This document shows, one piece after another, positions 1-64,000 of a DNA stretch of 64,000 nucleotides. The DNA comes from Candidatus Tayloriibacteriota bacterium (lineage in GTDB: Bacteria > Patescibacteriota > Minisyncoccia > Phycocordibacterales > UBA6065). The notes under the pieces are model-generated. The model was given only the letters and a program-made list of their open reading frames with translations. It was not told the DNA's origin and searched no databases. The translations under genes and the position numbers were made by a program. Position 1 is the stretch's first letter. Every line of letters begins with the position of its first letter. The DNA is taken from assembly GCA_016215405.1 (NCBI GenBank), contig JACRJQ010000007.1:71297-135296 (forward strand). Direction: 5' to 3'.

Positions 1-14
1 TGAGCTATTACGCT

Positions 15-464
15 TTGGGCGCGAGAGATACGATATGGCTCCCTCTCGCCTACGTCATAGGCTCGGCGGCGGTCACCGCCCTCTCCTTTAGATACGGGAC
101 CGAGGGATGGGGAGCCCTCGAGAAATTCGCTTTGGGTATCGCGTTCATAGGCGCGATACGCTGGATATTCTTCGACAACGTCCTCTTCACCCTCCTCGCG
201 AACCTCGCTATCGGCCTCACGACCTACCTAAGCCCCATCAAAGACCTCATACAGAACCCTGAGCAGGAAAAATACAAGCTCGTCGCGTGGACGGTATTCT
301 TCGTCGGCGCATCCCTTAACCTCCTCGCGGTGCCGTCTTGGACCTTGGCGATCTCGACGATGCCTATCGCGGTGTTCGTCGTGAACGCGCTCGTGTTCGG
401 GCTCGTCGCTATAAACATGCTGCGAGCGAAGAAAGGACCTCCTCAGGCGCCTGCTGTACAATAA
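15..464 (+). CDS. hypothetical integral membrane protein (about 4 TM helices)
   Basis: 149-aa ORF with several hydrophobic helices; no recognisable family; N-terminus may lie outside the window. Confidence 0.4.
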   Translation: MGARDTIWLPLAYVIGSAAVTALSFRYGTEGWGALEKFALGIAFIGAIRWIFFDNVLFTLLANLAIGLTTYLSPIKDLIQNPEQEKYKLVAWTVFFVGASLNLLAVPSWTLAISTMPIAVFVVNALVFGLVAINMLRAKKGPPQAPAVQ

Positions 465-468
465 GGGG

Positions 469-1320
469 ATGAAAACAATCGCCATATACCACAAAGACTG
501 CAATGACGGCACGACCGCGGCTGCGGTCGTATTGCGCAGATACCCGGACGCGCTCGTGTTCCCCCTCTCTCACGGCTACTTTCCCGAAGAGGTGGAAGAG
601 ATCATCGCGAAGGCCGAGAAGGGCGACAGGATATTGACCGTCGATTGCGTCATGGGCGTGAAGGAGTTCCTCGCAAAGGGGTTCAAAGTGACCTCGATCG
701 ACCACCACATCGGCGGCAAGGAGGAGTATTCAGCGATCGCGGGATCGAACCCTGATTTCACTTACATATTCGACAACGACAAATCCGGAGCCTCCCTCGC
801 GTGGTCTGTATTGTTCCCCGGCGAGCCTGTCCCGGAGCTCGTACGGCTCGTGGAAGATTCCGACATATGGAAATGGCGCTACGGTGAGGATACGAAGAGC
901 GTCAACAGCTATATATTCTTGCTCGCCAATAAGCCCGAGAGAGTCCTCCCTCTCCTCGACGGGCCTCTCGACGACGCCAAGAGAGAGGGCGGCGCCATAT
1001 CGCGCTACTCGGACTATATGGTGGACTGGGCCGTAAGGACGATAGACCCCGTCACCCTTAAGATAGGCGGGCGCGAGGTCTTCGCATACAATCTCACCTC
1101 TTACAAATCGGAAGCTGGGAACACCCTCTCGAAAGCCAAAGACCAGGCCGTGGGCATATTCAATATCGACGGAGGAGAGGTCAGGATAAGCTTCAGGAGC
1201 CTCGACGCCCATTCGCCTTCCGCCCTCGACCTGGCGAAGGCGCTTGGAGGCGGGGGCCACAGGAATGCGGCGGCCGCGAGGATGACGCTCGGCGAATTCC
1301 TCAACCTTCTCTCAAAATAG
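469..1320 (+). CDS. DHH/DHHA1 family phosphoesterase (NrnA-like oligoribonuclease/pAp phosphatase)
   Basis: N-terminal DHH-like region (YHKDCNDGTTAAAV, DHH motif at IDHH) and C-terminal DHHA1-like GGGGH motif; 283 aa. Confidence 0.65.
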   Translation: MKTIAIYHKDCNDGTTAAAVVLRRYPDALVFPLSHGYFPEEVEEIIAKAEKGDRILTVDCVMGVKEFLAKGFKVTSIDHHIGGKEEYSAIAGSNPDFTYIFDNDKSGASLAWSVLFPGEPVPELVRLVEDSDIWKWRYGEDTKSVNSYIFLLANKPERVLPLLDGPLDDAKREGGAISRYSDYMVDWAVRTIDPVTLKIGGREVFAYNLTSYKSEAGNTLSKAKDQAVGIFNIDGGEVRISFRSLDAHSPSALDLAKALGGGGHRNAAAARMTLGEFLNLLSK

Positions 1321-1322
1321 CA

Positions 1323-1350
1323 AAACTCTGGGCTCTAGGGCCCAGAGTTT
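1323..1350. terminator. intrinsic terminator hairpin (aactctgggc-tcta-gcccagagtt), bidirectional position
   Basis: perfect 10-bp stem followed by a T-run; lies after the DHH gene (+) and downstream of the small minus-strand gene ending at 1371. Confidence 0.5.
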
Positions 1351-1370
1351 ACCTTAACCGTCCCCCCGGT

Positions 1371-1523
1371 TCAGCTTATCGGGTTGCGACCCTGGATGAT
1401 CCGGATGAGGAACATAATGATCGCCGCCACGAGAAGGACATGTATGAATCCTCCGAGGGTGTATGACGTGACGAAGCCTAGGACCCAGAGTATTACGAGT
1501 AGAGTTGCGATTGTTACTAGCAT
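1371..1523 (-). CDS. small membrane protein, lmo0937/DUF-like (about 50 aa; below the ORF-track size cutoff)
   Basis: minus-strand translation MLVTIATLLVILWVLGFVTSYTLGGFIHVLLVAAIIMFLIRIIQGRNPIS; two TM helices with the GG..H signature of this small-protein family. Confidence 0.45.
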   Translation of the reverse strand: MLVTIATLLVILWVLGFVTSYTLGGFIHVLLVAAIIMFLIRIIQGRNPIS

Positions 1524-1899
1524 TATGCGTTTCTTAACCTTGTAATGGGAGTTTGCCCGTTATTACTACGAGGCGTCCGCTCAAAAACGCTCACCTCTCT
1601 CGCCGAGGCCGCGTGCCTATAAACGCCAAAACCCCCGAGCGGGGGTTAAGGCTAGCTTCGTGCCGGATGAGATCCGGGGACCTGTCGAGGGAAATCGACA
1701 GACCCAGAAGCGTAATTCCCTTGCAGCACTATTTTTGATCTTTTGAGATTGATATGTTGAAAGAGCTTCTAGATGTAATACGCCTCTTCCTGTCGAAATG
1801 TCGCTAGACGAACTCTGCGATCTGTATCCTGATAAGATACCCTCCTCGTTCTGTGTCGGGGCCCTCAGGCCGAGCAGACGCAGAGCTTCGTCCGACCGC

Positions 1900-2682
1900 T
1901 TATTCGACAGAGGATGCGTCTCGCGCGCCAGTAGACGTCGACGCCTCGACCGAGGCCTCGTGCCGGGCCTCAAGGACGGCCCTGAGGGCGTTCACGAGCC
2001 TCGCTTGAGCGTTCGACGAGAGAGCGGCGGACGCCTCGGTCCTCGCTATCGCGCCGGCAGTCGCAGTAAGGTCCGTCTCGATATCCTCCGTATTCTCGCC
2101 GGTGACGAAGAGGGCCGCCCACCACGGACGGTCTATCTCTATCTCGCCTCCGGCATAGACCGTGGCGCGGGTCGACACCGTCACCGGGACGATGCCGATG
2201 AATTTCGCCGGTTCCCTATACCAAACGGAGACCTTCTCTGGGCCAGACTCAATCTTCAAGACGTTATCGTCAGACGCGACGACGGACCTCGCATACGCCT
2301 CGAAATCCGCGGTAGCCGATACCTCCATAGGATCGAGCGTCTCCGACGGCTCTTCCCCTTCTACGTCGCCTTTCGTCACGACGACCGTGCCGCTCTTAGC
2401 CGAGACAGAGGCGCCGGCAGCGACCCCTTCATCGGTTGCGGGCGTCGTGGTCGCTGTAGACGCTTCCGTGCCCGAGCTCTCGCCCGATCGAGCGTTAGAA
2501 GGGCCCGCTTCCGTCCGTAGACCCCCATCGACCGTCGAGGTCGCTTGGACGACCCGCGCGTTAAGCCCGCTCTCTGCCCTGACGTCAACCTGGCCGACGA
2601 TCCCCGCCGCCGACGCGCCCTGCGCGGACGCGAAGGCTCCGAGAGCGAGAGAGAACGCTCCCAATCGCTTGATAGTGTCCAT
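1900..2682 (-). CDS. secreted Ala/Ser/Thr-rich hypothetical protein
   Basis: 260 aa; N-terminal signal peptide (LALGAFASAQGASA); low-complexity surface-protein-like composition; hairpin plus T-run at 1628-1652 on the minus strand. Confidence 0.5.
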   Translation of the reverse strand: MDTIKRLGAFSLALGAFASAQGASAAGIVGQVDVRAESGLNARVVQATSTVDGGLRTEAGPSNARSGESSGTEASTATTTPATDEGVAAGASVSAKSGTVVVTKGDVEGEEPSETLDPMEVSATADFEAYARSVVASDDNVLKIESGPEKVSVWYREPAKFIGIVPVTVSTRATVYAGGEIEIDRPWWAALFVTGENTEDIETDLTATAGAIARTEASAALSSNAQARLVNALRAVLEARHEASVEASTSTGARDASSVE

Positions 2683-2775
2683 AGATATGATGTGTACTTT
2701 ATGGTTAAAACGACTCCGACTTCTTACCTATGAGATACTACGAAAGCAGCTCGGTATTGTTTCGCGGACGAGCCC

Positions 2776-3693
2776 CTACTCTTTGACGCATGTCCTACCG
2801 TCTCTACCGATGTCGAACCTCCTCTCCTTCACTGCGATATCGCCCTGGACGAGCGACACTTCTAACCCTCCTCCGACTCTCACTTCCTCCGTCCAATATT
2901 GATCGAATATGAAATTGCCGAGGGAATAATATATAGGCTTTCCGGCGTAGACCTCGCTCTCTTGGACGATGTGAGGGTGAGAGCCCACGACCAGGTCGGC
3001 GCCAGCGTCTATGAATCGGTGCGCGAGCGCCTTTTGATACTCGTTCGCGGGAAGGTATTCGTCTCCCCAATGCGCGTACACGGCGACGAGGTCGCTCGAC
3101 CTCCTCGCTTTCCAGATAGCGTCTATCGTCTTTTGCGGGTCGTTCTCGCCCAAAAATTGGTTAAACCCCACGAAAGAAAGCCGGTTGCCGCCCTTAACGA
3201 CGGTCGCTGATATGTCTCCTATAGGATCGCCAAAATGCGCGATCCCGCTCTCACGAAGGAGGGCCTTCGTGCTCTCTACGCCCTCTCTGCCGAAATCCCA
3301 TATGTGATTGTTGCCGAGGCTCACGAGTCCGACGCCTGCGCCCGAGAGCGCCTCTATGGCGCCCTTTGAAAAAGTGAAGGTCGTATTGCCTGGCTCGCCG
3401 GGCACGGTCTCTAGCGATATCGAATCGTGAAAGGTGACAGGCCCTTCGAGATTTCCCACTACGAGGTCGAAGCCGGCCAGGTAGTCCTTCGCGCACGAGA
3501 AAAGGTGGTCGTACCCCCGCGACTCTCCTATCTTTCGCAGGGTACGATCGAGCATGATGTCGCCCACGAATAGTATCTTCGTCTCGCCGCCTCTCTCTTC
3601 GCCCGAACGCCCTGACGAGAGGACGGCGAAAGCGATTCCCGTTCCGATCAATATGAGGATAAGGGCCTTTTTTACCTTCGTGTTCATAGCCAT
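2776..3693 (-). CDS. CapA/PgsA-family metallophosphatase (poly-gamma-glutamate capsule synthesis-like)
   Basis: Motifs GDIMLDR, GNNHIWDFG, YAHWGDEY and GADLVVGSHPH characteristic of the CapA family; N-terminal TM anchor. Confidence 0.75.
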   Translation of the reverse strand: MAMNTKVKKALILILIGTGIAFAVLSSGRSGEERGGETKILFVGDIMLDRTLRKIGESRGYDHLFSCAKDYLAGFDLVVGNLEGPVTFHDSISLETVPGEPGNTTFTFSKGAIEALSGAGVGLVSLGNNHIWDFGREGVESTKALLRESGIAHFGDPIGDISATVVKGGNRLSFVGFNQFLGENDPQKTIDAIWKARRSSDLVAVYAHWGDEYLPANEYQKALAHRFIDAGADLVVGSHPHIVQESEVYAGKPIYYSLGNFIFDQYWTEEVRVGGGLEVSLVQGDIAVKERRFDIGRDGRTCVKE

Positions 3694-3727
3694 CGATTTA
3701 TCGAAAAGGCGTCCTCGACGGCAGGAC

Positions 3728-4645
3728 CTAGACCTTCAGATATCTTCGTACCGCGAGATAGCTCGATATAGCGCCGAGAAGGATGCCTACGCCTATGATA
3801 AGGGCTGACACCTGGGCGAAATTGGCGGTGTAGTAGTCGAAAAGGCTGAATCCGCTGAAGAAGGTCTCAGTGATGGACGACACCCAGTACGTCACCGGAT
3901 AGAAGACGACGAGCGTGGCGAGAGCCGACACGACGCCGTACATGACGCCCGAAATCACGAACGGCCCGCGGATGTAGCGGTTAGACGCGCCCACGAGCCT
4001 CATCACCGATATCTCCTCTCGGGCGATGTAGATGGCGAGGCGTATGGTGTTGAGCGTGATGAGGATGGATATCGCGATAAGGACTATCGTTATAGCGAGG
4101 CCTATCTTCCTCGATCCGTCGATCATCCTCGTAAGAGAGTCGATAGCCGCCTTATTCTGATAGTAATTAACCTTGTCTATGAATTGGCCGTTCTCGCCGG
4201 ACTCCGAATCGAGGAATTTCGCGATGCCTTCATACTGCGAGGTCTCTTTCGCCCTTATGTTGAGGATCGCGCCAAGAGGGTTCTCTCCGAGCTCTTCGAG
4301 GGCCTGAAGGGTTATCTCGTCGTTCTCATGCTGAGCCTTGAAATTCTCGAGAGCCTGGTCGCGCGAGACGTATTCGACCTGAGCGACCTCGGGAAGAGCC
4401 TCGACCTTGTTCCTGAGCGCGAGTATCTCCTCCTCGTCGGCCGAAGGCGCGAAGTAGACGTTCACGTCGACCTTGGAGCGTATCTCGTCGAGAGACGAAT
4501 TGAGGAGAGCGCTCGCGAACATGAGAGAGCCCAGAACGAAAAGGGTCAACGTCATGATGAGGACCGAAGAGAGCGACACGAAGCCGTTCCTCCAGAACGA
4601 CACGAAGCCTGATTTTATGATGCGTCGGGTGTTGAGCCAGAACAT
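3728..4645 (-). CDS. ftsX: cell division ABC transporter permease FtsX
   Basis: 305 aa; 4 TM helices with a large periplasmic loop; immediately downstream of ftsE. Confidence 0.8.
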   Translation of the reverse strand: MFWLNTRRIIKSGFVSFWRNGFVSLSSVLIMTLTLFVLGSLMFASALLNSSLDEIRSKVDVNVYFAPSADEEEILALRNKVEALPEVAQVEYVSRDQALENFKAQHENDEITLQALEELGENPLGAILNIRAKETSQYEGIAKFLDSESGENGQFIDKVNYYQNKAAIDSLTRMIDGSRKIGLAITIVLIAISILITLNTIRLAIYIAREEISVMRLVGASNRYIRGPFVISGVMYGVVSALATLVVFYPVTYWVSSITETFFSGFSLFDYYTANFAQVSALIIGVGILLGAISSYLAVRRYLKV

Positions 4646-4656
4646 GGTGTTATCGA

Positions 4657-5337
4657 TTATATAGCGTATCTTCCCTCCTTGTCGTCGCGAACGAGCCTCC
4701 CCTTCTCCATGGTGATGACCCTCTTGCCTATGTTCTCTACTACGCCTTTATTGTGCGTCGTAAGGACGACCGTCGTGCCGAGGTCGTTTATCTTCTTCAG
4801 TATCTGGACGATCTCGTACGTATTGACCGGATCGAGGTTTCCCGTCGGCTCGTCCGCGATAATGACGTCCGGCTGGTTCACGATGGCGCGGGCGATCGCC
4901 ACGCGCTGCCTCTCTCCTCCCGAAAGCTCCCTCGGAAAGCTCCAGATCTTCCTGCCGAGGTCTACGAGGTCGAGCACATGCGGCACGTCCGACGCTATCT
5001 CGTCGTCGGAGCGTCCCGCCGCCTCCATGGCGAATGCGATGTTCTCGAATACCGTCTTGCCGGGAATAAGCCTGAAATCCTGAAAGACCGTGCCAAAGCG
5101 ACGGCGGTATTCCGGGACGTGCTTATCCTTGAGCTTGTGGACGTTCACGGACTCGAAAAGGACCGATCCTTTGGTCGGTTTGTCCTCGGCGAGGATCATC
5201 TTTATAAGGGTCGTCTTTCCCGCGCCGGAATGCCCTACGATCGAGACGAATTCCTTCGGCTCTATCTTGAGGGTCACGTCTTCGAGGGCGACCGTGTCGT
5301 CCGAGTATATTTTGGTTACTTTATCGAAATAGATCAT
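4657..5337 (-). CDS. ftsE: cell division ATP-binding protein FtsE
   Basis: Walker A GHSGAGKTT, ABC signature LSGGERQRV, Walker B VIIADEPT. The ORF-track 5' extension is arginine-rich junk; the start is reassigned to MIYFDKV. Confidence 0.9.
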   Translation of the reverse strand: MIYFDKVTKIYSDDTVALEDVTLKIEPKEFVSIVGHSGAGKTTLIKMILAEDKPTKGSVLFESVNVHKLKDKHVPEYRRRFGTVFQDFRLIPGKTVFENIAFAMEAAGRSDDEIASDVPHVLDLVDLGRKIWSFPRELSGGERQRVAIARAIVNQPDVIIADEPTGNLDPVNTYEIVQILKKINDLGTTVVLTTHNKGVVENIGKRVITMEKGRLVRDDKEGRYAI

Positions 5338-5419
5338 AGAAGGTCGTATTGGGGACGGCAGAGCATCCGATGCCAGAAAGCGGCATGCATGTATTCTATC
5401 ATATCCCATACCCCTTATT

Positions 5420-6289
5420 TTAAAGGGTTTTCTCGGCTTCGATGAAGATATCGATGTCCCCCTCGAGCACCGCGTCGACGTTCGACGTCTCGACGTCGGT
5501 CCTGTGGTCCTTGACCATCTTATAGGGGTGCAGAACGTAAGAGCGTATCTGATTGCCCCATTCGATGTCGGTAGTCTTGGAGATATACATGCCCTTCTCT
5601 TTGGCCTGGCGCTCCTCTTCTTGCCTCTTATAGAGCTTGGCTTGGAGGATGTCCATGGCGCGCGACCTGTTATCCGCCTGAGAGCGCTCAGAATCCACAT
5701 GGACAGCGATCTTCGTCGGAAGATGCACGAGCCGGACCGCGGTCTCGCGCTTGTTCACGTTCTGGCCGCCGGGACCGGACGACCGCGCGAATTCGAGCCG
5801 TATGTCGTCGGGATTCACGACGAATTTCTCGGCCTTCTCGAACTTCGGGATCACCTCTACGAGCGAGAACGAAGTATGGCGCTGCGACTTCGCGTTAAAG
5901 GGTGATATGCGGACGAGCCGGTGCACGCCCGATTCGTTCTTGAGGATGCCGTAGGCGCCCTTCCCCTCTATCTCGACCGTGACGTTCCTGTAGCCGCCGT
6001 GGTCGTTCTGGTTCTGATGGAGGAATCTCAAAGACCACCCCTTGCGGTCGAAGTACCTCATATACATCTCGAAAAGGATGCGCGAGAAGTCTTCGGCATC
6101 GTCGCCTCCCGCGCCGGAGAATATGGTCATTATGGCGTTCCCTTTCTCGTACTTTTCGACCTCCGCCATCTCGGATTTGAGCTGATTGAGCTCCTTGAGG
6201 ATCGATTGCGCTCGGTCCTTATTCTCCCAGAACTCGGCGTCGGCCATAAGGACCTCTATCTCCGCTATCCTTTTCTGCTTTTCTGACAT
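5420..6289 (-). CDS. prfB: peptide chain release factor 2
   Basis: SPF tripeptide anticodon motif (RISPFNAKSQRHTSF) and GGQ motif (SGPGGQNVNK); 289 aa; no upstream frame that would indicate a programmed +1 frameshift. Confidence 0.85.
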   Translation of the reverse strand: MSEKQKRIAEIEVLMADAEFWENKDRAQSILKELNQLKSEMAEVEKYEKGNAIMTIFSGAGGDDAEDFSRILFEMYMRYFDRKGWSLRFLHQNQNDHGGYRNVTVEIEGKGAYGILKNESGVHRLVRISPFNAKSQRHTSFSLVEVIPKFEKAEKFVVNPDDIRLEFARSSGPGGQNVNKRETAVRLVHLPTKIAVHVDSERSQADNRSRAMDILQAKLYKRQEEERQAKEKGMYISKTTDIEWGNQIRSYVLHPYKMVKDHRTDVETSNVDAVLEGDIDIFIEAEKTL

Positions 6290-6336
6290 GGCCTAAATAT
6301 ACCATCAAACAGAGCCCGTGCCGCCGATTTTAGGTA

Positions 6337-6370
6337 TAAAAAAGGGCCGACGCGAACCGCGCGTCGGCCC
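6337..6370 (-). terminator. intrinsic terminator (minus strand) between the nfi/tRNA region and prfB
   Basis: gggccgacgcg-aaccg-cgcgtcggccc hairpin followed by a T-run when read on the minus strand. Confidence 0.4.
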
Positions 6371-6619
6371 AGAAGCCCCTGAAGATGGTTCCGGAACTGA
6401 CTCATTATGGCTAGATCAGCTCGCAAACCCGAACACCATAAAGGGAGAGGTCTTGCCCGTGCAGAACTGCCCGTGACCCCAGTTTCATCGAAGAGCTTTA
6501 CCGCGCGAAGACTCGCATCCGTCGATCGATCGAACCTTTCCTGACGGATGAAGAGACGCCGCTGCAGTCAAAATATCATAAACGGAAAATTAGAAAAGTC
6601 AAGGCCCGTGTAGATATTT

Positions 6620-6648
6620 TTGCAAAAAAGGAGGAAATGGCCTATAGT
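6620..6648 (+). promoter_or_regulatory. sigma-70-like promoter for the tRNA-Thr pair
   Basis: TTGCAA, 17 nt, TATAGT, about 28 nt upstream of tRNA-Thr(GGT). Confidence 0.4.
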
Positions 6649-6675
6649 AGGCTTTGTCTTTTAGATTCCGTATCA

Positions 6676-6748
6676 GCCAACTTAGCTCAGTCGGTAGAGC
6701 ACGTCATTGGTAATGACGAGGTCTCCGGTTCGATCCCGGAAGTTGGCT
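6676..6748 (+). tRNA. tRNA-Thr (anticodon GGT)
   Basis: Cloverleaf GCCAACT/AGTTGGC acceptor, D-arm GCTCAGTCGGTAGAGC, anticodon loop TTGGTAA, T-arm TCCGGTTCGATCCCGGA. Confidence 0.85.
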
Positions 6749-6788
6749 CAGGCACGATCGCCCCGACCGAAGGTCGATGGTTCGCCGC

Positions 6789-6861
6789 GCCACCTTAGCT
6801 CAGCTGGTAGAGCAATACTTTCGTAAAGTAGAGGTCCCCGGTTCGATCCCGGGAGGTGGCT
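6789..6861 (+). tRNA. tRNA-Thr (anticodon CGT)
   Basis: Acceptor GCCACCT/AGGTGGC, anticodon loop TTCGTAA, T-arm CCCGGTTCGATCCCGGG. Confidence 0.85.
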
Positions 6862-6950
6862 CAGAAAACTAAAAGCCGCTTTTGCGGACTTTTAGTTTTC
6901 TGAGCCACCTAAGAGCGATCGAATCGCTCTGTCCCGGGATCGAAGAGGTT
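6851..6950. repeat. tRNA 3'-flank mirror element (hairpin incorporating the acceptor 3' strand, plus an antisense copy of acceptor and T-arm)
   Basis: aggtggctcagaaaactaaaag-[ccgcttttgcgg]-cttttagttttctgagccacct is a 22-bp perfect inverted repeat; a downstream gagcgatcgaatcgctc hairpin follows; then cccgggatcgaa is the reverse complement of the tRNA T-loop/stem. Confidence 0.6.
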
Positions 6951-6963
6951 CTCCTATATTTCT

Positions 6964-7115
6964 GAGGGATTCCTATTCCGAAGAAATGGGAAACCTGTAC
7001 TGCGGCTGTAAGCCGAGATTCTCGGGAGGAATCGAAAGGGTTCCCTGTTGTCTTCGAGGACTTCTATCCGAGAAAACTGAAACCTATACTGCCGCCGTAG
7101 GCAAAGACCCTCGGA
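6964..7115 (+). repeat. two imperfect tandem repeats of about 62 nt (period 89)
   Basis: gagggattcctattccgaagaaatgggaaacctgtactgcggctgtaagccgagattctcggg versus gaggacttctatccgagaaaactgaaacctatactgccgccgtaggcaaagaccctcgga. Confidence 0.5.
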
Positions 7116-7292
7116 TCGCATCCTGAATTATTTTGCTTTCGTAATACCTCCAAGCGGCCTGTCGTTAACTTCCCTCCCGCTTAAGCTTTTATACCCATCA
7201 TGAAAGACGTCTTCTGGGCATTCTTCTCCCTTTTCTATTGCATCACGATGGCGATCATCGAAAGACTGAAAGGCAAACACAGAAAATAGCCG

Positions 7293-7961
7293 CTAGAGAG
7301 GCTCCCCTCTCCTCGATCGGTTCACGAGGATGTGCGCCTGCCGCGTAGGTTCGGGAAGCCGATACCCGCGGATGCACGACCTCGCTATCTCGAGCGCCTC
7401 TTCTCTCTCGATCCCATATCCCGGGGACACGAGGATCGGATTGGCCCGCGCCTTCGATCTAAGGGCGTAGCCGATGGTCTCGCCCGTCTTCGGGTCGAGG
7501 ATCCTCTCTGTCTCGCCGACTTGCCCGGGCTCTCTATACGCGCCATACAGGCGCGACTTCGCGCAACCGATAGTTGGAATGCCTGTAAGCACGCCGAGAT
7601 GCGAGGCGATGCCCAACCGCCGCGGATGAGCTATGCCCTGGCCATCGACCATGATCAAGTCTGGCTTTTGACCAAGCCCCTCCAGACATCTCAGAAGGCC
7701 GGGGATCTCCCTAAAGGAGAGCAATCCGGGTATATACGGGAACGAGGCCTTGACCCTGACCACAGATCGATCGAGAGGCTCGAGCGACGGATACGAAAAG
7801 ACGATCATGCCGGCATAGAGATCATCCCCGAACCTGTCGGCGGACGCGTCTGCGCCCGCTATCGTCTTTGGCGGTTGCGCCAAAGGGCCGAGGACGACCT
7901 TCTCGGCGAGCCTCTTTTGCATCTCTATGGCCCTCTTCGGCGCGATATTCCATTCTGTCAT
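7293..7961 (-). CDS. nfi: endonuclease V (deoxyinosine 3' endonuclease)
   Basis: 222 aa; conserved VDGQGIAHPRRLGIASHLGV and GCAKSRLYG regions typical of Nfi. Confidence 0.85.
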   Translation of the reverse strand: MTEWNIAPKRAIEMQKRLAEKVVLGPLAQPPKTIAGADASADRFGDDLYAGMIVFSYPSLEPLDRSVVRVKASFPYIPGLLSFREIPGLLRCLEGLGQKPDLIMVDGQGIAHPRRLGIASHLGVLTGIPTIGCAKSRLYGAYREPGQVGETERILDPKTGETIGYALRSKARANPILVSPGYGIEREEALEIARSCIRGYRLPEPTRQAHILVNRSRRGEPL

Positions 7962-8019
7962 GGCGTCAAGAATCGGTTATAGGTAATATTACGACGTACG
8001 CCCTCCGCCCGTATCCGCA

Positions 8020-8616
8020 TTGAAACAAACGGCTGGGCAGAGGCGTAATACACTAGGCATGAGCATACAGACACGTACTATTCCCGCGGAGACCATAGAG
8101 CGCGCTAAAAAAGGCGACCTCTTCGCCTTCGAGGAGATCGTGGCGGAATTCGAAAAGCCTCTCTGGAACTATCTAGTGAGGCTTTCTGGCAGCCGCGACG
8201 ACGCGGAGGACCTCATCCAAGATACGTTCGTAAAGGTGTACAAGCACATAAAGACGATCGACCCGTCGAAGAACATCAAGTCTTGGATCTATACCATCGC
8301 CACGAACACCGCTTACGACTATCTGCGAAAAAAGAAGAGAGAGGCGCTGGTAGAGCTCGACGACGAGCACGAAACAAACGGCGACAGCGTCTCGTATAAT
8401 TCAATAGCGATAGAGGAAAACATGGAATCCAAAGACGTTGCGGCCGCTATTGAACGGCTGGACGCTTTGTATAAGGGCCCGATCCTCCTCTATTACAAAG
8501 ACGGCTTTAGCTACGAAGAGATAGCGCAGATGCTCTCCATACCGATAAACACCCTCAAGACCCGGCTCTCCAGAGCGAAAAAGCAGCTTGCGACATTACT
8601 TGTCAATTACCAATAG
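8020..8616 (+). CDS. RNA polymerase sigma-70 factor, ECF subfamily
   Basis: Region 2 (DLIQDTFVKVYKHI...WIYTIATNTAYDYLRKKKRE) and region 4 HTH (SYEEIAQMLSIPINTLKTRLSRAKKQL); the true start may be the internal MSIQTRT. Confidence 0.8.
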   Translation: MKQTAGQRRNTLGMSIQTRTIPAETIERAKKGDLFAFEEIVAEFEKPLWNYLVRLSGSRDDAEDLIQDTFVKVYKHIKTIDPSKNIKSWIYTIATNTAYDYLRKKKREALVELDDEHETNGDSVSYNSIAIEENMESKDVAAAIERLDALYKGPILLYYKDGFSYEEIAQMLSIPINTLKTRLSRAKKQLATLLVNYQ

Positions 8617-8617
8617 A

Positions 8618-8998
8618 ATGACTCAAGAAAAACTCAACTTCGAACATCCGGTAGCATCCCTCGCGGACGAGCCATTGCCTTCGCACCTCCACGGCAAGAT
8701 AATGAAGCGCGTATTTTTGGCAGGATACGGCAAATACCTCTACCTCTCGGCAGGCGTGCTCTTCCTCAACCTCTCAGTCCTCGGAAGCCAGCTCTGGAGG
8801 GTATTCGCCCATCCGCAGAACCTCGCCGCCCTAAAATCGCTCTTCGGGAAATTCGATCCGTCCGTCCTCACGACGATCATGCCTGTAGAGTCCCTCGTCG
8901 CGACGGCCCTCTCGACCACCATATCCGCATACCTAACCTTCGTCTTCATAAAGCTCTATCGAGACTGGAAATCGTACGGAGCGGCCCAGAGCGCCTAG
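8618..8998 (+). CDS. putative anti-sigma factor / small membrane protein cognate to the ECF sigma
   Basis: Directly follows the sigma gene with a stop/start overlap; one TM segment; the ORF-track start at 8588 overlaps the sigma gene and is reassigned to ATG 8618. Confidence 0.4.
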   Translation: MTQEKLNFEHPVASLADEPLPSHLHGKIMKRVFLAGYGKYLYLSAGVLFLNLSVLGSQLWRVFAHPQNLAALKSLFGKFDPSVLTTIMPVESLVATALSTTISAYLTFVFIKLYRDWKSYGAAQSA

Positions 8999-9012
8999 CC
9001 ACCAGAGAGACG

Positions 9013-9046
9013 AAAAAGCCGGAGCATAACGCCCCGGCTTTTTCGT
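9013..9046. terminator. bidirectional intrinsic terminator
   Basis: aaaaagccggagcataacgccccggcttttt, a hairpin flanked by an A-run and a T-run, between convergent genes. Confidence 0.5.
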
Positions 9047-9064
9047 CTCGCGCCCTACTCCGTC

Positions 9065-9262
9065 CTACTCTTGGGTCCCAGAGGCGCCCTCATCCTGACC
9101 GTTCCCTCCCGGGAGGTTTACCTCGAGGGACGCACCGGCATCGGGACCGCTGTCGATGGGGGCGCCGCCGCGGCGATCGACTATAAACCAGACTATGAAG
9201 CCCACAACTACCACGAGAAGCACCACGAGAATGGCGTTCGCAGTCGAATCGTTATTATTCAT
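9065..9262 (-). CDS. small hypothetical membrane protein (65 aa)
   Basis: single hydrophobic helix (AILVVLLVVVVGFIVWFIV); weak call. Confidence 0.3.
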   Translation of the reverse strand: MNNNDSTANAILVVLLVVVVGFIVWFIVDRRGGAPIDSGPDAGASLEVNLPGGNGQDEGASGTQE

Positions 9263-9424
9263 GCGTGTTATCGATAACCTTCCTAAATGGAAGCTACAGA
9301 TAGTACGTAAGCGCCGCAGGAGAGGTGTCAGGGCGGGACTCGGTCACAGGTCGTTTTCTGCTGAAAACGCCCGCCACCCCGCCTCGCGCTTTACGGATAT
9401 GCTCCCAGCATATCCTCACGCTCC

Positions 9425-9487
9425 GGCTTTCGAGTCCCTACTCCGCAAAGCAAAAAGCGTCCGAGAATGGACGCTTTTTGCTTTATG
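9425..9487. repeat. tRNA 3'-flank mirror element downstream of tRNA-Asp
   Basis: 16-bp perfect hairpin aaagcaaaaagcgtcc/ggacgctttttgcttt adjacent to the tRNA 3' end; ttcgagtccc at about 9429-9438 is an antisense copy of the tRNA-Asp T-loop/stem. Confidence 0.5.
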
Positions 9488-9562
9488 CGCGAGTGACGGG
9501 ACTCGAACCCGCGACCTCTTCCGTGACAGGGAAGCGCTCTAACCAAACTGAGCTACACCCGC
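9488..9562 (-). tRNA. tRNA-Asp (anticodon GTC)
   Basis: Minus-strand cloverleaf GCGGGTG...CTTCC-CTGTCAC-GGAAG...GCGGGTTCGAGTCCCGT-CACTCGC-G. Confidence 0.85.
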
Positions 9563-9640
9563 ATGCTGGGATATTTAAGCATAAACGGCCTTAAAAATCG
9601 AGAGTCTATCGACCCTTCGCTTAAGATCGCTTACCGCTTG

Positions 9641-9714
9641 TGTCGGGGGAGGGATTCGAACCCTCGACCCCAGGCTTATGAGTCCTGTGCTCTAACCAAC
9701 TGAGCTACCCCGAC
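9641..9714 (-). tRNA. tRNA with CAT anticodon (elongator Met or Ile2/lysidine)
   Basis: Acceptor GTCGGGG/CCCCGAC, anticodon loop CTCATAA, T-arm GAGGGTTCGAATCCCTC; an A31-G39 mismatch in the anticodon stem. Confidence 0.75.
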
Positions 9715-9941
9715 GGTTTTCATAAGATATCACGGCAAGGCCCCTTTTCCAAGATTTATTTGACAATTTATACCGTTTATTATTTGAAATACGATCTGAA
9801 AGAAAGCACATCCTACCCCCGTACTAACAGGGTGTACTTCCGATGATGGCAAATCAGGCGCCCCTCTGGGCGCCTTTGCCATTGAAACAAAGGGCTAAAA
9901 TAGGGTGTATTATTAAAGACTATCAATAAGCTAACAATTCT

Positions 9942-10427
9942 ATGAATAGGAATTCTTGGATCGCGGTCGTAGTTATCGTCATCCTCATCGTCCTCGGCAT
10001 ATTCATGTTCCGATCGGACGACGCGGCCGCGCCAGGCGAAGGCGACGCGACGAGCACTCCCCTCTCCGGAACGACGACCGTAAGGCCCTACGGCCAGGTG
10101 ACCCTCAAGCTCGGCGAAACGGCGGCGTTTCGAGGGATAACGTTCAGGCCGACCTCGATAATCGAAGATTCTAGGTGCCCTCAGGACGTCCAGTGCATCC
10201 AAGCCGGCACGGTGCGCGTGAACGTCGAATCGGAGCTCGACAGCGGCGTAACGCGCCAAGACGCTATCGGCCTTAACGCGACCTCGACGATCGACACCTT
10301 CCGGATATCGCTCGTCCGCGCCGAGCCTGCGACTTCGGCCGGTAAGACGATACCGAACTCCGATTACAGGCTCACGTTCGAGGTGAGACAAGGAGCCGTG
10401 ACGGATAGCGAGCTTATAGGAAAATAG
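9942..10427 (+). CDS. hypothetical secreted/membrane-anchored protein
   Basis: 161 aa; N-terminal TM/signal anchor (IAVVVIVILIVLGIFMF); no family recognised. Confidence 0.5.
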   Translation: MNRNSWIAVVVIVILIVLGIFMFRSDDAAAPGEGDATSTPLSGTTTVRPYGQVTLKLGETAAFRGITFRPTSIIEDSRCPQDVQCIQAGTVRVNVESELDSGVTRQDAIGLNATSTIDTFRISLVRAEPATSAGKTIPNSDYRLTFEVRQGAVTDSELIGK

Positions 10428-10450
10428 CGAGCCCGACTCCAAAGCCGCCC

Positions 10451-11221
10451 TCAGGCGGCTTTTCGCTGTCCGATCTCGAAATCGAGATAGACCGGAGAGT
10501 GGTCGGAGACGACATCGGGAAGGACTTTGAAGTCTTTCACTTCTATGTCCTCCGATACGAAGACGTAGTCAGCAAACCGATGCGGCTTCTTGTAGACCTC
10601 CGTGCGGGTCGAAGCGATGCCGTATTCCTTTATGAGATTCCTCATTCCCGCCCTTTCGATCACGCGTATGCTCTCCGTATCGGGTAAAAGGTTGAAATCC
10701 CCCATGAGGATCTTCGGACAGTCGAACAGGGACATGAACCTCACGATGGCCTCTGACTGAAGGAGCCTCTTCGAGCTATCGCCCTTCCCCTCAGGACGGT
10801 GTGTGAGATGGGCATTGAGGACGAGTAGGCTCTTTCCCTTCATCTCGATCTCAAGCCACTGGAGCTTTCTGTTATGGTCGCCCTTGCCGTCATAATCGCC
10901 TCCATGCCAGTCGCCGCGGGCCACGAGAGCCTCTCCGAAGCTTATGACCTTGATATCTGGCCTCATAAAAGCCGAGAGGCCATATATGTCCCGAAAGGTC
11001 GGACAGAAATAATCCTTATAGGGGGTAAGGAGGGCCGAAAGCGTCTGGTTAAGGGAGAAATCGGGTTTCTCGTATCCGCCGATGGCGACGAACTCCTCTT
11101 CCTTCTTCGAGTTATAGACCTCTTGAAAAAGCCAGAGGTCTACGTCGCGATAGCGATTGAAAAATCCCGAGAAACGATCCTTCATCCTGCCGCCCCAGGC
11201 GTTAAGCGTCACGATCTTCAT
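10451..11221 (-). CDS. endonuclease/exonuclease/phosphatase (EEP) family protein
   Basis: 256 aa; MGDFN and SDHSPV catalytic motifs typical of EEP-fold enzymes. Confidence 0.7.
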   Translation of the reverse strand: MKIVTLNAWGGRMKDRFSGFFNRYRDVDLWLFQEVYNSKKEEEFVAIGGYEKPDFSLNQTLSALLTPYKDYFCPTFRDIYGLSAFMRPDIKVISFGEALVARGDWHGGDYDGKGDHNRKLQWLEIEMKGKSLLVLNAHLTHRPEGKGDSSKRLLQSEAIVRFMSLFDCPKILMGDFNLLPDTESIRVIERAGMRNLIKEYGIASTRTEVYKKPHRFADYVFVSEDIEVKDFKVLPDVVSDHSPVYLDFEIGQRKAA

Positions 11222-11386
11222 AGGGAAAGTATAGCAAAAGACGCCTTACTGGACGTTTGTCATACATCTTGCGGAAGGGTTTGAATTATCATGAATCGCT
11301 AAGTCTTTTGCTGCAGAAGCCAGCAAAAGCCCAAGTGTTCGCGATCCCGCCTCGCCCGTCTCGCTTCGCTCGACATGGCTGCGACC

Positions 11387-11477
11387 TTCAAATCCAACCC
11401 GACGAACGTCTCAGGCGTTCGTCTCCCGCAACAAGCATGAAAAAAACCGCTATCAATAGCGGTTTTTTTCATGCTTG

Positions 11478-11484
<7 letters not shown>
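11387..11484. repeat. tRNA 3'-flank mirror element downstream of tRNA-fMet
   Basis: Perfect palindrome gcaacaagcatgaaaaaaaccgctat/atagcggtttttttcatgcttgttgc includes the tRNA 3' end; an antisense acceptor copy cccgcaaca; a gacgaacg...cgttcgtc hairpin insertion; an antisense T-arm copy ttcaaatccaaccc. Confidence 0.55.
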
Positions 11485-11551
<67 letters not shown>

Positions 11552-11641
11552 ATAGTTACTACGTAACTCCCTTAACAAAGGGGTAACGAGCATTATACCA
11601 GAGCAAAAACCCCTAATCAAGCCCGTCTGCGAGCCACAGGG

Positions 11642-12223
11642 CTATATATGATAGAACTCCGAGAATACCTGCTTATATTTGTCTATGACCGCTTTGGCCT
11701 CTCTTTCATTCAAAGGGTAGCTCGACCCGTCGTGAGCAATGCGATTCCTCACTCCATGGGCCTCTTGGGCGAGCTGGAGGGTGAGGAAATCACCTTTGGC
11801 GATCCCTCGGAACTTCTCAGCCATAGTATCCCCTTGATAGCCCATCTTATCGAGCATGCTATCGAGCATGATATCGGCCTCGAGGATAGCGAGCCTCCAG
11901 TCCGAAGGATTGTTCGAATTGATGTGGGCCACGACCTTCTGCCACTTCTCGACCATCTCCGTATCCTGGCCCGGCTGGTTCGCCGCATCCTTCGCCTTAA
12001 GGGCTTCGAACTCCTCCTTCTCCTTCTCTTCGAGCTGCTTTATGCGGATATGGGAATAGACTATTACAAAAAAGAGGAAGAGCGACACGATGATCGCGAT
12101 AGGCTTCAGTATATCGAGGAAGGCTATGAGCCTATTGAGAAGCGCTACTATATCGAAATTCTTGAAGAATTCGAAGATCCTCAAGAACAGGTATTCGAGA
12201 TTGAGAAAGTTTACCGCGTCCAT
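11642..12223 (-). CDS. hypothetical membrane protein (operonic with gatCA)
   Basis: 193 aa; N-terminal hydrophobic segment then a charged helical region; ends 4 nt from the gatA start. Confidence 0.5.
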   Translation of the reverse strand: MDAVNFLNLEYLFLRIFEFFKNFDIVALLNRLIAFLDILKPIAIIVSLFLFFVIVYSHIRIKQLEEKEKEEFEALKAKDAANQPGQDTEMVEKWQKVVAHINSNNPSDWRLAILEADIMLDSMLDKMGYQGDTMAEKFRGIAKGDFLTLQLAQEAHGVRNRIAHDGSSYPLNEREAKAVIDKYKQVFSEFYHI

Positions 12224-12227
12224 CCCT

Positions 12228-13643
12228 CTATTCTACATCTTCTCCCAGGAACTTCTTCCCCAGTTCGAAGAGCGCGTCCTCGCGGCCATGGGGCGAGACG
12301 AGATGAATGCCGATAGGAAGCCTCTTACCCTCGACCTCCTTTGTCCCCGCAGGGATAGATATGGCCGGGGTACCAACCAGGTTCGCCGTAACCGTAAATA
12401 TATCTTCGAGATACATCGCGACAGGGTCCGACGCCTTCTCCCCTATCTTGAACGCAGGAGCCGGCGCGGTCGGGGTGAGGATGACATCGGCTCTTTCGAA
12501 CGCCTTGGCGAAGTCGTCTTTGAGAAGCTCGCGGACGGCGGACGCTTTATTGTAATACGCGTCGTAATAGCCTGACGAGAGGACATAAGAGCCGAGCATG
12601 ACGCGGCGACGCGCCTCAGGACCGAATCCCTCGCCGCGAGAAAAGAGATAGTCCTCGAGCAGGTTCGAGCCTTCCTTATGGAGCCCGTACTTTATGCCGT
12701 CGAAACGCGCGAGGTTTGTCGACACCTCGGCCGGCATGAGGACGTAATAGACCGCGAGCGAGTACCCTATGTTAGGGAGCTCGATATCGACGATCTCATA
12801 GCCGAGCGACCGAAACCTCTCGATGGATGCCTCGAAGGCCTTCATGACTTCGGGATCGATGCCGTCGCCTTTGAGGAAATGGCGCGGAACACCTATCTTC
12901 TGTGGACGCTTACCCGCCATAGGCACGTCTAGAGATGTCGAATCGTAGCGGTCCTTGCCCTTTATGGCGTTAAAGAGTATCTCTGCGTCGGAAACGGTCT
13001 TCGAGAATGGGCCTATGACGTCGAGCGACGAGCCCATGGCCATGAGGCCATGGCGCGAGACGGAGCCGTAGGTAGGCTTCAGGCCCACGATGCCGCAGTG
13101 GCTCGCAGGCTGGCGGATCGAGCCGCCCGTATCGGAGCCCAGGGAGGCTAGGGCGAGGTCTGCCGCGACGGCCGCTGCCGAGCCGCCGGACGAGCCGCCA
13201 GCGACCCTCGAGAGGTCGTGAGGATTCTTCGTGACGCCGTAGGCGGAGTTCTCGGTCGAGCTCCCCATCGCGAATTCATCCATATTCGTCCTGCCGAGGA
13301 GCACGGCGCCGGCATCAACGAGCTTTCGTATCGCGGTCGCGGTATAGGGCGCGACATAGCCTTGGAGGATCTTCGACGCAGAGGTCGCGGCCTTGCCTTC
13401 GAAGAGCATGTTGTCCTTGATCGCTATCGGTATGCCCGCGAGCGAGTTCCCCTCGCCTACCTTCTTTTGCGCCGCATCCGCCTGAGCCATGACGTCGCTA
13501 TATACCTCGAGATAGGCATGGATGTCTCCGTCGCGTTTCTTTATCTCGTCGAGATACGCCTGGCAGAGCTCTCGTACCGTGAAATCGCCTCTGACGAGGG
13601 CTTCGTGCGCCTTCTTTATGGTGAGCTTCTTGAGGTCGATCAT
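12228..13643 (-). CDS. gatA: Asp-tRNA(Asn)/Glu-tRNA(Gln) amidotransferase subunit A
   Basis: 471 aa; amidase signature GGSSGGSAAAVAA and a Ser-cisSer-Lys triad context. Confidence 0.9.
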   Translation of the reverse strand: MIDLKKLTIKKAHEALVRGDFTVRELCQAYLDEIKKRDGDIHAYLEVYSDVMAQADAAQKKVGEGNSLAGIPIAIKDNMLFEGKAATSASKILQGYVAPYTATAIRKLVDAGAVLLGRTNMDEFAMGSSTENSAYGVTKNPHDLSRVAGGSSGGSAAAVAADLALASLGSDTGGSIRQPASHCGIVGLKPTYGSVSRHGLMAMGSSLDVIGPFSKTVSDAEILFNAIKGKDRYDSTSLDVPMAGKRPQKIGVPRHFLKGDGIDPEVMKAFEASIERFRSLGYEIVDIELPNIGYSLAVYYVLMPAEVSTNLARFDGIKYGLHKEGSNLLEDYLFSRGEGFGPEARRRVMLGSYVLSSGYYDAYYNKASAVRELLKDDFAKAFERADVILTPTAPAPAFKIGEKASDPVAMYLEDIFTVTANLVGTPAISIPAGTKEVEGKRLPIGIHLVSPHGREDALFELGKKFLGEDVE

Positions 13644-13644
13644 A

Positions 13645-13959
13645 TTATTGGGACGATCCGAGTATCTTCTTTACCTTGACGTACTTGCCGTCTTTGTTGA
13701 CCTCATGCTTCGGAGCGAGAGCGATGAGCTTGTCCGTGTATATCCCTCCTTCGTGGGGAGCCCTATCCTCGCGCAGGACGTTTCGGTTCGCCGACATGAC
13801 GGGGCCATGGTCTACGCCCTTCGCCTCCTTCAGCTTGTCCACATAGGCGAGTATCGCCGTCATATCGGCCTGCATCTTCGCGATCTCCTCCTCGGAGAGC
13901 TTGAGGCGAGAGAGGTTTGCGAGCTTTACGACTTCTTCGCGGGTTATCATGGGACTCAA
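13645..13959 (-). CDS. gatC: Asp-tRNA(Asn)/Glu-tRNA(Gln) amidotransferase subunit C
   Basis: About 100 aa; EEVVKLANLSRLKLSEEEIAKMQADM is typical of GatC; immediately upstream of gatA. Confidence 0.8.
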   Translation of the reverse strand: MSPMITREEVVKLANLSRLKLSEEEIAKMQADMTAILAYVDKLKEAKGVDHGPVMSANRNVLREDRAPHEGGIYTDKLIALAPKHEVNKDGKYVKVKKILGSSQ

Positions 13960-14016
13960 TATAGCAAATGACCGCCTAAATCGCGAGACAGGACGAGAAA
14001 TCTCTCCTATAAGCGG

Positions 14017-14517
14017 CTAATCGAGGCACAGGCACGCTCCATACATGCCGTCCGCGGTCGCTTGCGCCGAGCACGCGATATAAGGGGAGGTCGCCGGCCT
14101 CGTTAGATAGAGATGGAGGACCGCCCGCGTAGCGGGGGCCGTGCATCCTCCGTACGTGCCTACGCGGTAATAATAGGACTTGTAGGCGCTGGTATTCTCC
14201 GGGTCTCGGATAGGCGAAGCGAGATAGCCTCCCGAGACCAGATTCGACATAAATCCCGCCCCCGCGGTATAGCTTTCGGCCCAGCCGTCCCCTCGGTCGG
14301 GCGTCGCCGGGGGATACACGTTCCCGCTGTCGTTTAGATAGAGCGATATCGCCGTCCTCAGCGACTGCATGTCGGCGAGCCTGCGCGCATCGCGAGCCCT
14401 CGAGCGCGAAGCGTTGAGGCTAGAGAGGACCACGGCGGAAAGCAGGGAGATTATCGACACGACCACGAGAAGCTCGATAAGGGTGAATCCTCTTTTTTTG
14501 CGTAGCAGACTATTCAT
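14017..14517 (-). CDS. type IV pilin / pseudopilin (prepilin-type N-terminal methylation domain)
   Basis: KKRGFTLIELLVVVSIISLL class III signal peptide; C-terminal Cys pair. Confidence 0.8.
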   Translation of the reverse strand: MNSLLRKKRGFTLIELLVVVSIISLLSAVVLSSLNASRSRARDARRLADMQSLRTAISLYLNDSGNVYPPATPDRGDGWAESYTAGAGFMSNLVSGGYLASPIRDPENTSAYKSYYYRVGTYGGCTAPATRAVLHLYLTRPATSPYIACSAQATADGMYGACLCLD

Positions 14518-14518
14518 C

Positions 14519-16546
<2,028 letters not shown>

Positions 16547-16560
16547 CTATAAAGCGAGGT

Positions 16561-17091
16561 CTAGTAGGATACTTTGAGGGCCCTCTCCACCCTTCCCTTA
16601 TCGGTCGTATCGCACGTGTTATACCCTCGGGAATCTATCTCCGTCTTTATGATCCCAGAAGGAGCGGTCTTGGTGACGGTCACGATCGCGCAGTATGCCG
16701 CGGGAGAGTTCGGTATCGTGAGCGAGAATTGCGTAACGGCGGAATTGCTCGTCCTGGAGAGATAGTTGGTGACGTTTATCGTCTGCGGCGTCCCGATGGT
16801 ATCGACGCAGTCGGGGTTCGAAGGCGACGGAGAGTGAGTGGACGACGACGTGGCGAATACGCCCGTACCCTTGAAATCCCAATAGAGAGCGCACTCGGCC
16901 CCCGTGTCGGCCGCATAGAAGGCGAATTGGGATTCGCGCCCCGAGGAGGAAAGGAGGAGCTCCTTTACCGTGAGGTTGAATATGGAAAGGCCGATCGAGA
17001 GGAGGACGCTTCCGGTGAGCACGGCGAAAAGGAGCGCGAAGCCCTTCTCCTCCCTGATCCCTGAAGCCGGATGTTTGATGGGATATCTCAT
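16561..17091 (-). CDS. pseudopilin-like protein (minor pilin)
   Basis: EKGFALLFAVLTGSVLLSIGLSIF N-terminal hydrophobic helix resembling a degenerate prepilin signal; Thr/Ser-rich. Confidence 0.45.
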   Translation of the reverse strand: MRYPIKHPASGIREEKGFALLFAVLTGSVLLSIGLSIFNLTVKELLLSSSGRESQFAFYAADTGAECALYWDFKGTGVFATSSSTHSPSPSNPDCVDTIGTPQTINVTNYLSRTSNSAVTQFSLTIPNSPAAYCAIVTVTKTAPSGIIKTEIDSRGYNTCDTTDKGRVERALKVSY

Positions 17092-17092
17092 A

Positions 17093-17719
17093 TCAGAAAT
17101 TGAACATATACTCCTTCACGGTAAAGGTCTTAAGCGGGGTGAAGAGCGTGGTCGTCCAAGAGACCGTCACAGATACCGCCGCCTCCTTCGATGACGCCCT
17201 GTCGTCTATGGAGACCGTCCTCGTGAAAGGAGTGGTCCTCCATGTCGAGCACGAGCCTGAGCAGTATCCGTAGACGCTGTTCGCGTTATCGAACGAGAGC
17301 GCGGGACAGACGCCCGACGGGCAGGACGTCACCGCGTTCGGATTCGTGAAATCGGTATAGCGCGCGTCTATGGCGCACCTCTCGCCGAGGCCGGTGTCTT
17401 TGCACGCGGTGAGAGGGTTGAGCCAGGACGTATTGGTGATGCGGTTCGAATCTCGTATGTTCCTCACGTATTCGACCGCCTCTTGGGCGAGATAGAAGGC
17501 TGTTATCTGGTCGCGGGCATAGATGGCGGAACCTACTCCCTTTTGGGCGATGATGAGGGGGCCCGTGATCGCGAGGGAAAGTATGGAGATCGCGACCATA
17601 GCCTCTATGAGCGTGAATCCGCGCCGCGGACCGATCGCGGATTTCGAGCTAAAGGCCGTGAAAAGCAAAAGGGCCTTTCTTCCCGCTATCTTTTTCCCGG
17701 CTCTCGATTCTTTGTTCAT
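17093..17719 (-). CDS. prepilin-type N-terminal domain protein (minor pilin)
   Basis: RRGFTLIEAMVAISILSLAI motif. Confidence 0.65.
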   Translation of the reverse strand: MNKESRAGKKIAGRKALLLFTAFSSKSAIGPRRGFTLIEAMVAISILSLAITGPLIIAQKGVGSAIYARDQITAFYLAQEAVEYVRNIRDSNRITNTSWLNPLTACKDTGLGERCAIDARYTDFTNPNAVTSCPSGVCPALSFDNANSVYGYCSGSCSTWRTTPFTRTVSIDDRASSKEAAVSVTVSWTTTLFTPLKTFTVKEYMFNF

Positions 17720-17728
17720 GGTTCTTCT

Positions 17729-18340
17729 TTAGGAGTCTATGGCCCTCTGGGAGATGGTCGTCTGGATGTTGAACTCGGACTTCGTCTTGCCAGTGCCCGC
17801 GTCCCCCTTAAGCGTCATCACCACCTTAGGCTGTAGCCCGTCGTTCGCCGCCGTGCCCGTCACGTAGAAGCGCAAGAGGGTTATGTTTATGTCGCTCGCC
17901 GTTATGTCCGTCGTCGAAGGTATCGTACCGTATACCCTTTTCTGTATCCTGCCAGAGACGAGGCTATATTCTATCTGATCGTTAGCGTCGGCAGAGTTAT
18001 AGTTCCCGTCGCCGTCGATATCGCGGTTCGCCTTATAGCGGAAGACCGAGCCTCCAGACTGGCAGCTCCCCGACCCGTCGCAGACGTAATTGAAGCCGAC
18101 GCGGGTGTCTCGGGCCATCGACTCCAGCGCGAAATTGAGGTTCGTCATGACTGACTTCAGCGTATGGGTCTTTTTGTTCGCCTCGACGATCGAGAACACG
18201 GAGCCGGTCGCTATGAGCATGACCATCGCGAATATGGAGACGGATACGAGGACTTCGACGAGCGTGAAAGCCCGCTCTCCCTTCCCTGCCTTAGATCGTA
18301 GATTGATGTTGTTCATACTAGTTGCATACAGCTCCCGCAT
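17729..18340 (-). CDS. prepilin-type N-terminal domain protein (minor pilin)
   Basis: GERAFTLVEVLVSVSIFAMV motif; the start is probably the internal MNNINL. Confidence 0.65.
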   Translation of the reverse strand: MRELYATSMNNINLRSKAGKGERAFTLVEVLVSVSIFAMVMLIATGSVFSIVEANKKTHTLKSVMTNLNFALESMARDTRVGFNYVCDGSGSCQSGGSVFRYKANRDIDGDGNYNSADANDQIEYSLVSGRIQKRVYGTIPSTTDITASDINITLLRFYVTGTAANDGLQPKVVMTLKGDAGTGKTKSEFNIQTTISQRAIDS

Positions 18341-19022
18341 CCACCGATACGGATATCTGACCTGTCGACTCTACGGTCACCTTCCTCTTCGTGCCCGACG
18401 GCGACGACACGCAGATCTCGGCCTTTCCGTAGCTCGTCCCCTGTATGCCGCCGGCGCGGATATAGGCGTCTGGATTAGGTCTCACGAAGGAGATATCGAC
18501 GACCGAGTTCGAGCAGTTTCCATCGACGCAGACCTTGCTTATGGCGTTACCCTTCTGTATGCGGAAGGTCTCGACGGATATGTCGCTGCCGTCGTAGACG
18601 TGGTTCGGCACGCCTCCGGACTTCACGTCTTCGAATATGAAATAGGTCGAAGGGTTGGTGAGGTCGAAATGTATCCCGTATCCCGAATCGAACTTGGTGG
18701 CGTCGGCCGAGGTCTGCCTCACGATGATGCCGTAGAACTGGGCCTGACGGACGGAGAGCGCGACCTCATAGGCGAGGTTCGTGAGGATGACGGTGCCGTT
18801 GAATTTGGAATGGTTGAAGACCGCGACCGTCGTTATGAGAGAGAATATGCTAATAGACACGAGGAGCTCGACCAAGGTGAAACCGCCTCCTGTCGCCTTT
18901 TTAGCGAGACCCTCGTTCCTTCCTGCTGAAAAGACGCTCCGCTCGCGCCGTCGCGCCGCGCAAGGTTTTCTAAAAAAGGGCTCTCGCTTGCCTAGGAAGA
19001 TGGGACGCATAGTCCTCATCAT
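18318..19022 (-). CDS. prepilin-type N-terminal domain protein (minor pilin)
   Basis: GGGFTLVELLVSISIFSLIT motif; the long leader suggests an alternative start. Confidence 0.6.
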   Translation of the reverse strand: MMRTMRPIFLGKREPFFRKPCAARRRERSVFSAGRNEGLAKKATGGGFTLVELLVSISIFSLITTVAVFNHSKFNGTVILTNLAYEVALSVRQAQFYGIIVRQTSADATKFDSGYGIHFDLTNPSTYFIFEDVKSGGVPNHVYDGSDISVETFRIQKGNAISKVCVDGNCSNSVVDISFVRPNPDAYIRAGGIQGTSYGKAEICVSSPSGTKRKVTVESTGQISVSVDAGAVCN

Positions 19023-19825
19023 TATACAGCCAAAAACGAAAGGATGGCCTGGATATCTATGCGGAAAAGGAGCGACAGGAGGAATCCGACTATCATGAAA
19101 GGCCCAAAAGGTATCTCGCTTTTAAGCCCGAGGCCTCGCCTCGACCTGATCTTTTGGATCGCCATAGCCGCGAAAGCGAAGGCCGCTCCCGTCCAGAAAG
19201 ATAGAAGGACCGAAGCGACGCCTGCAGAGAGGCCCAACGCCCAGCCGATCGAGAGCGCGAGCTTCGCGTCGCCTAATCCCATCCACGTGCCCTTCGAGAC
19301 GAGCCAGAAGAAGCCGAAGAAGGCGAAGAGCGCGGGGCCCGCCGCGAGGCGCCCGAAGTCCAAGGTTCCCGTCGCTGCCCACTCGACGCCCAAGAGCGCG
19401 AGAGCGACGGCCGCGGCGCCGTAGGAGAACTCGTCGGGGATGATCTTGTGCCGAAGGTCATAAGCCGTTATGGCGATATAGAGGAATAGAAGCGCGGCGA
19501 GCAAGGCGAAAGAGGCGACGCTGAGCGCGCCCTGCCCGGGAAGCGCCCAAAGGTACGCGGCGAGTGCCGCGAGCCCGCCGGATATCTCGATCGCGGGATA
19601 TTGCCAAGATATCTTCGAGCGGCAACCCTTGCACCTGCCTCCCTGAAAGAGGAACGAGAAGATCGGGACGAGCTCGTACCAAGAGAGCGTCTTTCCGCAG
19701 GAGAAGCACTTCGACCTGCCGCGCGAGATCGACGCGCCTGTATCGAAGCGCAAGACGACGACGTTAAGGAAGCTCCCGATGATGGCGCCGAATACGAATA
19801 TGGAGGCGAAGATGAAGTGGTCCAT
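19022..19825 (-). CDS. pilD: prepilin peptidase (A24 family)
   Basis: 267 aa; N-terminal Zn-binding CxxC...CxxC (CFSCGKTL...CKGCRSK) and polytopic membrane domain. Confidence 0.85.
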   Translation of the reverse strand: MDHFIFASIFVFGAIIGSFLNVVVLRFDTGASISRGRSKCFSCGKTLSWYELVPIFSFLFQGGRCKGCRSKISWQYPAIEISGGLAALAAYLWALPGQGALSVASFALLAALLFLYIAITAYDLRHKIIPDEFSYGAAAVALALLGVEWAATGTLDFGRLAAGPALFAFFGFFWLVSKGTWMGLGDAKLALSIGWALGLSAGVASVLLSFWTGAAFAFAAMAIQKIRSRRGLGLKSEIPFGPFMIVGFLLSLLFRIDIQAILSFLAV

Positions 19826-20223
19826 TAGCGCTGGGACTTGTAGTTCGCGAGGGATCCCGAGGAGGCGCTCGTGCAGGTAGCCGAATCGTTCGGTATACCG
19901 GCTTCGAGCTTTACCCCGATGCAGTAGTTCTTGTTCGAGTTCGCGGGCAAGTATTCATACGCCGTGCCCAAAGGATCTCCTGGAAGCGACGGCAGATATT
20001 TCTCTGTGACGAGGGTGTTAAGGCTCGCGGGATATACCTTATTGACGTCGAAGTAGAGCGCGAGACCGAGCTCGATCTCCTTCATGTCGCTTATCCTCTT
20101 CGTGTCGCGCGCCTTCCCTCTCGACGCGTTCGTCGCGCCGATGACGACCGAGGTGAAGATGCCTATGATGGCGAGGACTATGAGGAGCTCGACGAGGGTG
20201 AAGCCCCTTTTGTTTGTTTTCAT
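19825..20223 (-). CDS. type IV pilin
   Basis: KRGFTLVELLIVLAIIGIFT prepilin signal. Confidence 0.8.
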   Translation of the reverse strand: MKTNKRGFTLVELLIVLAIIGIFTSVVIGATNASRGKARDTKRISDMKEIELGLALYFDVNKVYPASLNTLVTEKYLPSLPGDPLGTAYEYLPANSNKNYCIGVKLEAGIPNDSATCTSASSGSLANYKSQR

Positions 20224-20286
20224 AGAGCGATTATATCAAAGCAAAACCGCCCGCAAAAGCGGGCGGTTCGCCATATCGCTAGGATA

Positions 20287-20733
20287 TTACGGGCAGGCGA
20301 CGGTCGACGAGGAGTACGTCGTAGCCGCGAGACCCTTCGAGTTTCCGGTCGAGTCGACGCACCATGCGACGCTCGTGCCTTCAGCGGTCTTGAGAGCGGA
20401 GAACGCTATCCAGCCAGCCGAGGTCGAGTTGCAGCCGTAGTTCGAAGCGCCGAGAGCCGTAGCCGAGTAGGTAACGCCAGCGGCGGAACCTGCTGCGAGA
20501 ACGCCCTTCCATACGTTAGGGTCTCCACAGACCGTTGCGTAGCTGTTAGGCGAAGCGTTGTCATAGACGAGCTCTGCCTGAGCGCGGATGTTGTTAAGGT
20601 TCGCCTTAACAGCGGCGTTAGCGCCCTTTGCGCGAGCCGTGTTAAGCGATGCGAGCACGACAGACGAGAGTATGCCGATGATCGCGATCACGACGAGGAG
20701 CTCGATGAGGGTGAAACCCTTGTTCTTGTTCAT
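20287..20733 (-). CDS. type IV major pilin candidate
   Basis: NKGFTLIELLVVIAIIGILSSVVL; Ala/Ser-rich 148 aa with a C-terminal Cys pair; long 5' UTR. Confidence 0.8.
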   Translation of the reverse strand: MNKNKGFTLIELLVVIAIIGILSSVVLASLNTARAKGANAAVKANLNNIRAQAELVYDNASPNSYATVCGDPNVWKGVLAAGSAAGVTYSATALGASNYGCNSTSAGWIAFSALKTAEGTSVAWCVDSTGNSKGLAATTYSSSTVACP

Positions 20734-20854
20734 ATCTGATCTAAAAACTGATAAATAACCTGCTAATACCGATTCCCGCTCCGCTCAAATGCTCGAACCT
20801 TCCGTATCAAGCGCTTGGGCGGGCCGGGAATACGTCCGAAATCCGATAGTTCGG

Positions 20855-20870
20855 CTACTACATTATACAA
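20855..20870 (-). promoter_or_regulatory. candidate extended -10 promoter for the pilin gene
   Basis: minus-strand TGTATAAT about 125 nt upstream of the pilin ATG. Confidence 0.3.
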
Positions 20871-21033
20871 AACCCTTATTTTTAAGCTTAATTCCTATGT
20901 GGATAAGTGGGCGCTCCGCAGGTTAGCCTGATTTTTCGCTGCGGAGTACAAGTATCCCTCGGAGGTAACTCCTCGGGCATGTCCTCGCTCAAAACCAGGC
21001 TAATCTGACTCCGCTTAGGTGGAATGGAGATAG

Positions 21034-21067
21034 AAAGCCCCGATTCGCATAGCGAATCGGGGCTTTC
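21034..21067 (-). terminator. intrinsic terminator after pilC
   Basis: aaagccccgattcgc-ata-gcgaatcggggcttt perfect hairpin, T-rich 3' on the minus strand. Confidence 0.5.
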
Positions 21068-21092
21068 TTGCCGTCTCTCCTCTCTCGCCTCG

Positions 21093-22301
21093 CTACGAGA
21101 TATTCGACGAGATGTTGTAGATCGGGATGAGCACGGACGCGAGGAGGAAGCCGACGCCGAGGCCGAGGAGCACGATCATGGCAGGCTCGATGAGGTCGAC
21201 CATGGTATCGACGGCGTTCACGACCTCTCGACTATAGAACGTCGAGAGCGTCTTTAGGATCTTTCCGAGCTCTCCGGACTCCTCTCCCACTTTGATCATC
21301 TGGATCATGATGCCCGGGATGATCTTCTTGTCCGAGAGGGCGTCGGAGACGGATTTTCCTCCCTTGACCGATTCGGTGGCGTCTTCGAGGACCTTCTTGT
21401 ACATCTCGTTGCCTACGACGCCGGCGGTGAGCTCGAGGGCGCGGACCATAGGGATGCCCGAGACGAGCATCGTGTTCATGTTATCCGAGATGCGCGACAG
21501 ATAGAGCTTCTGATAGAGGTTCTTCACGAACGGTATCTTCGTCTTCGCGTCATCGACCGAGAATTTTCCGGTAGGCGTCTTCGAGAACCTGTAGAAGAAG
21601 AATCCGCCGATGATGAGCGCCACGAGTATGAACGCGCCGTAGTCGACGAAGAACTGCGACATGCCGATGACGATCTTGGTATAGATAGGTATCTCCTGGC
21701 CCGATTCGGTGAGTATCGTCGATATCTTAGGGATGACGATTGTGAGCATGAGGGCCATGACGACTATGAACGTGAATACGACGAACGCGGGATAGATGAG
21801 GGCGTTTCGCGCCTTCGAGTTCACCTCGTAGGTCCTGTCGAGATACTCGGCGAGGAACACGAACACCTCGTCGAGCTTTCCGGATTCCTCGCCCGAACGG
21901 ACCATGTTCACGTAGAAATCGCTGAATATCCTCGGGTGCTTGCTCATCGCCTTGGATATAGAGCTTCCGGCCTGGAGATCGTCTGCGACTTCGGTAAGAG
22001 CCTTCGCCAAGGTGGGATTCTCCGCTTCGGAGGCGAGGAGGCGGAATATGCGGAGCGCCGAGACTTGCGCCTCGAAGAGGGTCGCGAGCTGGCGCGAGAG
22101 CACGACGACGGATTTCGTCGAGACCCGCGAGAAGAGCGCGAAGTCGCGCGAGAGGATCGACTGCTTGTCGGCAGGGTTTATGTCCCGGATGACGAGGCCT
22201 CGCCTCTGCAGCGAGGTTATGGCGACGTCGAGGGAGATCGCGTCGATTGACCCTCTCGTCTCACCTCCCTTGTCGTCTACGGCGTTGTAATTGAAAAGCA
22301 T
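21093..22301 (-). CDS. pilC: type IV pilus assembly platform protein PilC (GspF family)
   Basis: 402 aa; duplicated GspF domains, 3 TM. Confidence 0.9.
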   Translation of the reverse strand: MLFNYNAVDDKGGETRGSIDAISLDVAITSLQRRGLVIRDINPADKQSILSRDFALFSRVSTKSVVVLSRQLATLFEAQVSALRIFRLLASEAENPTLAKALTEVADDLQAGSSISKAMSKHPRIFSDFYVNMVRSGEESGKLDEVFVFLAEYLDRTYEVNSKARNALIYPAFVVFTFIVVMALMLTIVIPKISTILTESGQEIPIYTKIVIGMSQFFVDYGAFILVALIIGGFFFYRFSKTPTGKFSVDDAKTKIPFVKNLYQKLYLSRISDNMNTMLVSGIPMVRALELTAGVVGNEMYKKVLEDATESVKGGKSVSDALSDKKIIPGIMIQMIKVGEESGELGKILKTLSTFYSREVVNAVDTMVDLIEPAMIVLLGLGVGFLLASVLIPIYNISSNIS

Positions 22302-22307
22302 GTTCGT

Positions 22308-23375
22308 TTAGATGAGCCTCTCGAGGACCCTTGGGTTAGGCGAGTAGAGGTAGGCGTTCTCTGACGTTATCTCTCCCTTCCTCACGAGCTCGGCGAGCGA
22401 TCGGTTCATGTCGATCATGCCGTGCTCGAGGCCGGTCTCGATGACCGTGTTTATCTCGTGGACCCTCTTTTCGCGGATGAGGTTCGACACGGCGGCGTTC
22501 GCGATGAGGAGCTCGTAGGCCGGTACGAGGCCGCCGGAGATCCTCGGCACGAGGCGCTGGGAGAATATGCCGGTGAGGGTCGAGGCGAGCTGGATCCTGA
22601 TCTGGTCCTGCTGCTGGCCTGGGAATGAGTCGATGATTCGGTTTATGGTTTGAGAGGCGTTGTTGGTGTGGAGGGTCGAGAGGACGAGATGGCCCGTTTC
22701 CGCCGCGGTCACCGCGGTGCCCATGGTATCGATGCCTCTCATCTCGCCGATGAGGATCACGTCGACGTCCTGGCGAAAGGCGCTTCGAAGGGCTGTCGAG
22801 AAGTCGATTGTATCGACCCTCACCTCTCTCTGGTCGATCACGCACTTCTTCTGCTCGTAGATATATTCGATCGGGTCCTCGATGGTGACTATATGCTCCG
22901 CTCTCGTCTGGTTGATCCTCTCGACCATAGCCGCGAGAGTGGTCGTCTTTCCGTGTCCTACCGGGCCCACCACGAGGAAGAATCCCTGTTGCTTTTCGCA
23001 GAAGGTCTCAAGTATCGGCGGCAATCCGAGCTCCTCGAAGGTCCTTATCTTCTTCGGTATGAGGCGGAAGGCGAAAGAAACGGAGGACTGCTGGAAATAG
23101 CCGTTGCCTCGGAACCTCGCCTTCTCCTTGTAGTTATAGGAAAAATCTATCTCTTTGTTTCGCAAGAAGAGCTCTCGGTCTTCCGGCGAGAGGATGACCG
23201 ACATGAAACCGAGCGTGTCTTCCCTGCTTATGACCTTGCGGTTCATGAGGGGGATGAGGAATCCCGCCACGCGGATGGTCGGATATCGCCCCTCCGAGAG
23301 ATGAAGGTCGGAAGCCGACTCTTTCATCACGGTCTCTACGAGATCTTCGAACTCTTTTTTGTAGTCGGTAGCCAT
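22308..23375 (-). CDS. pilT: twitching motility ATPase PilT
   Basis: Walker A GPVGHGKTTT, Asp box, His box; 355 aa. Confidence 0.9.
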   Translation of the reverse strand: MATDYKKEFEDLVETVMKESASDLHLSEGRYPTIRVAGFLIPLMNRKVISREDTLGFMSVILSPEDRELFLRNKEIDFSYNYKEKARFRGNGYFQQSSVSFAFRLIPKKIRTFEELGLPPILETFCEKQQGFFLVVGPVGHGKTTTLAAMVERINQTRAEHIVTIEDPIEYIYEQKKCVIDQREVRVDTIDFSTALRSAFRQDVDVILIGEMRGIDTMGTAVTAAETGHLVLSTLHTNNASQTINRIIDSFPGQQQDQIRIQLASTLTGIFSQRLVPRISGGLVPAYELLIANAAVSNLIREKRVHEINTVIETGLEHGMIDMNRSLAELVRKGEITSENAYLYSPNPRVLERLI

Positions 23376-23404
23376 TTATTTTTAACGGGCTCTCGGCCCT
23401 TAGC

Positions 23405-23805
23405 TTATTTCTGGCCTTTCTTGGCCTCGTATATCTTCTCCACCTCGTGAAGCACCTCAGAAGGGATGGTGGCCGCCTTCACGATGTAGCCGTCGACGTT
23501 GAGCTCCTTCGCCCTCTCTATGTCCGAAGACTGGCTCTGGTTCGTGAGCATGACGACGATGGCGTTATCCGCGAGCTTTTCCTGCCTCATCGTCTTGAGG
23601 AGCTCGAGGCCGTCCATATAAGGCATGATGATGTCGAGAAGGACGATATCCGGCTTCGCTCCTCCGCGCAGCTTCTCGAGGGCGGGAAGCGAGCCGACGG
23701 TCGTCTCGACGTCGTAGCCTGAGTTCGCGAACTTCAAGGAATACATGCCGAGGAGGAATTTATCGTCGTCTACTATGAATACCTTTATGTTTTTCTTCTC
23801 CATGG
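23405..23805 (-). CDS. single-domain response regulator (CheY-like receiver)
   Basis: KVFIVDDD...DIVLLDIIMPYMDG...K receiver motifs; start reassigned to MEKKN to avoid overlap with pilB. Confidence 0.8.
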
Positions 23806-23838
23806 GATTTGTGGTTTTTAGTATATCACAGGCGGACT

Positions 23839-25548
23839 CTAGAGCTTGTTCACCTCGCTCCAAGGGACCTGTCCCTGGAAAGCCTTGAGCATAGCGTCCT
23901 CTTTCATGGTTATCATCCCCTTCGTTCGAGCGATCTTGTACATCTCTTCTTCGGTGGCGCCCTTAAGTATCGCCCTTTCGAACTCGCGGTCCATCTCGAT
24001 AACCTCGGATACCGCCATTCGGCCGCGTACGCCGTTAGGGCACGTGGCGGAGGCCTGCGCCTCGAAGACCGATTTCGGTATCGCGATCTCCTTTCTGAAC
24101 TCCGCCGGGAGGTCGGAGAACTGTTTTTCGAGCATCATCTCTATAGAACCCTCGACAGGGACCTCCTTTCCGCCATCGCAGATGCGCGAGACGAGGCGCT
24201 GGGCCATTGTAAGGACGAGGGTCGGCGCGATGAGATACGGATCGACTCCCATGTCTATGAGTCGGGGCACCACGCCCATTGAGGTGTTGGTGTGGATGGT
24301 CGAGAGCACCAAGTGTCCGGTGAGCGCGGCCTGGATCGCGAGCTGGGCGGTCTCCTTGTCTCGGATCTCTCCCACCATGATGATGTCCGGGTCCTGACGG
24401 AGGGTCGTCCTGAGGCCAGACGCGAACGTATAGCCGATCTCGGGGCGCACCTGAGACTGGTTCACGCCCTCCATGTTGTATTCGACCGGGTCTTCGAGGG
24501 AGAGCACGTTCTTGGACTCGTCGTTTATCTCCTTGAGCATCGCGTAGAGGGTCGTCGACTTACCGGATCCGGTAGGGCCGGAGATCAGGATGAGGCCGTA
24601 TGGGCGGACCATCGCCTTACGAAGCAATTCGAGGTTTCGCGGAGAGAACCCGATATCGTCGAGCGATCGCACTCCTTTTTCCTGGTCGAGGATACGCATC
24701 TCGATCTTCTCGCCATAGTAGGCCGGGAACGTGGACACGCGGAAATCGACCTTCCTCCCCTCTATCCTCGCGGAGAATCGGCCGTCCTGAGGCTTCCTCT
24801 TCTCGTCGAGCTTCATGTTCGAGAGGATCTTGATGCGCGCGACGACCGCGTCATGGACCTTTACTGGCAGGACAAGGGACGTATGCAGGTCGCCGTCGAC
24901 GCGGAAGCGCACGCGGACCTTGTCGGAGAGCCTCTCCACGTGGATATCCGATGCGGAGCCCTCCACGGCGTAGCGCAAAATGGTCGCCACTATCTTCGTG
25001 ACAGGCGCGTCCTCTATGATGCGCGTCTCGCTTCCGGGCGTAGGGGCTGTCGCGACCTTCTCCTCGGCGTCTACGTCCGCGATATCCGTCTCGAGCTCGG
25101 AAAGGGCTTTGGTCACCTCTCCGGAAAGGCCCTTATAGAGGTCTATGGCCGCCTTGAAGTCCTCTTCCGATATGAGGAAGACCTTGAACGGCATGTTGAT
25201 CTTCGACGCGATGAAGTTAAGGGCGTCGCGGGCGTCTATGTCGTCAGGGTCGACGACTCCGACTTCGAGGACATTCTGCTTTACGGCCATCGGCACGAAC
25301 TGATAGTGGAGAGCCGACTCCTCGGGGATGTACTTGAGTATATCGAAAGGTATCGTCTGGTCTTTGAGCGACCGGACAGGGACGCCGAGGGCCTCCCCTT
25401 TCGCCGCGAGGATATCGGCGTCCTTCCAACCGTGCTTTTTCAGCACGAGCTCGATAGGCTCGCCGGTGAGGCGCGACTCCTCCGAGAACGCCGCTGCGTC
25501 CTTCTTGTCTATCGCTTTCTTTTGTAGAAGGGTTTCGAGTACGCTCAT
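23839..25548 (-). CDS. pilB: type IV pilus assembly ATPase PilB (GspE family)
   Basis: 569 aa; Walker A GPTGSGKSTT, tetracysteine motif, N-terminal GSPII domain. Confidence 0.9.
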   Translation of the reverse strand: MSVLETLLQKKAIDKKDAAAFSEESRLTGEPIELVLKKHGWKDADILAAKGEALGVPVRSLKDQTIPFDILKYIPEESALHYQFVPMAVKQNVLEVGVVDPDDIDARDALNFIASKINMPFKVFLISEEDFKAAIDLYKGLSGEVTKALSELETDIADVDAEEKVATAPTPGSETRIIEDAPVTKIVATILRYAVEGSASDIHVERLSDKVRVRFRVDGDLHTSLVLPVKVHDAVVARIKILSNMKLDEKRKPQDGRFSARIEGRKVDFRVSTFPAYYGEKIEMRILDQEKGVRSLDDIGFSPRNLELLRKAMVRPYGLILISGPTGSGKSTTLYAMLKEINDESKNVLSLEDPVEYNMEGVNQSQVRPEIGYTFASGLRTTLRQDPDIIMVGEIRDKETAQLAIQAALTGHLVLSTIHTNTSMGVVPRLIDMGVDPYLIAPTLVLTMAQRLVSRICDGGKEVPVEGSIEMMLEKQFSDLPAEFRKEIAIPKSVFEAQASATCPNGVRGRMAVSEVIEMDREFERAILKGATEEEMYKIARTKGMITMKEDAMLKAFQGQVPWSEVNKL

Positions 25549-25560
25549 TTGTAGCGGCGC

Positions 25561-25896
25561 CTAGAACGCAGAGCTCGTCGTGGTCGATCCTGCGAAGGGC
25601 GCGAACGGATTAGGCCTGCCGGGAGTCTCTGGGGCGAGGGTCTTGCTGAAGTCGGTGAGGCTCGACCAGATAGGGTCTCGGAACAGGGAGTCGTCGAGCT
25701 TGAGGCGCTTCAATTCGAAGAGCGCGGAAAGGAGGTCCCCCTCGACCGCCTGCTCCTGGCCAGAAGCCGACGACGTGAGAAGCCCTGTGTCGGGGATCCT
25801 GTCGCGCTTTATATAGGCATAGCCGGCGAAGAGCACGAGCCCTATGGCGATGAGCGCTATGATGAGATTCCTCGCGGTGTGTGATCTCTGTTGCAT
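25561..25896 (-). CDS. hypothetical pilus-assembly protein in the PilP position
   Basis: 111 aa; N-terminal TM anchor; located between pilO and pilB. Confidence 0.4.
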   Translation of the reverse strand: MQQRSHTARNLIIALIAIGLVLFAGYAYIKRDRIPDTGLLTSSASGQEQAVEGDLLSALFELKRLKLDDSLFRDPIWSSLTDFSKTLAPETPGRPNPFAPFAGSTTTSSAF

Positions 25897-25897
25897 A

Positions 25898-26467
25898 TTA
25901 TTTGAGCCAATAGGTCTTTACGGACACGTTGTAGTCGTAGAGGTCGCTCTGATTCGACGACGCGAACTGTATGCCTGTGACGTCGATGATGCGCAGGCTC
26001 TGCTCAAGGTCGCGGAGGAACGCGAGGAAGGTGTTATAAGGAGCCGTCGTCGAGAACGAGAGCGTGAGGGTGCCGTAGGCGGTCGAATCTCGGCCGATGG
26101 TATCGCCGTCTCCCCCAGGCTCGGCCCGGAAGTTCCTGATCCTCATGCCGTAGCTTTTAGCCATCTCGTCGACGTCGATCACGAGGCGGACGTTGTCGAT
26201 GTTGTTCGGGAGGAGCTTCTCGAGCTTCTCGAGGTTCGACCTCGGCATCTCGTTGAACTTCTTGAGGAGCCTCTCCTTCTCCTCTTGGTACTCACGCGAG
26301 TTGGTGAGCGCCCGGTCGTAGTCGGCCTTCTTCGAGAGGAGCTCCTTTATCGAGAGCTCTTTCTCGGTCGCGTCGGGAGCGGAGACGGAGGAATAGGTCG
26401 GATCGATGTATCCGAAGAAGAGCCCGAAGGAAGCTATTACGAGGATTATGGATACGATGTTGCTCAT
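25898..26467 (-). CDS. pilO: PilO-like pilus assembly protein
   Basis: 189 aa; N-terminal TM, coiled coil; in pilMNO order. Confidence 0.55.
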   Translation of the reverse strand: MSNIVSIILVIASFGLFFGYIDPTYSSVSAPDATEKELSIKELLSKKADYDRALTNSREYQEEKERLLKKFNEMPRSNLEKLEKLLPNNIDNVRLVIDVDEMAKSYGMRIRNFRAEPGGDGDTIGRDSTAYGTLTLSFSTTAPYNTFLAFLRDLEQSLRIIDVTGIQFASSNQSDLYDYNVSVKTYWLK

Positions 26468-27144
26468 TGTCGTTGTGTCGTAGAGGTCGCGAACGGATTA
26501 GGATTCCCTTGGGCCGCCGGAGTGCTCGACGCCTGCTGCGCTGCTGGAGCGACGCTCTTCGAGAGACCGCCCGAATAGAGGAGGAGCGTAGGGTCTATCG
26601 TCGTCGAGACGCTAAACGAGACCGTGCCCGCGGACTCGAGCGTCATGTCGCCTATGATCGTGTTCTTGAGATACTTCTGGCTGTTGAGGATGTCGGACTG
26701 GAGCGCGACCGAGGCATAGCCCTGGGCCTGTCCCTTCATCTCCACCTGTATCTGGTCAGGCGCGAGGTAGGCGAAGCTGAAGTCGCGGAAACGCACGCTT
26801 CGAAGAGTGATCTTCGAGAGGAAGTCGAAGAGAGGCGTCGCCGAGACGTGGGTGGAGAACAGCTTCTTCGACGTCTCGATCCTACTGTCGAGGCGAGTCA
26901 CCTGCTGGATGAAAGCGGGATCAAACGCCTCTTTCGCGAGGTCGAAGGACGCCTTCCTCTCCTCTATCTGCTTTACGAGGAGGCTCTTATAGAAGAAGGC
27001 TCCTCCGGAGAGGGCGAGCGCGAGGATAAAAAGGATGGTCGCGATGAGCGCGAAGAGATTGATAGCCGCCGGAGCGGAAGACATGCCCGGCTGGGCGACC
27101 ATCGGCTTCTTCGGTATGAACGATGATTGGAATCGAGGATCCAT
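26464..27144 (-). CDS. pilN: PilN-like pilus assembly protein
   Basis: 226 aa; single TM after a short cytoplasmic N-terminus; follows pilM. Confidence 0.55.
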   Translation of the reverse strand: MDPRFQSSFIPKKPMVAQPGMSSAPAAINLFALIATILFILALALSGGAFFYKSLLVKQIEERKASFDLAKEAFDPAFIQQVTRLDSRIETSKKLFSTHVSATPLFDFLSKITLRSVRFRDFSFAYLAPDQIQVEMKGQAQGYASVALQSDILNSQKYLKNTIIGDMTLESAGTVSFSVSTTIDPTLLLYSGGLSKSVAPAAQQASSTPAAQGNPNPFATSTTQRQ

Positions 27145-27198
27145 AGTGCGATAGTACCCGATTATTATACTACCCCGACCTTCTAACTGCTATCCACA

Positions 27199-28320
27199 CT
27201 ACTCGGATTCTTGGAGCTTTCGAAGGGCGATGCCTATGGCGACGGCGAATTCCGGCCCAGCGACGCGCAAGACCGGTTCGAGGAATGCCGGGGCCTCGGT
27301 CTTCGAGAACGGATCGCCGAGGACGACCTCCGTCTGGAAGCGCGTCCGGGCGAGGTCGAGGAAGCCCTTAAGGAGGGATCCTCCGCCGGTAAGGACGACT
27401 TTGGATACGCTCCTGCCGTACTTCTTCTCGAACGCCCCTATGACGCGATTCGTCTCCGCGAACACGTAGTCGAGGTTAAGCGTGACGATCTCCTTGATGT
27501 TCTTGTGCTCCGGCTCGCTCGAAAGCCCGATGGTCCTCTTTATATGCTCCGCCTCCCCCACCGCGAGCCCCAAAGACCGCGAGAGCGCGAGGGTTATCTC
27601 TTGCGAGCCGCGATTGACCGTATGCGAGGCGCGCAGGATACCTCTCTCGATAACGTAGAGCTTCGTCGAGCCGGCACCCATGTCGAAGACCATGACGGAC
27701 TCCAGGTTCTGGTCTATGACCGACCGCATCGAGCTGAATATCTCGATCTCGTAGAAAGACGACTGCAGCCCCGTGCCCTGAGAGATCTGATTGAGCCTGT
27801 TGAGGACGTCGTTGTGGATGACGACGAGAAGTATCTCTATGCCCTTCTCCTTCGGAGCCTCTCCTGCGACGGGCGCCTTCTCGAACTCGGAAAAGGAGTT
27901 CTCCTGCTTCGGGATGACCCACCAGTCGAGAGCGACCTCGGTGATAGGGACCGGGATATATTTGCGAGCCTCGATTGGGATCATCGTCGCGAGCTGCTTC
28001 TGGTCCATCTCCGGCATGCGGATGAAGGAGAGGAGCGAGGACGAGGACGCGATCGATATGCCCGCCGCGCGGGTCGTCACGTTGGACTCCTTGAGGAGGT
28101 CCCGCAGAGCGTCCGTTATCTTCTCGTTCGGCAGGTTCGTGGCGCGGCCGATCTCGATGCCGGCATAAGGTCCCAAGGCAAGCTCGCCGTACGTCTCGAG
28201 CACCGCTTTGCCTCCCTTCTTGCGCAGTTGGACCACCTTTATAGACGACGAGCCGATGTCTATCCCGAGCACGCTCTGGCTTTGAGGCTTGAGGATGTTT
28301 TGAAAAAAGGAAAAAGCCAT
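27199..28320 (-). CDS. pilM: type IV pilus assembly protein PilM (actin-like ATPase)
   Basis: 373 aa; LGIDIGSSSIKVV phosphate-1 motif. Confidence 0.85.
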   Translation of the reverse strand: MAFSFFQNILKPQSQSVLGIDIGSSSIKVVQLRKKGGKAVLETYGELALGPYAGIEIGRATNLPNEKITDALRDLLKESNVTTRAAGISIASSSSLLSFIRMPEMDQKQLATMIPIEARKYIPVPITEVALDWWVIPKQENSFSEFEKAPVAGEAPKEKGIEILLVVIHNDVLNRLNQISQGTGLQSSFYEIEIFSSMRSVIDQNLESVMVFDMGAGSTKLYVIERGILRASHTVNRGSQEITLALSRSLGLAVGEAEHIKRTIGLSSEPEHKNIKEIVTLNLDYVFAETNRVIGAFEKKYGRSVSKVVLTGGGSLLKGFLDLARTRFQTEVVLGDPFSKTEAPAFLEPVLRVAGPEFAVAIGIALRKLQESE

Positions 28321-28383
28321 ACGGGATTCAGTATATCACGGCGATATAGCCTTTATATTCCCTTTAACCCCCTCGCGTAGCAT

Positions 28384-29076
28384 ATGCCCATGACGAAAAG
28401 TAAAGGCAAAGCCTTCTCGATGGCGATCTCCGCGATATTCGAATATGCCCTCGATACCATCGCCCCGCCGGACCCGCTCGTCCGAAAGATAGAGCGCATG
28501 GGAAGCGCCGAGTTCGCGAGGCTTACAGAGCCCTCCAGCTCAAAAGACCGGATCGCCAGCGTGACAGCCCTCTTCTCCTATAAAGACAGGCTCGCCAGGG
28601 CCGCCATACTCGAAGTCAAATCGTACGGCAACAAGAAGGTCGCCCACATCCTCGGAGAGGCCGCCTACGAATATCTTCTCGCCGAGCTCTCCGACCTCGA
28701 GCTTTTCGAGAATTTCGACCGACCCATCCTCACGGCCATCCCTATGACGAGAAGGTCCCTGCGAAAGCGCGGTTGGAACCAGTGCGACCTCATAGCCCGA
28801 GGCATAGCCCTCGTCGACGAAGCGAGGGTTATCGACGTGAGGACGGACCTCCTCGAGAAGGTCAAAGAGACGAAAGACCAGGTCGGCAGGACGCGCAAAG
28901 AGAGGCTCGAGAACCTCAAAGGCGCGTTCGCGGCGAAGCGACCAGAAGAGATACGAGGCCGCAACGTGATCGTCCTCGACGATATAGCGACGACGGGAGC
29001 GACCCTCGGAGAAGCGAAGCGCGCGCTTCTGCGCGCGGGAGCTAAAAAGGTCTGGTGCGTGGCCCTGGCGCATTAA
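28384..29076 (+). CDS. comF: ComF family protein (phosphoribosyltransferase domain)
   Basis: VIVLDDIATTGATL PRTase motif; RGWNQ; divergent from the pilus operon. Confidence 0.7.
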   Translation: MPMTKSKGKAFSMAISAIFEYALDTIAPPDPLVRKIERMGSAEFARLTEPSSSKDRIASVTALFSYKDRLARAAILEVKSYGNKKVAHILGEAAYEYLLAELSDLELFENFDRPILTAIPMTRRSLRKRGWNQCDLIARGIALVDEARVIDVRTDLLEKVKETKDQVGRTRKERLENLKGAFAAKRPEEIRGRNVIVLDDIATTGATLGEAKRALLRAGAKKVWCVALAH

Positions 29077-29094
29077 AAGGGTCGCGCCGCCTAC

Positions 29095-29124
29095 TTGACT
29101 TTTATGTATTAATCATGGTATAAT
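29095..29124 (+). promoter_or_regulatory. near-consensus sigma-70 promoter with extended -10
   Basis: TTGACT, 18 nt, tgg-TATAAT, about 80 nt upstream of the 29206 ORF. Confidence 0.55.
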
Positions 29125-29205
29125 TAACAGGAAAGCAGTCGGGAACGTCCCTAGTACCCTCTGCGAATTCGGCCACAACGGTCGAATAGTCAGTTCGTTA
29201 ACGTC

Positions 29206-29679
29206 ATGAAAAATCCGTCCGTAATCCTCGCCACGACCTCCCTCCTCACGCCCGAGCGGTTCTCGCAGATCGCCCTCTGGCACGCCATCCGGCTCGTCCG
29301 GCGGCACGAAGGAGAGTTCACCAAGCAAAGGCTCGCGAAGTCGGCCGATAAGATCGCCCGGCTCAAGCAAGCCTTCGACTTGGGGGTCACCGAAGGAGAC
29401 CTGGTCTCGTTCGCCCTCGGAGTGATCGAATCGAACCTGGACGAGGCGGTCCCGAGCAGAAAGAAGCTCGGCGACATCGCCCTCATCCTGTCGGTCCAAT
29501 CATTCCGCGAGAACGGCCACGTCAAAAAAGTCACGCGCCGCGATATCGGGGCCTCGCTCTGCGAGCTTCAGGACCTGGTGCCGCAATCGAAAAGCGTGAC
29601 GCTCGACGAAGCCTGCAAGTTCGCAGCGCTCGTCGTCTACAAGGCGGTCCTCGTGACCACCTTGGAACGGAGCTCCTAG
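29206..29679 (+). CDS. hypothetical protein
   Basis: 157 aa, no family recognised; driven by the consensus promoter above. Confidence 0.45.
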   Translation: MKNPSVILATTSLLTPERFSQIALWHAIRLVRRHEGEFTKQRLAKSADKIARLKQAFDLGVTEGDLVSFALGVIESNLDEAVPSRKKLGDIALILSVQSFRENGHVKKVTRRDIGASLCELQDLVPQSKSVTLDEACKFAALVVYKAVLVTTLERSS

Positions 29680-29796
29680 CTCCACATCCGAAACGGGTTG
29701 CCCTTCGCAGAGATGCGAAGAAGCCTAAAGGGGTAATTGATCCTCCCGACCACAAGTCGGCCTGGAGCAGAACAAGAACCCTCCCTCTTTCGGGTT

Positions 29797-29829
29797 CCGG
29801 CCGCCATTCTCACGAATGGCGGCCGGTTT
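29797..29829. terminator. bidirectional intrinsic terminator
   Basis: ccggccgccattc-tcac-gaatggcggccgg followed by tttt. Confidence 0.5.
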
Positions 29830-29832
29830 TCG

Positions 29833-30183
29833 TTATCGAGAGAGCATCGAGAAGATAAGGCCCACCGAAACGGACGCCGCGTTCGCGACGAACGATACGA
29901 AAAGCGCATCTTTGATCTTGAGGCCGAGGAGTTGTTTATAGACCAGGGCCTCGATAGCGACTATCACCGCTTCGCCCAGGGTCGAATACCACGCGAAACC
30001 GAAGAATTCCGGCAGCACGAACCACAGGTACGGAAGCGTGAGAGACGAAGCGAGGATAGCGGCGAGGAGAGACGCGCCGCGCGCGCCCTTTTCATAGACG
30101 AAAGCGCAGAGAGCCCAGACGATCGGGGCTTCGACCGCGAGCGTGAGGAGGAGCGCCCCGAGAAAGAGCGTCTCGTATCCCAT
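29833..30183 (-). CDS. hypothetical membrane protein
   Basis: 116 aa, 3-4 TM helices. Confidence 0.45.
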   Translation of the reverse strand: MGYETLFLGALLLTLAVEAPIVWALCAFVYEKGARGASLLAAILASSLTLPYLWFVLPEFFGFAWYSTLGEAVIVAIEALVYKQLLGLKIKDALFVSFVANAASVSVGLIFSMLSR

Positions 30184-30833
30184 TAGCAGCTCTTGCGCAG
30201 CCCGATGAAACAGAGGATCTTCTGCCAGAGGCCGGCCTTAGCCTGACTCTTCGCAGGAGAGACATCGACGGGAGACGAGCTCGACATGAGGCTAGTCGTC
30301 GCCTGCGAGCTCGAGGCTGAGGCCGGAGCCGGACCGGAGAAATCAAACGGATCGTTATAGAACTCGCTCTTCCCCGGCTTCTCATCGGCTCGAGTCTGTA
30401 CAAGCTTCGACTTGTAGGCGGCGATCCTGCCCTCGGGCGACCTCACGAGTGAGAATTCTATGTCCTCCTTCGAGAGAGGGCTCGCCTCGTCGATGTATCC
30501 GCTCATAGGGCCGACGTTCTCGATCACCCTGTTCTCTTCGACGACGCTCTCGGGCTCAGCCTTCGACGTCCAGTAGACGCTTAGCTTGTTGAACTTGTAG
30601 CCCTTTTCGAGGCATGCGCCGTCCTTTACGCGGTAAGACTTCACGACCTCCCCTCCCGGGCTAAACTCTCGGGCGACGAGCGAGATCTCGGGAAAATCGG
30701 CGAGGTTCACGAATTTGACGCACCTCTCGAGCATCTTCGATCCCGGCGGGATGATATCGGCCGATGCGAACGACGGCGCGAGGGCGATGAGGGCAAGAGC
30801 GAAAAGAGACGATGGGACGTATTTCATACTCAT
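30183..30833 (-). CDS. hypothetical secreted protein
   Basis: 216 aa; signal peptide ending ASA; C-terminal Ser/Ala-rich tail. Confidence 0.5.
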   Translation of the reverse strand: MSMKYVPSSLFALALIALAPSFASADIIPPGSKMLERCVKFVNLADFPEISLVAREFSPGGEVVKSYRVKDGACLEKGYKFNKLSVYWTSKAEPESVVEENRVIENVGPMSGYIDEASPLSKEDIEFSLVRSPEGRIAAYKSKLVQTRADEKPGKSEFYNDPFDFSGPAPASASSSQATTSLMSSSSPVDVSPAKSQAKAGLWQKILCFIGLRKSC

Positions 30834-30919
30834 ATATTAAGCGCGCTTCTATGTCGCTAATAGTAGCAGGTATAAGGAGAGGTATCGAGGGCGGGGTTCG
30901 AACGCGAGCCTTCATTTGG

Positions 30920-31005
30920 CGGAGACGGAGAGAATTTCGGTCCTTACAGGACCAGTACCCCGATTGGCGCGAGTACGCGGCTCAATCGGGCTTCGAATCT
31001 CTCAC
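30920..31005. repeat. 86-bp direct repeat, copy 1 (duplicated tRNA-Ser mirror element)
   Basis: Identical to 31076-31161 by eye. Begins with ggagacggagaga, antisense of the tRNA-Ser 3' end; ends with ttcgaatctctcac, antisense of the T-loop/stem; two internal hairpins. Confidence 0.8.
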
Positions 31006-31075
31006 ACCCCTATCGATGATTCGGTCACAGGTTTTCGCTTGCTAGCGAAACCCGCGACCCCGCCTCGCGCCGTCG

Positions 31076-31161
31076 CGGAGACGGAGAGAATTTCGGTCCT
31101 TACAGGACCAGTACCCCGATTGGCGCGAGTACGCGGCTCAATCGGGCTTCGAATCTCTCAC
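31076..31161. repeat. 86-bp direct repeat, copy 2 (tRNA-Ser mirror element)
   Basis: Same 86 bp as copy 1, period 156. Followed by a gcaggcgtaccacgcctgc hairpin and a sense-strand ctcgtctccgcca. Confidence 0.8.
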
Positions 31162-31227
31162 GCAGGCGTACCACGCCTGCTCGTCTCCGCCAAACAAAAA
31201 ACGGCACTTTCGTGCTCGTTTTTGTAT

Positions 31228-31319
31228 TGGCGGAGACGGAGAGATTCGAACTCTCGAACCAGTTTTACCCGGTTAACACCTTAGCAAGGTGCCGCTTTCG
31301 ACCACTCAGCCACGTCTCC
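31228..31319 (-). tRNA. tRNA-Ser (anticodon GCT), CCA encoded
   Basis: Type II tRNA. Acceptor GGAGACG/CGTCTCC, anticodon loop TTGCTAA, long variable arm, T-arm CGAGAGTTCGAATCTCTC, G73 plus CCA. Confidence 0.85.
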
Positions 31320-31461
31320 CTCGTACTAGCTTTGGAGCAGAGAGACAATACCATATCGACGCTCGATTTTCTACGTTTTTCAGCGAAGATTGATAAAACA
31401 GAGAGCGAGTGATAGGGTTTGCGAGAATTCAGTCACAGCAACATCGAAACAGGAGGCTACC

Positions 31462-31947
31462 ATGGCTCAAGAGACCTATCAGACGGTCGAGTCGCTTTGG
31501 AACGAGGAGGGTCGCGGCATGAGAGCGGTGTGGAGCGCAGACCCAATGCATTTCCGGACGCTCACGAATCAGACAGCTACCGCGCACCTCCTCCTCTCTT
31601 CCACCAGGCAAAAGACTCGCGGGGTCCGCGCGATCATCTTCGACGAGAGCGAGGGCAAGAAGGTCGATTACAGGTTCGACGAGGATTCTCCTCTGGCCTG
31701 GACCGACAGGGAGCTCGCGACGGCGTTCGACCGGGTCCGAAACTCGAAGAACCTCGCCACTGACCCTGACTTCGCTCGCGAATGCGGCGCAGACGTCGCT
31801 ATCCGCGGCAAGTTCGCCCGCAAAGGCAGAGAGCTCGTCATCTTCTGCGAGGAAATGGAGGGAGACCCTCCCAAAAAGAGAGCGTTCTCGATCCTCGTCA
31901 CGGACGAAATCGCAGGGGCCGTGGGAATGCTCCTGCCGAAGCTCTAA
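31462..31947 (+). CDS. hypothetical protein, paralog A of a tandem pair
   Basis: Start reassigned to MAQETYQ with an AGGAGG SD; shares the GKFARKG...V.FC...G...V.DEI C-terminal block with the next gene. Confidence 0.55.
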   Translation: MAQETYQTVESLWNEEGRGMRAVWSADPMHFRTLTNQTATAHLLLSSTRQKTRGVRAIIFDESEGKKVDYRFDEDSPLAWTDRELATAFDRVRNSKNLATDPDFARECGADVAIRGKFARKGRELVIFCEEMEGDPPKKRAFSILVTDEIAGAVGMLLPKL

Positions 31948-32056
31948 GCCCTTCATGCACTTTCCGCCCCGCGTCCGCGCGGGGCTTTGATTTGAAAAAG
32001 GGCCATCCCTCTGATAAGGTCACCCAGAAACTCAAACCAACGGGAGGATACAGACC

Positions 32057-32497
32057 ATGAACGAACAGACCGAAACGACGCCCATCGACTGGAAAGAAGG
32101 AGCGAGATACAAAGCGACCCTCGCAGAGGACGTGAACCACAAAGGGCTCACCGTCACGACCTTCGCGGCGCATCTTATGATCGAGCGCGCGGAGGACGGG
32201 TTTTCGACCCGCCTCGTCGCGTTCGGCGAGAAGAGCAAGAGGTCCGCGGACGGCCTACTCAACTTCTCGCGAGACGAGCTCCTCACGGCGCTCGGCCTGC
32301 CGCGCGAGGCAGATTCGACCGACCGGCGATTCGCCGAATCAGTCGAAGCGGAATTCGCCTTGCCCGGGAAATTCGCCCGCAAGGGAGGCGTCCTCGCCGT
32401 CTTCTGCAAAGCGGAAGACGGCACCGAGCGGCGCTACTACTTCGTCATCCCTGACGAGATTAAGCCCGCCCTTTCCCTCTATCTCAACCATCGCTGA
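32057..32497 (+). CDS. hypothetical protein, paralog B of a tandem pair
   Basis: 146 aa; GGAGGA SD; C-terminal LPGKFARKGGVLAVFCKAEDG...VIPDEI is homologous to paralog A. Confidence 0.55.
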   Translation: MNEQTETTPIDWKEGARYKATLAEDVNHKGLTVTTFAAHLMIERAEDGFSTRLVAFGEKSKRSADGLLNFSRDELLTALGLPREADSTDRRFAESVEAEFALPGKFARKGGVLAVFCKAEDGTERRYYFVIPDEIKPALSLYLNHR

Positions 32498-32559
32498 TCC
32501 CCAAAGGATCGATATCCGACCGCGAGCGCCAAGCTCGCGGTTTTTGCTATCATACCCCC

Positions 32560-33366
32560 ATGACAGAATCTCGGTTCAAGGCCCTCATATGGGACTATTA
32601 CAAAAATGCCGGCCGGCACGGATTACCGTGGAGAAAGACCAAAGATCCTTACCGTATCCTCGTCTCCGAAGTGATGCTCCAGCAGACCCAGGTGCCGCGA
32701 GTCCTCGCGAAGTACCCCGAATTCCTCTCCCGCTTCCCCACCACGAGATCGCTCGCCCGAGCGAAGGTCTCAGAGATCCTTAAGGTGTGGAAAGGGCTCG
32801 GATACAACCGTCGGGCGCTCGCCCTCAAGCGCGTATCGGAGATCGTCTCGATCGAGTTCAAAGGAAGATTTCCGAAAGAGGCCCACGAGCTGGAATCTCT
32901 GCCCGGCATCGGCCCGTCTACCCGCGGCGCCATCATGGCCTTCTCGTTCGGGCTCCCCACCACATATATAGAGACGAACATCCGCGCGGTCTTCCTCCAT
33001 TTTTTCTTCAAGGGCAAGAAAGGCGTCGACGACAAAGAGATACTACCTCTCGTCGAGAGGACTCTCGACCGCGAGAGGCCGCGCGACTGGTACTACGCCT
33101 TGATGGACTACGGCGTCTATCTCAAGCGGACGCTCCCTAACCCCTCGCGCGCTTCGAAGCATCACGCGAGGCAAGCCTCCTTCAAAGGATCTAACCGCGA
33201 GGTGCGCTCGAAGATACTCTCGTACGTCCTTGAAAAGCCTCGTACGCAAAAAGAGATCGAGAGGTACATAGGAAAGACGCCGCACGACATAGACAAGAAC
33301 ATACGAGATCTCGTAAAAGAGGGATTCCTCGCGAAGGCGGGAAAGACGCTCTCGGCGCGCTCCTGA
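32560..33366 (+). CDS. MutY-like HhH-GPD DNA glycosylase lacking the Fe-S cluster, with a C-terminal winged-helix-like extension
   Basis: N-terminus LPWRKTKDPYRILVSEVMLQQTQV...LGYNRRA matches the MutY/EndoIII family; HhH-GPD motif LPGIGPSTRGAIMAFSF; zero cysteines in 268 aa. Confidence 0.65.
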   Translation: MTESRFKALIWDYYKNAGRHGLPWRKTKDPYRILVSEVMLQQTQVPRVLAKYPEFLSRFPTTRSLARAKVSEILKVWKGLGYNRRALALKRVSEIVSIEFKGRFPKEAHELESLPGIGPSTRGAIMAFSFGLPTTYIETNIRAVFLHFFFKGKKGVDDKEILPLVERTLDRERPRDWYYALMDYGVYLKRTLPNPSRASKHHARQASFKGSNREVRSKILSYVLEKPRTQKEIERYIGKTPHDIDKNIRDLVKEGFLAKAGKTLSARS

Positions 33367-33430
33367 GAAACCCCGCAGCAAAGGGATTCGTATTATGGTG
33401 AAACGCCTCTTAACCGACTAAAGGAACCAT

Positions 33431-34006
33431 ATGAAAATCGTCCTCATAGCAATACTCTGCCTCGTCGTCGTCGGAGGAGTCGTCTATGCCCTGACATCGA
33501 CCCAAAGCTACGAAACCGACGGCGAAGGGATCGTCTGCACCATGGACGCAAAGCTCTGCCCTGACGGATCGTATGTCGGGCGGACAGGGCCTGATTGCCA
33601 GTTCGCGGCATGCCCCGACGGAAACGCGACTTCGACGGCGACCTCGACCGGCGCGACGACGAGAGCGGCCGGGGCGCGACAAGCAGACGCGGCGACGATC
33701 GAGCTTGCGCCCGCTTCGACCGTCTCGCTGCCAACATCGGCTTCGGTAGCGTACACCGGCCTCGGATTCTCGCCGCGCGAGGCAATGGTCGCTCTCGGCG
33801 GAAAGGTGACCTTCACCAACAAGTCGAGCTCCAACCTGTGGGTCGCCTCCGACCCGCATCCGACGCATAACGGCTATCCAGGCTTCGACCAAGGCCGATC
33901 CGTGCCGCCGGGCGGATCGTGGACCTTTACGTTCGAGCGCGAAGGATCGTGGACGTATCACAACCATATAATATCGACGCACAGAGGGACCGTCGTCGCG
34001 CGATAG
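33431..34006 (+). CDS. hypothetical secreted protein
   Basis: 191 aa; signal/TM anchor; C-terminal beta-rich domain (KVTFTNKSS...SWTFTFEREGSWTYHNH), possibly cupredoxin-like. Confidence 0.45.
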   Translation: MKIVLIAILCLVVVGGVVYALTSTQSYETDGEGIVCTMDAKLCPDGSYVGRTGPDCQFAACPDGNATSTATSTGATTRAAGARQADAATIELAPASTVSLPTSASVAYTGLGFSPREAMVALGGKVTFTNKSSSNLWVASDPHPTHNGYPGFDQGRSVPPGGSWTFTFEREGSWTYHNHIISTHRGTVVAR

Positions 34007-34075
34007 AGATATAAAGAGGAGTATAAAACGAAACAGCGCTCGAACGAGCGCTGTCTGAAAGTCGGGAGATGCCCG

Positions 34076-34366
34076 TCACGTCTTCGGAGAGGCCCACTGA
34101 AGGCGCTTCTCGATGACCATGAAGCAGACGAGGGCGAGCAATCCTCCTACGATGAGCGCCGACCAGAAGCCGAGGCCGAAGTAGGAGGCGATCGCCGAGA
34201 GACAGGACCAGCCGGAGAGGAACCCAAAGCCGAGGATATCCTCCTTGCCCTGGTCGTCGCCTCCCCTCAGAGAAGAGACAAGGAGGCAGAGTTTGATGAG
34301 GCAGGCGAAGAACGAAAGGCCGAAGAATACTAAGGCCTTGTGGGACATAAGCCATTCGATGAGCAT
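34076..34366 (-). CDS. small hypothetical membrane protein
   Basis: 96 aa, 3 TM; last gene of the flotillin operon on the minus strand. Confidence 0.35.
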   Translation of the reverse strand: MLIEWLMSHKALVFFGLSFFACLIKLCLLVSSLRGGDDQGKEDILGFGFLSGWSCLSAIASYFGLGFWSALIVGGLLALVCFMVIEKRLQWASPKT

Positions 34367-34539
34367 GGTGAGTGCGGTGGTTGCGGAGCCGGGAAGTCGG
34401 ACACCAGCGAGAACTATACCGACCCCTAAAAATTAGTCAAAGGCCCCTCTTCCCGCTCTCTATATATAAAAGAAAAGGCGCGGGGATCTTTCGATTCCCG
34501 CGCCTCGCAAATTTGACACTACTTACTTGTTGCTTTTCG

Positions 34540-36384
34540 TCAGCTGACCGTCGGAGTATCGGTCGCACCAGGCGCCGCAGGGGCGCCATTCGCCGACCGA
34601 GCAGCCGCAGCGATCGTCGTCGGATTGAGTCCGACGTTCATGCCGAGCATCTTCTGGAGACCCGAGCCATCCATCTTGAAGAAGGACAAGAGGGGCTTCA
34701 CATCGACGCCGCGAGCTTCGCACTGAGTGAAGAAGTTCGCGATCGCCGTCGGGATCGACGTGGCCAGAGTCTGGAGGGCATCCCCCGTCGTCTTGCCGCC
34801 GCCGAGATCCGTGATGTTGATCGTGCCGATCTTGCCAAGGCCGATGCCCATGGGTCCGAAGACCTCCTTGGCGATCGCCGCGCCCGCTTCGCCGCCTTTT
34901 TCGAGGAGGCCGGGCAAACGGTCGAGGATCAGGATGAGCTGACCGCGCTCGTCCATCTTTTGGAGCGCTTCGGCGAGCTTTTCAGTGCCGGTCGCTTCCG
35001 CCAGAAGGGCGTTCTGCTTGCCCTCCGCGATGGCGTTAAGCCGCAGGCGTTCGCCCTCGGCTGTCGCCACGAGCTTCGCCTTGTCGCCTTCCGCCGCCGC
35101 CAGGAGCTTCGCCTTGTCGCCTTCCGCCGTAGCGAGCGCGACAGCGCGATTGCCCTCGGCCTGAGCGCCGAGAGTGACCTTGGTCGCCTCAGCCTCGGCG
35201 TTCGCCTGGAGCTTGCGCTTTTCGGCTTCGCCTTGACCGGTGGTGACCGCTGCCTTCCGTTGGCCTTCGGCCTGGATGGCAGCGCGTTCGGCTTCGAACT
35301 GGGCAGCCTTCTGCCCGGCCTCAGCGCGAATGAGGATCGCCTTGCTTTCCGCTTCGGCGGCGACGATGACCGTCGCGTCGAGCTCCTTTTCCTTGCGCTT
35401 GCGCTCTTGCTCTTCCACGCCGACGCGCGCCTCGGCATCTGCCTTGTCGCGGTCTGCCTGGGCGATCTTGAGCTGCTTTTCCATGCTCGCCTTAGCGAGC
35501 TCGCCCGCCAGATTCGCTTCCGCGTTTTTGGCGTCGACGAGCCCCTTGTTCGCTGCGACTTGAAGCGCGAGCTGGCGCTGGGCTTCTGCGATCTTCGCGT
35601 CGTTCTGGGCCTTCGCCTCCGCGGCTTCGCGGGCGGCGTTGCTCGTCTTGACGCTCGTTTCCTTCTGCGCTTCCGCGACCCTGATCGCCGTCTCCTTCTC
35701 GGCTTCGGCGACCTGGATGTTGGCGTCGCGCATCGTGTTGGCGATCTCCTGCTTGCCGAGGGCCTCGATGTAGCCGTGCTCGTCCGAGACGTCCTGGATG
35801 ACCAGGGTGAGGATCTGCAGGCCGAGCTTGCGGAATTCTTCCGCCGACTCCTTGACGACCATCTCATTGAACGTCGCGCGCTCCCGAAGGAGCTCGTGGA
35901 CCTCCAATTTTCCGATGATCGACCGGATGTGGCCCTTGAGGATCTGCCCGACGAATTCATTGATCTCCTGCGGCGATTTGCCGAGGAAAGCCTGAACCGC
36001 GTTGTGCTGGTCCTCCGGGGCGTTCGAGATGCGGCACGTGGCCACGCCTTCGATCGAGACCCGGACGTTCTTGGCGCTCGGGATCTTCGCCTCCTTCACA
36101 TCCACCTGGAATGCCGCCATCGACATCTCCTGGTAGCGTTCGAAGAGGGGCCACAAGATCGAGCCGCCGCCCGTTACGGTGCGGAAACCGCGCTTGTGGA
36201 CCTTGTTGTCGGCGTCGATGTAGGAGTATTTCATCCCATAGAAGACGCCGATGACGTTCGGAGCGACGCGTTTGTAGCGCGACGAGACGACGTAGCCGAG
36301 GAACACGAACGCGAGGACGATTGCCACCGCGATGATCGGAGTCGTGAACGACCCCGCGCTGACTTCTGCGATAATAAGATTCAT
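34540..36384 (-). CDS. flotillin-like SPFH/band-7 protein (FloT/YqiK family)
   Basis: 614 aa; N-terminal TM, SPFH domain, long Ala/Glu-rich coiled-coil (EA repeats). Confidence 0.85.
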   Translation of the reverse strand: MNLIIAEVSAGSFTTPIIAVAIVLAFVFLGYVVSSRYKRVAPNVIGVFYGMKYSYIDADNKVHKRGFRTVTGGGSILWPLFERYQEMSMAAFQVDVKEAKIPSAKNVRVSIEGVATCRISNAPEDQHNAVQAFLGKSPQEINEFVGQILKGHIRSIIGKLEVHELLRERATFNEMVVKESAEEFRKLGLQILTLVIQDVSDEHGYIEALGKQEIANTMRDANIQVAEAEKETAIRVAEAQKETSVKTSNAAREAAEAKAQNDAKIAEAQRQLALQVAANKGLVDAKNAEANLAGELAKASMEKQLKIAQADRDKADAEARVGVEEQERKRKEKELDATVIVAAEAESKAILIRAEAGQKAAQFEAERAAIQAEGQRKAAVTTGQGEAEKRKLQANAEAEATKVTLGAQAEGNRAVALATAEGDKAKLLAAAEGDKAKLVATAEGERLRLNAIAEGKQNALLAEATGTEKLAEALQKMDERGQLILILDRLPGLLEKGGEAGAAIAKEVFGPMGIGLGKIGTINITDLGGGKTTGDALQTLATSIPTAIANFFTQCEARGVDVKPLLSFFKMDGSGLQKMLGMNVGLNPTTIAAAARSANGAPAAPGATDTPTVS

Positions 36385-36438
36385 GGTTCTGAACTGGATT
36401 TCTGAGTTTTTGGTTAGACTGAAGTGAACTGAACTTGA

Positions 36439-37047
36439 TTACACGGCTTCGACGACCAATTGGCCGCCTGCGTTTGATTTGACCTTGACCCTCCGGCCGA
36501 ACGAGATCGGTTGCCCGCTCTCCGTCCGAGCCGAGAAGGTCGAGTAGCTTCCTTGGACCGTGACGCCGACTTCCCCGATCCCGTCTTGGGGGATGCCGAC
36601 CGTGACCTGGCCGAGCTGCCCTACGGCATTGTTCGTATCGATGGCTGAGTTCGACTGCTGGCGATACATCGCCCGCAGCATGCTCCAGCCGACGAGTCCG
36701 AACACGACACCGGAGCAGAGGCCTCCGGACACGCTCGCCGCCGACGAAAAGCCGTTGTGGCTCATGATGGCGCCGATGCCGCCGAAACCGACGAGAAAGA
36801 TCGCGATGACCTTGAATGAGAAGATGCTCACCGTGGTATCGCCGTCATGTCCGTCGCCTGCAGAAGCGTCGTGCCCGCCGTCCCCATCATGTCCGAGGCC
36901 GCCGAAAAGGGCGGACACTGCGAGATAGATGAAGCCGAGGAGCCCGATGCTGATAAAGACCGTCGTCTGTCCGGTCTGCGTTATTGACTCCCAGAGATTT
37001 GAGAGCATGGTATTTGTCCTTGGTTGAGGTTTGACTGTCCTAAACAA
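36439..37047 (-). CDS. NfeD-like membrane protein (flotillin partner, YqiJ-like)
   Basis: TM helices plus a C-terminal OB-fold-like beta domain (GQVTVGIPQDGIGEVGVTVQGSYSTFSAR); immediately upstream of flotillin. Confidence 0.7.
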   Translation of the reverse strand: MFRTVKPQPRTNTMLSNLWESITQTGQTTVFISIGLLGFIYLAVSALFGGLGHDGDGGHDASAGDGHDGDTTVSIFSFKVIAIFLVGFGGIGAIMSHNGFSSAASVSGGLCSGVVFGLVGWSMLRAMYRQQSNSAIDTNNAVGQLGQVTVGIPQDGIGEVGVTVQGSYSTFSARTESGQPISFGRRVKVKSNAGGQLVVEAV

Positions 37048-37175
37048 GTAGTGGTGTCGATGAACACCTGGTTCCGAATACTACATATATTTGTGTATAA
37101 GTCAAGTTTATTGCCGAATAAACAAAAGCCCTCACCTACTTGGAGGGAGGGCCGCATTGAGCCATATACCAGACC

Positions 37176-38702
37176 TTAGGCTCGAACCGCCTTCTGAGCG
37201 GCGTCGTGGAGCTCCGAACCATCTTCCGCGAGAAGAGCAAGAAGTCGCAGCTCGCTATGAGTCGCGATCCGGACGGCCTTCTCGGCGACCCTTCTCTCTA
37301 GATCGTCCGGGCAATCCATATCCTCGTTATCCTCGTCACGGATGACAAGGGAGAGCTCGACTAGTTCGAATACGGACACAGAAAGGCAGAAGGCAGACTC
37401 GAAGGCGTGCAGGCTGAGAGCCTGGGGACAGGAGCCGTCCTTCAGGCACTCGATCACCTTCCCCCGAGACAAGCCGAGGCGATTAAACGCCGCCGCAGCC
37501 GCCTTGATCCGTTCATCGTCATCGTTCAACAGCTCGCAAAGATCGAAGACGTCGTCGAGACCGCGAGAGGCTGCCGCAACCTTGGCGAAGGCGAGTTCCG
37601 CGAGCTCCTCTGTAGCCTCGTCGTCCTCGCAAACGGATTTCCACGAATCACGGCTCTCCCCCTCGCGGCCCTGGAGGGCCTCGAAGACGAGCTTCTCCGC
37701 CTTCGAGGAGCCGGCCGCGGCTTTGTGGAGTTCGACGAGGTCGTCGAGGTCTCCCGCTGCTGCGATTGCTTTAGTGGCTATGGTGAGCTCGAACGGGCTA
37801 TCTTCGTCAGCCCTCTCGAAAAGCTCTTTCCATTCCGAAAAGGAGGCGTCGATCTTGGATATCTCGACGGTCGCCTTGTCGAGCACTTCGAACATCTCGC
37901 GGCTCTCGGCATAATCGCAGACATCTGTCCACTGAGAGAACGTGCCCGCCGTGACGGCCATCTTCTCGAGAGCGAGGCTCGCCAGAGCTTCCGACACATC
38001 CTCGTCATAGGTCCGTTTCCAGTCTTCGAAATCCGCCTCGAACGCTTTGATCGCGCTTAAGACAGACGTTTCGGACTCGTCGCCGTCCGGGATTTCCCGA
38101 TAAACCCTGACGAGCTCGTCGAGGCTCTTCGCGCTCTCGATCGCCTTCTTAAGGGCGACGAGCTTGAAGGCTTCTCCCGCGCCCTCCTTCGAATAGAGGG
38201 AGAGCCACTGGTCGAAGGCAACGGACAGCCTTATAAGCTCCGCTTCCGCCTTGGCAGCGATACCGGAAGCCGGCTCGCTTTCGGACGAGCGGGAAAGGAC
38301 CGTGGCCCACTCCTCGAACGTCTTCGCCGTTTCGGACATCTTCGCCGTCGCGTGCGATTTAAGCGACGCGTCGGCGGCGTCGAGGCAAAGGACGCGCGAC
38401 CAGTCGCTGAACGACTTAGCCGTTTCCTTTATCTTCTCGAGAGCCTTTTGGCCGAGCCTGCTGTCCTGAGAGACCTCGTTATGGACCGTGATCCAGTCGT
38501 CGAGGCTCCTCGCCAGCTTGGAGATCTTGTCGATCGTCTTCCCTTCGAGGACGCTCCCTGTCTCGGTATTGACATAGATGCGGATGCACTGACGAAGGGT
38601 CTCCGCTCCGGCCAACACGTCGACCTGCTGAACTTTTTTCGAGGGCTCGATGTAATCTTCGCCCGAGATGACACATTTGATCCGATGAAGCCATTTGAAC
38701 AT
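37176..38702 (-). CDS. acidic tandem-repeat protein of unknown function (about 10 repeats of roughly 35 aa with an F..W core)
   Basis: Recurrent KAxxTAKSFSDWSRV / AKTFEEWATV / VAFDQWLSLY / AFEADFEDWKRTY / AGTFSQWTDV / DASFSEWKELF units; no TM, D/E-rich. Confidence 0.55.
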   Translation of the reverse strand: MFKWLHRIKCVISGEDYIEPSKKVQQVDVLAGAETLRQCIRIYVNTETGSVLEGKTIDKISKLARSLDDWITVHNEVSQDSRLGQKALEKIKETAKSFSDWSRVLCLDAADASLKSHATAKMSETAKTFEEWATVLSRSSESEPASGIAAKAEAELIRLSVAFDQWLSLYSKEGAGEAFKLVALKKAIESAKSLDELVRVYREIPDGDESETSVLSAIKAFEADFEDWKRTYDEDVSEALASLALEKMAVTAGTFSQWTDVCDYAESREMFEVLDKATVEISKIDASFSEWKELFERADEDSPFELTIATKAIAAAGDLDDLVELHKAAAGSSKAEKLVFEALQGREGESRDSWKSVCEDDEATEELAELAFAKVAAASRGLDDVFDLCELLNDDDERIKAAAAAFNRLGLSRGKVIECLKDGSCPQALSLHAFESAFCLSVSVFELVELSLVIRDEDNEDMDCPDDLERRVAEKAVRIATHSELRLLALLAEDGSELHDAAQKAVRA

Positions 38703-38817
38703 GATCTTGTCCCCTGGTTGGTTGTTGCTGATTCAAAGAAATTCTTTCTCACATAATCTTAAACTTGTCTTTTTGTCAATGATATAAACGATAAGGCTGC
38801 TATAGAATAAAGACTGT

Positions 38818-40983
38818 ATGGACCTAATCTCTCCCATCGAAAGCCACTTCCGTCTCTTGGGACCCCAGAAGAGCGCCCTAAGGAAGCTCGGCATATCGAC
38901 CGTCGAGGACCTTCTCTACCACTTCCCCGTCCGATACGGCGACACTGCGGAATCGCGCAACATCGCGAGCCTCAGGAAAGGCGATGAGGCCGTCGTATAC
39001 GGCAAGATCTCGAGGCTCAAGACGTCGAAAGGGTTCCGCACCAAGATCGCGATGGCGGACGGGGTCGTCGTCGACGATACCGGCTCCATAAAGTGCGTCT
39101 GGTTCAACCAGCCCTACCTCGCGAAGATGATCCCCGACGAGGCGCTGGTCCGCGTCGAGGGGAAGGTCTCGGAGAGGAAGAAAGACGGCGAGCTCTACCT
39201 CTCGAATCCGAAGATCGAGAGGGTCGACAAGCTCCCGACCGCCGTAGGCGACTCTCTCTTCGGCTCGGACGGAGGGATTCACACGCTCTATCCCGTCTAC
39301 CCGGAATCGCGCGGAATAACGTCTAACTGGTTCTATCACGCGATACAAAAGGCGTTCAAAAGCGGCATCCTCGACGCGCTCGAAGACCCTCTGCCTCCTG
39401 AGATACTAGAAAGATACAGTCTCCCTACGCTGCGCACAGCGCTCGTCTGGATGCACGCGCCCCAAAAGGACGCGGACGCCCACGCCGCCCGAAAGCGGTT
39501 CGCCTTCGAAGAGGTGTTCTTCATACAGCTCGAACGGCAGAGGGAGAGGAGGGAGTGGAAAAAGAACCCCGCGTTCGTTATAGAGCCGAAGCCTGAAGTC
39601 ATAGAGCGCTTCGTCTCGCGCTTTCCCTTCCCTCTCACCTCGGCCCAGTCAAAGGCCATATCCGACGTGCTCGACGATTTCAAGAAAGGCAACGCTATGG
39701 CGCGCCTCCTCGAAGGCGACGTGGGCTCCGGCAAAACCGCCGTAGCGGCGGCGACCGCGCACGCCGCTATCATGACCCGGCCCCGCGGCCAGGATTACGG
39801 GTCGCTCCAGGTCGCCTATATGGCGCCGACCGAGATCCTCGCGGCCCAACACTTCGAGTCTTTCATCCAGTACTTCGAGCACACGGGGATATCGATCGGC
39901 CTCATCACCGGCTCCGGCTGCAGGAAATTCCCATCCAAAGTAAACCCTAGAGGGTGGACCGACATATCGAGGACGCAGCTCCTTAAATGGGTGGGTAACG
40001 GAGAGATCCCTATACTCATAGGCACCCATGCCCTCATCCAAAAGTCGGTGAAGTTCAAGAACCTCGCCTACGCCATCGTCGACGAGCAGCACCGCTTCGG
40101 CACGGCCCAGAGGCAAAAGCTCGTCCGCAAAGACGAAATCCACCCCCACCTCCTCTCCATGACCGCGACGCCTATACCGCGCACGCTCGCCCTCACTATT
40201 TACGGCGACCTCGACATCACGCTCCTCGACCAAATGCCCCACGGGCGAAAGCCCATCGTCACCGAGATCGTGCTTAAAACCAAGCGCGACGAGATGTACG
40301 AGAAGGTCCGACGCGAATTGAGGCTCGGACGGCAGGCCTACGTCATATGCCCCCGCATAGACGAGCCGGATCCAGCCAAAGAGATGGCCGTATTGGCGAA
40401 ATCCGTCAAAGAAGAGGCCAAAAGGCTCCAGGATTCGGTCTTCAAGGAGTACGAGATAGGCATCCTGCACTCCAAGATGAAGGACGCGGAAAAAGAAAGG
40501 GTGATGGCGGAATTTAAAAAGGGCTCGATCCACATCCTTGTCGCCACTTCGGTCGTCGAGGTGGGCGTGAACGTCCCCAACGCGACGGTCATCCTCATCG
40601 AGGGCGCCGAGAGGTTCGGGCTTTCTCAGCTTCACCAGCTGCGCGGCCGCGTCGTGCGCTCGAACCATCAGGCATACTGCTTCGTCTACGCCGAGACCCA
40701 GAGCCAAAAGACTATCGACCGTCTCAAAGCCCTCACCACCGCGAAGAACGGCTTCGAGCTCGCCGAATTCGACCTGAAATTCCGCGGCGCCGGAGAGCTC
40801 TACGGCAAAAGGCAGTGGGGCATCTCGGACGTGGGCATGGAGGCGATAAAGAACATAAAGATGGTCGAGGCAGCGAGGACGGAGGCCGTACGCATCGTAG
40901 AGTCAGACGGCTCGCTCGCGAACCTGCCTCTCCTGCGCGCGAAGCTCGACGAGCGCAAGAGCCAGAGGATACACTTCGAATAG
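38818..40983 (+). CDS. recG: ATP-dependent DNA helicase RecG
   Basis: 721 aa; wedge domain, Walker A GDVGSGKT, DEQH box, helicase C motifs. Confidence 0.9.
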   Translation: MDLISPIESHFRLLGPQKSALRKLGISTVEDLLYHFPVRYGDTAESRNIASLRKGDEAVVYGKISRLKTSKGFRTKIAMADGVVVDDTGSIKCVWFNQPYLAKMIPDEALVRVEGKVSERKKDGELYLSNPKIERVDKLPTAVGDSLFGSDGGIHTLYPVYPESRGITSNWFYHAIQKAFKSGILDALEDPLPPEILERYSLPTLRTALVWMHAPQKDADAHAARKRFAFEEVFFIQLERQRERREWKKNPAFVIEPKPEVIERFVSRFPFPLTSAQSKAISDVLDDFKKGNAMARLLEGDVGSGKTAVAAATAHAAIMTRPRGQDYGSLQVAYMAPTEILAAQHFESFIQYFEHTGISIGLITGSGCRKFPSKVNPRGWTDISRTQLLKWVGNGEIPILIGTHALIQKSVKFKNLAYAIVDEQHRFGTAQRQKLVRKDEIHPHLLSMTATPIPRTLALTIYGDLDITLLDQMPHGRKPIVTEIVLKTKRDEMYEKVRRELRLGRQAYVICPRIDEPDPAKEMAVLAKSVKEEAKRLQDSVFKEYEIGILHSKMKDAEKERVMAEFKKGSIHILVATSVVEVGVNVPNATVILIEGAERFGLSQLHQLRGRVVRSNHQAYCFVYAETQSQKTIDRLKALTTAKNGFELAEFDLKFRGAGELYGKRQWGISDVGMEAIKNIKMVEAARTEAVRIVESDGSLANLPLLRAKLDERKSQRIHFE

Positions 40984-41805
40984 CTACCTCTCCGCGAGCC
41001 TATCGAGCCGGCCCGCTTCTGCGGCGTACATCTTCCCGACCTCGCTCGCCGTGAGCGCTTTCGTGAATATGCGCACGTTATCTATCTTGCCGTCGAAGGT
41101 GGTGCCCGCGGTGCATGCGTCGGCGCCTATGCTGTAAGGGTTGTCGTTTATGCCGTTCTCGCTCGTATAGCTCCACGTCCCTTGGCCCTTGAGGACTCCG
41201 TCGAGGTATATCTTTATGCGAGTGTTGCTAAGTCCGGTCGGATGCTCGTGCGTGAGAACGGCGTTATACCACCTATCCGTCGCTATCGGCCCGCCGGAGG
41301 CGTTGTTATAGACGGTCCCGTAGAGATTCGCGTTGTCGTGATAGATCCCCCATTCATAGCAGTTATCGGAAAATATCCTCCTTGTGCCCGAAAGCGAGTC
41401 GGCTTTGAACCAGAGCGAGAGCGTGCTCGGGCCGTGTATCGTATCGAACGCTATCTGGTTAGCGATCCTCACGGAATCGTCCGACCCGTCGAAATCGATC
41501 GAGCAGCCTCCTCCGTAAGGCACGTCCGAAGAAGACCAGGTCGGCCCGTTCGTAAGGACGCCGTTGTTATTGAATCCCGACCGGTCTGTCGCCGTAGCGC
41601 CCGAACAATTGTCGAGATCGAGCACGGCGACCGCCGCCTCTCCCGCGAGCCTCGATGCTTGGGCCTCGAATTGCCTGCCTGCGGCGACGCGCGCCTTGTC
41701 CCTCGATGAGTTGAGGGATGAAAGGACGACAGACGAAAGGAGCGATATGATCGATATCACCACCAAAAGCTCTATGAGGGTAAAGCCTGAGCGCTCCCGC
41801 TTCAT
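40984..41805 (-). CDS. type IV pilin-like protein with a LamG/concanavalin-A-like lectin domain
   Basis: MKRERSGFTLIELLVVISIISLL prepilin signal, then LSLWFKADSL...DGKIDNVRIF LamG-type beta-sandwich motifs. Confidence 0.75.
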   Translation of the reverse strand: MKRERSGFTLIELLVVISIISLLSSVVLSSLNSSRDKARVAAGRQFEAQASRLAGEAAVAVLDLDNCSGATATDRSGFNNNGVLTNGPTWSSSDVPYGGGCSIDFDGSDDSVRIANQIAFDTIHGPSTLSLWFKADSLSGTRRIFSDNCYEWGIYHDNANLYGTVYNNASGGPIATDRWYNAVLTHEHPTGLSNTRIKIYLDGVLKGQGTWSYTSENGINDNPYSIGADACTAGTTFDGKIDNVRIFTKALTASEVGKMYAAEAGRLDRLAER

Positions 41806-41898
41806 ACACGACGATAATATCATGTTTTAATCGAGGAACAGGGCGATTTTGAATTATATGCAATCTGGTTTAGTATAACGATTGCCTTTCTCTTAGAC

Positions 41899-41972
41899 GC
41901 GCCTATAGCTCAGTTGGTTAGAGCATCGAGCTTATACCTCGAGGGTCCTTGGTTCGAGTCCAAGTAGGCGCA
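41899..41972 (+). tRNA. tRNA-Ile (anticodon TAT)
   Basis: Acceptor GCGCCTA/TAGGCGC, anticodon stem TCGAG/CTCGA with loop CTTATAC, T-arm CTTGGTTCGAGTCCAAG. Confidence 0.8.
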
Positions 41973-41980
41973 CCGACATA

Positions 41981-42005
41981 AAAAATCCGCCTCGGGCGGA
42001 TTTTT
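41981..42005 (+). terminator. intrinsic terminator after tRNA-Ile
   Basis: aaaaatccgcc-tcg-ggcggattttt. Confidence 0.6.
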
Positions 42006-42116
42006 ACCCGGTGCGAGACGGAACCGAAGGCGTTTCAACCGACAGCGAAAACGATCCTCAGCCACATAGAAGAAGCGGTAGCGAGGGTTTATCAAGCGAG
42101 GCTCTTCTCTGAAAAG

Positions 42117-42554
42117 TTGGTATACTATCGTCCAAACCCCCCTTCCGAAACCTCAGCCATACCTACCATGAAAAAAGTGATCGCGTTCTTTGTCGTGATC
42201 TATGAGAATCGTCTCGTCGCGATGCGACGGGGCCCTTACGTAGGACTGCCCCAAGCGGTCCTATCCTATACGGAGGAGATCAGCACCTGCGCCGAACGCG
42301 CCGTCGGCAGATGCGCCATCCTCCGTTCGCTCGGGCGATGGGTCGACCTCGGCGGCGAGGACGGAGAATGGGACGGAGAGCCTGTCTCTTTCCGGATCTT
42401 CTTCTTTCCCAACGCCGAAGCGATGATCGCTCCGACCCACCCTGACGCCACCCTCGTCGACATCGACGCCCTCTCCGGAGAGCCCGACGTCTCGATCCAC
42501 CTTTTGAGGCGTCTCGGGTGGAGGGCTCCCTCGCAGGTAGCACTGAGCGCCTGA
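42117..42554 (+). CDS. hypothetical protein
   Basis: 145 aa; possible internal start at MKKVIAFF; no family recognised. Confidence 0.4.
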   Translation: MVYYRPNPPSETSAIPTMKKVIAFFVVIYENRLVAMRRGPYVGLPQAVLSYTEEISTCAERAVGRCAILRSLGRWVDLGGEDGEWDGEPVSFRIFFFPNAEAMIAPTHPDATLVDIDALSGEPDVSIHLLRRLGWRAPSQVALSA

Positions 42555-42632
42555 CGCCCTTTCATACGCGCGACCCTCTCAATGCCGAAGCCGCCTCGAG
42601 TAAAGGCGGCTTCTCTATTTTCTTATGTATCC

Positions 42633-44567
42633 TTACGGCTGGTGCTCTATGTCTTTCTTCTTCTTCGGTATCACTCCATGAGCGACGAGTATCTTCTCGA
42701 AATCGTCCCTCTCGATGGTCTCTGCTTCCATGAGCCTCTCCGCGATCGCGTCGAGAAGCTTCCTGTGGGTCTTGACGGTCTTCTCCGCTTTCTCCATACC
42801 TTCCGTCATTATCGACTTCACCTCGGCGTCTATCTCGGCGGCGACCCTCTCCGAATACTCGCCCTCGTCGACGCCTTTGCCGAAGAGCACCCGCCCGCCC
42901 GCGCTCTCGAGTGCGACAGGGCCCATCTTCTCCGACATGCCGTATTTAGTGACCATGTCGCGCGCGAGCGCGGTCGAGACCTGAAGATCGTTCGAAGGGC
43001 CGGTCGTAAGGTCCCCGAATATCATCCTCTCCGTGACATAGCCGCCGAGAGAGACCGCGATGTCGTCGAGGAATTCCCTCTTGGACTGGAGCTTCCTGTC
43101 TTCGAGAGGCAGATGGAGCACGTACCCGGCCGCCCTACCTCTCGAGATTATCGATATCTTATGCACCGGATCCGCGTAATCGAGGACCGAGGAGACGACC
43201 GCGTGGCCCGCCTCGTGGTACGCGGTTATCTTCTTCTCTTCCATAGAGAGGAGATGGCTCTTGCGCTCGGGGCCGAGCATGACTTTTTCGATGGCGCGGA
43301 TAAGGTCGTACTGAGAGACCTTCGTCCTGTTCTCGCGCGCGGCGAGTATGGCGCCCTCGTTCATGAGGGAGTAGAGGTCTGCGCCCGAGAACCCAGGCGT
43401 CCTCTCTGCCACGACGCGCAGGTTCACATCCTCGGCGAACGGCTTCTTACGGGCATGTATCTTGAGGATCTCCTCACGGTCGTTTCGGTCGGGGACGTCT
43501 ATGGTGACGCGACGGTCGAATCGTCCGGGCCTTAGGAGCGCGGGGTCGAGGACATCGGGCCTGTTCGTCGCCGCCATGACGATGACCTTCTCGTTCGGCT
43601 CGAAGCCGTCCATCTCGACGAGTATCTGATTGAGGGTCTGCTCCCTTTCGTCGTTGCCGCCTCCCATGCCTACGCCGCGCGAGCGCCCCACGGCGTCTAT
43701 CTCGTCGACGAATATGATGGCGGGTGCCGCCGCCTTCGCCATCTTGAAAAGGTCGCGCACGCGCGAAGCGCCGACGCCCACGAACATCTCGACGAACTCG
43801 GATCCCGAGATCGAGAAGAACGCGACGCCCGCCTCGCCCGCCACCGCTCGCGCGAGGAGGGTCTTACCCGTTCCCGGAGCGCCCATGAGGAGGATGCCCT
43901 TCGGTATGACCGCCCCCACGTCGAGGAACTTCTTCGGGTTCTTGAGGAAGTCTACGATCTCCATGAGCTCCTGCTTCGCTTCTCTCGCGCCCGCGACGTC
44001 CTTGAACGTCACCTTCTGCTTCTTGTCCTGGGGCAACGTTATGCGCGCCTTCGACTGGCCGAAGGAGAATGCCTGCATGCCCGCGCCCTTGACCTGCCGC
44101 GAGAGGAGCCAGATGAAGAATCCTATGAATACGAGCGGGATGAGGAACGGCGCGAGGTTGAGTATCCAATAGCCTGCGCCGCCCGGCTCCTTGACGTCGA
44201 TCTTCACCGCCGCGATCTGCGACGGCAGGACGCCGTAGTTCGTGAGGGTGGACGTGAGAGCGTTGTCAGACTCTTTTTTTGAGCTCTTGATCGTGCCGTC
44301 GGCATAGGTCGCTTTGAGGCTGTCTCCGTCGACCTCGATGGACGTCACCATGCCCTTCGAGACATCGACCGAGAGCTCGGAGAGCGACACGAGGACCTTC
44401 TCCTCCTGCGACGACGTGAGGATCGAATAGAGTGCGATGAGGAGGAAGAATATGAGAAGCCCCGTACCGAAGCTGCCCAGGAATCGCCCTAGGTTCTGGC
44501 GCGGGTCCCCTTTCTTTTTGCCTCCGCCCTTGCGAGGCTCGCGTTGTATTTGAAATTGAAGTGGCAT
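42633..44567 (-). CDS. ftsH: ATP-dependent zinc metalloprotease FtsH
   Basis: 644 aa; 2 TM, AAA+ Walker [17 protein letters not shown] zinc-binding motif. Confidence 0.95.
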
Positions 44568-44644
44568 GAAAAGGATTATAGCAGAAACAGGCCGAAATGA
44601 AGCGCTTATTATCGATATGGATTCTAATGTGTTAGCATCTCCGT

Positions 44645-45091
44645 ATGGCCTTGGCCGACAACAAAAAAGCGCGATTCGACTACGAGATAATCGAGACCAT
44701 CGAGGCCGGGATCGAGCTTTTAGGCATGGAAGTTAAGTCCATAAGGACCCACGGAGCGACTTTAGACGGCGCCTACGTAACAATACGAGGCGGAGAGGCG
44801 TATATGATGCAGATGTCCGTGCCTCCCTACCAGCCGACGAACTCGCCGAAGGAGTATGACCCCTTGAGGATCCGCCGGCTCCTCCTTACGAAGAAGGAGA
44901 TACGAAAATTGGCCGATATCGAGGCCGGCAAAGGGTTGACAATAGTGCCAATTAAGGTGTATAATAAAGGGAAGAAGGTCAAGATCGCCATCGGGATCGC
45001 CCGTGGCAAGAAGACCTTCGACAAGAGAGAGTCGATAAAGAAGAGAGAGACGGACAGAGAGTCGAGAAGGACATTGAAATACGAAGAATAG
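44645..45091 (+). CDS. smpB: SsrA-binding protein SmpB
   Basis: 148 aa; NKKARFDYEI...GMEVKSIR N-terminus typical of SmpB. Confidence 0.9.
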   Translation: MALADNKKARFDYEIIETIEAGIELLGMEVKSIRTHGATLDGAYVTIRGGEAYMMQMSVPPYQPTNSPKEYDPLRIRRLLLTKKEIRKLADIEAGKGLTIVPIKVYNKGKKVKIAIGIARGKKTFDKRESIKKRETDRESRRTLKYEE

Positions 45092-45105
45092 TCGGTCGCA
45101 ATAAC

Positions 45106-45495
45106 GGGGATGATCGGCCTAGACATGCGATTCCCTTCCCTTTGCGCGCGATAGAGCTCCGACAACTCTTTAAACTGCCGGAAACCACAAATGCTAAATC
45201 CGTTAAATCGCCGTTTACGGCTAACGATTTTTCATTCGCTTACGCAATAGCCTAAGCGACATCGCACTCCTCGCATTCCTGGCGCGGGAGAGAGCGGTGT
45301 TATAGATCCAGGATAGAGCCCGACCCGCTTCGGTCCCGCTCGAAAGGCTTCGGCCTCATGAAGCTCGGCGCCCGCGCGTTCTGGAACTCTTAGAGCGCGT
45401 CCGCTTAAATCCGCCTTCGGCGGAAAGACTTCCTACATCGCGTAGACACAATCGGAAATTTCGCTTGCACCCGAGTTCGATTCTCGGCATCTCCA
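45106..45495 (+). ncRNA. ssrA: tmRNA (ssrA), one-piece; encoded tag ANDFSFAYAIA
   Basis: Begins GGGGAUGAU 15 nt after smpB. The 5' GGGGAUG pairs with the 3' CAUCUCC including a G3-U70 wobble and A73 discriminator (alanine identity). T-arm CCGAGUUCGAUUCUCGG precedes it. An in-frame GCU AAC GAU UUU UCA UUC GCU UAC GCA AUA GCC UAA (45220-45255) resembles the E. coli ANDENYALAA tag. Confidence 0.75.
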
Positions 45496-45590
45496 CAAAG
45501 CAAGTCGCCCGCAAGGGCGGCTTTTGCTTTGTGGAGATGAGTCGTGCCGGGGGGGGCACGACGTCCGAGAATCGAAGCCCGGTTGAGCAT
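45488..45590. repeat. tRNA-like 3'-flank mirror element downstream of tmRNA
   Basis: catctccacaaagcaag-[tcgcccgcaagggcgg]-cttttgctttgtggagatg long hairpin including the acceptor 3' strand; then gtcgtgcc-gggggg-ggcacgac hairpin; then ccgagaatcgaa, antisense of the tmRNA T-arm. Confidence 0.5.
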
Positions 45591-45808
45591 AATTTATGAG
45601 CAAAGCGAAGTAAATTATCCAACCGCGGGTACTGGTCCTGTAAGGACCGATAAGCGCACTCGCGATCTCGGCTCCACTGCACCATCACCCTTATCCGCGA
45701 TTGGTATCATATATGATACCAATCGTAATCTAACGGTCTGAGGGATCGCGCGTAACCGATGCTCAGACAAATGTATTACACTAAAATGCGAGAACATAAC
45801 ATCCACAT

Positions 45809-46084
45809 ATGACAAAAAGAATATCGATTATCGTCGCGGTCGTGGTCGCATTGCTCATGGTCCCGCTCGTCGCCATGCAGTTTACCGAAGAGGTGCAGTG
45901 GACCGGATCGGACTTCGCCGCCATGGGAGCTCTCCTCTTCATAACAGGCCTTATCCTCGACTTCGCCGTAAGGAAGGCCGGGACGACCCCGCGCAAGATA
46001 GGCTTCGCGGCTGCCATCCTGCTCGGATTCGTCTATATCTGGGCAGAGCTCGCCGTCGGCATCTTCACGAACATCGGAAGCTAG
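45809..46084 (+). CDS. small hypothetical membrane protein
   Basis: 91 aa, 3 TM. Confidence 0.45.
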   Translation: MTKRISIIVAVVVALLMVPLVAMQFTEEVQWTGSDFAAMGALLFITGLILDFAVRKAGTTPRKIGFAAAILLGFVYIWAELAVGIFTNIGS

Positions 46085-46103
46085 AGCGCGTCGAGGGCGG
46101 CGC

Positions 46104-46499
46104 ATGCTAAGATGGCAGAACATGACAAAGAGCCGTCCGAGAAAGGTCCTGGGAAGCTTCCTCGTCTTTTTGGGCTTTTGGCTCTCTCCTCTCTCGCCTT
46201 GGAACGACGTCTTCACGAACGTCCCTATCGCCTATGCGTTCGGCTTCGTCTTCTCGTTCTTCTACCCGCCCCTCTTCTTCCCGCTCGTCGTCATAGGCTA
46301 TTGGCTCACTAACGCCCTCGGGTTCGTCCTCATGCATTACGGATACGCGCACCTGCATTCGCGGCACGGCGCGTATTCTTTCCGAAAGCACTGGAAGACA
46401 TACGCTCTGGCGACCACGCTCTACACCCTCCTTATCGTCGTCCTTATCTGGTACGGCATACTGCCGTCTGCCCAAGAAGTCGTGGGATTCTTCAGATAG
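46104..46499 (+). CDS. hypothetical membrane protein
   Basis: 131 aa, 4 TM, aromatic-rich. Confidence 0.5.
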   Translation: MLRWQNMTKSRPRKVLGSFLVFLGFWLSPLSPWNDVFTNVPIAYAFGFVFSFFYPPLFFPLVVIGYWLTNALGFVLMHYGYAHLHSRHGAYSFRKHWKTYALATTLYTLLIVVLIWYGILPSAQEVVGFFR

Positions 46500-46517
46500 C
46501 GCCCTTTTTTTCAAATA

Positions 46518-46553
46518 AAAGCGGCGCGCTATGTTTCCGTGCGCGCCGCCGCT
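46518..46553. terminator. bidirectional intrinsic terminator
   Basis: aaaagcggcgcgc...gcgcgccgcttgt GC-rich hairpin between convergent genes. Confidence 0.5.
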
Positions 46554-46568
46554 TGTGCGAAACAGGCT

Positions 46569-47513
46569 TCAGCCGCTTCGGCCGGATGAAAGCTTCGCCT
46601 TTACCTCCTCTTGGCTCGGGACAACCACGTCCCAGGCGAGCCCGAGAGCTTCGAGGAGCCTGATGAGCAGGTAGCTTACGTCAGGCTGCCACCAAAAGAG
46701 ACCGTGCTTCGCGGAGCGCTCGAAGGCGTGATGGTTGTGATGCCATCCTTCCCCGAACGCGAGATATCCGAAGAACGCGTTGTTCCTGCTTTGGTCCTTG
46801 GACCTGAACGGCCGAGATCCGAAGATGTGGCAGACCGAGTTGATGCTCCACGTCGTGTGATGGACGAAGAACACGCTCGCGAGGCCGCCCCAGAGAAATC
46901 CGAGGAGAGCGCCCGTCCACGTCCCTTCGATGAGGAAGCCCAGAGCCGCCGGAAAGATGAGGCCCAAGGCAGACCACAGGGCGAAGTGGCGGTTCACGAA
47001 CGACACGTGCCTGTCTCGCATGAGGTCAGGTATGTAACGGGCGTGATCCGAGCGCGAGTCCGAGAGCATCCATCCTATATGCGAATGGACGAAGCCCTTA
47101 AGCGCTCCGAGAAACCCCGACCTGCCTGCGTTAGGCGAATGGGGATCCTCTTCGGTATCGCTGTGGACGTGATGCCTGCGGTGGTCCGCTACCCAGACGA
47201 AAGGCTTGCCCTCGATCGCCATGGAACCCATGACTGTAAGGACGACCTTTACCCACGGGACCGTCTTGAACGACTTGTGGGTCAAGAGGCGGTGAAAGCC
47301 GACTGTGATGCCCAGGATCCGCATGGCCGATAAGGCCGCGAAGAGCCCGAACGATACGAGGTCGATCCCTTTTCCCCACGAGAGGATGATGGCCGCGACG
47401 AGGCCAGCGAAAGGGACGATGACGGTCGCGAGGACGGCGCCTTTGGGGGCGCTGACGTTTACTTCATTCATAAATGAGCTGGAGTTGAAGGTGTATTTTC
47501 GTGAGTATAGCAC
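46569..47513 (-). CDS. acyl-lipid/acyl-CoA fatty acid desaturase (membrane, di-iron)
   Basis: Three His boxes HRLLTHKSF, HRRHHVHSD, HHNHHAF; the start is likely the internal MNEV. Confidence 0.85.
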   Translation of the reverse strand: MLYSRKYTFNSSSFMNEVNVSAPKGAVLATVIVPFAGLVAAIILSWGKGIDLVSFGLFAALSAMRILGITVGFHRLLTHKSFKTVPWVKVVLTVMGSMAIEGKPFVWVADHRRHHVHSDTEEDPHSPNAGRSGFLGALKGFVHSHIGWMLSDSRSDHARYIPDLMRDRHVSFVNRHFALWSALGLIFPAALGFLIEGTWTGALLGFLWGGLASVFFVHHTTWSINSVCHIFGSRPFRSKDQSRNNAFFGYLAFGEGWHHNHHAFERSAKHGLFWWQPDVSYLLIRLLEALGLAWDVVVPSQEEVKAKLSSGRSG

Positions 47514-47582
47514 GCGCCCTCCCCTCCCATTCCCAGGGCTCCTGCCATAGACTAGGCATAGTACCTTGCATCACAAGGTACT

Positions 47583-47933
47583 ATGCGATATGCTTTGCAT
47601 ATGAAGGAAATTAACATCGAAAAGACGAAGACGGAGATGCGGCGCGGGATGCTCGAATACTGCATCCTCCTCATCATCTCGAAGGGATCGGTCTACGCGA
47701 CGGATATACTCAACAAGCTCAAAGAGGCGAACCTGATCGTCGTCGAGGGCACGCTCTATCCCCTGCTCTCGCGGCTGCGCTCCGAAGGGCTCCTCGACTA
47801 CGAATGGGAAGAGTCGAGGTCCGGGCCGCCGCGGAAGTACTACACCCTCACGGCCCGCGGCAAGGAGAATCTCTCAGAGCTCAAGGCGACGTGGAAATCC
47901 CTCTCGGCATCGGTTAGCACACTTATGAACTAA
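47583..47933 (+). CDS. PadR family transcriptional regulator
   Basis: GMLEYCILLIISKGSVYATDILNKL...EGTLYPLLSRLRSEGLL winged HTH of the PadR family. Confidence 0.85.
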   Translation: MRYALHMKEINIEKTKTEMRRGMLEYCILLIISKGSVYATDILNKLKEANLIVVEGTLYPLLSRLRSEGLLDYEWEESRSGPPRKYYTLTARGKENLSELKATWKSLSASVSTLMN

Positions 47934-47937
47934 ATAT

Positions 47938-49599
47938 ATGAAGAAAGCATTTCAGATAAGCATAGCGGGCACCCTGTTCTCCATCGAGGAGGACGCCTAT
48001 CAGCGCCTCGACGGCTATATATCGCAGGTAAAGAGGCACTTCGCGCAGACCGCAGGATCGGAAGAGATCGTCCGAGACATAGAGGCGAGGATCGCCGAAC
48101 AGCTCCTCGACGCGAAGAGGGCCGTCGTCTCGATCATGGAAGTAGACGCGGTCATCGCCACGATGGGCAAAGTCGAGGACTTCGAAGACGGTATCGGGGA
48201 CGAAGCATCCCCCGAGGCCGAATCGAAGCAGAAGAAGCTCTATAGGGATTCCGACGACAGGGTCATAGCGGGCGTCTGCTCCGGCCTCGCGCGCTATTTC
48301 GGGACGGACCCTCTCTGGGTGCGCATCGCCTTCGTCGTCCTCATGTTCGTCCTCAACGGGTTCCCTCTATTCGCCTATATCGTCTTGTGGATAGTCATGC
48401 CCGAAGCGAAGACGGCCGCGCAGAAGCTCGAGATGTCGGGAAGCCCGGTCAACCTCGAGACCTTAAGCGAGAACATAAAGGAGAAGGTCGATAAAGCAAG
48501 CCAAAGGCACGGCTCGACCATACGGCGCATCCTCTCCGCGCCCTTCATCGCCCTTAAGGCGATAGCGACGTTCGTCCGCAAGGCCCTATTCCCTCTCGTG
48601 CGCATAGCGTTCGGCCTCGCTCTCGGCGTCATGACCCTCGGCGCCATCCTCGCGAGCTCGTTCGGAGCGCCGTTCTTCCTTACCTCTCCGGAGAGGCTCG
48701 CGGATTTCCCTATAACAGAGGCAATCCCGCTCGCCGCCCTCTACGCCGCGGTCATGAGCGCCTACTTCGTCGTCGTGATACCGGCAGCGCTCCTCTTCGC
48801 CTTCGCGCTCTACGTGCTCCGAAAGAAGACCGTCCTAAGCGGAGGCGCTATCGCCGGATTCCTGGGGCTCTGGCTCGTATCGATAGTCAGCCTCGGCGCG
48901 TCGGCGGCCGTCTCTGTCGCGTCATACGAGAGCTATACGAGGACGAGCCCCCTCTTCGAGATCGAGACGCGCGACATAGCGATCGAAGGCCCTCTCACCG
49001 GCCTTTACGCCTCCTTCGGGCAGAAGGTGACTATCGTCCGAGGCGACGAGGTGTCCCTCACGGCCACAGGCAGGAGGAAGGACCTCGATTCGGTGAGCGC
49101 GGAGAACAGGGACGGCGTCCTCTCGGTCTCGCAAGGGCGAAAGAAGGACTCGTGCCTATTCTGCGACGCGAGGAATCCCGACCTCGTCCTCACGGTCCCA
49201 AGCCTCTCGTCCATAAAGGCGGGGCACGGATCGGCCGTCGAGTCGGAGTCGCTCTGGAAGTCTGACGGGCGCTTCGAGATCGAACTCCTCTTTGGATCGA
49301 AAGTTGATATGAAGATAGAGGCCGACAGCGTGGTCGCGAAGGCCGAGCACGGATCGCGCCTCAAGCTCGAAGGGACCGCGAAGACGGCGAGCTTCGAAGC
49401 GCTCTTCGGGAGCACCATAGACGCTCTCGGCCTTATAGCAGATGACGTCTCGGCCCGGACGGAATTCGGAGCGAGTATAACCGCCTCGGCGTCGAAGACC
49501 CTCGACGCGCGGGCATCGAACGGCGGCATCATCCGATACGACGGCGACCCGACGATCGAAAAGGGTGAAGACTTCGGAGGAGAGATAGACAAGATCTAA
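47938..49599 (+). CDS. PspC domain-containing membrane protein with a C-terminal beta-rich extracellular domain
   Basis: YRDSDDRVIAGVCSGLARYFGTDPLWVRIAFVV PspC motif; 4 TM; follows PadR (common pairing). Confidence 0.75.
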   Translation: MKKAFQISIAGTLFSIEEDAYQRLDGYISQVKRHFAQTAGSEEIVRDIEARIAEQLLDAKRAVVSIMEVDAVIATMGKVEDFEDGIGDEASPEAESKQKKLYRDSDDRVIAGVCSGLARYFGTDPLWVRIAFVVLMFVLNGFPLFAYIVLWIVMPEAKTAAQKLEMSGSPVNLETLSENIKEKVDKASQRHGSTIRRILSAPFIALKAIATFVRKALFPLVRIAFGLALGVMTLGAILASSFGAPFFLTSPERLADFPITEAIPLAALYAAVMSAYFVVVIPAALLFAFALYVLRKKTVLSGGAIAGFLGLWLVSIVSLGASAAVSVASYESYTRTSPLFEIETRDIAIEGPLTGLYASFGQKVTIVRGDEVSLTATGRRKDLDSVSAENRDGVLSVSQGRKKDSCLFCDARNPDLVLTVPSLSSIKAGHGSAVESESLWKSDGRFEIELLFGSKVDMKIEADSVVAKAEHGSRLKLEGTAKTASFEALFGSTIDALGLIADDVSARTEFGASITASASKTLDARASNGGIIRYDGDPTIEKGEDFGGEIDKI

Positions 49600-49602
49600 T
49601 GA

Positions 49603-49632
49603 AAAGCCGTCAGCCTCTGGCTGACGGCTTTT
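49603..49632 (+). terminator. intrinsic terminator after the PspC-domain gene
   Basis: gaaaagccgtcagcc-tctg-gctgacggcttttc perfect hairpin plus T-run. Confidence 0.6.
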
Positions 49633-49661
49633 CATTTGACTTAGGCCGTCTGGTCCTTACT

Positions 49662-50126
49662 ATGGAAGGCGACATGCAAAAACAACCACCACTGCCGCTC
49701 CCCCCGTTCTTCAAACGAACCGATATCGAAACGCTCAAAACGCTCCGCAGCGAGGCCGCCGGATTCCTCCGATGGGCAGAGAAGCGCGACATATTCATCA
49801 TCCAGGTCCTCATCGGGACGAAAAAGGTCCCGGCGATGACGTCGCTCCTCTTTATCCTCTATAAGTCTGGAGGAAAGCCTATGCTCCTCGTGCACAAGTC
49901 GCCGCCAAAGCTCGTCCGGGACGTCTCGACCTGGCTTCTCGCGAGCAAAGACGGGATCGACTGGCAAGACTCGGTCCAAGACCGCATCGAGGACTCGGCC
50001 GTATCGCTCTCCCGAAAGATGCGCATCCCCCAAAAGGAGCTCATCCTATCCTTCGAGATCGGCAAAAGGGCCGAGGTCGAGGACATCGTGAGCGAAGCAG
50101 GAGCCTTCATCATCAAGTTCCGCTGA
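49662..50126 (+). CDS. hypothetical protein
   Basis: The ORF-track start lies inside the terminator hairpin; reassigned to MEGDMQ; no family recognised. Confidence 0.4.
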   Translation: MEGDMQKQPPLPLPPFFKRTDIETLKTLRSEAAGFLRWAEKRDIFIIQVLIGTKKVPAMTSLLFILYKSGGKPMLLVHKSPPKLVRDVSTWLLASKDGIDWQDSVQDRIEDSAVSLSRKMRIPQKELILSFEIGKRAEVEDIVSEAGAFIIKFR

Positions 50127-50259
50127 CCGCCGCGAAGCATCCGCACACTAGCGCCCGCCGACATTCCGGCGGGCTTTCCTTATCCCGGCTAGATGCGAAC
50201 CATTTGCATTTAAAATCGCCTCCTGTATAGTAGGCGCCATACAAGCTAAGCGATACACC

Positions 50260-51069
50260 ATGCTCGCACTCGCCTTCATATCAGCGCTCGCTATCAGCCT
50301 CGCCTCCCTAGGCGGGGTCATCTTCGCCTCGAAGAGGCTATCGGGCTTCATGTCATACCGCCTCCCCTTCCTCGCCACGTTCTCGATAGGTATATTCGCC
50401 GTCATCACGTGGGGCCTTTTCGAAGAGGCCATCGGGCATGGAGAGGCTCTAGTCGTCGTCCTTTCGGTCATAGGAGGAGCGGTTCTCGTCAATCTGTTCT
50501 CCAAGCTCATCCCGGACGCGCATCACCATCACGACCCTGATACCGGACACGCCCACTCGAAGATCGACGCGAGAAGGCTCCTCTTGGGCGACGCCGTCCA
50601 CAACATAAGCGACGGCCTCCTACTCGTACCGGCGTTCCTCGCCGACGTAAAGCTCGGCATCGCGACCGCGGCAGGGATCTTCATCCACGAGCTGGTCTCC
50701 GAGGTCTCGGAATTCTTCATATTGAAAGAGGCCGGATATACGACGAGGCAAGCGCTCACCAGGAATTTCATCGCCTCCCTCACCATATTCATAGGCGTCG
50801 GGGTATCCGCCTCCCTAGCCTCGGTCGAAGCCCTCGAAGCGCCCCTCATCGGCCTTGCCGCCGGAGGGTTCCTCTATGTAATCCTGCGCGACCTCATGCC
50901 CCATACGGTCTCCTCGATCCGAGAGAAAGGCCACGGCGATAAGCACATCCAAGCCCTTATCCTCGGCATCCTCGTCATGCTCGGCATACAGACCGTCATC
51001 CCGCATTCCGAGGCGCATGAAGCAGACGTAGAATCGAACCGATATGAAACGACTCAAACCGTCCGATAG
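50260..51069 (+). CDS. ZIP family metal (zinc) transporter
   Basis: 269 aa; His-rich loop HHHHDPDTGHAHS; HNISDGLLLV and HELVSEVSEF metal-binding TM motifs. Confidence 0.85.
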   Translation: MLALAFISALAISLASLGGVIFASKRLSGFMSYRLPFLATFSIGIFAVITWGLFEEAIGHGEALVVVLSVIGGAVLVNLFSKLIPDAHHHHDPDTGHAHSKIDARRLLLGDAVHNISDGLLLVPAFLADVKLGIATAAGIFIHELVSEVSEFFILKEAGYTTRQALTRNFIASLTIFIGVGVSASLASVEALEAPLIGLAAGGFLYVILRDLMPHTVSSIREKGHGDKHIQALILGILVMLGIQTVIPHSEAHEADVESNRYETTQTVR

Positions 51070-51457
51070 ATACGCGGCCATCCTCCGCGAAAAGGGAGAG
51101 AAGGCCACAAAGGCGCGCATAGGGCTCCTTGTCGCCCTCGAGCGCGAGCGCTTTCCCATATCCATAAAGGAGCTCGGCACGAAGGTGAAGGCTCCGGATC
51201 CGAGCACTCTCTACAGGTCGCTTAAGGCTCTCGCGGAAAAGGGCCTCGTCCGAGAGATAATGACGGACAAAAAAGAGGCGCGCTACGAGATAGCGATAGG
51301 ACGCGCCCACCACCATCACGTGGTATGCACTTCCTGCGGGCTCATGAAAGACGTACGGGTCTGTCCCGAAAAGGCGATCGCGCCCGCCTCCCTCGGATTC
51401 TCGAAGATAACAGGGCATACCCTCGAATTCTTCGGGATATGCAAAAGCTGCGCCTAA
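51044..51457 (+). CDS. Fur family transcriptional regulator (likely Zur)
   Basis: Winged helix plus HHHHVVCTSCG...CKSC metal sites; overlaps the ZIP gene end. Confidence 0.8.
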   Translation: MKRLKPSDRYAAILREKGEKATKARIGLLVALERERFPISIKELGTKVKAPDPSTLYRSLKALAEKGLVREIMTDKKEARYEIAIGRAHHHHVVCTSCGLMKDVRVCPEKAIAPASLGFSKITGHTLEFFGICKSCA

Positions 51458-51472
51458 TCGTACTATAGACGC

Positions 51473-52627
51473 ATGAAGACATTCATCATATCCGCGCTCG
51501 CGCTCGCCTCGATCGCCCTGCCCACTTACGGACAGGAATTCGTCGAGGACACCCACGAGACAATAAAGGCGCGCGTCGTCGAGGTGCTCTATCAAGGCAC
51601 CGAAGAGATAGCCGGCACCGATAGCAGCCACACCGTGCAGACCGTCGCCGCGGAGCTCTTGTCGGGAAGCGATAAGGGCGAGAGGATCGAGATACGAAAC
51701 GACTATGTGATGCTCGACGAAGGCGATACGTTCTATCTGACCCGCACCGTGCCGTGGGACGGCGGAGAGCCCCAGTACATGGTCTCTGAGCCGAACAGGC
51801 TCCCTTTCCTCGCGTTCCTTGGAATACTCTTCGTGGCGCTCACCGTCCTATTCGGCGGCAAACAGGGCATCCGGGGCCTCGCCTCTCTCGCGGCGAGCCT
51901 ATTCCTCATCGCTTTCGTCCTTTTGCCTGGGATCATGAAGGGCTACTCTCCCGTCGCGGTCTCGATCGGCGTATCGGCGCTTATCATCGTCCTCGGCTCG
52001 TACGTGACGCACGGGTTCAACAAGACGACCACAGCGGCGGTCATGGGCATGATCGCGACCATCCTCCTTATCGGATTCTTCGCCCATTGGTCCATAGGCG
52101 CCGCACGGCTCACCGGCATGAGCGAGGAAGAGGCCGTCTACCTAAGCTTCAACTCGGCGGGCACGCTCGACCTCGCAGGGCTCCTCCTCGGCGGAATGCT
52201 CATCGGCCTTCTCGGCGTCCTGTATGATGCGGCCATAAGCCAGGCTATCGCCGTCGAGGAGCTCCACAGGGTTGCTCCCCACCTCTCGCGAAAGTCCATA
52301 TATAAGAGGGCTACGAGGATAGGCCGCGAGCACATAGGAGCGCTCGTCGACACCCTCGCCATCGCCTACGTCGGCGTCTCCTTGCCCTTGCTCCTCCTTT
52401 TCTATTCTTCCGCCTTCGAGCCGGCGCACATCATAATGAACCGCGAGATATTCGCCTCCGAGATCGTCCGAGCCATCGTAGGCTCCATCGGCCTCATCCT
52501 CACCGTCCCTCTTACCACCCTCATATCGACCTGGATGCTCATAAAACGCTCCGGTCACGCCGATCCCGCCACCCTCGCCAAAGAAGAGGAATCCCTAAAG
52601 CACGCAGGACACCATCACCATCACTAG
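51473..52627 (+). CDS. YibE/F-like polytopic membrane protein with a C-terminal His-tail
   Basis: 384 aa; signal peptide, extracytoplasmic N-domain, about 8 TM; ends GHHHHH. Confidence 0.5.
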   Translation: MKTFIISALALASIALPTYGQEFVEDTHETIKARVVEVLYQGTEEIAGTDSSHTVQTVAAELLSGSDKGERIEIRNDYVMLDEGDTFYLTRTVPWDGGEPQYMVSEPNRLPFLAFLGILFVALTVLFGGKQGIRGLASLAASLFLIAFVLLPGIMKGYSPVAVSIGVSALIIVLGSYVTHGFNKTTTAAVMGMIATILLIGFFAHWSIGAARLTGMSEEEAVYLSFNSAGTLDLAGLLLGGMLIGLLGVLYDAAISQAIAVEELHRVAPHLSRKSIYKRATRIGREHIGALVDTLAIAYVGVSLPLLLLFYSSAFEPAHIIMNREIFASEIVRAIVGSIGLILTVPLTTLISTWMLIKRSGHADPATLAKEEESLKHAGHHHHH

Positions 52628-52714
52628 GGCTTTTTTCTTCTTACCCTCCGCCGAGTCTTCGAAGGCGAGTTCCGCAGCCAAGAGAGCGCGGATCGACCAA
52701 AAGAAAAGATCCTT

Positions 52715-53116
52715 CTATTTTTTCTCCTCCAGATCGAGGCACACCGAATTCATACAATACCTCTTCCCCGTCTCGGTCGGCCCGTCGTCGAAGACGTGCC
52801 CGAGATGCGAGCCGCAGCGCGCGCAGACGGTCTCGACCCTCTTCATGCCGTGAGCATCGTCGGCCACCTCCCGCACCGCTCCCGGGAGCGCTTCGTCGAA
52901 GGACGGCCAGCCCGTACCCGAATCGAATTTCGCATCGGACGAGAAGAGAGGGTTCCCGCACGCCCTACACGCATATGTGCCGTTCGCATCCGAATGGAGA
53001 AGCTTTCCGGAGAAAGGCGCTTCGGTTCCCTTTTGTCTCAGCACCCGATACGCTTCGGGCGATAGCTCCTTCTTCCACTCTTCCTCGCTTTTCGGTATCT
53101 GTCTTTTTATATCCAT
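52715..53116 (-). CDS. msrB: peptide-methionine (R)-S-oxide reductase MsrB
   Basis: CxxC...CxxC zinc site and catalytic RCGSHLGHVF motif. Confidence 0.9.
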   Translation of the reverse strand: MDIKRQIPKSEEEWKKELSPEAYRVLRQKGTEAPFSGKLLHSDANGTYACRACGNPLFSSDAKFDSGTGWPSFDEALPGAVREVADDAHGMKRVETVCARCGSHLGHVFDDGPTETGKRYCMNSVCLDLEEKK

Positions 53117-53127
53117 ATCCTAGAGGC

Positions 53128-53673
53128 TTATGCCTGTTGCGCCTTTAAAAGAGAGTAAAAGCTCTGCTCGACTTTTTTAAGCTTGGGATTGATGACGACC
53201 TCGCAATACTGGTTATCCGGATTGCGGCCATAGTAGTCCCTGTGGTAATCCTCCGCCTCGTAGAACGCCCCGAGAGGCTCTACCGAGGTGACGATGGGCT
53301 CTCCCGAAGGGCTCGAATCGTTCAAACCGCGTATAAAGCTCAAGGCCTCCTCCTGTTGCTCTGGCGTCGTATAGAAGATCGCCGACCGATACTGCGGCCC
53401 TACGTCGCTTCCCTGCCGGTCCTTTGTCGTCGGGTCATGAGTGCCGAAGAATACGGTGAGAAGGTCGGAGAACGAGACGAATTTCGGGTCGAATTCTATC
53501 TTCACCGCTTCGGCATGGCCCGTCCTGCCAGAGGAGACCTCTTCGTAGGTGGGATCCTCCTTCGTTCCCCCTGTATATCCAGGAACCACAGAGGAGACGC
53601 CCTTAAGCAGTTTGAAAACCGCTTCGGTGCACCAGAAGCATCCTCCCGCAAAGACGGCGATCTCTCTTTTCAT
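53128..53673 (-). CDS. msrA: peptide-methionine (S)-S-oxide reductase MsrA
   Basis: AVFAGGCFWCTEAVF catalytic motif. Confidence 0.9.
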   Translation of the reverse strand: MKREIAVFAGGCFWCTEAVFKLLKGVSSVVPGYTGGTKEDPTYEEVSSGRTGHAEAVKIEFDPKFVSFSDLLTVFFGTHDPTTKDRQGSDVGPQYRSAIFYTTPEQQEEALSFIRGLNDSSPSGEPIVTSVEPLGAFYEAEDYHRDYYGRNPDNQYCEVVINPKLKKVEQSFYSLLKAQQA

Positions 53674-53789
53674 ACTTATATTACGGCGTAGGAAATGATA
53701 ATGGACGCCTCTTTAGTATAGCCCGAATCCTTTGATTTTTAAGCGTAAAAATGCTTTAATCCTCATACATTAGCGTAATCTTAAAGACT

Positions 53790-54302
53790 TTGAGCAAAGA
53801 CAGGACACGAATAAACCACCAGATAAGGGCCGCAGAGGTGCGGGTCATCGGATCCGAAGGAGAGAACTATGGCGTCATGACCGTCTCGGCGGCCCTCGCC
53901 AAGGCTCACGAGGTAGGACTCGACCTTATCGAGATCTCCCCTAACGCGAATCCGCCTGTCACGAAGATCGCCGATTACGGGAAGTACTCGTACGAGGAGA
54001 ACAAGAAGCAGAAGGCCCAGAAGGCGAAGGCACACGTGATAGAGATCAAGACCCTCCAGGTCAAGATCGGCACGGGCGAGCACGACCTCGAGCTTAAGGC
54101 GAAGAAAGCCTCTGAATGGCTCAAGGAAGGCCATAGGATAAAGATCGACCTCTTCCTCCCGGGACGCTCCAAATACATGGATCCTAAATTCCTCCAAGAA
54201 AGGCTCGAGAGGCTCTTCACGTTCGTTACCGAAGACTTCAAAGTGGCCGAAAAGCCCCAGAAGAGCCCTAAGGGACTCACCACTATCATCGAAAAGGCCT
54301 AA
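53790..54302 (+). CDS. infC: translation initiation factor IF-3
   Basis: RINHQIRAAEVRVIG N-terminus; TTG start (a non-ATG start is typical of infC). Confidence 0.9.
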   Translation: MSKDRTRINHQIRAAEVRVIGSEGENYGVMTVSAALAKAHEVGLDLIEISPNANPPVTKIADYGKYSYEENKKQKAQKAKAHVIEIKTLQVKIGTGEHDLELKAKKASEWLKEGHRIKIDLFLPGRSKYMDPKFLQERLERLFTFVTEDFKVAEKPQKSPKGLTTIIEKA

Positions 54303-54376
54303 AGCCTTTACAAAACGGCCGAATCTGTTAGACTGCTTGGCAACAGCCTTCGGGCTCTTATTTTTTCCCTAAAGTC

Positions 54377-54565
54377 ATGAAAACTAATAAGTCTTTCGCA
54401 AAAAGGCTCAAAGTAACGAGGAACGGCAAGGTCCTCGCGAGGCGCCCTGGCCAGAACCACTTCAACTCGAAGGAATCGGGCCGCTCTCAGATAAAGAAGG
54501 GCACCACCACGGCTTTCCACATGACCCACAAGGAGAAGTCCCGATTCCTCTCAGGCCTCCGATAA
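54377..54565 (+). CDS. rpmI: 50S ribosomal protein L35
   Basis: 62 aa, basic, infC-rpmI-rplT order. Confidence 0.8.
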   Translation: MKTNKSFAKRLKVTRNGKVLARRPGQNHFNSKESGRSQIKKGTTTAFHMTHKEKSRFLSGLR

Positions 54566-54583
54566 TCTTTAACGAATAAACAC

Positions 54584-54928
54584 ATGGCACGAGTAAAAAA
54601 AGGAGTAAACGCGCTTAAGACCAGGAAGAATATCCTCAAGGCAGCAAAGGGCTTCAGGTTCCGCCGATCGACGAACGAGCGCGCAGCCTACGAAGCGCTC
54701 ATGCACGCAGGCGCATATGCGTTCGCCCACCGACGCGACAAGAAGGGCGACCGCCGAAACCTTTGGATCGTAAAGATCAACGCCGCTCTCGACGCGAAGG
54801 GCATCTCCTACTCGAAGTTCATGGGCCAGGTAAAGAAGATGGGCATCCAGGTAGACCGCAAGATCCTCGCGGACCTCGCAGAGAACAACCCAGAGACCTT
54901 CGACCGATTCGTCGCTCAGATCAAATAA
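54584..54928 (+). CDS. rplT: 50S ribosomal protein L20
   Basis: MARVKKGVNALKTRKNILKAAKGFR N-terminus. Confidence 0.9.
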   Translation: MARVKKGVNALKTRKNILKAAKGFRFRRSTNERAAYEALMHAGAYAFAHRRDKKGDRRNLWIVKINAALDAKGISYSKFMGQVKKMGIQVDRKILADLAENNPETFDRFVAQIK

Positions 54929-54930
54929 AC

Positions 54931-54958
54931 AAAAACCGCCATTCGGCGGTTTTTGTTT
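54931..54958. terminator. intrinsic terminator (bidirectional position)
   Basis: aaaaaccgcc-attc-ggcggtttttgtttt. Confidence 0.6.
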
Positions 54959-54962
54959 TCCG

Positions 54963-55274
54963 CTATACTAACTCGTAGACATCCAAGGCTATTTCTTCGT
55001 AAGGATGGACCTTTTTAATAGCCGAGATCACTTTCTCCTCGATCTCTTTATCACACGTAACCTCTATCCTCTCTTCCTCTACAGATTCAAGCGAGCCAAC
55101 TTTACCGATATGAGGATTCGCGCCTTCATCAGGCCTAAATCTGCCAATACCTCGTATAGAGAAGCTGCAGAAGGAATATTTGCCGAGTCTGCCTCCTCCT
55201 GCCGTGCCAATAGCCTCCCTTACAGTATCAGCATGAGACAAAGGGACATACACCACGATCTTTCTTTGCGCCAT
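54963..55274 (-). CDS. hypothetical protein (small alpha/beta protein)
   Basis: 103 aa; possibly a PII/Nif3-insert-like fold; no confident family. Confidence 0.4.
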   Translation of the reverse strand: MAQRKIVVYVPLSHADTVREAIGTAGGGRLGKYSFCSFSIRGIGRFRPDEGANPHIGKVGSLESVEEERIEVTCDKEIEEKVISAIKKVHPYEEIALDVYELV

Positions 55275-55276
55275 AT

Positions 55277-56641
55277 CTAAAGACTATACTCTTTGTTCTT
55301 CTCCGGAACAATCGCGTTAACGCCAAGCTCAGCGCGAAGGCGCTGGGCGAGGAACGACGACGATTTGGTCTCCCCCATCGCCACGAAACAGGTGGAGAGC
55401 TTGGGCTGGGCGTGAGATACGAACTCGACGAGGTTGTTCGAGTCCTTATGCGACGAGAAGCCGGATATCTTGTCTATGCGCGCGCGGATCTTCACGTAGG
55501 CGCCGTCTATCACTATCTTCGAAGCCCTCTCCTCTATGAGGCGGCCGAGAGATCCCGGCACCTGGTAGCCGACGAGGAGTATGGTCGCATTGGGATCCGA
55601 GAGGTAATTCCTCTCGTGATGGAGGACTCGTCCGCCCACCGACATGCCGGAGCCTGCGATTATGATCTTTGGCCCCTTTACCCTGATGATGCTCTCGGAC
55701 TCTTGATGGCTCGAGACGACGCGCAGGCCTGGAAAATCGAATATGTCGTCGCCTCCCCGTATCTCGCCTTTGACCTTATCGTTGAAATTCGACGTATGCG
55801 AGCGATAGACCTGCGTTATCTTTATCGCCAGGGGCGAGTCGAGGAATACAGGAACCTCCGGCAGGGTGCCCGATTCGATGAGGTTGTTTATGGCATAGAG
55901 GATGACCTGCGTCCGCTCCATGGAGAAAGCGGGGATGACGACGGTCCCTCCCCTCTTTACTGCGTTGACGAGCACGTCGCGGAGCTTCGCGTCCCGGACG
56001 TCCTTCGGCTCGTGATTCCGGTCGCCGTAGACCGACTCGATGACCATGTAATCGGCGTCCGTCACATATTCGGTATCGCGCAACAAAGGCGTCGGCGAAT
56101 TGCCGAGGTCTCCCGTAAAGGCAATCTTCTTCCCGGCCCCTTTAAGGGTAAGCTCGACGATAGCCGACCCGAGTATGTGCCCGGCGTCTCTCATGTACGC
56201 CGATACGTCTTTGGTGACCTCGAACGCCTCGTGATACGGATAGGTCCTCCACAAAAGGAGGGCTCGGGCTATGTCGTCGGGGCCGTACAGAGGGTCATGC
56301 CCGCTCTCGCGCGCCTCCCTCGCGAGGAGGGCCTGAGCGTCGTCGAGCATTATCGCCGCGAGCTCTTTGGTCTCGGCCGTCGAATGTATGGTCCCGCTGA
56401 AGCCTTCCTTCACGAGCTTGGGGATCCTGCCGATATGGTCCATATGGGCATGGGTTATGAAAAGATGGGACACCTTCGTCGGATCGTATGGAAAGGCCGA
56501 CCGGTTCTCGTCCATAGCGAAATGCGATCCCTGCACGAGGCCGCAGTCGACGAGGATGTCCGTCTCGGGCGTACGCAAAAGGAAATTCGCTCCGGTCGCG
56601 TTCGCTATGCCGCCGCAGCCTGTGAGGGTATATCCTTTCAT
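55277..56641 (-). CDS. MBL-fold beta-CASP family ribonuclease/metallo-hydrolase
   Basis: HAHMDH zinc motif, beta-CASP and C-terminal RMMBL-like region. Start reassigned to MKGYTL (the ORF-track extension is Arg-rich); ATGA overlap with the upstream gene. Confidence 0.7.
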   Translation of the reverse strand: MKGYTLTGCGGIANATGANFLLRTPETDILVDCGLVQGSHFAMDENRSAFPYDPTKVSHLFITHAHMDHIGRIPKLVKEGFSGTIHSTAETKELAAIMLDDAQALLAREARESGHDPLYGPDDIARALLLWRTYPYHEAFEVTKDVSAYMRDAGHILGSAIVELTLKGAGKKIAFTGDLGNSPTPLLRDTEYVTDADYMVIESVYGDRNHEPKDVRDAKLRDVLVNAVKRGGTVVIPAFSMERTQVILYAINNLIESGTLPEVPVFLDSPLAIKITQVYRSHTSNFNDKVKGEIRGGDDIFDFPGLRVVSSHQESESIIRVKGPKIIIAGSGMSVGGRVLHHERNYLSDPNATILLVGYQVPGSLGRLIEERASKIVIDGAYVKIRARIDKISGFSSHKDSNNLVEFVSHAQPKLSTCFVAMGETKSSSFLAQRLRAELGVNAIVPEKNKEYSL

Positions 56642-57030
56642 CTCTTTCCGATCGATCTCCTGTAGACCAAGAACACCGCGATCGCGCCGAGCGTGTCCAT
56701 CACGAGGTCGATAGAGGTGTCGAGGGGGTATTCGCTGTCCGTTACGAACGTGAAACCGAAAGCGATCTCGTAGAGCTCCCACGCGACTCCCACGGCTATG
56801 ACGCCGACGACGAGGCTCCGCAGGGTCGTAAGCGAGAAGAGCCATGCGCCGAGGTTCGTTCGCGATACCCATAAGAGGAACAGGGCCGTCCAGACGCCGC
56901 CGAGGAAATGCATCATGACGTCATACCAGCCCAGAGTCCAGTAGAGCCCCTTATACGAAGCGACCCAGTGAAGAGCCGCGACAAGGACGAGAGAGGCGAA
57001 CGAGGGCGCGAAATAGCGGTTCCAGAACAT
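56638..57030 (-). CDS. hypothetical membrane protein
   Basis: About 130 aa, 4 TM; translationally coupled to the MBL gene. Confidence 0.45.
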   Translation of the reverse strand: MFWNRYFAPSFASLVLVAALHWVASYKGLYWTLGWYDVMMHFLGGVWTALFLLWVSRTNLGAWLFSLTTLRSLVVGVIAVGVAWELYEIAFGFTFVTDSEYPLDTSIDLVMDTLGAIAVFLVYRRSIGKR

Positions 57031-57649
57031 GGATAAAAGTATAGCATGGCGAGGCTCTCCTCCTTCCGATATCCGACCGAGACGGATCGAGACGAGGGAA
57101 CGCAAAGCCCGACGCTCTCGCGTCGGGCTTTCCGGGGGCTATTCGAAGATTGTCCCTAGTATTAACTAGGTGGGTGACCGCAGCCTTGAACCAAGGTTCG
57201 AGGCTATAGAGGCCTCCCTAAAAAAATGTTATAGAGTTAATCTTGCGAATAACCCATAGTCATTATATTCCTCTCTTCCCTCGCCGCAATCCCCAGGCTC
57301 GACTCTGAAACGGAAAAACAGAACGGTAAATAGATACGATGCTCCGCAGACAAAGTTTCATAGGAGACGAAAGCCGTCCGCCAGAGGCGGACGGCTTTAC
57401 CGGATTAGGGATCGGTCGGGCTTGGTGAGGCCTCTTCATAGAGAGGGACCTGGAGAGGAATCCGTCAGAACTCTGGGGCGCTCATCGGAACTCCTCTACG
57501 CGAAGGTCCTGATGAATGATATATGCCTGCGAGCTCGAGATGATCCTTAGATACAATTATACGCTCATTCCGTCAAGATTCAATGCTTTCGTGCATAACA
57601 TGTGCACAAAGCGTGCGCAGGGCGTGGATAACCCCTCGTTTTCTGGGGA

Positions 57650-58258
57650 TTATTCGAGAATACCGTCGAGATTGACGTCGTAGATGATCTTTTCTTGGAC
57701 GTGCTTGTAATCGACGATCTCCCCTTTCGAGAACCAATGAGGGATCTCCTGCTCGGCCTCCTTGGGCGAACCGGAGGCGTGGATGAGGTTTCGCACCGAG
57801 CGGCCGTCGGAATCCGCCATCCTGTATGAATCGAGGACGAAATCCCCGCGGATCGTCCCGACATCCGACGAGAGAGGCTCCGTCGAGCCTACGAGCTTGC
57901 GCACGACCTCCACCGAGTGTGCGCCCTCGAGGACCAAGGCGACGACCGGCCCGGACGTCATGTATTTCTTGAGCTTCGCGAGGATGACTTCGGTGACCTT
58001 TATCGGATCTTCGCTTACCGGATGCTTGAGGCCCTTATCGGCATAGGACTTTATCGTCTTTTCGCCCGTGATCCTCCGCCACTCTGGATCGAGCGTATAG
58101 TGCTTTTCTACGAAATCGGACGAGAGGACCATCATCTTCGTCGCGACGACCTTAAGGCCGATCCTCTCGAACCGCCCGATGATCTCGCCTATGAGGCCTC
58201 TCTGAACTCCGTCGGGCTTTATGACCGCGAGCGTTCGCTCTTGTTTTGGATGCTTCAT
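57650..58258 (-). CDS. ndk: nucleoside diphosphate kinase (long form with insertions)
   Basis: LAVIKPDGVQRGLIGEII and NLIHASGS (active His) motifs; 202 aa versus the usual about 140. Confidence 0.85.
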   Translation of the reverse strand: MKHPKQERTLAVIKPDGVQRGLIGEIIGRFERIGLKVVATKMMVLSSDFVEKHYTLDPEWRRITGEKTIKSYADKGLKHPVSEDPIKVTEVILAKLKKYMTSGPVVALVLEGAHSVEVVRKLVGSTEPLSSDVGTIRGDFVLDSYRMADSDGRSVRNLIHASGSPKEAEQEIPHWFSKGEIVDYKHVQEKIIYDVNLDGILE

Positions 58259-58332
58259 CCGTGCTCGAAGCAGGTCCCGCTCGTACGCCGACTGAGCTTT
58301 ACTGCCTCTCGGAAATTAGGGATATGCGGCTA

Positions 58333-59106
58333 TTATAGCGCAGTCAGGACTTCGCACCCTCTTTCGGTGACGACGACCGTGTGTTCGAAATGCGCGCTGC
58401 GCTTACCGTCCCTCGTCCTGTATGTGTATCCGTCCTTGTCGAGGACGACCTTGGCGGAGCCTTCGTTCACGATAGGCTCGATAGCTATGACCATGCCCGG
58501 GACGAGAGGCTCTCCCTCGCCGGCCCTGCCGTAGTTGGGCACGAACGGGTCTTCATGGACCTTGTAGCCTACTCCGTGGCCCGCGAGCTCGTCGACGATG
58601 GTGAGGCCGAACGATCTCACGTGCGCCTCGACCGCTTCGCCTATGTGACCTGTCGTATGCCCCGGCTTTACCGCCTGTATACCCTTTGCGAGAGCCTCCC
58701 TCGTAGCCTGTAGGAGGGTCTGCGCCGCTTTGTCTATCTTTCCCACCGGCACGGTCACGGCCGCGTCGGTTATGAGGCCCTTATGGACGAGGCCGAGGTC
58801 GAGAGTCACCGTGTCCCCTTCCTTGAGAATCACAGGATCCTCGTTCGGGATGCCGTGCACCACCGCGTCGTTCACGGATATGCAGATCGAGGCCGGATAG
58901 GGCCTCTTGGCGCCGCGCGGACGATATCCGAGGAAAGCAGCCTTATCTCCGCCTTCCGCGATGAGCCGTGCCGTCATATCGTCGAGATCCTTGGTCGAGA
59001 CCCCCGGACGCACAGCCTTCGATACTTCGCTCAATATGAAAGCGTGCCTCTTGCCGCCTTCGCGCAAGACCGCTATGTGCTCTGGAGTCTTAAGCTTTAC
59101 AGCCAT
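58333..59106 (-). CDS. map: type I methionine aminopeptidase
   Basis: 257 aa; metal ligands D..D..H..E..E in conserved context. Confidence 0.9.
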   Translation of the reverse strand: MAVKLKTPEHIAVLREGGKRHAFILSEVSKAVRPGVSTKDLDDMTARLIAEGGDKAAFLGYRPRGAKRPYPASICISVNDAVVHGIPNEDPVILKEGDTVTLDLGLVHKGLITDAAVTVPVGKIDKAAQTLLQATREALAKGIQAVKPGHTTGHIGEAVEAHVRSFGLTIVDELAGHGVGYKVHEDPFVPNYGRAGEGEPLVPGMVIAIEPIVNEGSAKVVLDKDGYTYRTRDGKRSAHFEHTVVVTERGCEVLTAL

Positions 59107-59163
59107 GGCTCAAGATTACCTTTTTGATGCGAAAAAGCCAGCTTCGATGAGCCGGCCTTCGTC

Positions 59164-59757
59164 CTACAATCCGAGCGCCTTGAGGATGTCTGCGTGCACC
59201 TTCTCTACGGTCTGGTGGCCGTCTATCTCAAGGAACCTGCAAGTCGGGCTCTTCTTGAAGTAGTGTACCGACGGCATGACGTCCGTCTCGAACCAGCGGA
59301 GGCGCTCTGCTATCTTTTCGTGCTTATCATCGTGCCTACCCCTCTTTAGGAGCCTGTCTGTCACCTCGGGCACCGGCACGTCGAGAAAGACGATCGAGGG
59401 CTTTTCGCGGGCGTAGAACTGGAGAGCCTGGTCGAGGATAGGCGCCTCGTCCGCCCTGCGGGCGACGCCGTCGAAGACCATATGCTCCTTACCGGTGGCG
59501 ACCTCGCTCATGAGGAGATTCGACCAGGCCCAGATAGGGATCGACGCAGGCATGAGACCGCCCTTGTCCATGATCTCGGCGGTGAGCTTTGCCGTGTGAG
59601 TCCCGTTCGCCTTCATCTTGCGGAGCTCAGCGCCGGTCTCGACATAGACGACGCGATTCGCCGGATCGAGCTCTTTGAGCTTCTTGATAAGGAGCTCCGC
59701 CTGGGTGCCTTTGCCCGAGCCGGAGCGGCCAAAGAATACAGCTGTGATTGGTTTCAT
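59164..59757 (-). CDS. adk: adenylate kinase
   Basis: P-loop GRSGSGKGTQ; secY-adk-map order. Confidence 0.9.
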   Translation of the reverse strand: MKPITAVFFGRSGSGKGTQAELLIKKLKELDPANRVVYVETGAELRKMKANGTHTAKLTAEIMDKGGLMPASIPIWAWSNLLMSEVATGKEHMVFDGVARRADEAPILDQALQFYAREKPSIVFLDVPVPEVTDRLLKRGRHDDKHEKIAERLRWFETDVMPSVHYFKKSPTCRFLEIDGHQTVEKVHADILKALGL

Positions 59758-59865
59758 GCTATCAAGTGTATCCGCAAAACAGAGATTAGAGAATCTTTTG
59801 CAAAACCGCTTTTTATCGTGAAAAGAAAAGCCCGCGCCCTAGGGCGCGGGCTTTTCTTTTGAGGG

Positions 59866-61137
59866 CTAGTACTCCCTCATCGAGAGCTGAGCGTCGAGCT
59901 TCTTTACGACGTCGAGGACGACGGAGACGGCGATGAGGAGGGACGTTCCGCCGATAGCGAGGGTCGTAAGGCCCGTAGCGGTGCGAAGGATGAGCGGAAG
60001 GACCGCGATCACGCCGAGGAAGAGGGCTCCGACGAGGGTTATCCTCGTCACTATCTTCGAGAGATACTCTGCGGTCGACTGTCCCGGGCGCACGCCTGGG
60101 ATGAACGCTCCCGACTTCTGGAGGTTCTCCGAGATCATGTGAGGATCGAAGGTGACCGCCGTGTAGAAGTAAGTGAAGATGAATACGAGGAGGAAGTAGG
60201 CCGAGTTGTAGAGGAGGTGGTTATTGAGGAACGAGAGCCCTACCGAAGAGACGCTCTGGAGGACCTGGTTCGAGGATGCCGCGAAGAAGTTGAATATCAT
60301 CTGAGGGAAGAGGAGGATCGAGAGAGCGAAGATGATAGGGATCACGCCGGCCTGATTGAGGCGGAGCGGGAGATAGGTCGATACGCCGCCGTAGACCTTC
60401 ATGCCGCGGACCTGCTTAGCATAGGTGACAGGGATCGGCCTCTCGGCTTCCGTGATGAATACGACCGCGTAGATAACCGCGAGGGCGAGGGCGATGAGGC
60501 CTATGTACACAGGGAGCTGCGAAGGGTCGTAGGCAGCGAGGGCGCCGGAGACCGCCTGAGGAAGGGACGCTACGATACCGGCGAAGATGATGAGAGACGT
60601 GCCGTTGCCGAGGCCGAACTCGGTGATGAGCTCGCCGATCCACATAAGGAGGGTCGAGCCTGCGGAGATGACGAGGACGTTCATGATGAGGCCGAAGGCG
60701 TCGAGGTCAGGGATGATGCCCTGGCGCTGGAATATGACGATGAAAGAGAAAGCCTGGAGAAGCGCGAGAGGGAATGAGAGGCGCCTCGAATACTGGGCGA
60801 ACTTCGCGCGGCCGGCCTCCCCTTCCTCCTGATACATCGCCTTCATGCGAGGGATCATGATGGTGAGGAGCTGCATGATGATCGAAGCCGTGATGTAAGG
60901 GCCCACGCCGAGCATCACGATAGAGAGGTTAGAGAGCCCTCCTCCCGAGAAGATGTTGAGGAGGCCGAGGAACTGGCTGTTCTCGATGAGGGACGCGAGG
61001 CGGACCACGTCTATGCCCGGGATCGGTATCGCGGCGAGGAGCCTGAACGCGACGAGCGCGAGGACGACGAAGAGTATCCTCTTTCGGAGGCTCTTGTCTC
61101 GGAATGCCTGGGAGATCTTGGCGAAGAATGCGTTCAT
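59866..61137 (-). CDS. secY: preprotein translocase subunit SecY
   Basis: 423 aa, 10 TM. Confidence 0.95.
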   Translation of the reverse strand: MNAFFAKISQAFRDKSLRKRILFVVLALVAFRLLAAIPIPGIDVVRLASLIENSQFLGLLNIFSGGGLSNLSIVMLGVGPYITASIIMQLLTIMIPRMKAMYQEEGEAGRAKFAQYSRRLSFPLALLQAFSFIVIFQRQGIIPDLDAFGLIMNVLVISAGSTLLMWIGELITEFGLGNGTSLIIFAGIVASLPQAVSGALAAYDPSQLPVYIGLIALALAVIYAVVFITEAERPIPVTYAKQVRGMKVYGGVSTYLPLRLNQAGVIPIIFALSILLFPQMIFNFFAASSNQVLQSVSSVGLSFLNNHLLYNSAYFLLVFIFTYFYTAVTFDPHMISENLQKSGAFIPGVRPGQSTAEYLSKIVTRITLVGALFLGVIAVLPLILRTATGLTTLAIGGTSLLIAVSVVLDVVKKLDAQLSMREY

Positions 61138-61239
61138 GTTCTCAGTGTTACTCTCTTGTAAATAAGCCTATAAAATCTATACCCTTTCTAATCTCGTGTC
61201 TATTCGACGAAACATCCCGTTTGAAGCGGGATGTTCGGT

Positions 61240-61680
61240 TTAAGCGTGGACCTTTCCTCCTGCCTTCTCTACCTGAGCCTTTGCAGAAGCCGATATCTCG
61301 ACTCCCGAGACCGTGACCTTCTTGGTGATCTCTCCTGCGAGGACCTTTATCCTCGGAAAGTTCCCTTCGGTCTTCTCTACGAGGCCCTTTTCGACGAGAG
61401 TCGCAGGCTCTACCCTCTCTCCGGCCTTGAAGGCCTTCTCAATCTCTGAGAGCGACACAGGCACCGCGCGAGGGGCGAAGGACTTGAAGGAATTGACTCC
61501 TCGTCCTCGCATCTTCGGGATCCTCTTTATGAAGTCTCGGAGCTCAGGGCGCTTCTTGTTTCCGGCGCGCGCCTTCTGTCCCTTCGTGCCGCGGCCCGAA
61601 GTCTTGCCGCGCTTTCCGCCTCGGCCTACGAGAGGCTTCTTGGCGTTCGGAGTCTTGCGTGCGATGTTGTTGAGTTGCAT
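61240..61680 (-). CDS. rplO: 50S ribosomal protein L15
   Basis: Gly/Lys/Arg-rich N-terminus (GRGGKRGKTSGRGTKGQKAR). Confidence 0.9.
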   Translation of the reverse strand: MQLNNIARKTPNAKKPLVGRGGKRGKTSGRGTKGQKARAGNKKRPELRDFIKRIPKMRGRGVNSFKSFAPRAVPVSLSEIEKAFKAGERVEPATLVEKGLVEKTEGNFPRIKVLAGEITKKVTVSGVEISASAKAQVEKAGGKVHA

Positions 61681-61691
61681 ATTGGTAGCTA

Positions 61692-62327
61692 TTACTTGGA
61701 CTCCTTAGGCGGGCGGACGAGATCGAGGCTCTGGAGGGCCATGATGGTAGCGCGGGCGATGTTGAGCTTGTTCTTCGAAGGCGAGACGATCTTCGCAGCC
61801 ACGTTCTTGAGGCCTGCGAGCTCGAGCACGTTTCGGGCGGACGAGCCTGCTACGAGGCCTCGGTCCTTCACCGGTCGGATGACGACGCGCGCGGAAGAGT
61901 ACTTGGCGAACGACTCGTGAGGGATAGACATGTCCTTGGTCGCATTGACCTTGATCATGTGCTTCTTCGCGTTTCGGGTCGCCTTGTCGATGGCGAGGGC
62001 GGTGTCGCCTCCCTTTCCGAGGCCTACGCCTACCTTGCCTTTCCTGTCGCCCGCTACGAGAGCGACCGAGAACGAGAATCGACGGCCGCCGGACACGGTT
62101 CGAGCGACGCGGCGGATGTTGAGCATGACCGAGTCGAACTCAGGCTTCGCGCGAGGGGCGCGAGAATCTCCTTTTCGAGGGCCGCGGCCGCCGCCTCGGC
62201 CACCCCTGTCTCCGCCTCGAAAGCCTCCGCGATCGGATCGAGGGAGGTCTCCCGGGCCTGGAGCCTGCGCTGCCGGAGCTGGCGCTGCCGTAGGTGCCGT
62301 AACGTTCTTGTTTTCTTCAGGATTCAT
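61692..62327 (-). CDS. rpsE: 30S ribosomal protein S5 with an RGG-rich N-terminal extension
   Basis: Core GRRFSFSVALVAGDRKGKVGVGLGK; about 60-aa N-terminal low-complexity extension. Confidence 0.9.
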   Translation of the reverse strand: MNPEENKNVTAPTAAPAPAAQAPGPGDLPRSDRGGFRGGDRGGRGGGRGPRKGDSRAPRAKPEFDSVMLNIRRVARTVSGGRRFSFSVALVAGDRKGKVGVGLGKGGDTALAIDKATRNAKKHMIKVNATKDMSIPHESFAKYSSARVVIRPVKDRGLVAGSSARNVLELAGLKNVAAKIVSPSKNKLNIARATIMALQSLDLVRPPKESK

Positions 62328-62336
62328 AGTAATTGA

Positions 62337-62684
62337 TTAGAATTTGAGACCGCCTTCTCGCGCGCTCTCGGCAAGGGCCTTTACCCGTCCTCGATAGCCG
62401 AAGCCTCCTCGGTCGAACACGACGGTCGTTATCTTGAGGGCGTGAGCCTTCTCGGCGATCGCCTTTCCGACCTTGGATGCGACCTCTGACTTCTTGCCCT
62501 TCATGTCGAGGGAAGACGCCGACGCGAGGGTGACCGCCTTCGAGTCGTCGATGAGCTGAGCGTACATGAATTTGTTCGAGCGGAATACCGCGAGGCGAGG
62601 CTTCTCTGCCGTGCCCGAGATGCGCGTGCGGATAGCGACGTGCCTTCGTACCCTCTTTATCTTCTTGATGTTTGAGTTAGCCAT
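62337..62684 (-). CDS. rplR: 50S ribosomal protein L18
   Basis: 115 aa; conserved L18 C-terminus. Confidence 0.9.
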
Positions 62685-62700
62685 GGTGATTCTTTAGAGA

Positions 62701-63228
62701 TTACGCGGCCTTCTTGCCCTGCTTCCTGCGGATGACCTCGTTGTCATAGCGGATGCCCTTGCCCTTATAGGGCTCTGGCTTCTTGAGGGCGCGCACCTTC
62801 GAAGCGAACTCGCCCACGAGCTCGTTCGAGACGCCTGTGACCGTGATGACGTTCTTCTCTGCGGTTACCTTGAGCTCCTTTGGTATCTCGACGGAGATAG
62901 GGTGGGAGAAGCCGAGGGAGAGGTCGAGCTTCGCGCCCTTTACGTCGGACTTGAATCCGATACCCTCGATGACGAGCTTCTTCTGGAAGCCTGCCGTCAC
63001 GCCCTTGATCATGTTCTTGAGGTGGGACGCGTAGGTGCCGAGGAGCATGTACGCCTCTGGCCTGTGGAGAAGGACGTTCACCGCGCCGTTCTCTACTTTG
63101 AATTCGATTCCTGGCTTGAAATCGCGGGAGATCTCGCCGAGAGGGCCTTTTACGGACACAGTCTGCCCTGCGACCTTGACCTCGGTCTTCTCAGGGATGA
63201 TTATCGGCTTTTTTGCTACTCGTGACAT
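62701..63228 (-). CDS. rplF: 50S ribosomal protein L6
   Basis: 175 aa; duplicated L6 domains. Confidence 0.9.
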   Translation of the reverse strand: MSRVAKKPIIIPEKTEVKVAGQTVSVKGPLGEISRDFKPGIEFKVENGAVNVLLHRPEAYMLLGTYASHLKNMIKGVTAGFQKKLVIEGIGFKSDVKGAKLDLSLGFSHPISVEIPKELKVTAEKNVITVTGVSNELVGEFASKVRALKKPEPYKGKGIRYDNEVIRRKQGKKAA

Positions 63229-63251
63229 AGGAGTGTGGTTATTAAAAAGTA

Positions 63252-63641
63252 TTACCAGATCTGGAAGAGGACCTCGCCGCCGACCTTTTCCTTTCGCGCC
63301 TCGTCGTCCGAGAGAACGCCCTTCGGAGTGGAGATGAACGTGGAGCCGTAGCCCTGCTTTACCTGGAAGATCTCGGTATAGCCCTTATAGAGCCTCTTCG
63401 AAGGCTTGGATACGCGCTTTACGTCCGTTATGCGGCACTTTCCGTCGTTATAGATAAGGCCGATCTCGAGGGTCTTCTGGATGGCCTTGCCCTTCTTAGC
63501 TGCCGGCTTTACGTAGCCTTTGCGAGCGAGAGCAGAGGCGACCGCCTCGACGAAATTGGTAGCAGGGACCGTGACCGACTCCTTTCGTGAAGCCGATCCG
63601 TTCTTGATGGTCGTTATAAGATTCGAAATTGGGTCTCTCAT
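63252..63641 (-). CDS. rpsH: 30S ribosomal protein S8
   Basis: 129 aa; MRDPISNLITTIKNG N-terminus. Confidence 0.9.
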   Translation of the reverse strand: MRDPISNLITTIKNGSASRKESVTVPATNFVEAVASALARKGYVKPAAKKGKAIQKTLEIGLIYNDGKCRITDVKRVSKPSKRLYKGYTEIFQVKQGYGSTFISTPKGVLSDDEARKEKVGGEVLFQIW

Positions 63642-63714
63642 GTGATTTAGCGTCTAGGGTCGGGCTGTTGCTTTCGTGTATCGCCCCTCCCCTACTGCCT
63701 AAATTAATAATGTT

Positions 63715-63900
63715 CTACCAGGACGATTTCTTTATGCCCGGGATAAGGCCATCGTTCGCGAGCTCCCTAAAGCAGATTCGGCACATACCGAAATCCCTCA
63801 TAAAGCCGTTCTTTCGGCCGCAGCGGAAGCAGCGTCGAACGATCCTCGAAGAGAACTTCGGTTTCTTGTTCGCGCGCGCTATAACTGAGGTTTTTGCCAT
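63715..63900 (-). CDS. rpsN: 30S ribosomal protein S14 type Z (zinc-binding)
   Basis: 61 aa with CxxC...CxxC. Confidence 0.85.
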
Positions 63901-64000
63901 TGAATTGCTAAGGGAAAAATAAAAAGCCCTGAAAAAGCTTGTTTGGGCATACTAGCAAACGATTTAAGGGGTGTCAAATATTAGAGCCTGCGCCGCGACG

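Follow-up and report, generated by a model that had tools for sequence, protein, structure and literature searches.

A one-piece tmRNA gene directly downstream of smpB in a CPR/Patescibacteria genome, with a 20-residue tag typical of its lineage

The window, i.e. the whole 64,000-nt stretch of DNA that was analysed, carries at positions 45106..45495 (plus strand) the gene for a tmRNA (ssrA), which was identified with ARAGORN and with the Rfam model RF00023 and extends from G1 to the discriminator A. The gene for its protein partner, smpB (44645..45091, plus strand; 148 amino acids), was found in the ORF list and confirmed by a match to Pfam PF01668 (SmpB; E=3.4e-50). The end of smpB (45091) and the start of the tmRNA are separated by 14 nt; the original prediction was right in placing the two genes side by side. 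The divergent neighbour of smpB is ftsH (42633-44567, minus strand). An intrinsic terminator follows the tmRNA gene (45502..45533, plus strand; terminator scan), comprising a hairpin at 45502-45523 with 9 pairs, 6 of them G-C, and a U-rich run, and a structured repeat, termed here the flank element, begins at 45531.

Related loci were collected by a search of species-representative genomes with SmpB, for which the best matches were CPR/Patescibacteria metagenome-assembled genomes (labelled Parcubacteria, Nomurabacteria and 'Saccharibacteria') with up to 74% identity, and by a scan of metagenomes with the invariant 19-nt 5' end of the tmRNA, which provided 120 loci, many of them from groundwater. 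ARAGORN identified 95 family tmRNAs in these loci (90 distinct sequences, 87 distinct tags), and five tmRNAs that were missed by ARAGORN were found by Rfam.

The gene order is widely kept in the family. A same-strand smpB lies less than 200 nt from the tmRNA in 61 of the 77 related loci with enough upstream DNA, and of the 33 loci whose upstream sequence is long enough, 24 have ftsH on the opposite strand, at most 1.5 kb upstream of the tmRNA. Furthermore, a perfect sigma-70 consensus promoter (TTGACA-18 nt-TATAAT; 12/12 matches in the promoter scan) is located inside the smpB coding sequence (44936..44965, plus strand). A 12/12 consensus within 250 nt upstream of the tmRNA is present in 37 of 85 family loci, and family matches of at least 10/12 mostly end 120-216 nt upstream of the tmRNA. 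The smpB-internal element is a candidate promoter of the tmRNA gene, and these findings suggest a dual use of the sequence for coding and for driving ssrA. A tRNA-Ile gene (anticodon UAU) occupies 41899-41974; relatives also have this tRNA close to ftsH.

The ARAGORN call for the tmRNA covers 45106-45496 on the plus strand, with the tag AKSVKSPFTANDFSFAYAIA followed by a stop, and RF00023 matches 45106-45498 over the complete model (positions 1-374 of 374) with 86.5 bits, compared with a gathering score of 47 (E=3.5e-32). The acceptor stem consists of seven base pairs between GGGGAUG (45106-45112) and CAUCUCC (45488-45494) and contains the G3-U70 pair; the discriminator, A73, is A45495, and the next three nucleotides are CAA, i.e. 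CCA is not encoded, as in most family members. All of these features, including the one-piece architecture beside smpB, had been predicted from the sequence and are borne out by the agreement of ARAGORN and Rfam and by the pairing itself. The T-arm (CCGAG-UUCGAUU-CUCGG, 45471-45487, plus strand) was read from the sequence and occupies, together with the acceptor 3' strand (CAUCUCC), positions 45471..45494 (plus strand; also marked by T-stem covariation). Pseudoknot PK1 (AGAG/CUCU and UCCG/CGGA; 45153..45182, plus strand) was located by sequence reading and the Rfam alignment. Helix 5 is a hairpin of UCGCUUA with UAAGCGA (45236..45259, plus strand; sequence reading, pairs kept in relatives), in which the F-A-Y codons of the tag (45236-45242) pair with the stop codon and the following 4 nt (45253-45259), and the final three codons form the loop.

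The structure is conserved beyond the sequence. Compensatory changes were found in 45 of 57 nested pairs in an RNAalifold analysis with 36 relatives, G3-U is invariant in 36/36 relatives, and in the same alignment four of the five T-stem pairs exchange among GC, CG, AU and UA. The first stem of PK1 covaries in the alignment of relatives (AGAG/CUCU, GGAG/CUCC, CGAG/CUCG, CACA/UGUG), and for each of the seven helix 5 pairs, between 59 and 80 of the 90 family tmRNAs have a standard pair. A two-piece (permuted) tmRNA (RF04321) was also considered and was rejected; the one-piece model fits from end to end, and the RF04321 match is weak (22.3 bits, compared with 47) and represents only the pairing of the tmRNA 3' end with a complement further downstream. 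All sequence-level defining features of a one-piece tmRNA that were tested are present (model score, tRNA-like domain, mRNA-like domain, covariation and SmpB partner). Positions 45106-45495 very probably represent a canonical one-piece CPR/Patescibacteria tmRNA, directly 3' of smpB, with a 20-residue tag that is typical of the lineage and starts at GCU 45193. As such, the gene encodes an ordinary ribosome-rescue RNA, for which the corrected tag and the lineage survey are a useful annotation and no surprise.

The tag frame (45193..45255, plus strand; ARAGORN, Rfam alignment, codon conservation) comprises the resume codon GCU at 45193, 20 codons (45193-45252) that encode AKSVKSPFTANDFSFAYAIA, and the stop codon UAA (45253-45255). 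The original prediction had correctly seen that the frame ends in AIA and UAA (45247-45255); the 11-residue tag ANDFSFAYAIA that it read from GCU 45220 is to be replaced by the 20-residue tag. The ARAGORN coding part corresponds to gene positions 88-150, the Rfam consensus resume codon (U-GCa-AAC) aligns onto 45193, and the resume context, AAAU directly before GCU, agrees with this start. The distance from the end of PK1 is 10 nt to GCU 45193 and 37 nt to 45220; a spacing of about 10 nt between PK1 and the resume codon is usual. Furthermore, the nine codons from 45193 up to 45220 show the pattern of translated sequence in relatives. Within them, S-P-[YF] (45208-45216) is invariant as amino acids in 80 related tmRNAs, in which the entropy at codon positions 1/2/3 is 0.10/0.10/1.50 bits for S and 0/0/1.36 bits for P; across the family, S is encoded by TCN and AGC, P by three codons, and the final Ala by all four GCN codons. 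An indel upstream of 45220, relative to the closest relatives, is exactly 3 nt long and keeps the frame. ARAGORN alone is not decisive for the start, as its resume calls among relatives span gene positions 83-124 and are apparently five codons too late in about 15 of them; the tag start is placed at 45193 because ARAGORN, the Rfam alignment, the PK1 spacing and the codon-level conservation of the upstream codons agree. With the start at 45193 and not at 45220, the 'AND' that had been matched to the N-terminus of the E. coli tag is internal to the tag, and the likeness is therefore coincidental. The nearest AIA-ending relatives read ...GAKDFSFAYAIA at this place, i.e. GAKDFSF and not ANDFSF.

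The tags of the family follow the consensus A[KN]..(VAKAK)S[VI]VSP[YF]FG.[KN]DF.FAYAxA, which can be abbreviated to A[KN]...SP[YF]FG..DF.FAYAxA. Ala occupies the last position in 81 of the 87 tags and the antepenultimate position in 80, and Y or F is found at -4 in 72. The penultimate residue, by comparison, has 11 identities among the 87 tags (L, R, Y, I, S, N, T, H, A, K, F), and none of its three codon positions is constrained (entropy 1.67/1.90/1.62 bits). The most frequent ending among the 87 tags is ALA (24), followed by AYA (8), AIA, ASA and ARA (7 each), ANA (6), ATA, AHA and ARV (5 each), VRA (3), AKA, AFA and YAA (2 each), and VYA, ALV, AAA and VLA (1 each); a terminal Ala-Ala is present in only three tags and is absent from the other 84. 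Among the closest relatives with the same short 20-residue tag, the endings are ANA (loci L001 and L090), ALA (L087) and AIA (L002 and L007). The AIA ending had been taken as a sign of a divergent proteolysis-adaptor specificity; as judged from the comparison of tag C-termini, the penultimate residue varies freely across the 87 tags. Because it varies in this way across the family and among the closest relatives, AIA is an ordinary draw at a free position, and the Ile signals nothing specific. The codon patterns indicate that peptide-level selection acts on the last and the antepenultimate Ala, on the aromatic residue at -4 and on the internal SP[YF] and leaves the penultimate residue free, with the caveat that the conservation of F-A-Y may partly reflect an RNA constraint, i.e. 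the helix 5 pairing with the stop codon. What departs from other tags, on the evidence of these alignments, is lineage-wide, namely the lack of a terminal Ala-Ala and the conserved internal SP[YF]FG motif.

For the life cycle of the RNA, the steps below are drawn from established tmRNA biology. The ssrA gene would probably be transcribed together with smpB and/or from the consensus promoter within smpB. RNase P would trim the transcript at G1, the 3' end would be trimmed, and the CCA-adding enzyme would complete it, which it would have to do because CCA is not encoded. AlaRS would charge the tmRNA with alanine through G3-U70, and the charged tmRNA with SmpB would enter the A site of stalled ribosomes. 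The leading Ala of the tag would be carried by the tmRNA itself; translation would resume at GCU 45193, add the remaining 19 encoded residues, KSVKSPFTANDFSFAYAIA, and stop at UAA 45253.

In comparison with E. coli SsrA (tag ANDENYALAA), the shared features are the one-piece architecture, G3-U70, the T-arm, a GCN resume codon about 10 nt after PK1, the stop codon in helix 5, an adjacent smpB, and a C-terminal Ala. The differences are the 20-residue tag with an internal KSPF, the A-I-A end in place of L-A-A, the lack of an encoded CCA, the 14-nt gap after smpB, the consensus promoter inside smpB, and the lineage-wide lack of a terminal Ala-Ala.

For the question of which protease reads the tag, a ClpX-type degron, i.e. 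Ala-Ala-COOH after Leu, is not what is seen here; the tag ends in Y-A-I-A. E. coli ClpX depends on the terminal Ala-Ala (PMC10862746), and since the CPR tags lack it, their degron may be read differently throughout the lineage. One explanation, to which we give slightly less than an even chance, is that FAYAxA-COOH is a protease-switched degron as in Mycoplasma, with FtsH or Lon as the reader and SP[YF]FG as an adaptor site or exosite. Several observations are consistent with such a switch: the Ala-Ala that is critical for E. coli ClpX is missing from 84 of the 87 tags (PMC10862746), the penultimate position admits K, R, H, N, S or T, the endings with an aromatic or aliphatic residue between two Ala resemble tags of Mollicutes and Bacilli (...AVAFA, ...APTFA), SP[YF] is under peptide-level selection, and ftsH is a conserved neighbour. 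The Mycoplasma ssrA tags are Lon substrates (PMC8403727). Those that end in ...YAFA are degraded by Lon rather than by ClpXP. The Mycoplasma tags share with the tags described here the length, the aromatic-Ala-x-Ala end (e.g. ...ANYAFA in M. florum, degraded by Lon) and the setting of a reduced genome; the penultimate residue, typically Phe in Mycoplasma, is hypervariable here and may be charged or polar, and SP[YF]FG is no Mycoplasma feature. The likeness to Lon-read tags is one of sequence pattern. Gur and Sauer reportedly found in 2008 that the Mycoplasma tags are read by Lon. E. coli FtsH also degrades ssrA-tagged proteins.

On the other side, a tag ending in LVA (FKLVA) is a good substrate of E. 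coli ClpXP, with a similar KM (PMC10862746), and a beta-branched penultimate residue alone therefore does not rule out ClpX; gene order, moreover, is weak evidence. No clpP, clpX, lon or sspB gene was found in the 64,000-nt window or in the flanking DNA examined, a result that covers this DNA and says nothing on the whole genome; tblastn with ClpP, ClpX, Lon and SspB (approximate E. coli queries) returned only weak Walker-motif cross-matches, probably to ftsH. A literature search on CPR tmRNA tags and on the Clp and Lon content of CPR genomes turned up nothing directly relevant. FtsH is favoured as the candidate reader from gene order, at low confidence, with ClpXP and Lon as further possibilities.

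It is considerably less probable, and in our view unlikely, that the tag peptide matters little as a degron and that selection acts on ribosome release only, the conserved features being those of RNA structure (helix 5, resume context). The pairing of the F-A-Y codons with the stop-codon region in helix 5 would fit this explanation, as would the observation that proteolytic tagging is dispensable in several bacteria in which rescue is essential (PMC8403727); however, S, P and the final Ala are kept as amino acids with nearly free third codon positions, and the last three codons lie in the loop, where RNA pairing cannot explain Ala-x-Ala. The least credible explanation is that the tag is after all the 11-mer from GCU 45220, with an E. 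coli-like N-terminus and with AIA as the mark of an organism-specific change of adaptor or protease: this GCU is in frame and is followed by ND to give AND as in ANDENYALAA, and AIA endings are a minority (7/87), but the resume codon is assigned to 45193 by both ARAGORN and the Rfam alignment, position 45220 is 37 nt past PK1 where about 10 nt is usual, conservation in the nine upstream codons is codon-like (S-P-[YF]) and an indel there measures 3 nt, AIA-ending relatives have GAKDFSF in place of ANDFSF, and the penultimate residue varies even in the closest relatives (ANA, ALA, AIA).

The DNA directly after the 20-residue-tag tmRNA gene is less ordinary. Beyond the terminator, the final ~40 nt of the tmRNA and 8 nt of its trailer recur in inverted orientation, interrupted by a 25-nt hairpin-containing insert (45540-45564). 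This copy belongs to a flank element of type A1 (45531..45677, plus strand; inverted repeats, nhmmer type A match with E=1.6e-21), which comprises, all on the plus strand, GUGGAGAUG, the complement of the acceptor 3' strand; a hairpin (45541-45562); CCGAGAAUCGAA (45565-45576), the complement of the T-stem 3' strand and the T-loop; the core, with the hairpin GGUCC-UGUAA-GGACC (45634-45648); and a degenerate repeat of the tmRNA 3' end in direct orientation (45663-45677). The segment 45455-45600 folds with -86.7 kcal/mol (z=-9.8). The duplication is confined to the last ~40 nt and 8 nt of the trailer, and no copy of the tmRNA 5' end was found downstream. A minus-strand gene downstream of the tmRNA (tRNA, intron-bearing tRNA or tmRNA pseudogene) was searched for with ARAGORN and with Rfam at E<=10, and nothing was found; a group I intron or known ribozyme was rejected for lack of an Rfam match, and the flank element matches no Rfam 15 family.

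Units of this kind, ~120-165 nt long, often follow tRNA and tmRNA genes in these genomes, on the strand of the gene and immediately beyond its terminator. In this layout, the gene and its terminator precede a sequence exactly complementary to the acceptor 3' strand, a perfect hairpin (~8-10 bp), a sequence complementary to the T-stem 3' strand and T-loop, a core (~70-110 nt), and a direct copy of the gene 3' end that starts in the middle of the T-loop and lies 130-280 nt downstream of the gene; there is no ORF inside the units. Nine units were found in the window, where the layout is also seen at tRNA-Thr(CGU), tRNA-Asp, one tRNA-Met and tRNA-Ser (three tandem units), and at least 13 further tmRNA loci share it, with arms that always match the T-stem variant of the same genome. 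The cores are of at least three types (A1, A2 and B), and one type may stand beside genes of different identity, e.g. A2 at tRNA-Thr in the window, at the tmRNA in loci L128 and L007, and at tRNA-Ser in L145. With nhmmer profiles, 27 copies of type B and 12 of type A were found in 1.19 Mb of DNA, and all but two of them have a same-strand tRNA or tmRNA gene within ~1.1 kb upstream; the distance from the gene 3' end to the start of the first unit is usually 48-97 nt. A LOOT RNA (RF03000) in L145 is a separate RNA outside the flank element.

The units have RNA-like properties. The sense strand folds more stably than the reverse complement in 19 of 19 units (mean difference 6.1 kcal/mol). For 22 type B cores with a hand-mapped structure, 80.2% of the cells are paired, a level that none of 500 shuffles attains (71.7% in shuffles), the covariation score is 0.266 compared with 0.134, and pairing falls to 29-51% when the 3' partners are slid by 1-3 columns; a G-U pair, which would be a C-A mismatch on the opposite strand, is kept in 16 of the 22. 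RNAalifold on a MAFFT alignment of the type B cores, in which hairpin lengths vary, recovered five pairs only. The strand-biased folding, the covariation of the cores and the conserved G-U pair support an element that acts as RNA, on the tRNA-sense strand. Folded as RNA, a unit would mimic the acceptor/T-arm minihelix of its neighbour; in the unit at the tmRNA, G3-U70 is replaced by A-U, and alanylation of the unit would therefore be lost. Release of such a unit would still be possible through processing by RNase P, RNase Z and the CCA-adding enzyme.

The units also have properties of attachment sites. Genomic islands attach at the 3' ends of tRNA and tmRNA genes according to Williams ('Traffic at the tmRNA gene'), as cited in PMC9580842. 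Like their att sites, the flank element ends in a direct copy that starts in the T-loop, as attR would, and the DNA after the tmRNA is unrelated between close relatives. In contrast to genomic islands, the units are only ~120-165 nt long, have no integrase and no distant second copy, hold an exact inverted complement of the gene 3' end as well, contain conserved, covarying and strand-specific RNA-like cores, and combine one and the same core with arms that are adapted to whichever tRNA gene lies next to it. Direct repeats flanking an integrase-bearing segment, the mark of an integrase-borne island, were not seen at the flank element, and a large genomic island bounded by att repeats was rejected, as no locus contained a distant direct copy, out to the locus ends, or an integrase. 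An origin of the cores from phage attP was likewise rejected; two scans of viral contigs (154 loci) gave one genuine, weak nhmmer match (L215). A comparison of empty and filled sites was attempted and abandoned: close relatives have unrelated DNA directly after the tmRNA, and L200 and L145, which are the closest to each other with a tmRNA identity score of 0.93, have no homology downstream of the tmRNA. Conceptually, the units can also be compared with integron attC and with the folded single-strand attP of the CTX phage type, with which they share a long imperfect palindrome (X-spacer-X') with an extra-helical hairpin on one arm; as in integrons, units occur in tandem, with one small ORF between two of them in L007. 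Unlike in integrons, no integron integrase or attI was seen, and the arms are copies of host tRNA or tmRNA 3' ends and not R and L boxes.

We tentatively propose, with confidence that stays somewhat below the midpoint, that the flank units are either an undescribed family of tRNA-linked structured RNA or miniature cassettes that integrate at tRNA T-loops and whose arms match the target. A non-exhaustive search of the searchable literature found no description of such tRNA-flank repeats.

For the window itself, the outcome is a correctly annotated ssrA with a corrected 20-residue tag, and otherwise little changes. For the lineage, the ARAGORN misses and late starts indicate that CPR tag predictions are better made against lineage-level alignments. 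The free penultimate residue, the conserved terminal Ala, SP[YF]FG and the ftsH-smpB-ssrA order provide a testable handle on how rescued proteins are disposed of under minimal proteostasis. The flank element is more unusual than the tmRNA tag and most deserves a dedicated follow-up; if these elements are real RNAs or miniature mobile cassettes, they would represent an uncatalogued tRNA-associated class in a large and poorly studied branch of the bacteria.

The gene order ftsH-smpB-ssrA is conserved in this CPR group. The tmRNA gene (ssrA; 45106-45495, plus strand) follows smpB (44645-45091), the divergent neighbor of the two is ftsH (42633-44567, minus strand), and among the relatives, of 33 loci whose upstream sequence is long enough, 24 likewise have ftsH on the opposite strand, at most 1.5 kb upstream of the tmRNA. 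A tRNA-Ile gene with the anticodon UAU is located at 41899-41974 (plus strand); such a tRNA allows decoding of AUA without lysidine modification (TilS), and it was found near ftsH also in eight related loci (L001, L002, L003, L005, L006, L110, L136 and L145).

The smpB gene contains, at 44936-44965 (plus strand), a sigma-70 consensus without mismatches (TTGACA-18 nt-TATAAT), which overlaps the SmpB codons L-T...Y-N. Of 85 related loci, 37 have a 12/12 match to this consensus in the 250 nt that precede the tmRNA, and the ends of matches of at least 10/12 lie mostly 120-216 nt upstream of the tmRNA. The site is likely an internal ssrA promoter that is encoded within the smpB coding sequence. As for the calling of the tmRNAs themselves, five (L089, L131, L162, L165 and L180) were found with Rfam model RF00023 at 85-118 bits and were all missed by ARAGORN, and in about 15 family members the resume codon called by ARAGORN appears to be five codons late, because an in-frame A[KN]xx[VL] is present just upstream of the called start.

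Immediately past the tmRNA terminator, a flank element of core type A1 is found (45531-45677, plus strand), i.e. a modular structured unit whose arms copy the 3' end of the neighboring gene and its complement. [quoted passage not shown] No match for this element was obtained in Rfam. Its layout is shared with at least 13 related tmRNA loci, and the arms fit the T-stem of each respective genome. Between the element and the next ORF (45809-46084) there is a perfect palindrome of 28 nt (CGATTGGTATCATATATGATACCAATCG; 45698-45725), which looks like an operator.

All copies of the flank element in the 64-kb window are located 3' of a tRNA or tmRNA gene. Among the tRNA-linked units, core type A2 occurs behind tRNA-Thr (CGU) (6863-7120, plus strand), core type B behind tRNA-Asp (approx. 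9322-9445, minus strand) and behind tRNA-Met 11477-11551 (approx. 11286-11430, minus strand), and three units in tandem, with A1, B-like and A1 cores, behind tRNA-Ser (30920-31190, minus strand). Each unit is on the same strand as its neighboring tRNA gene and has arms tailored to that gene; no unit was found 3' of tRNA-Ile (UAU) or tRNA-Thr (GGU) in the window, and the tRNA-Met at 9640 has tRNA-Asp directly after it.

In the related locus L007, a type B unit followed by a type A2 unit (2616-3293) brackets an ORF (2774-3073) for a predicted membrane protein of 99 amino acids, past which a tmRNA 3'-end remnant, a terminator and inverted arms are found; this layout resembles a cassette. Locus L145 contains a LOOT RNA (RF03000, 81.6 bits; 10386-10503) approximately 160 nt 3' of a tRNA-Ser flank element, and this is an RNA separate from the element. 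The tmRNA of locus L200 has pairwise identity scores of 0.85-0.93 with those of L145, L118 and L193, and from the first base past the tmRNA 3' end the DNA is wholly unrelated; in these genomes, the region flanking the tmRNA on its 3' side is a hotspot of hypervariability.
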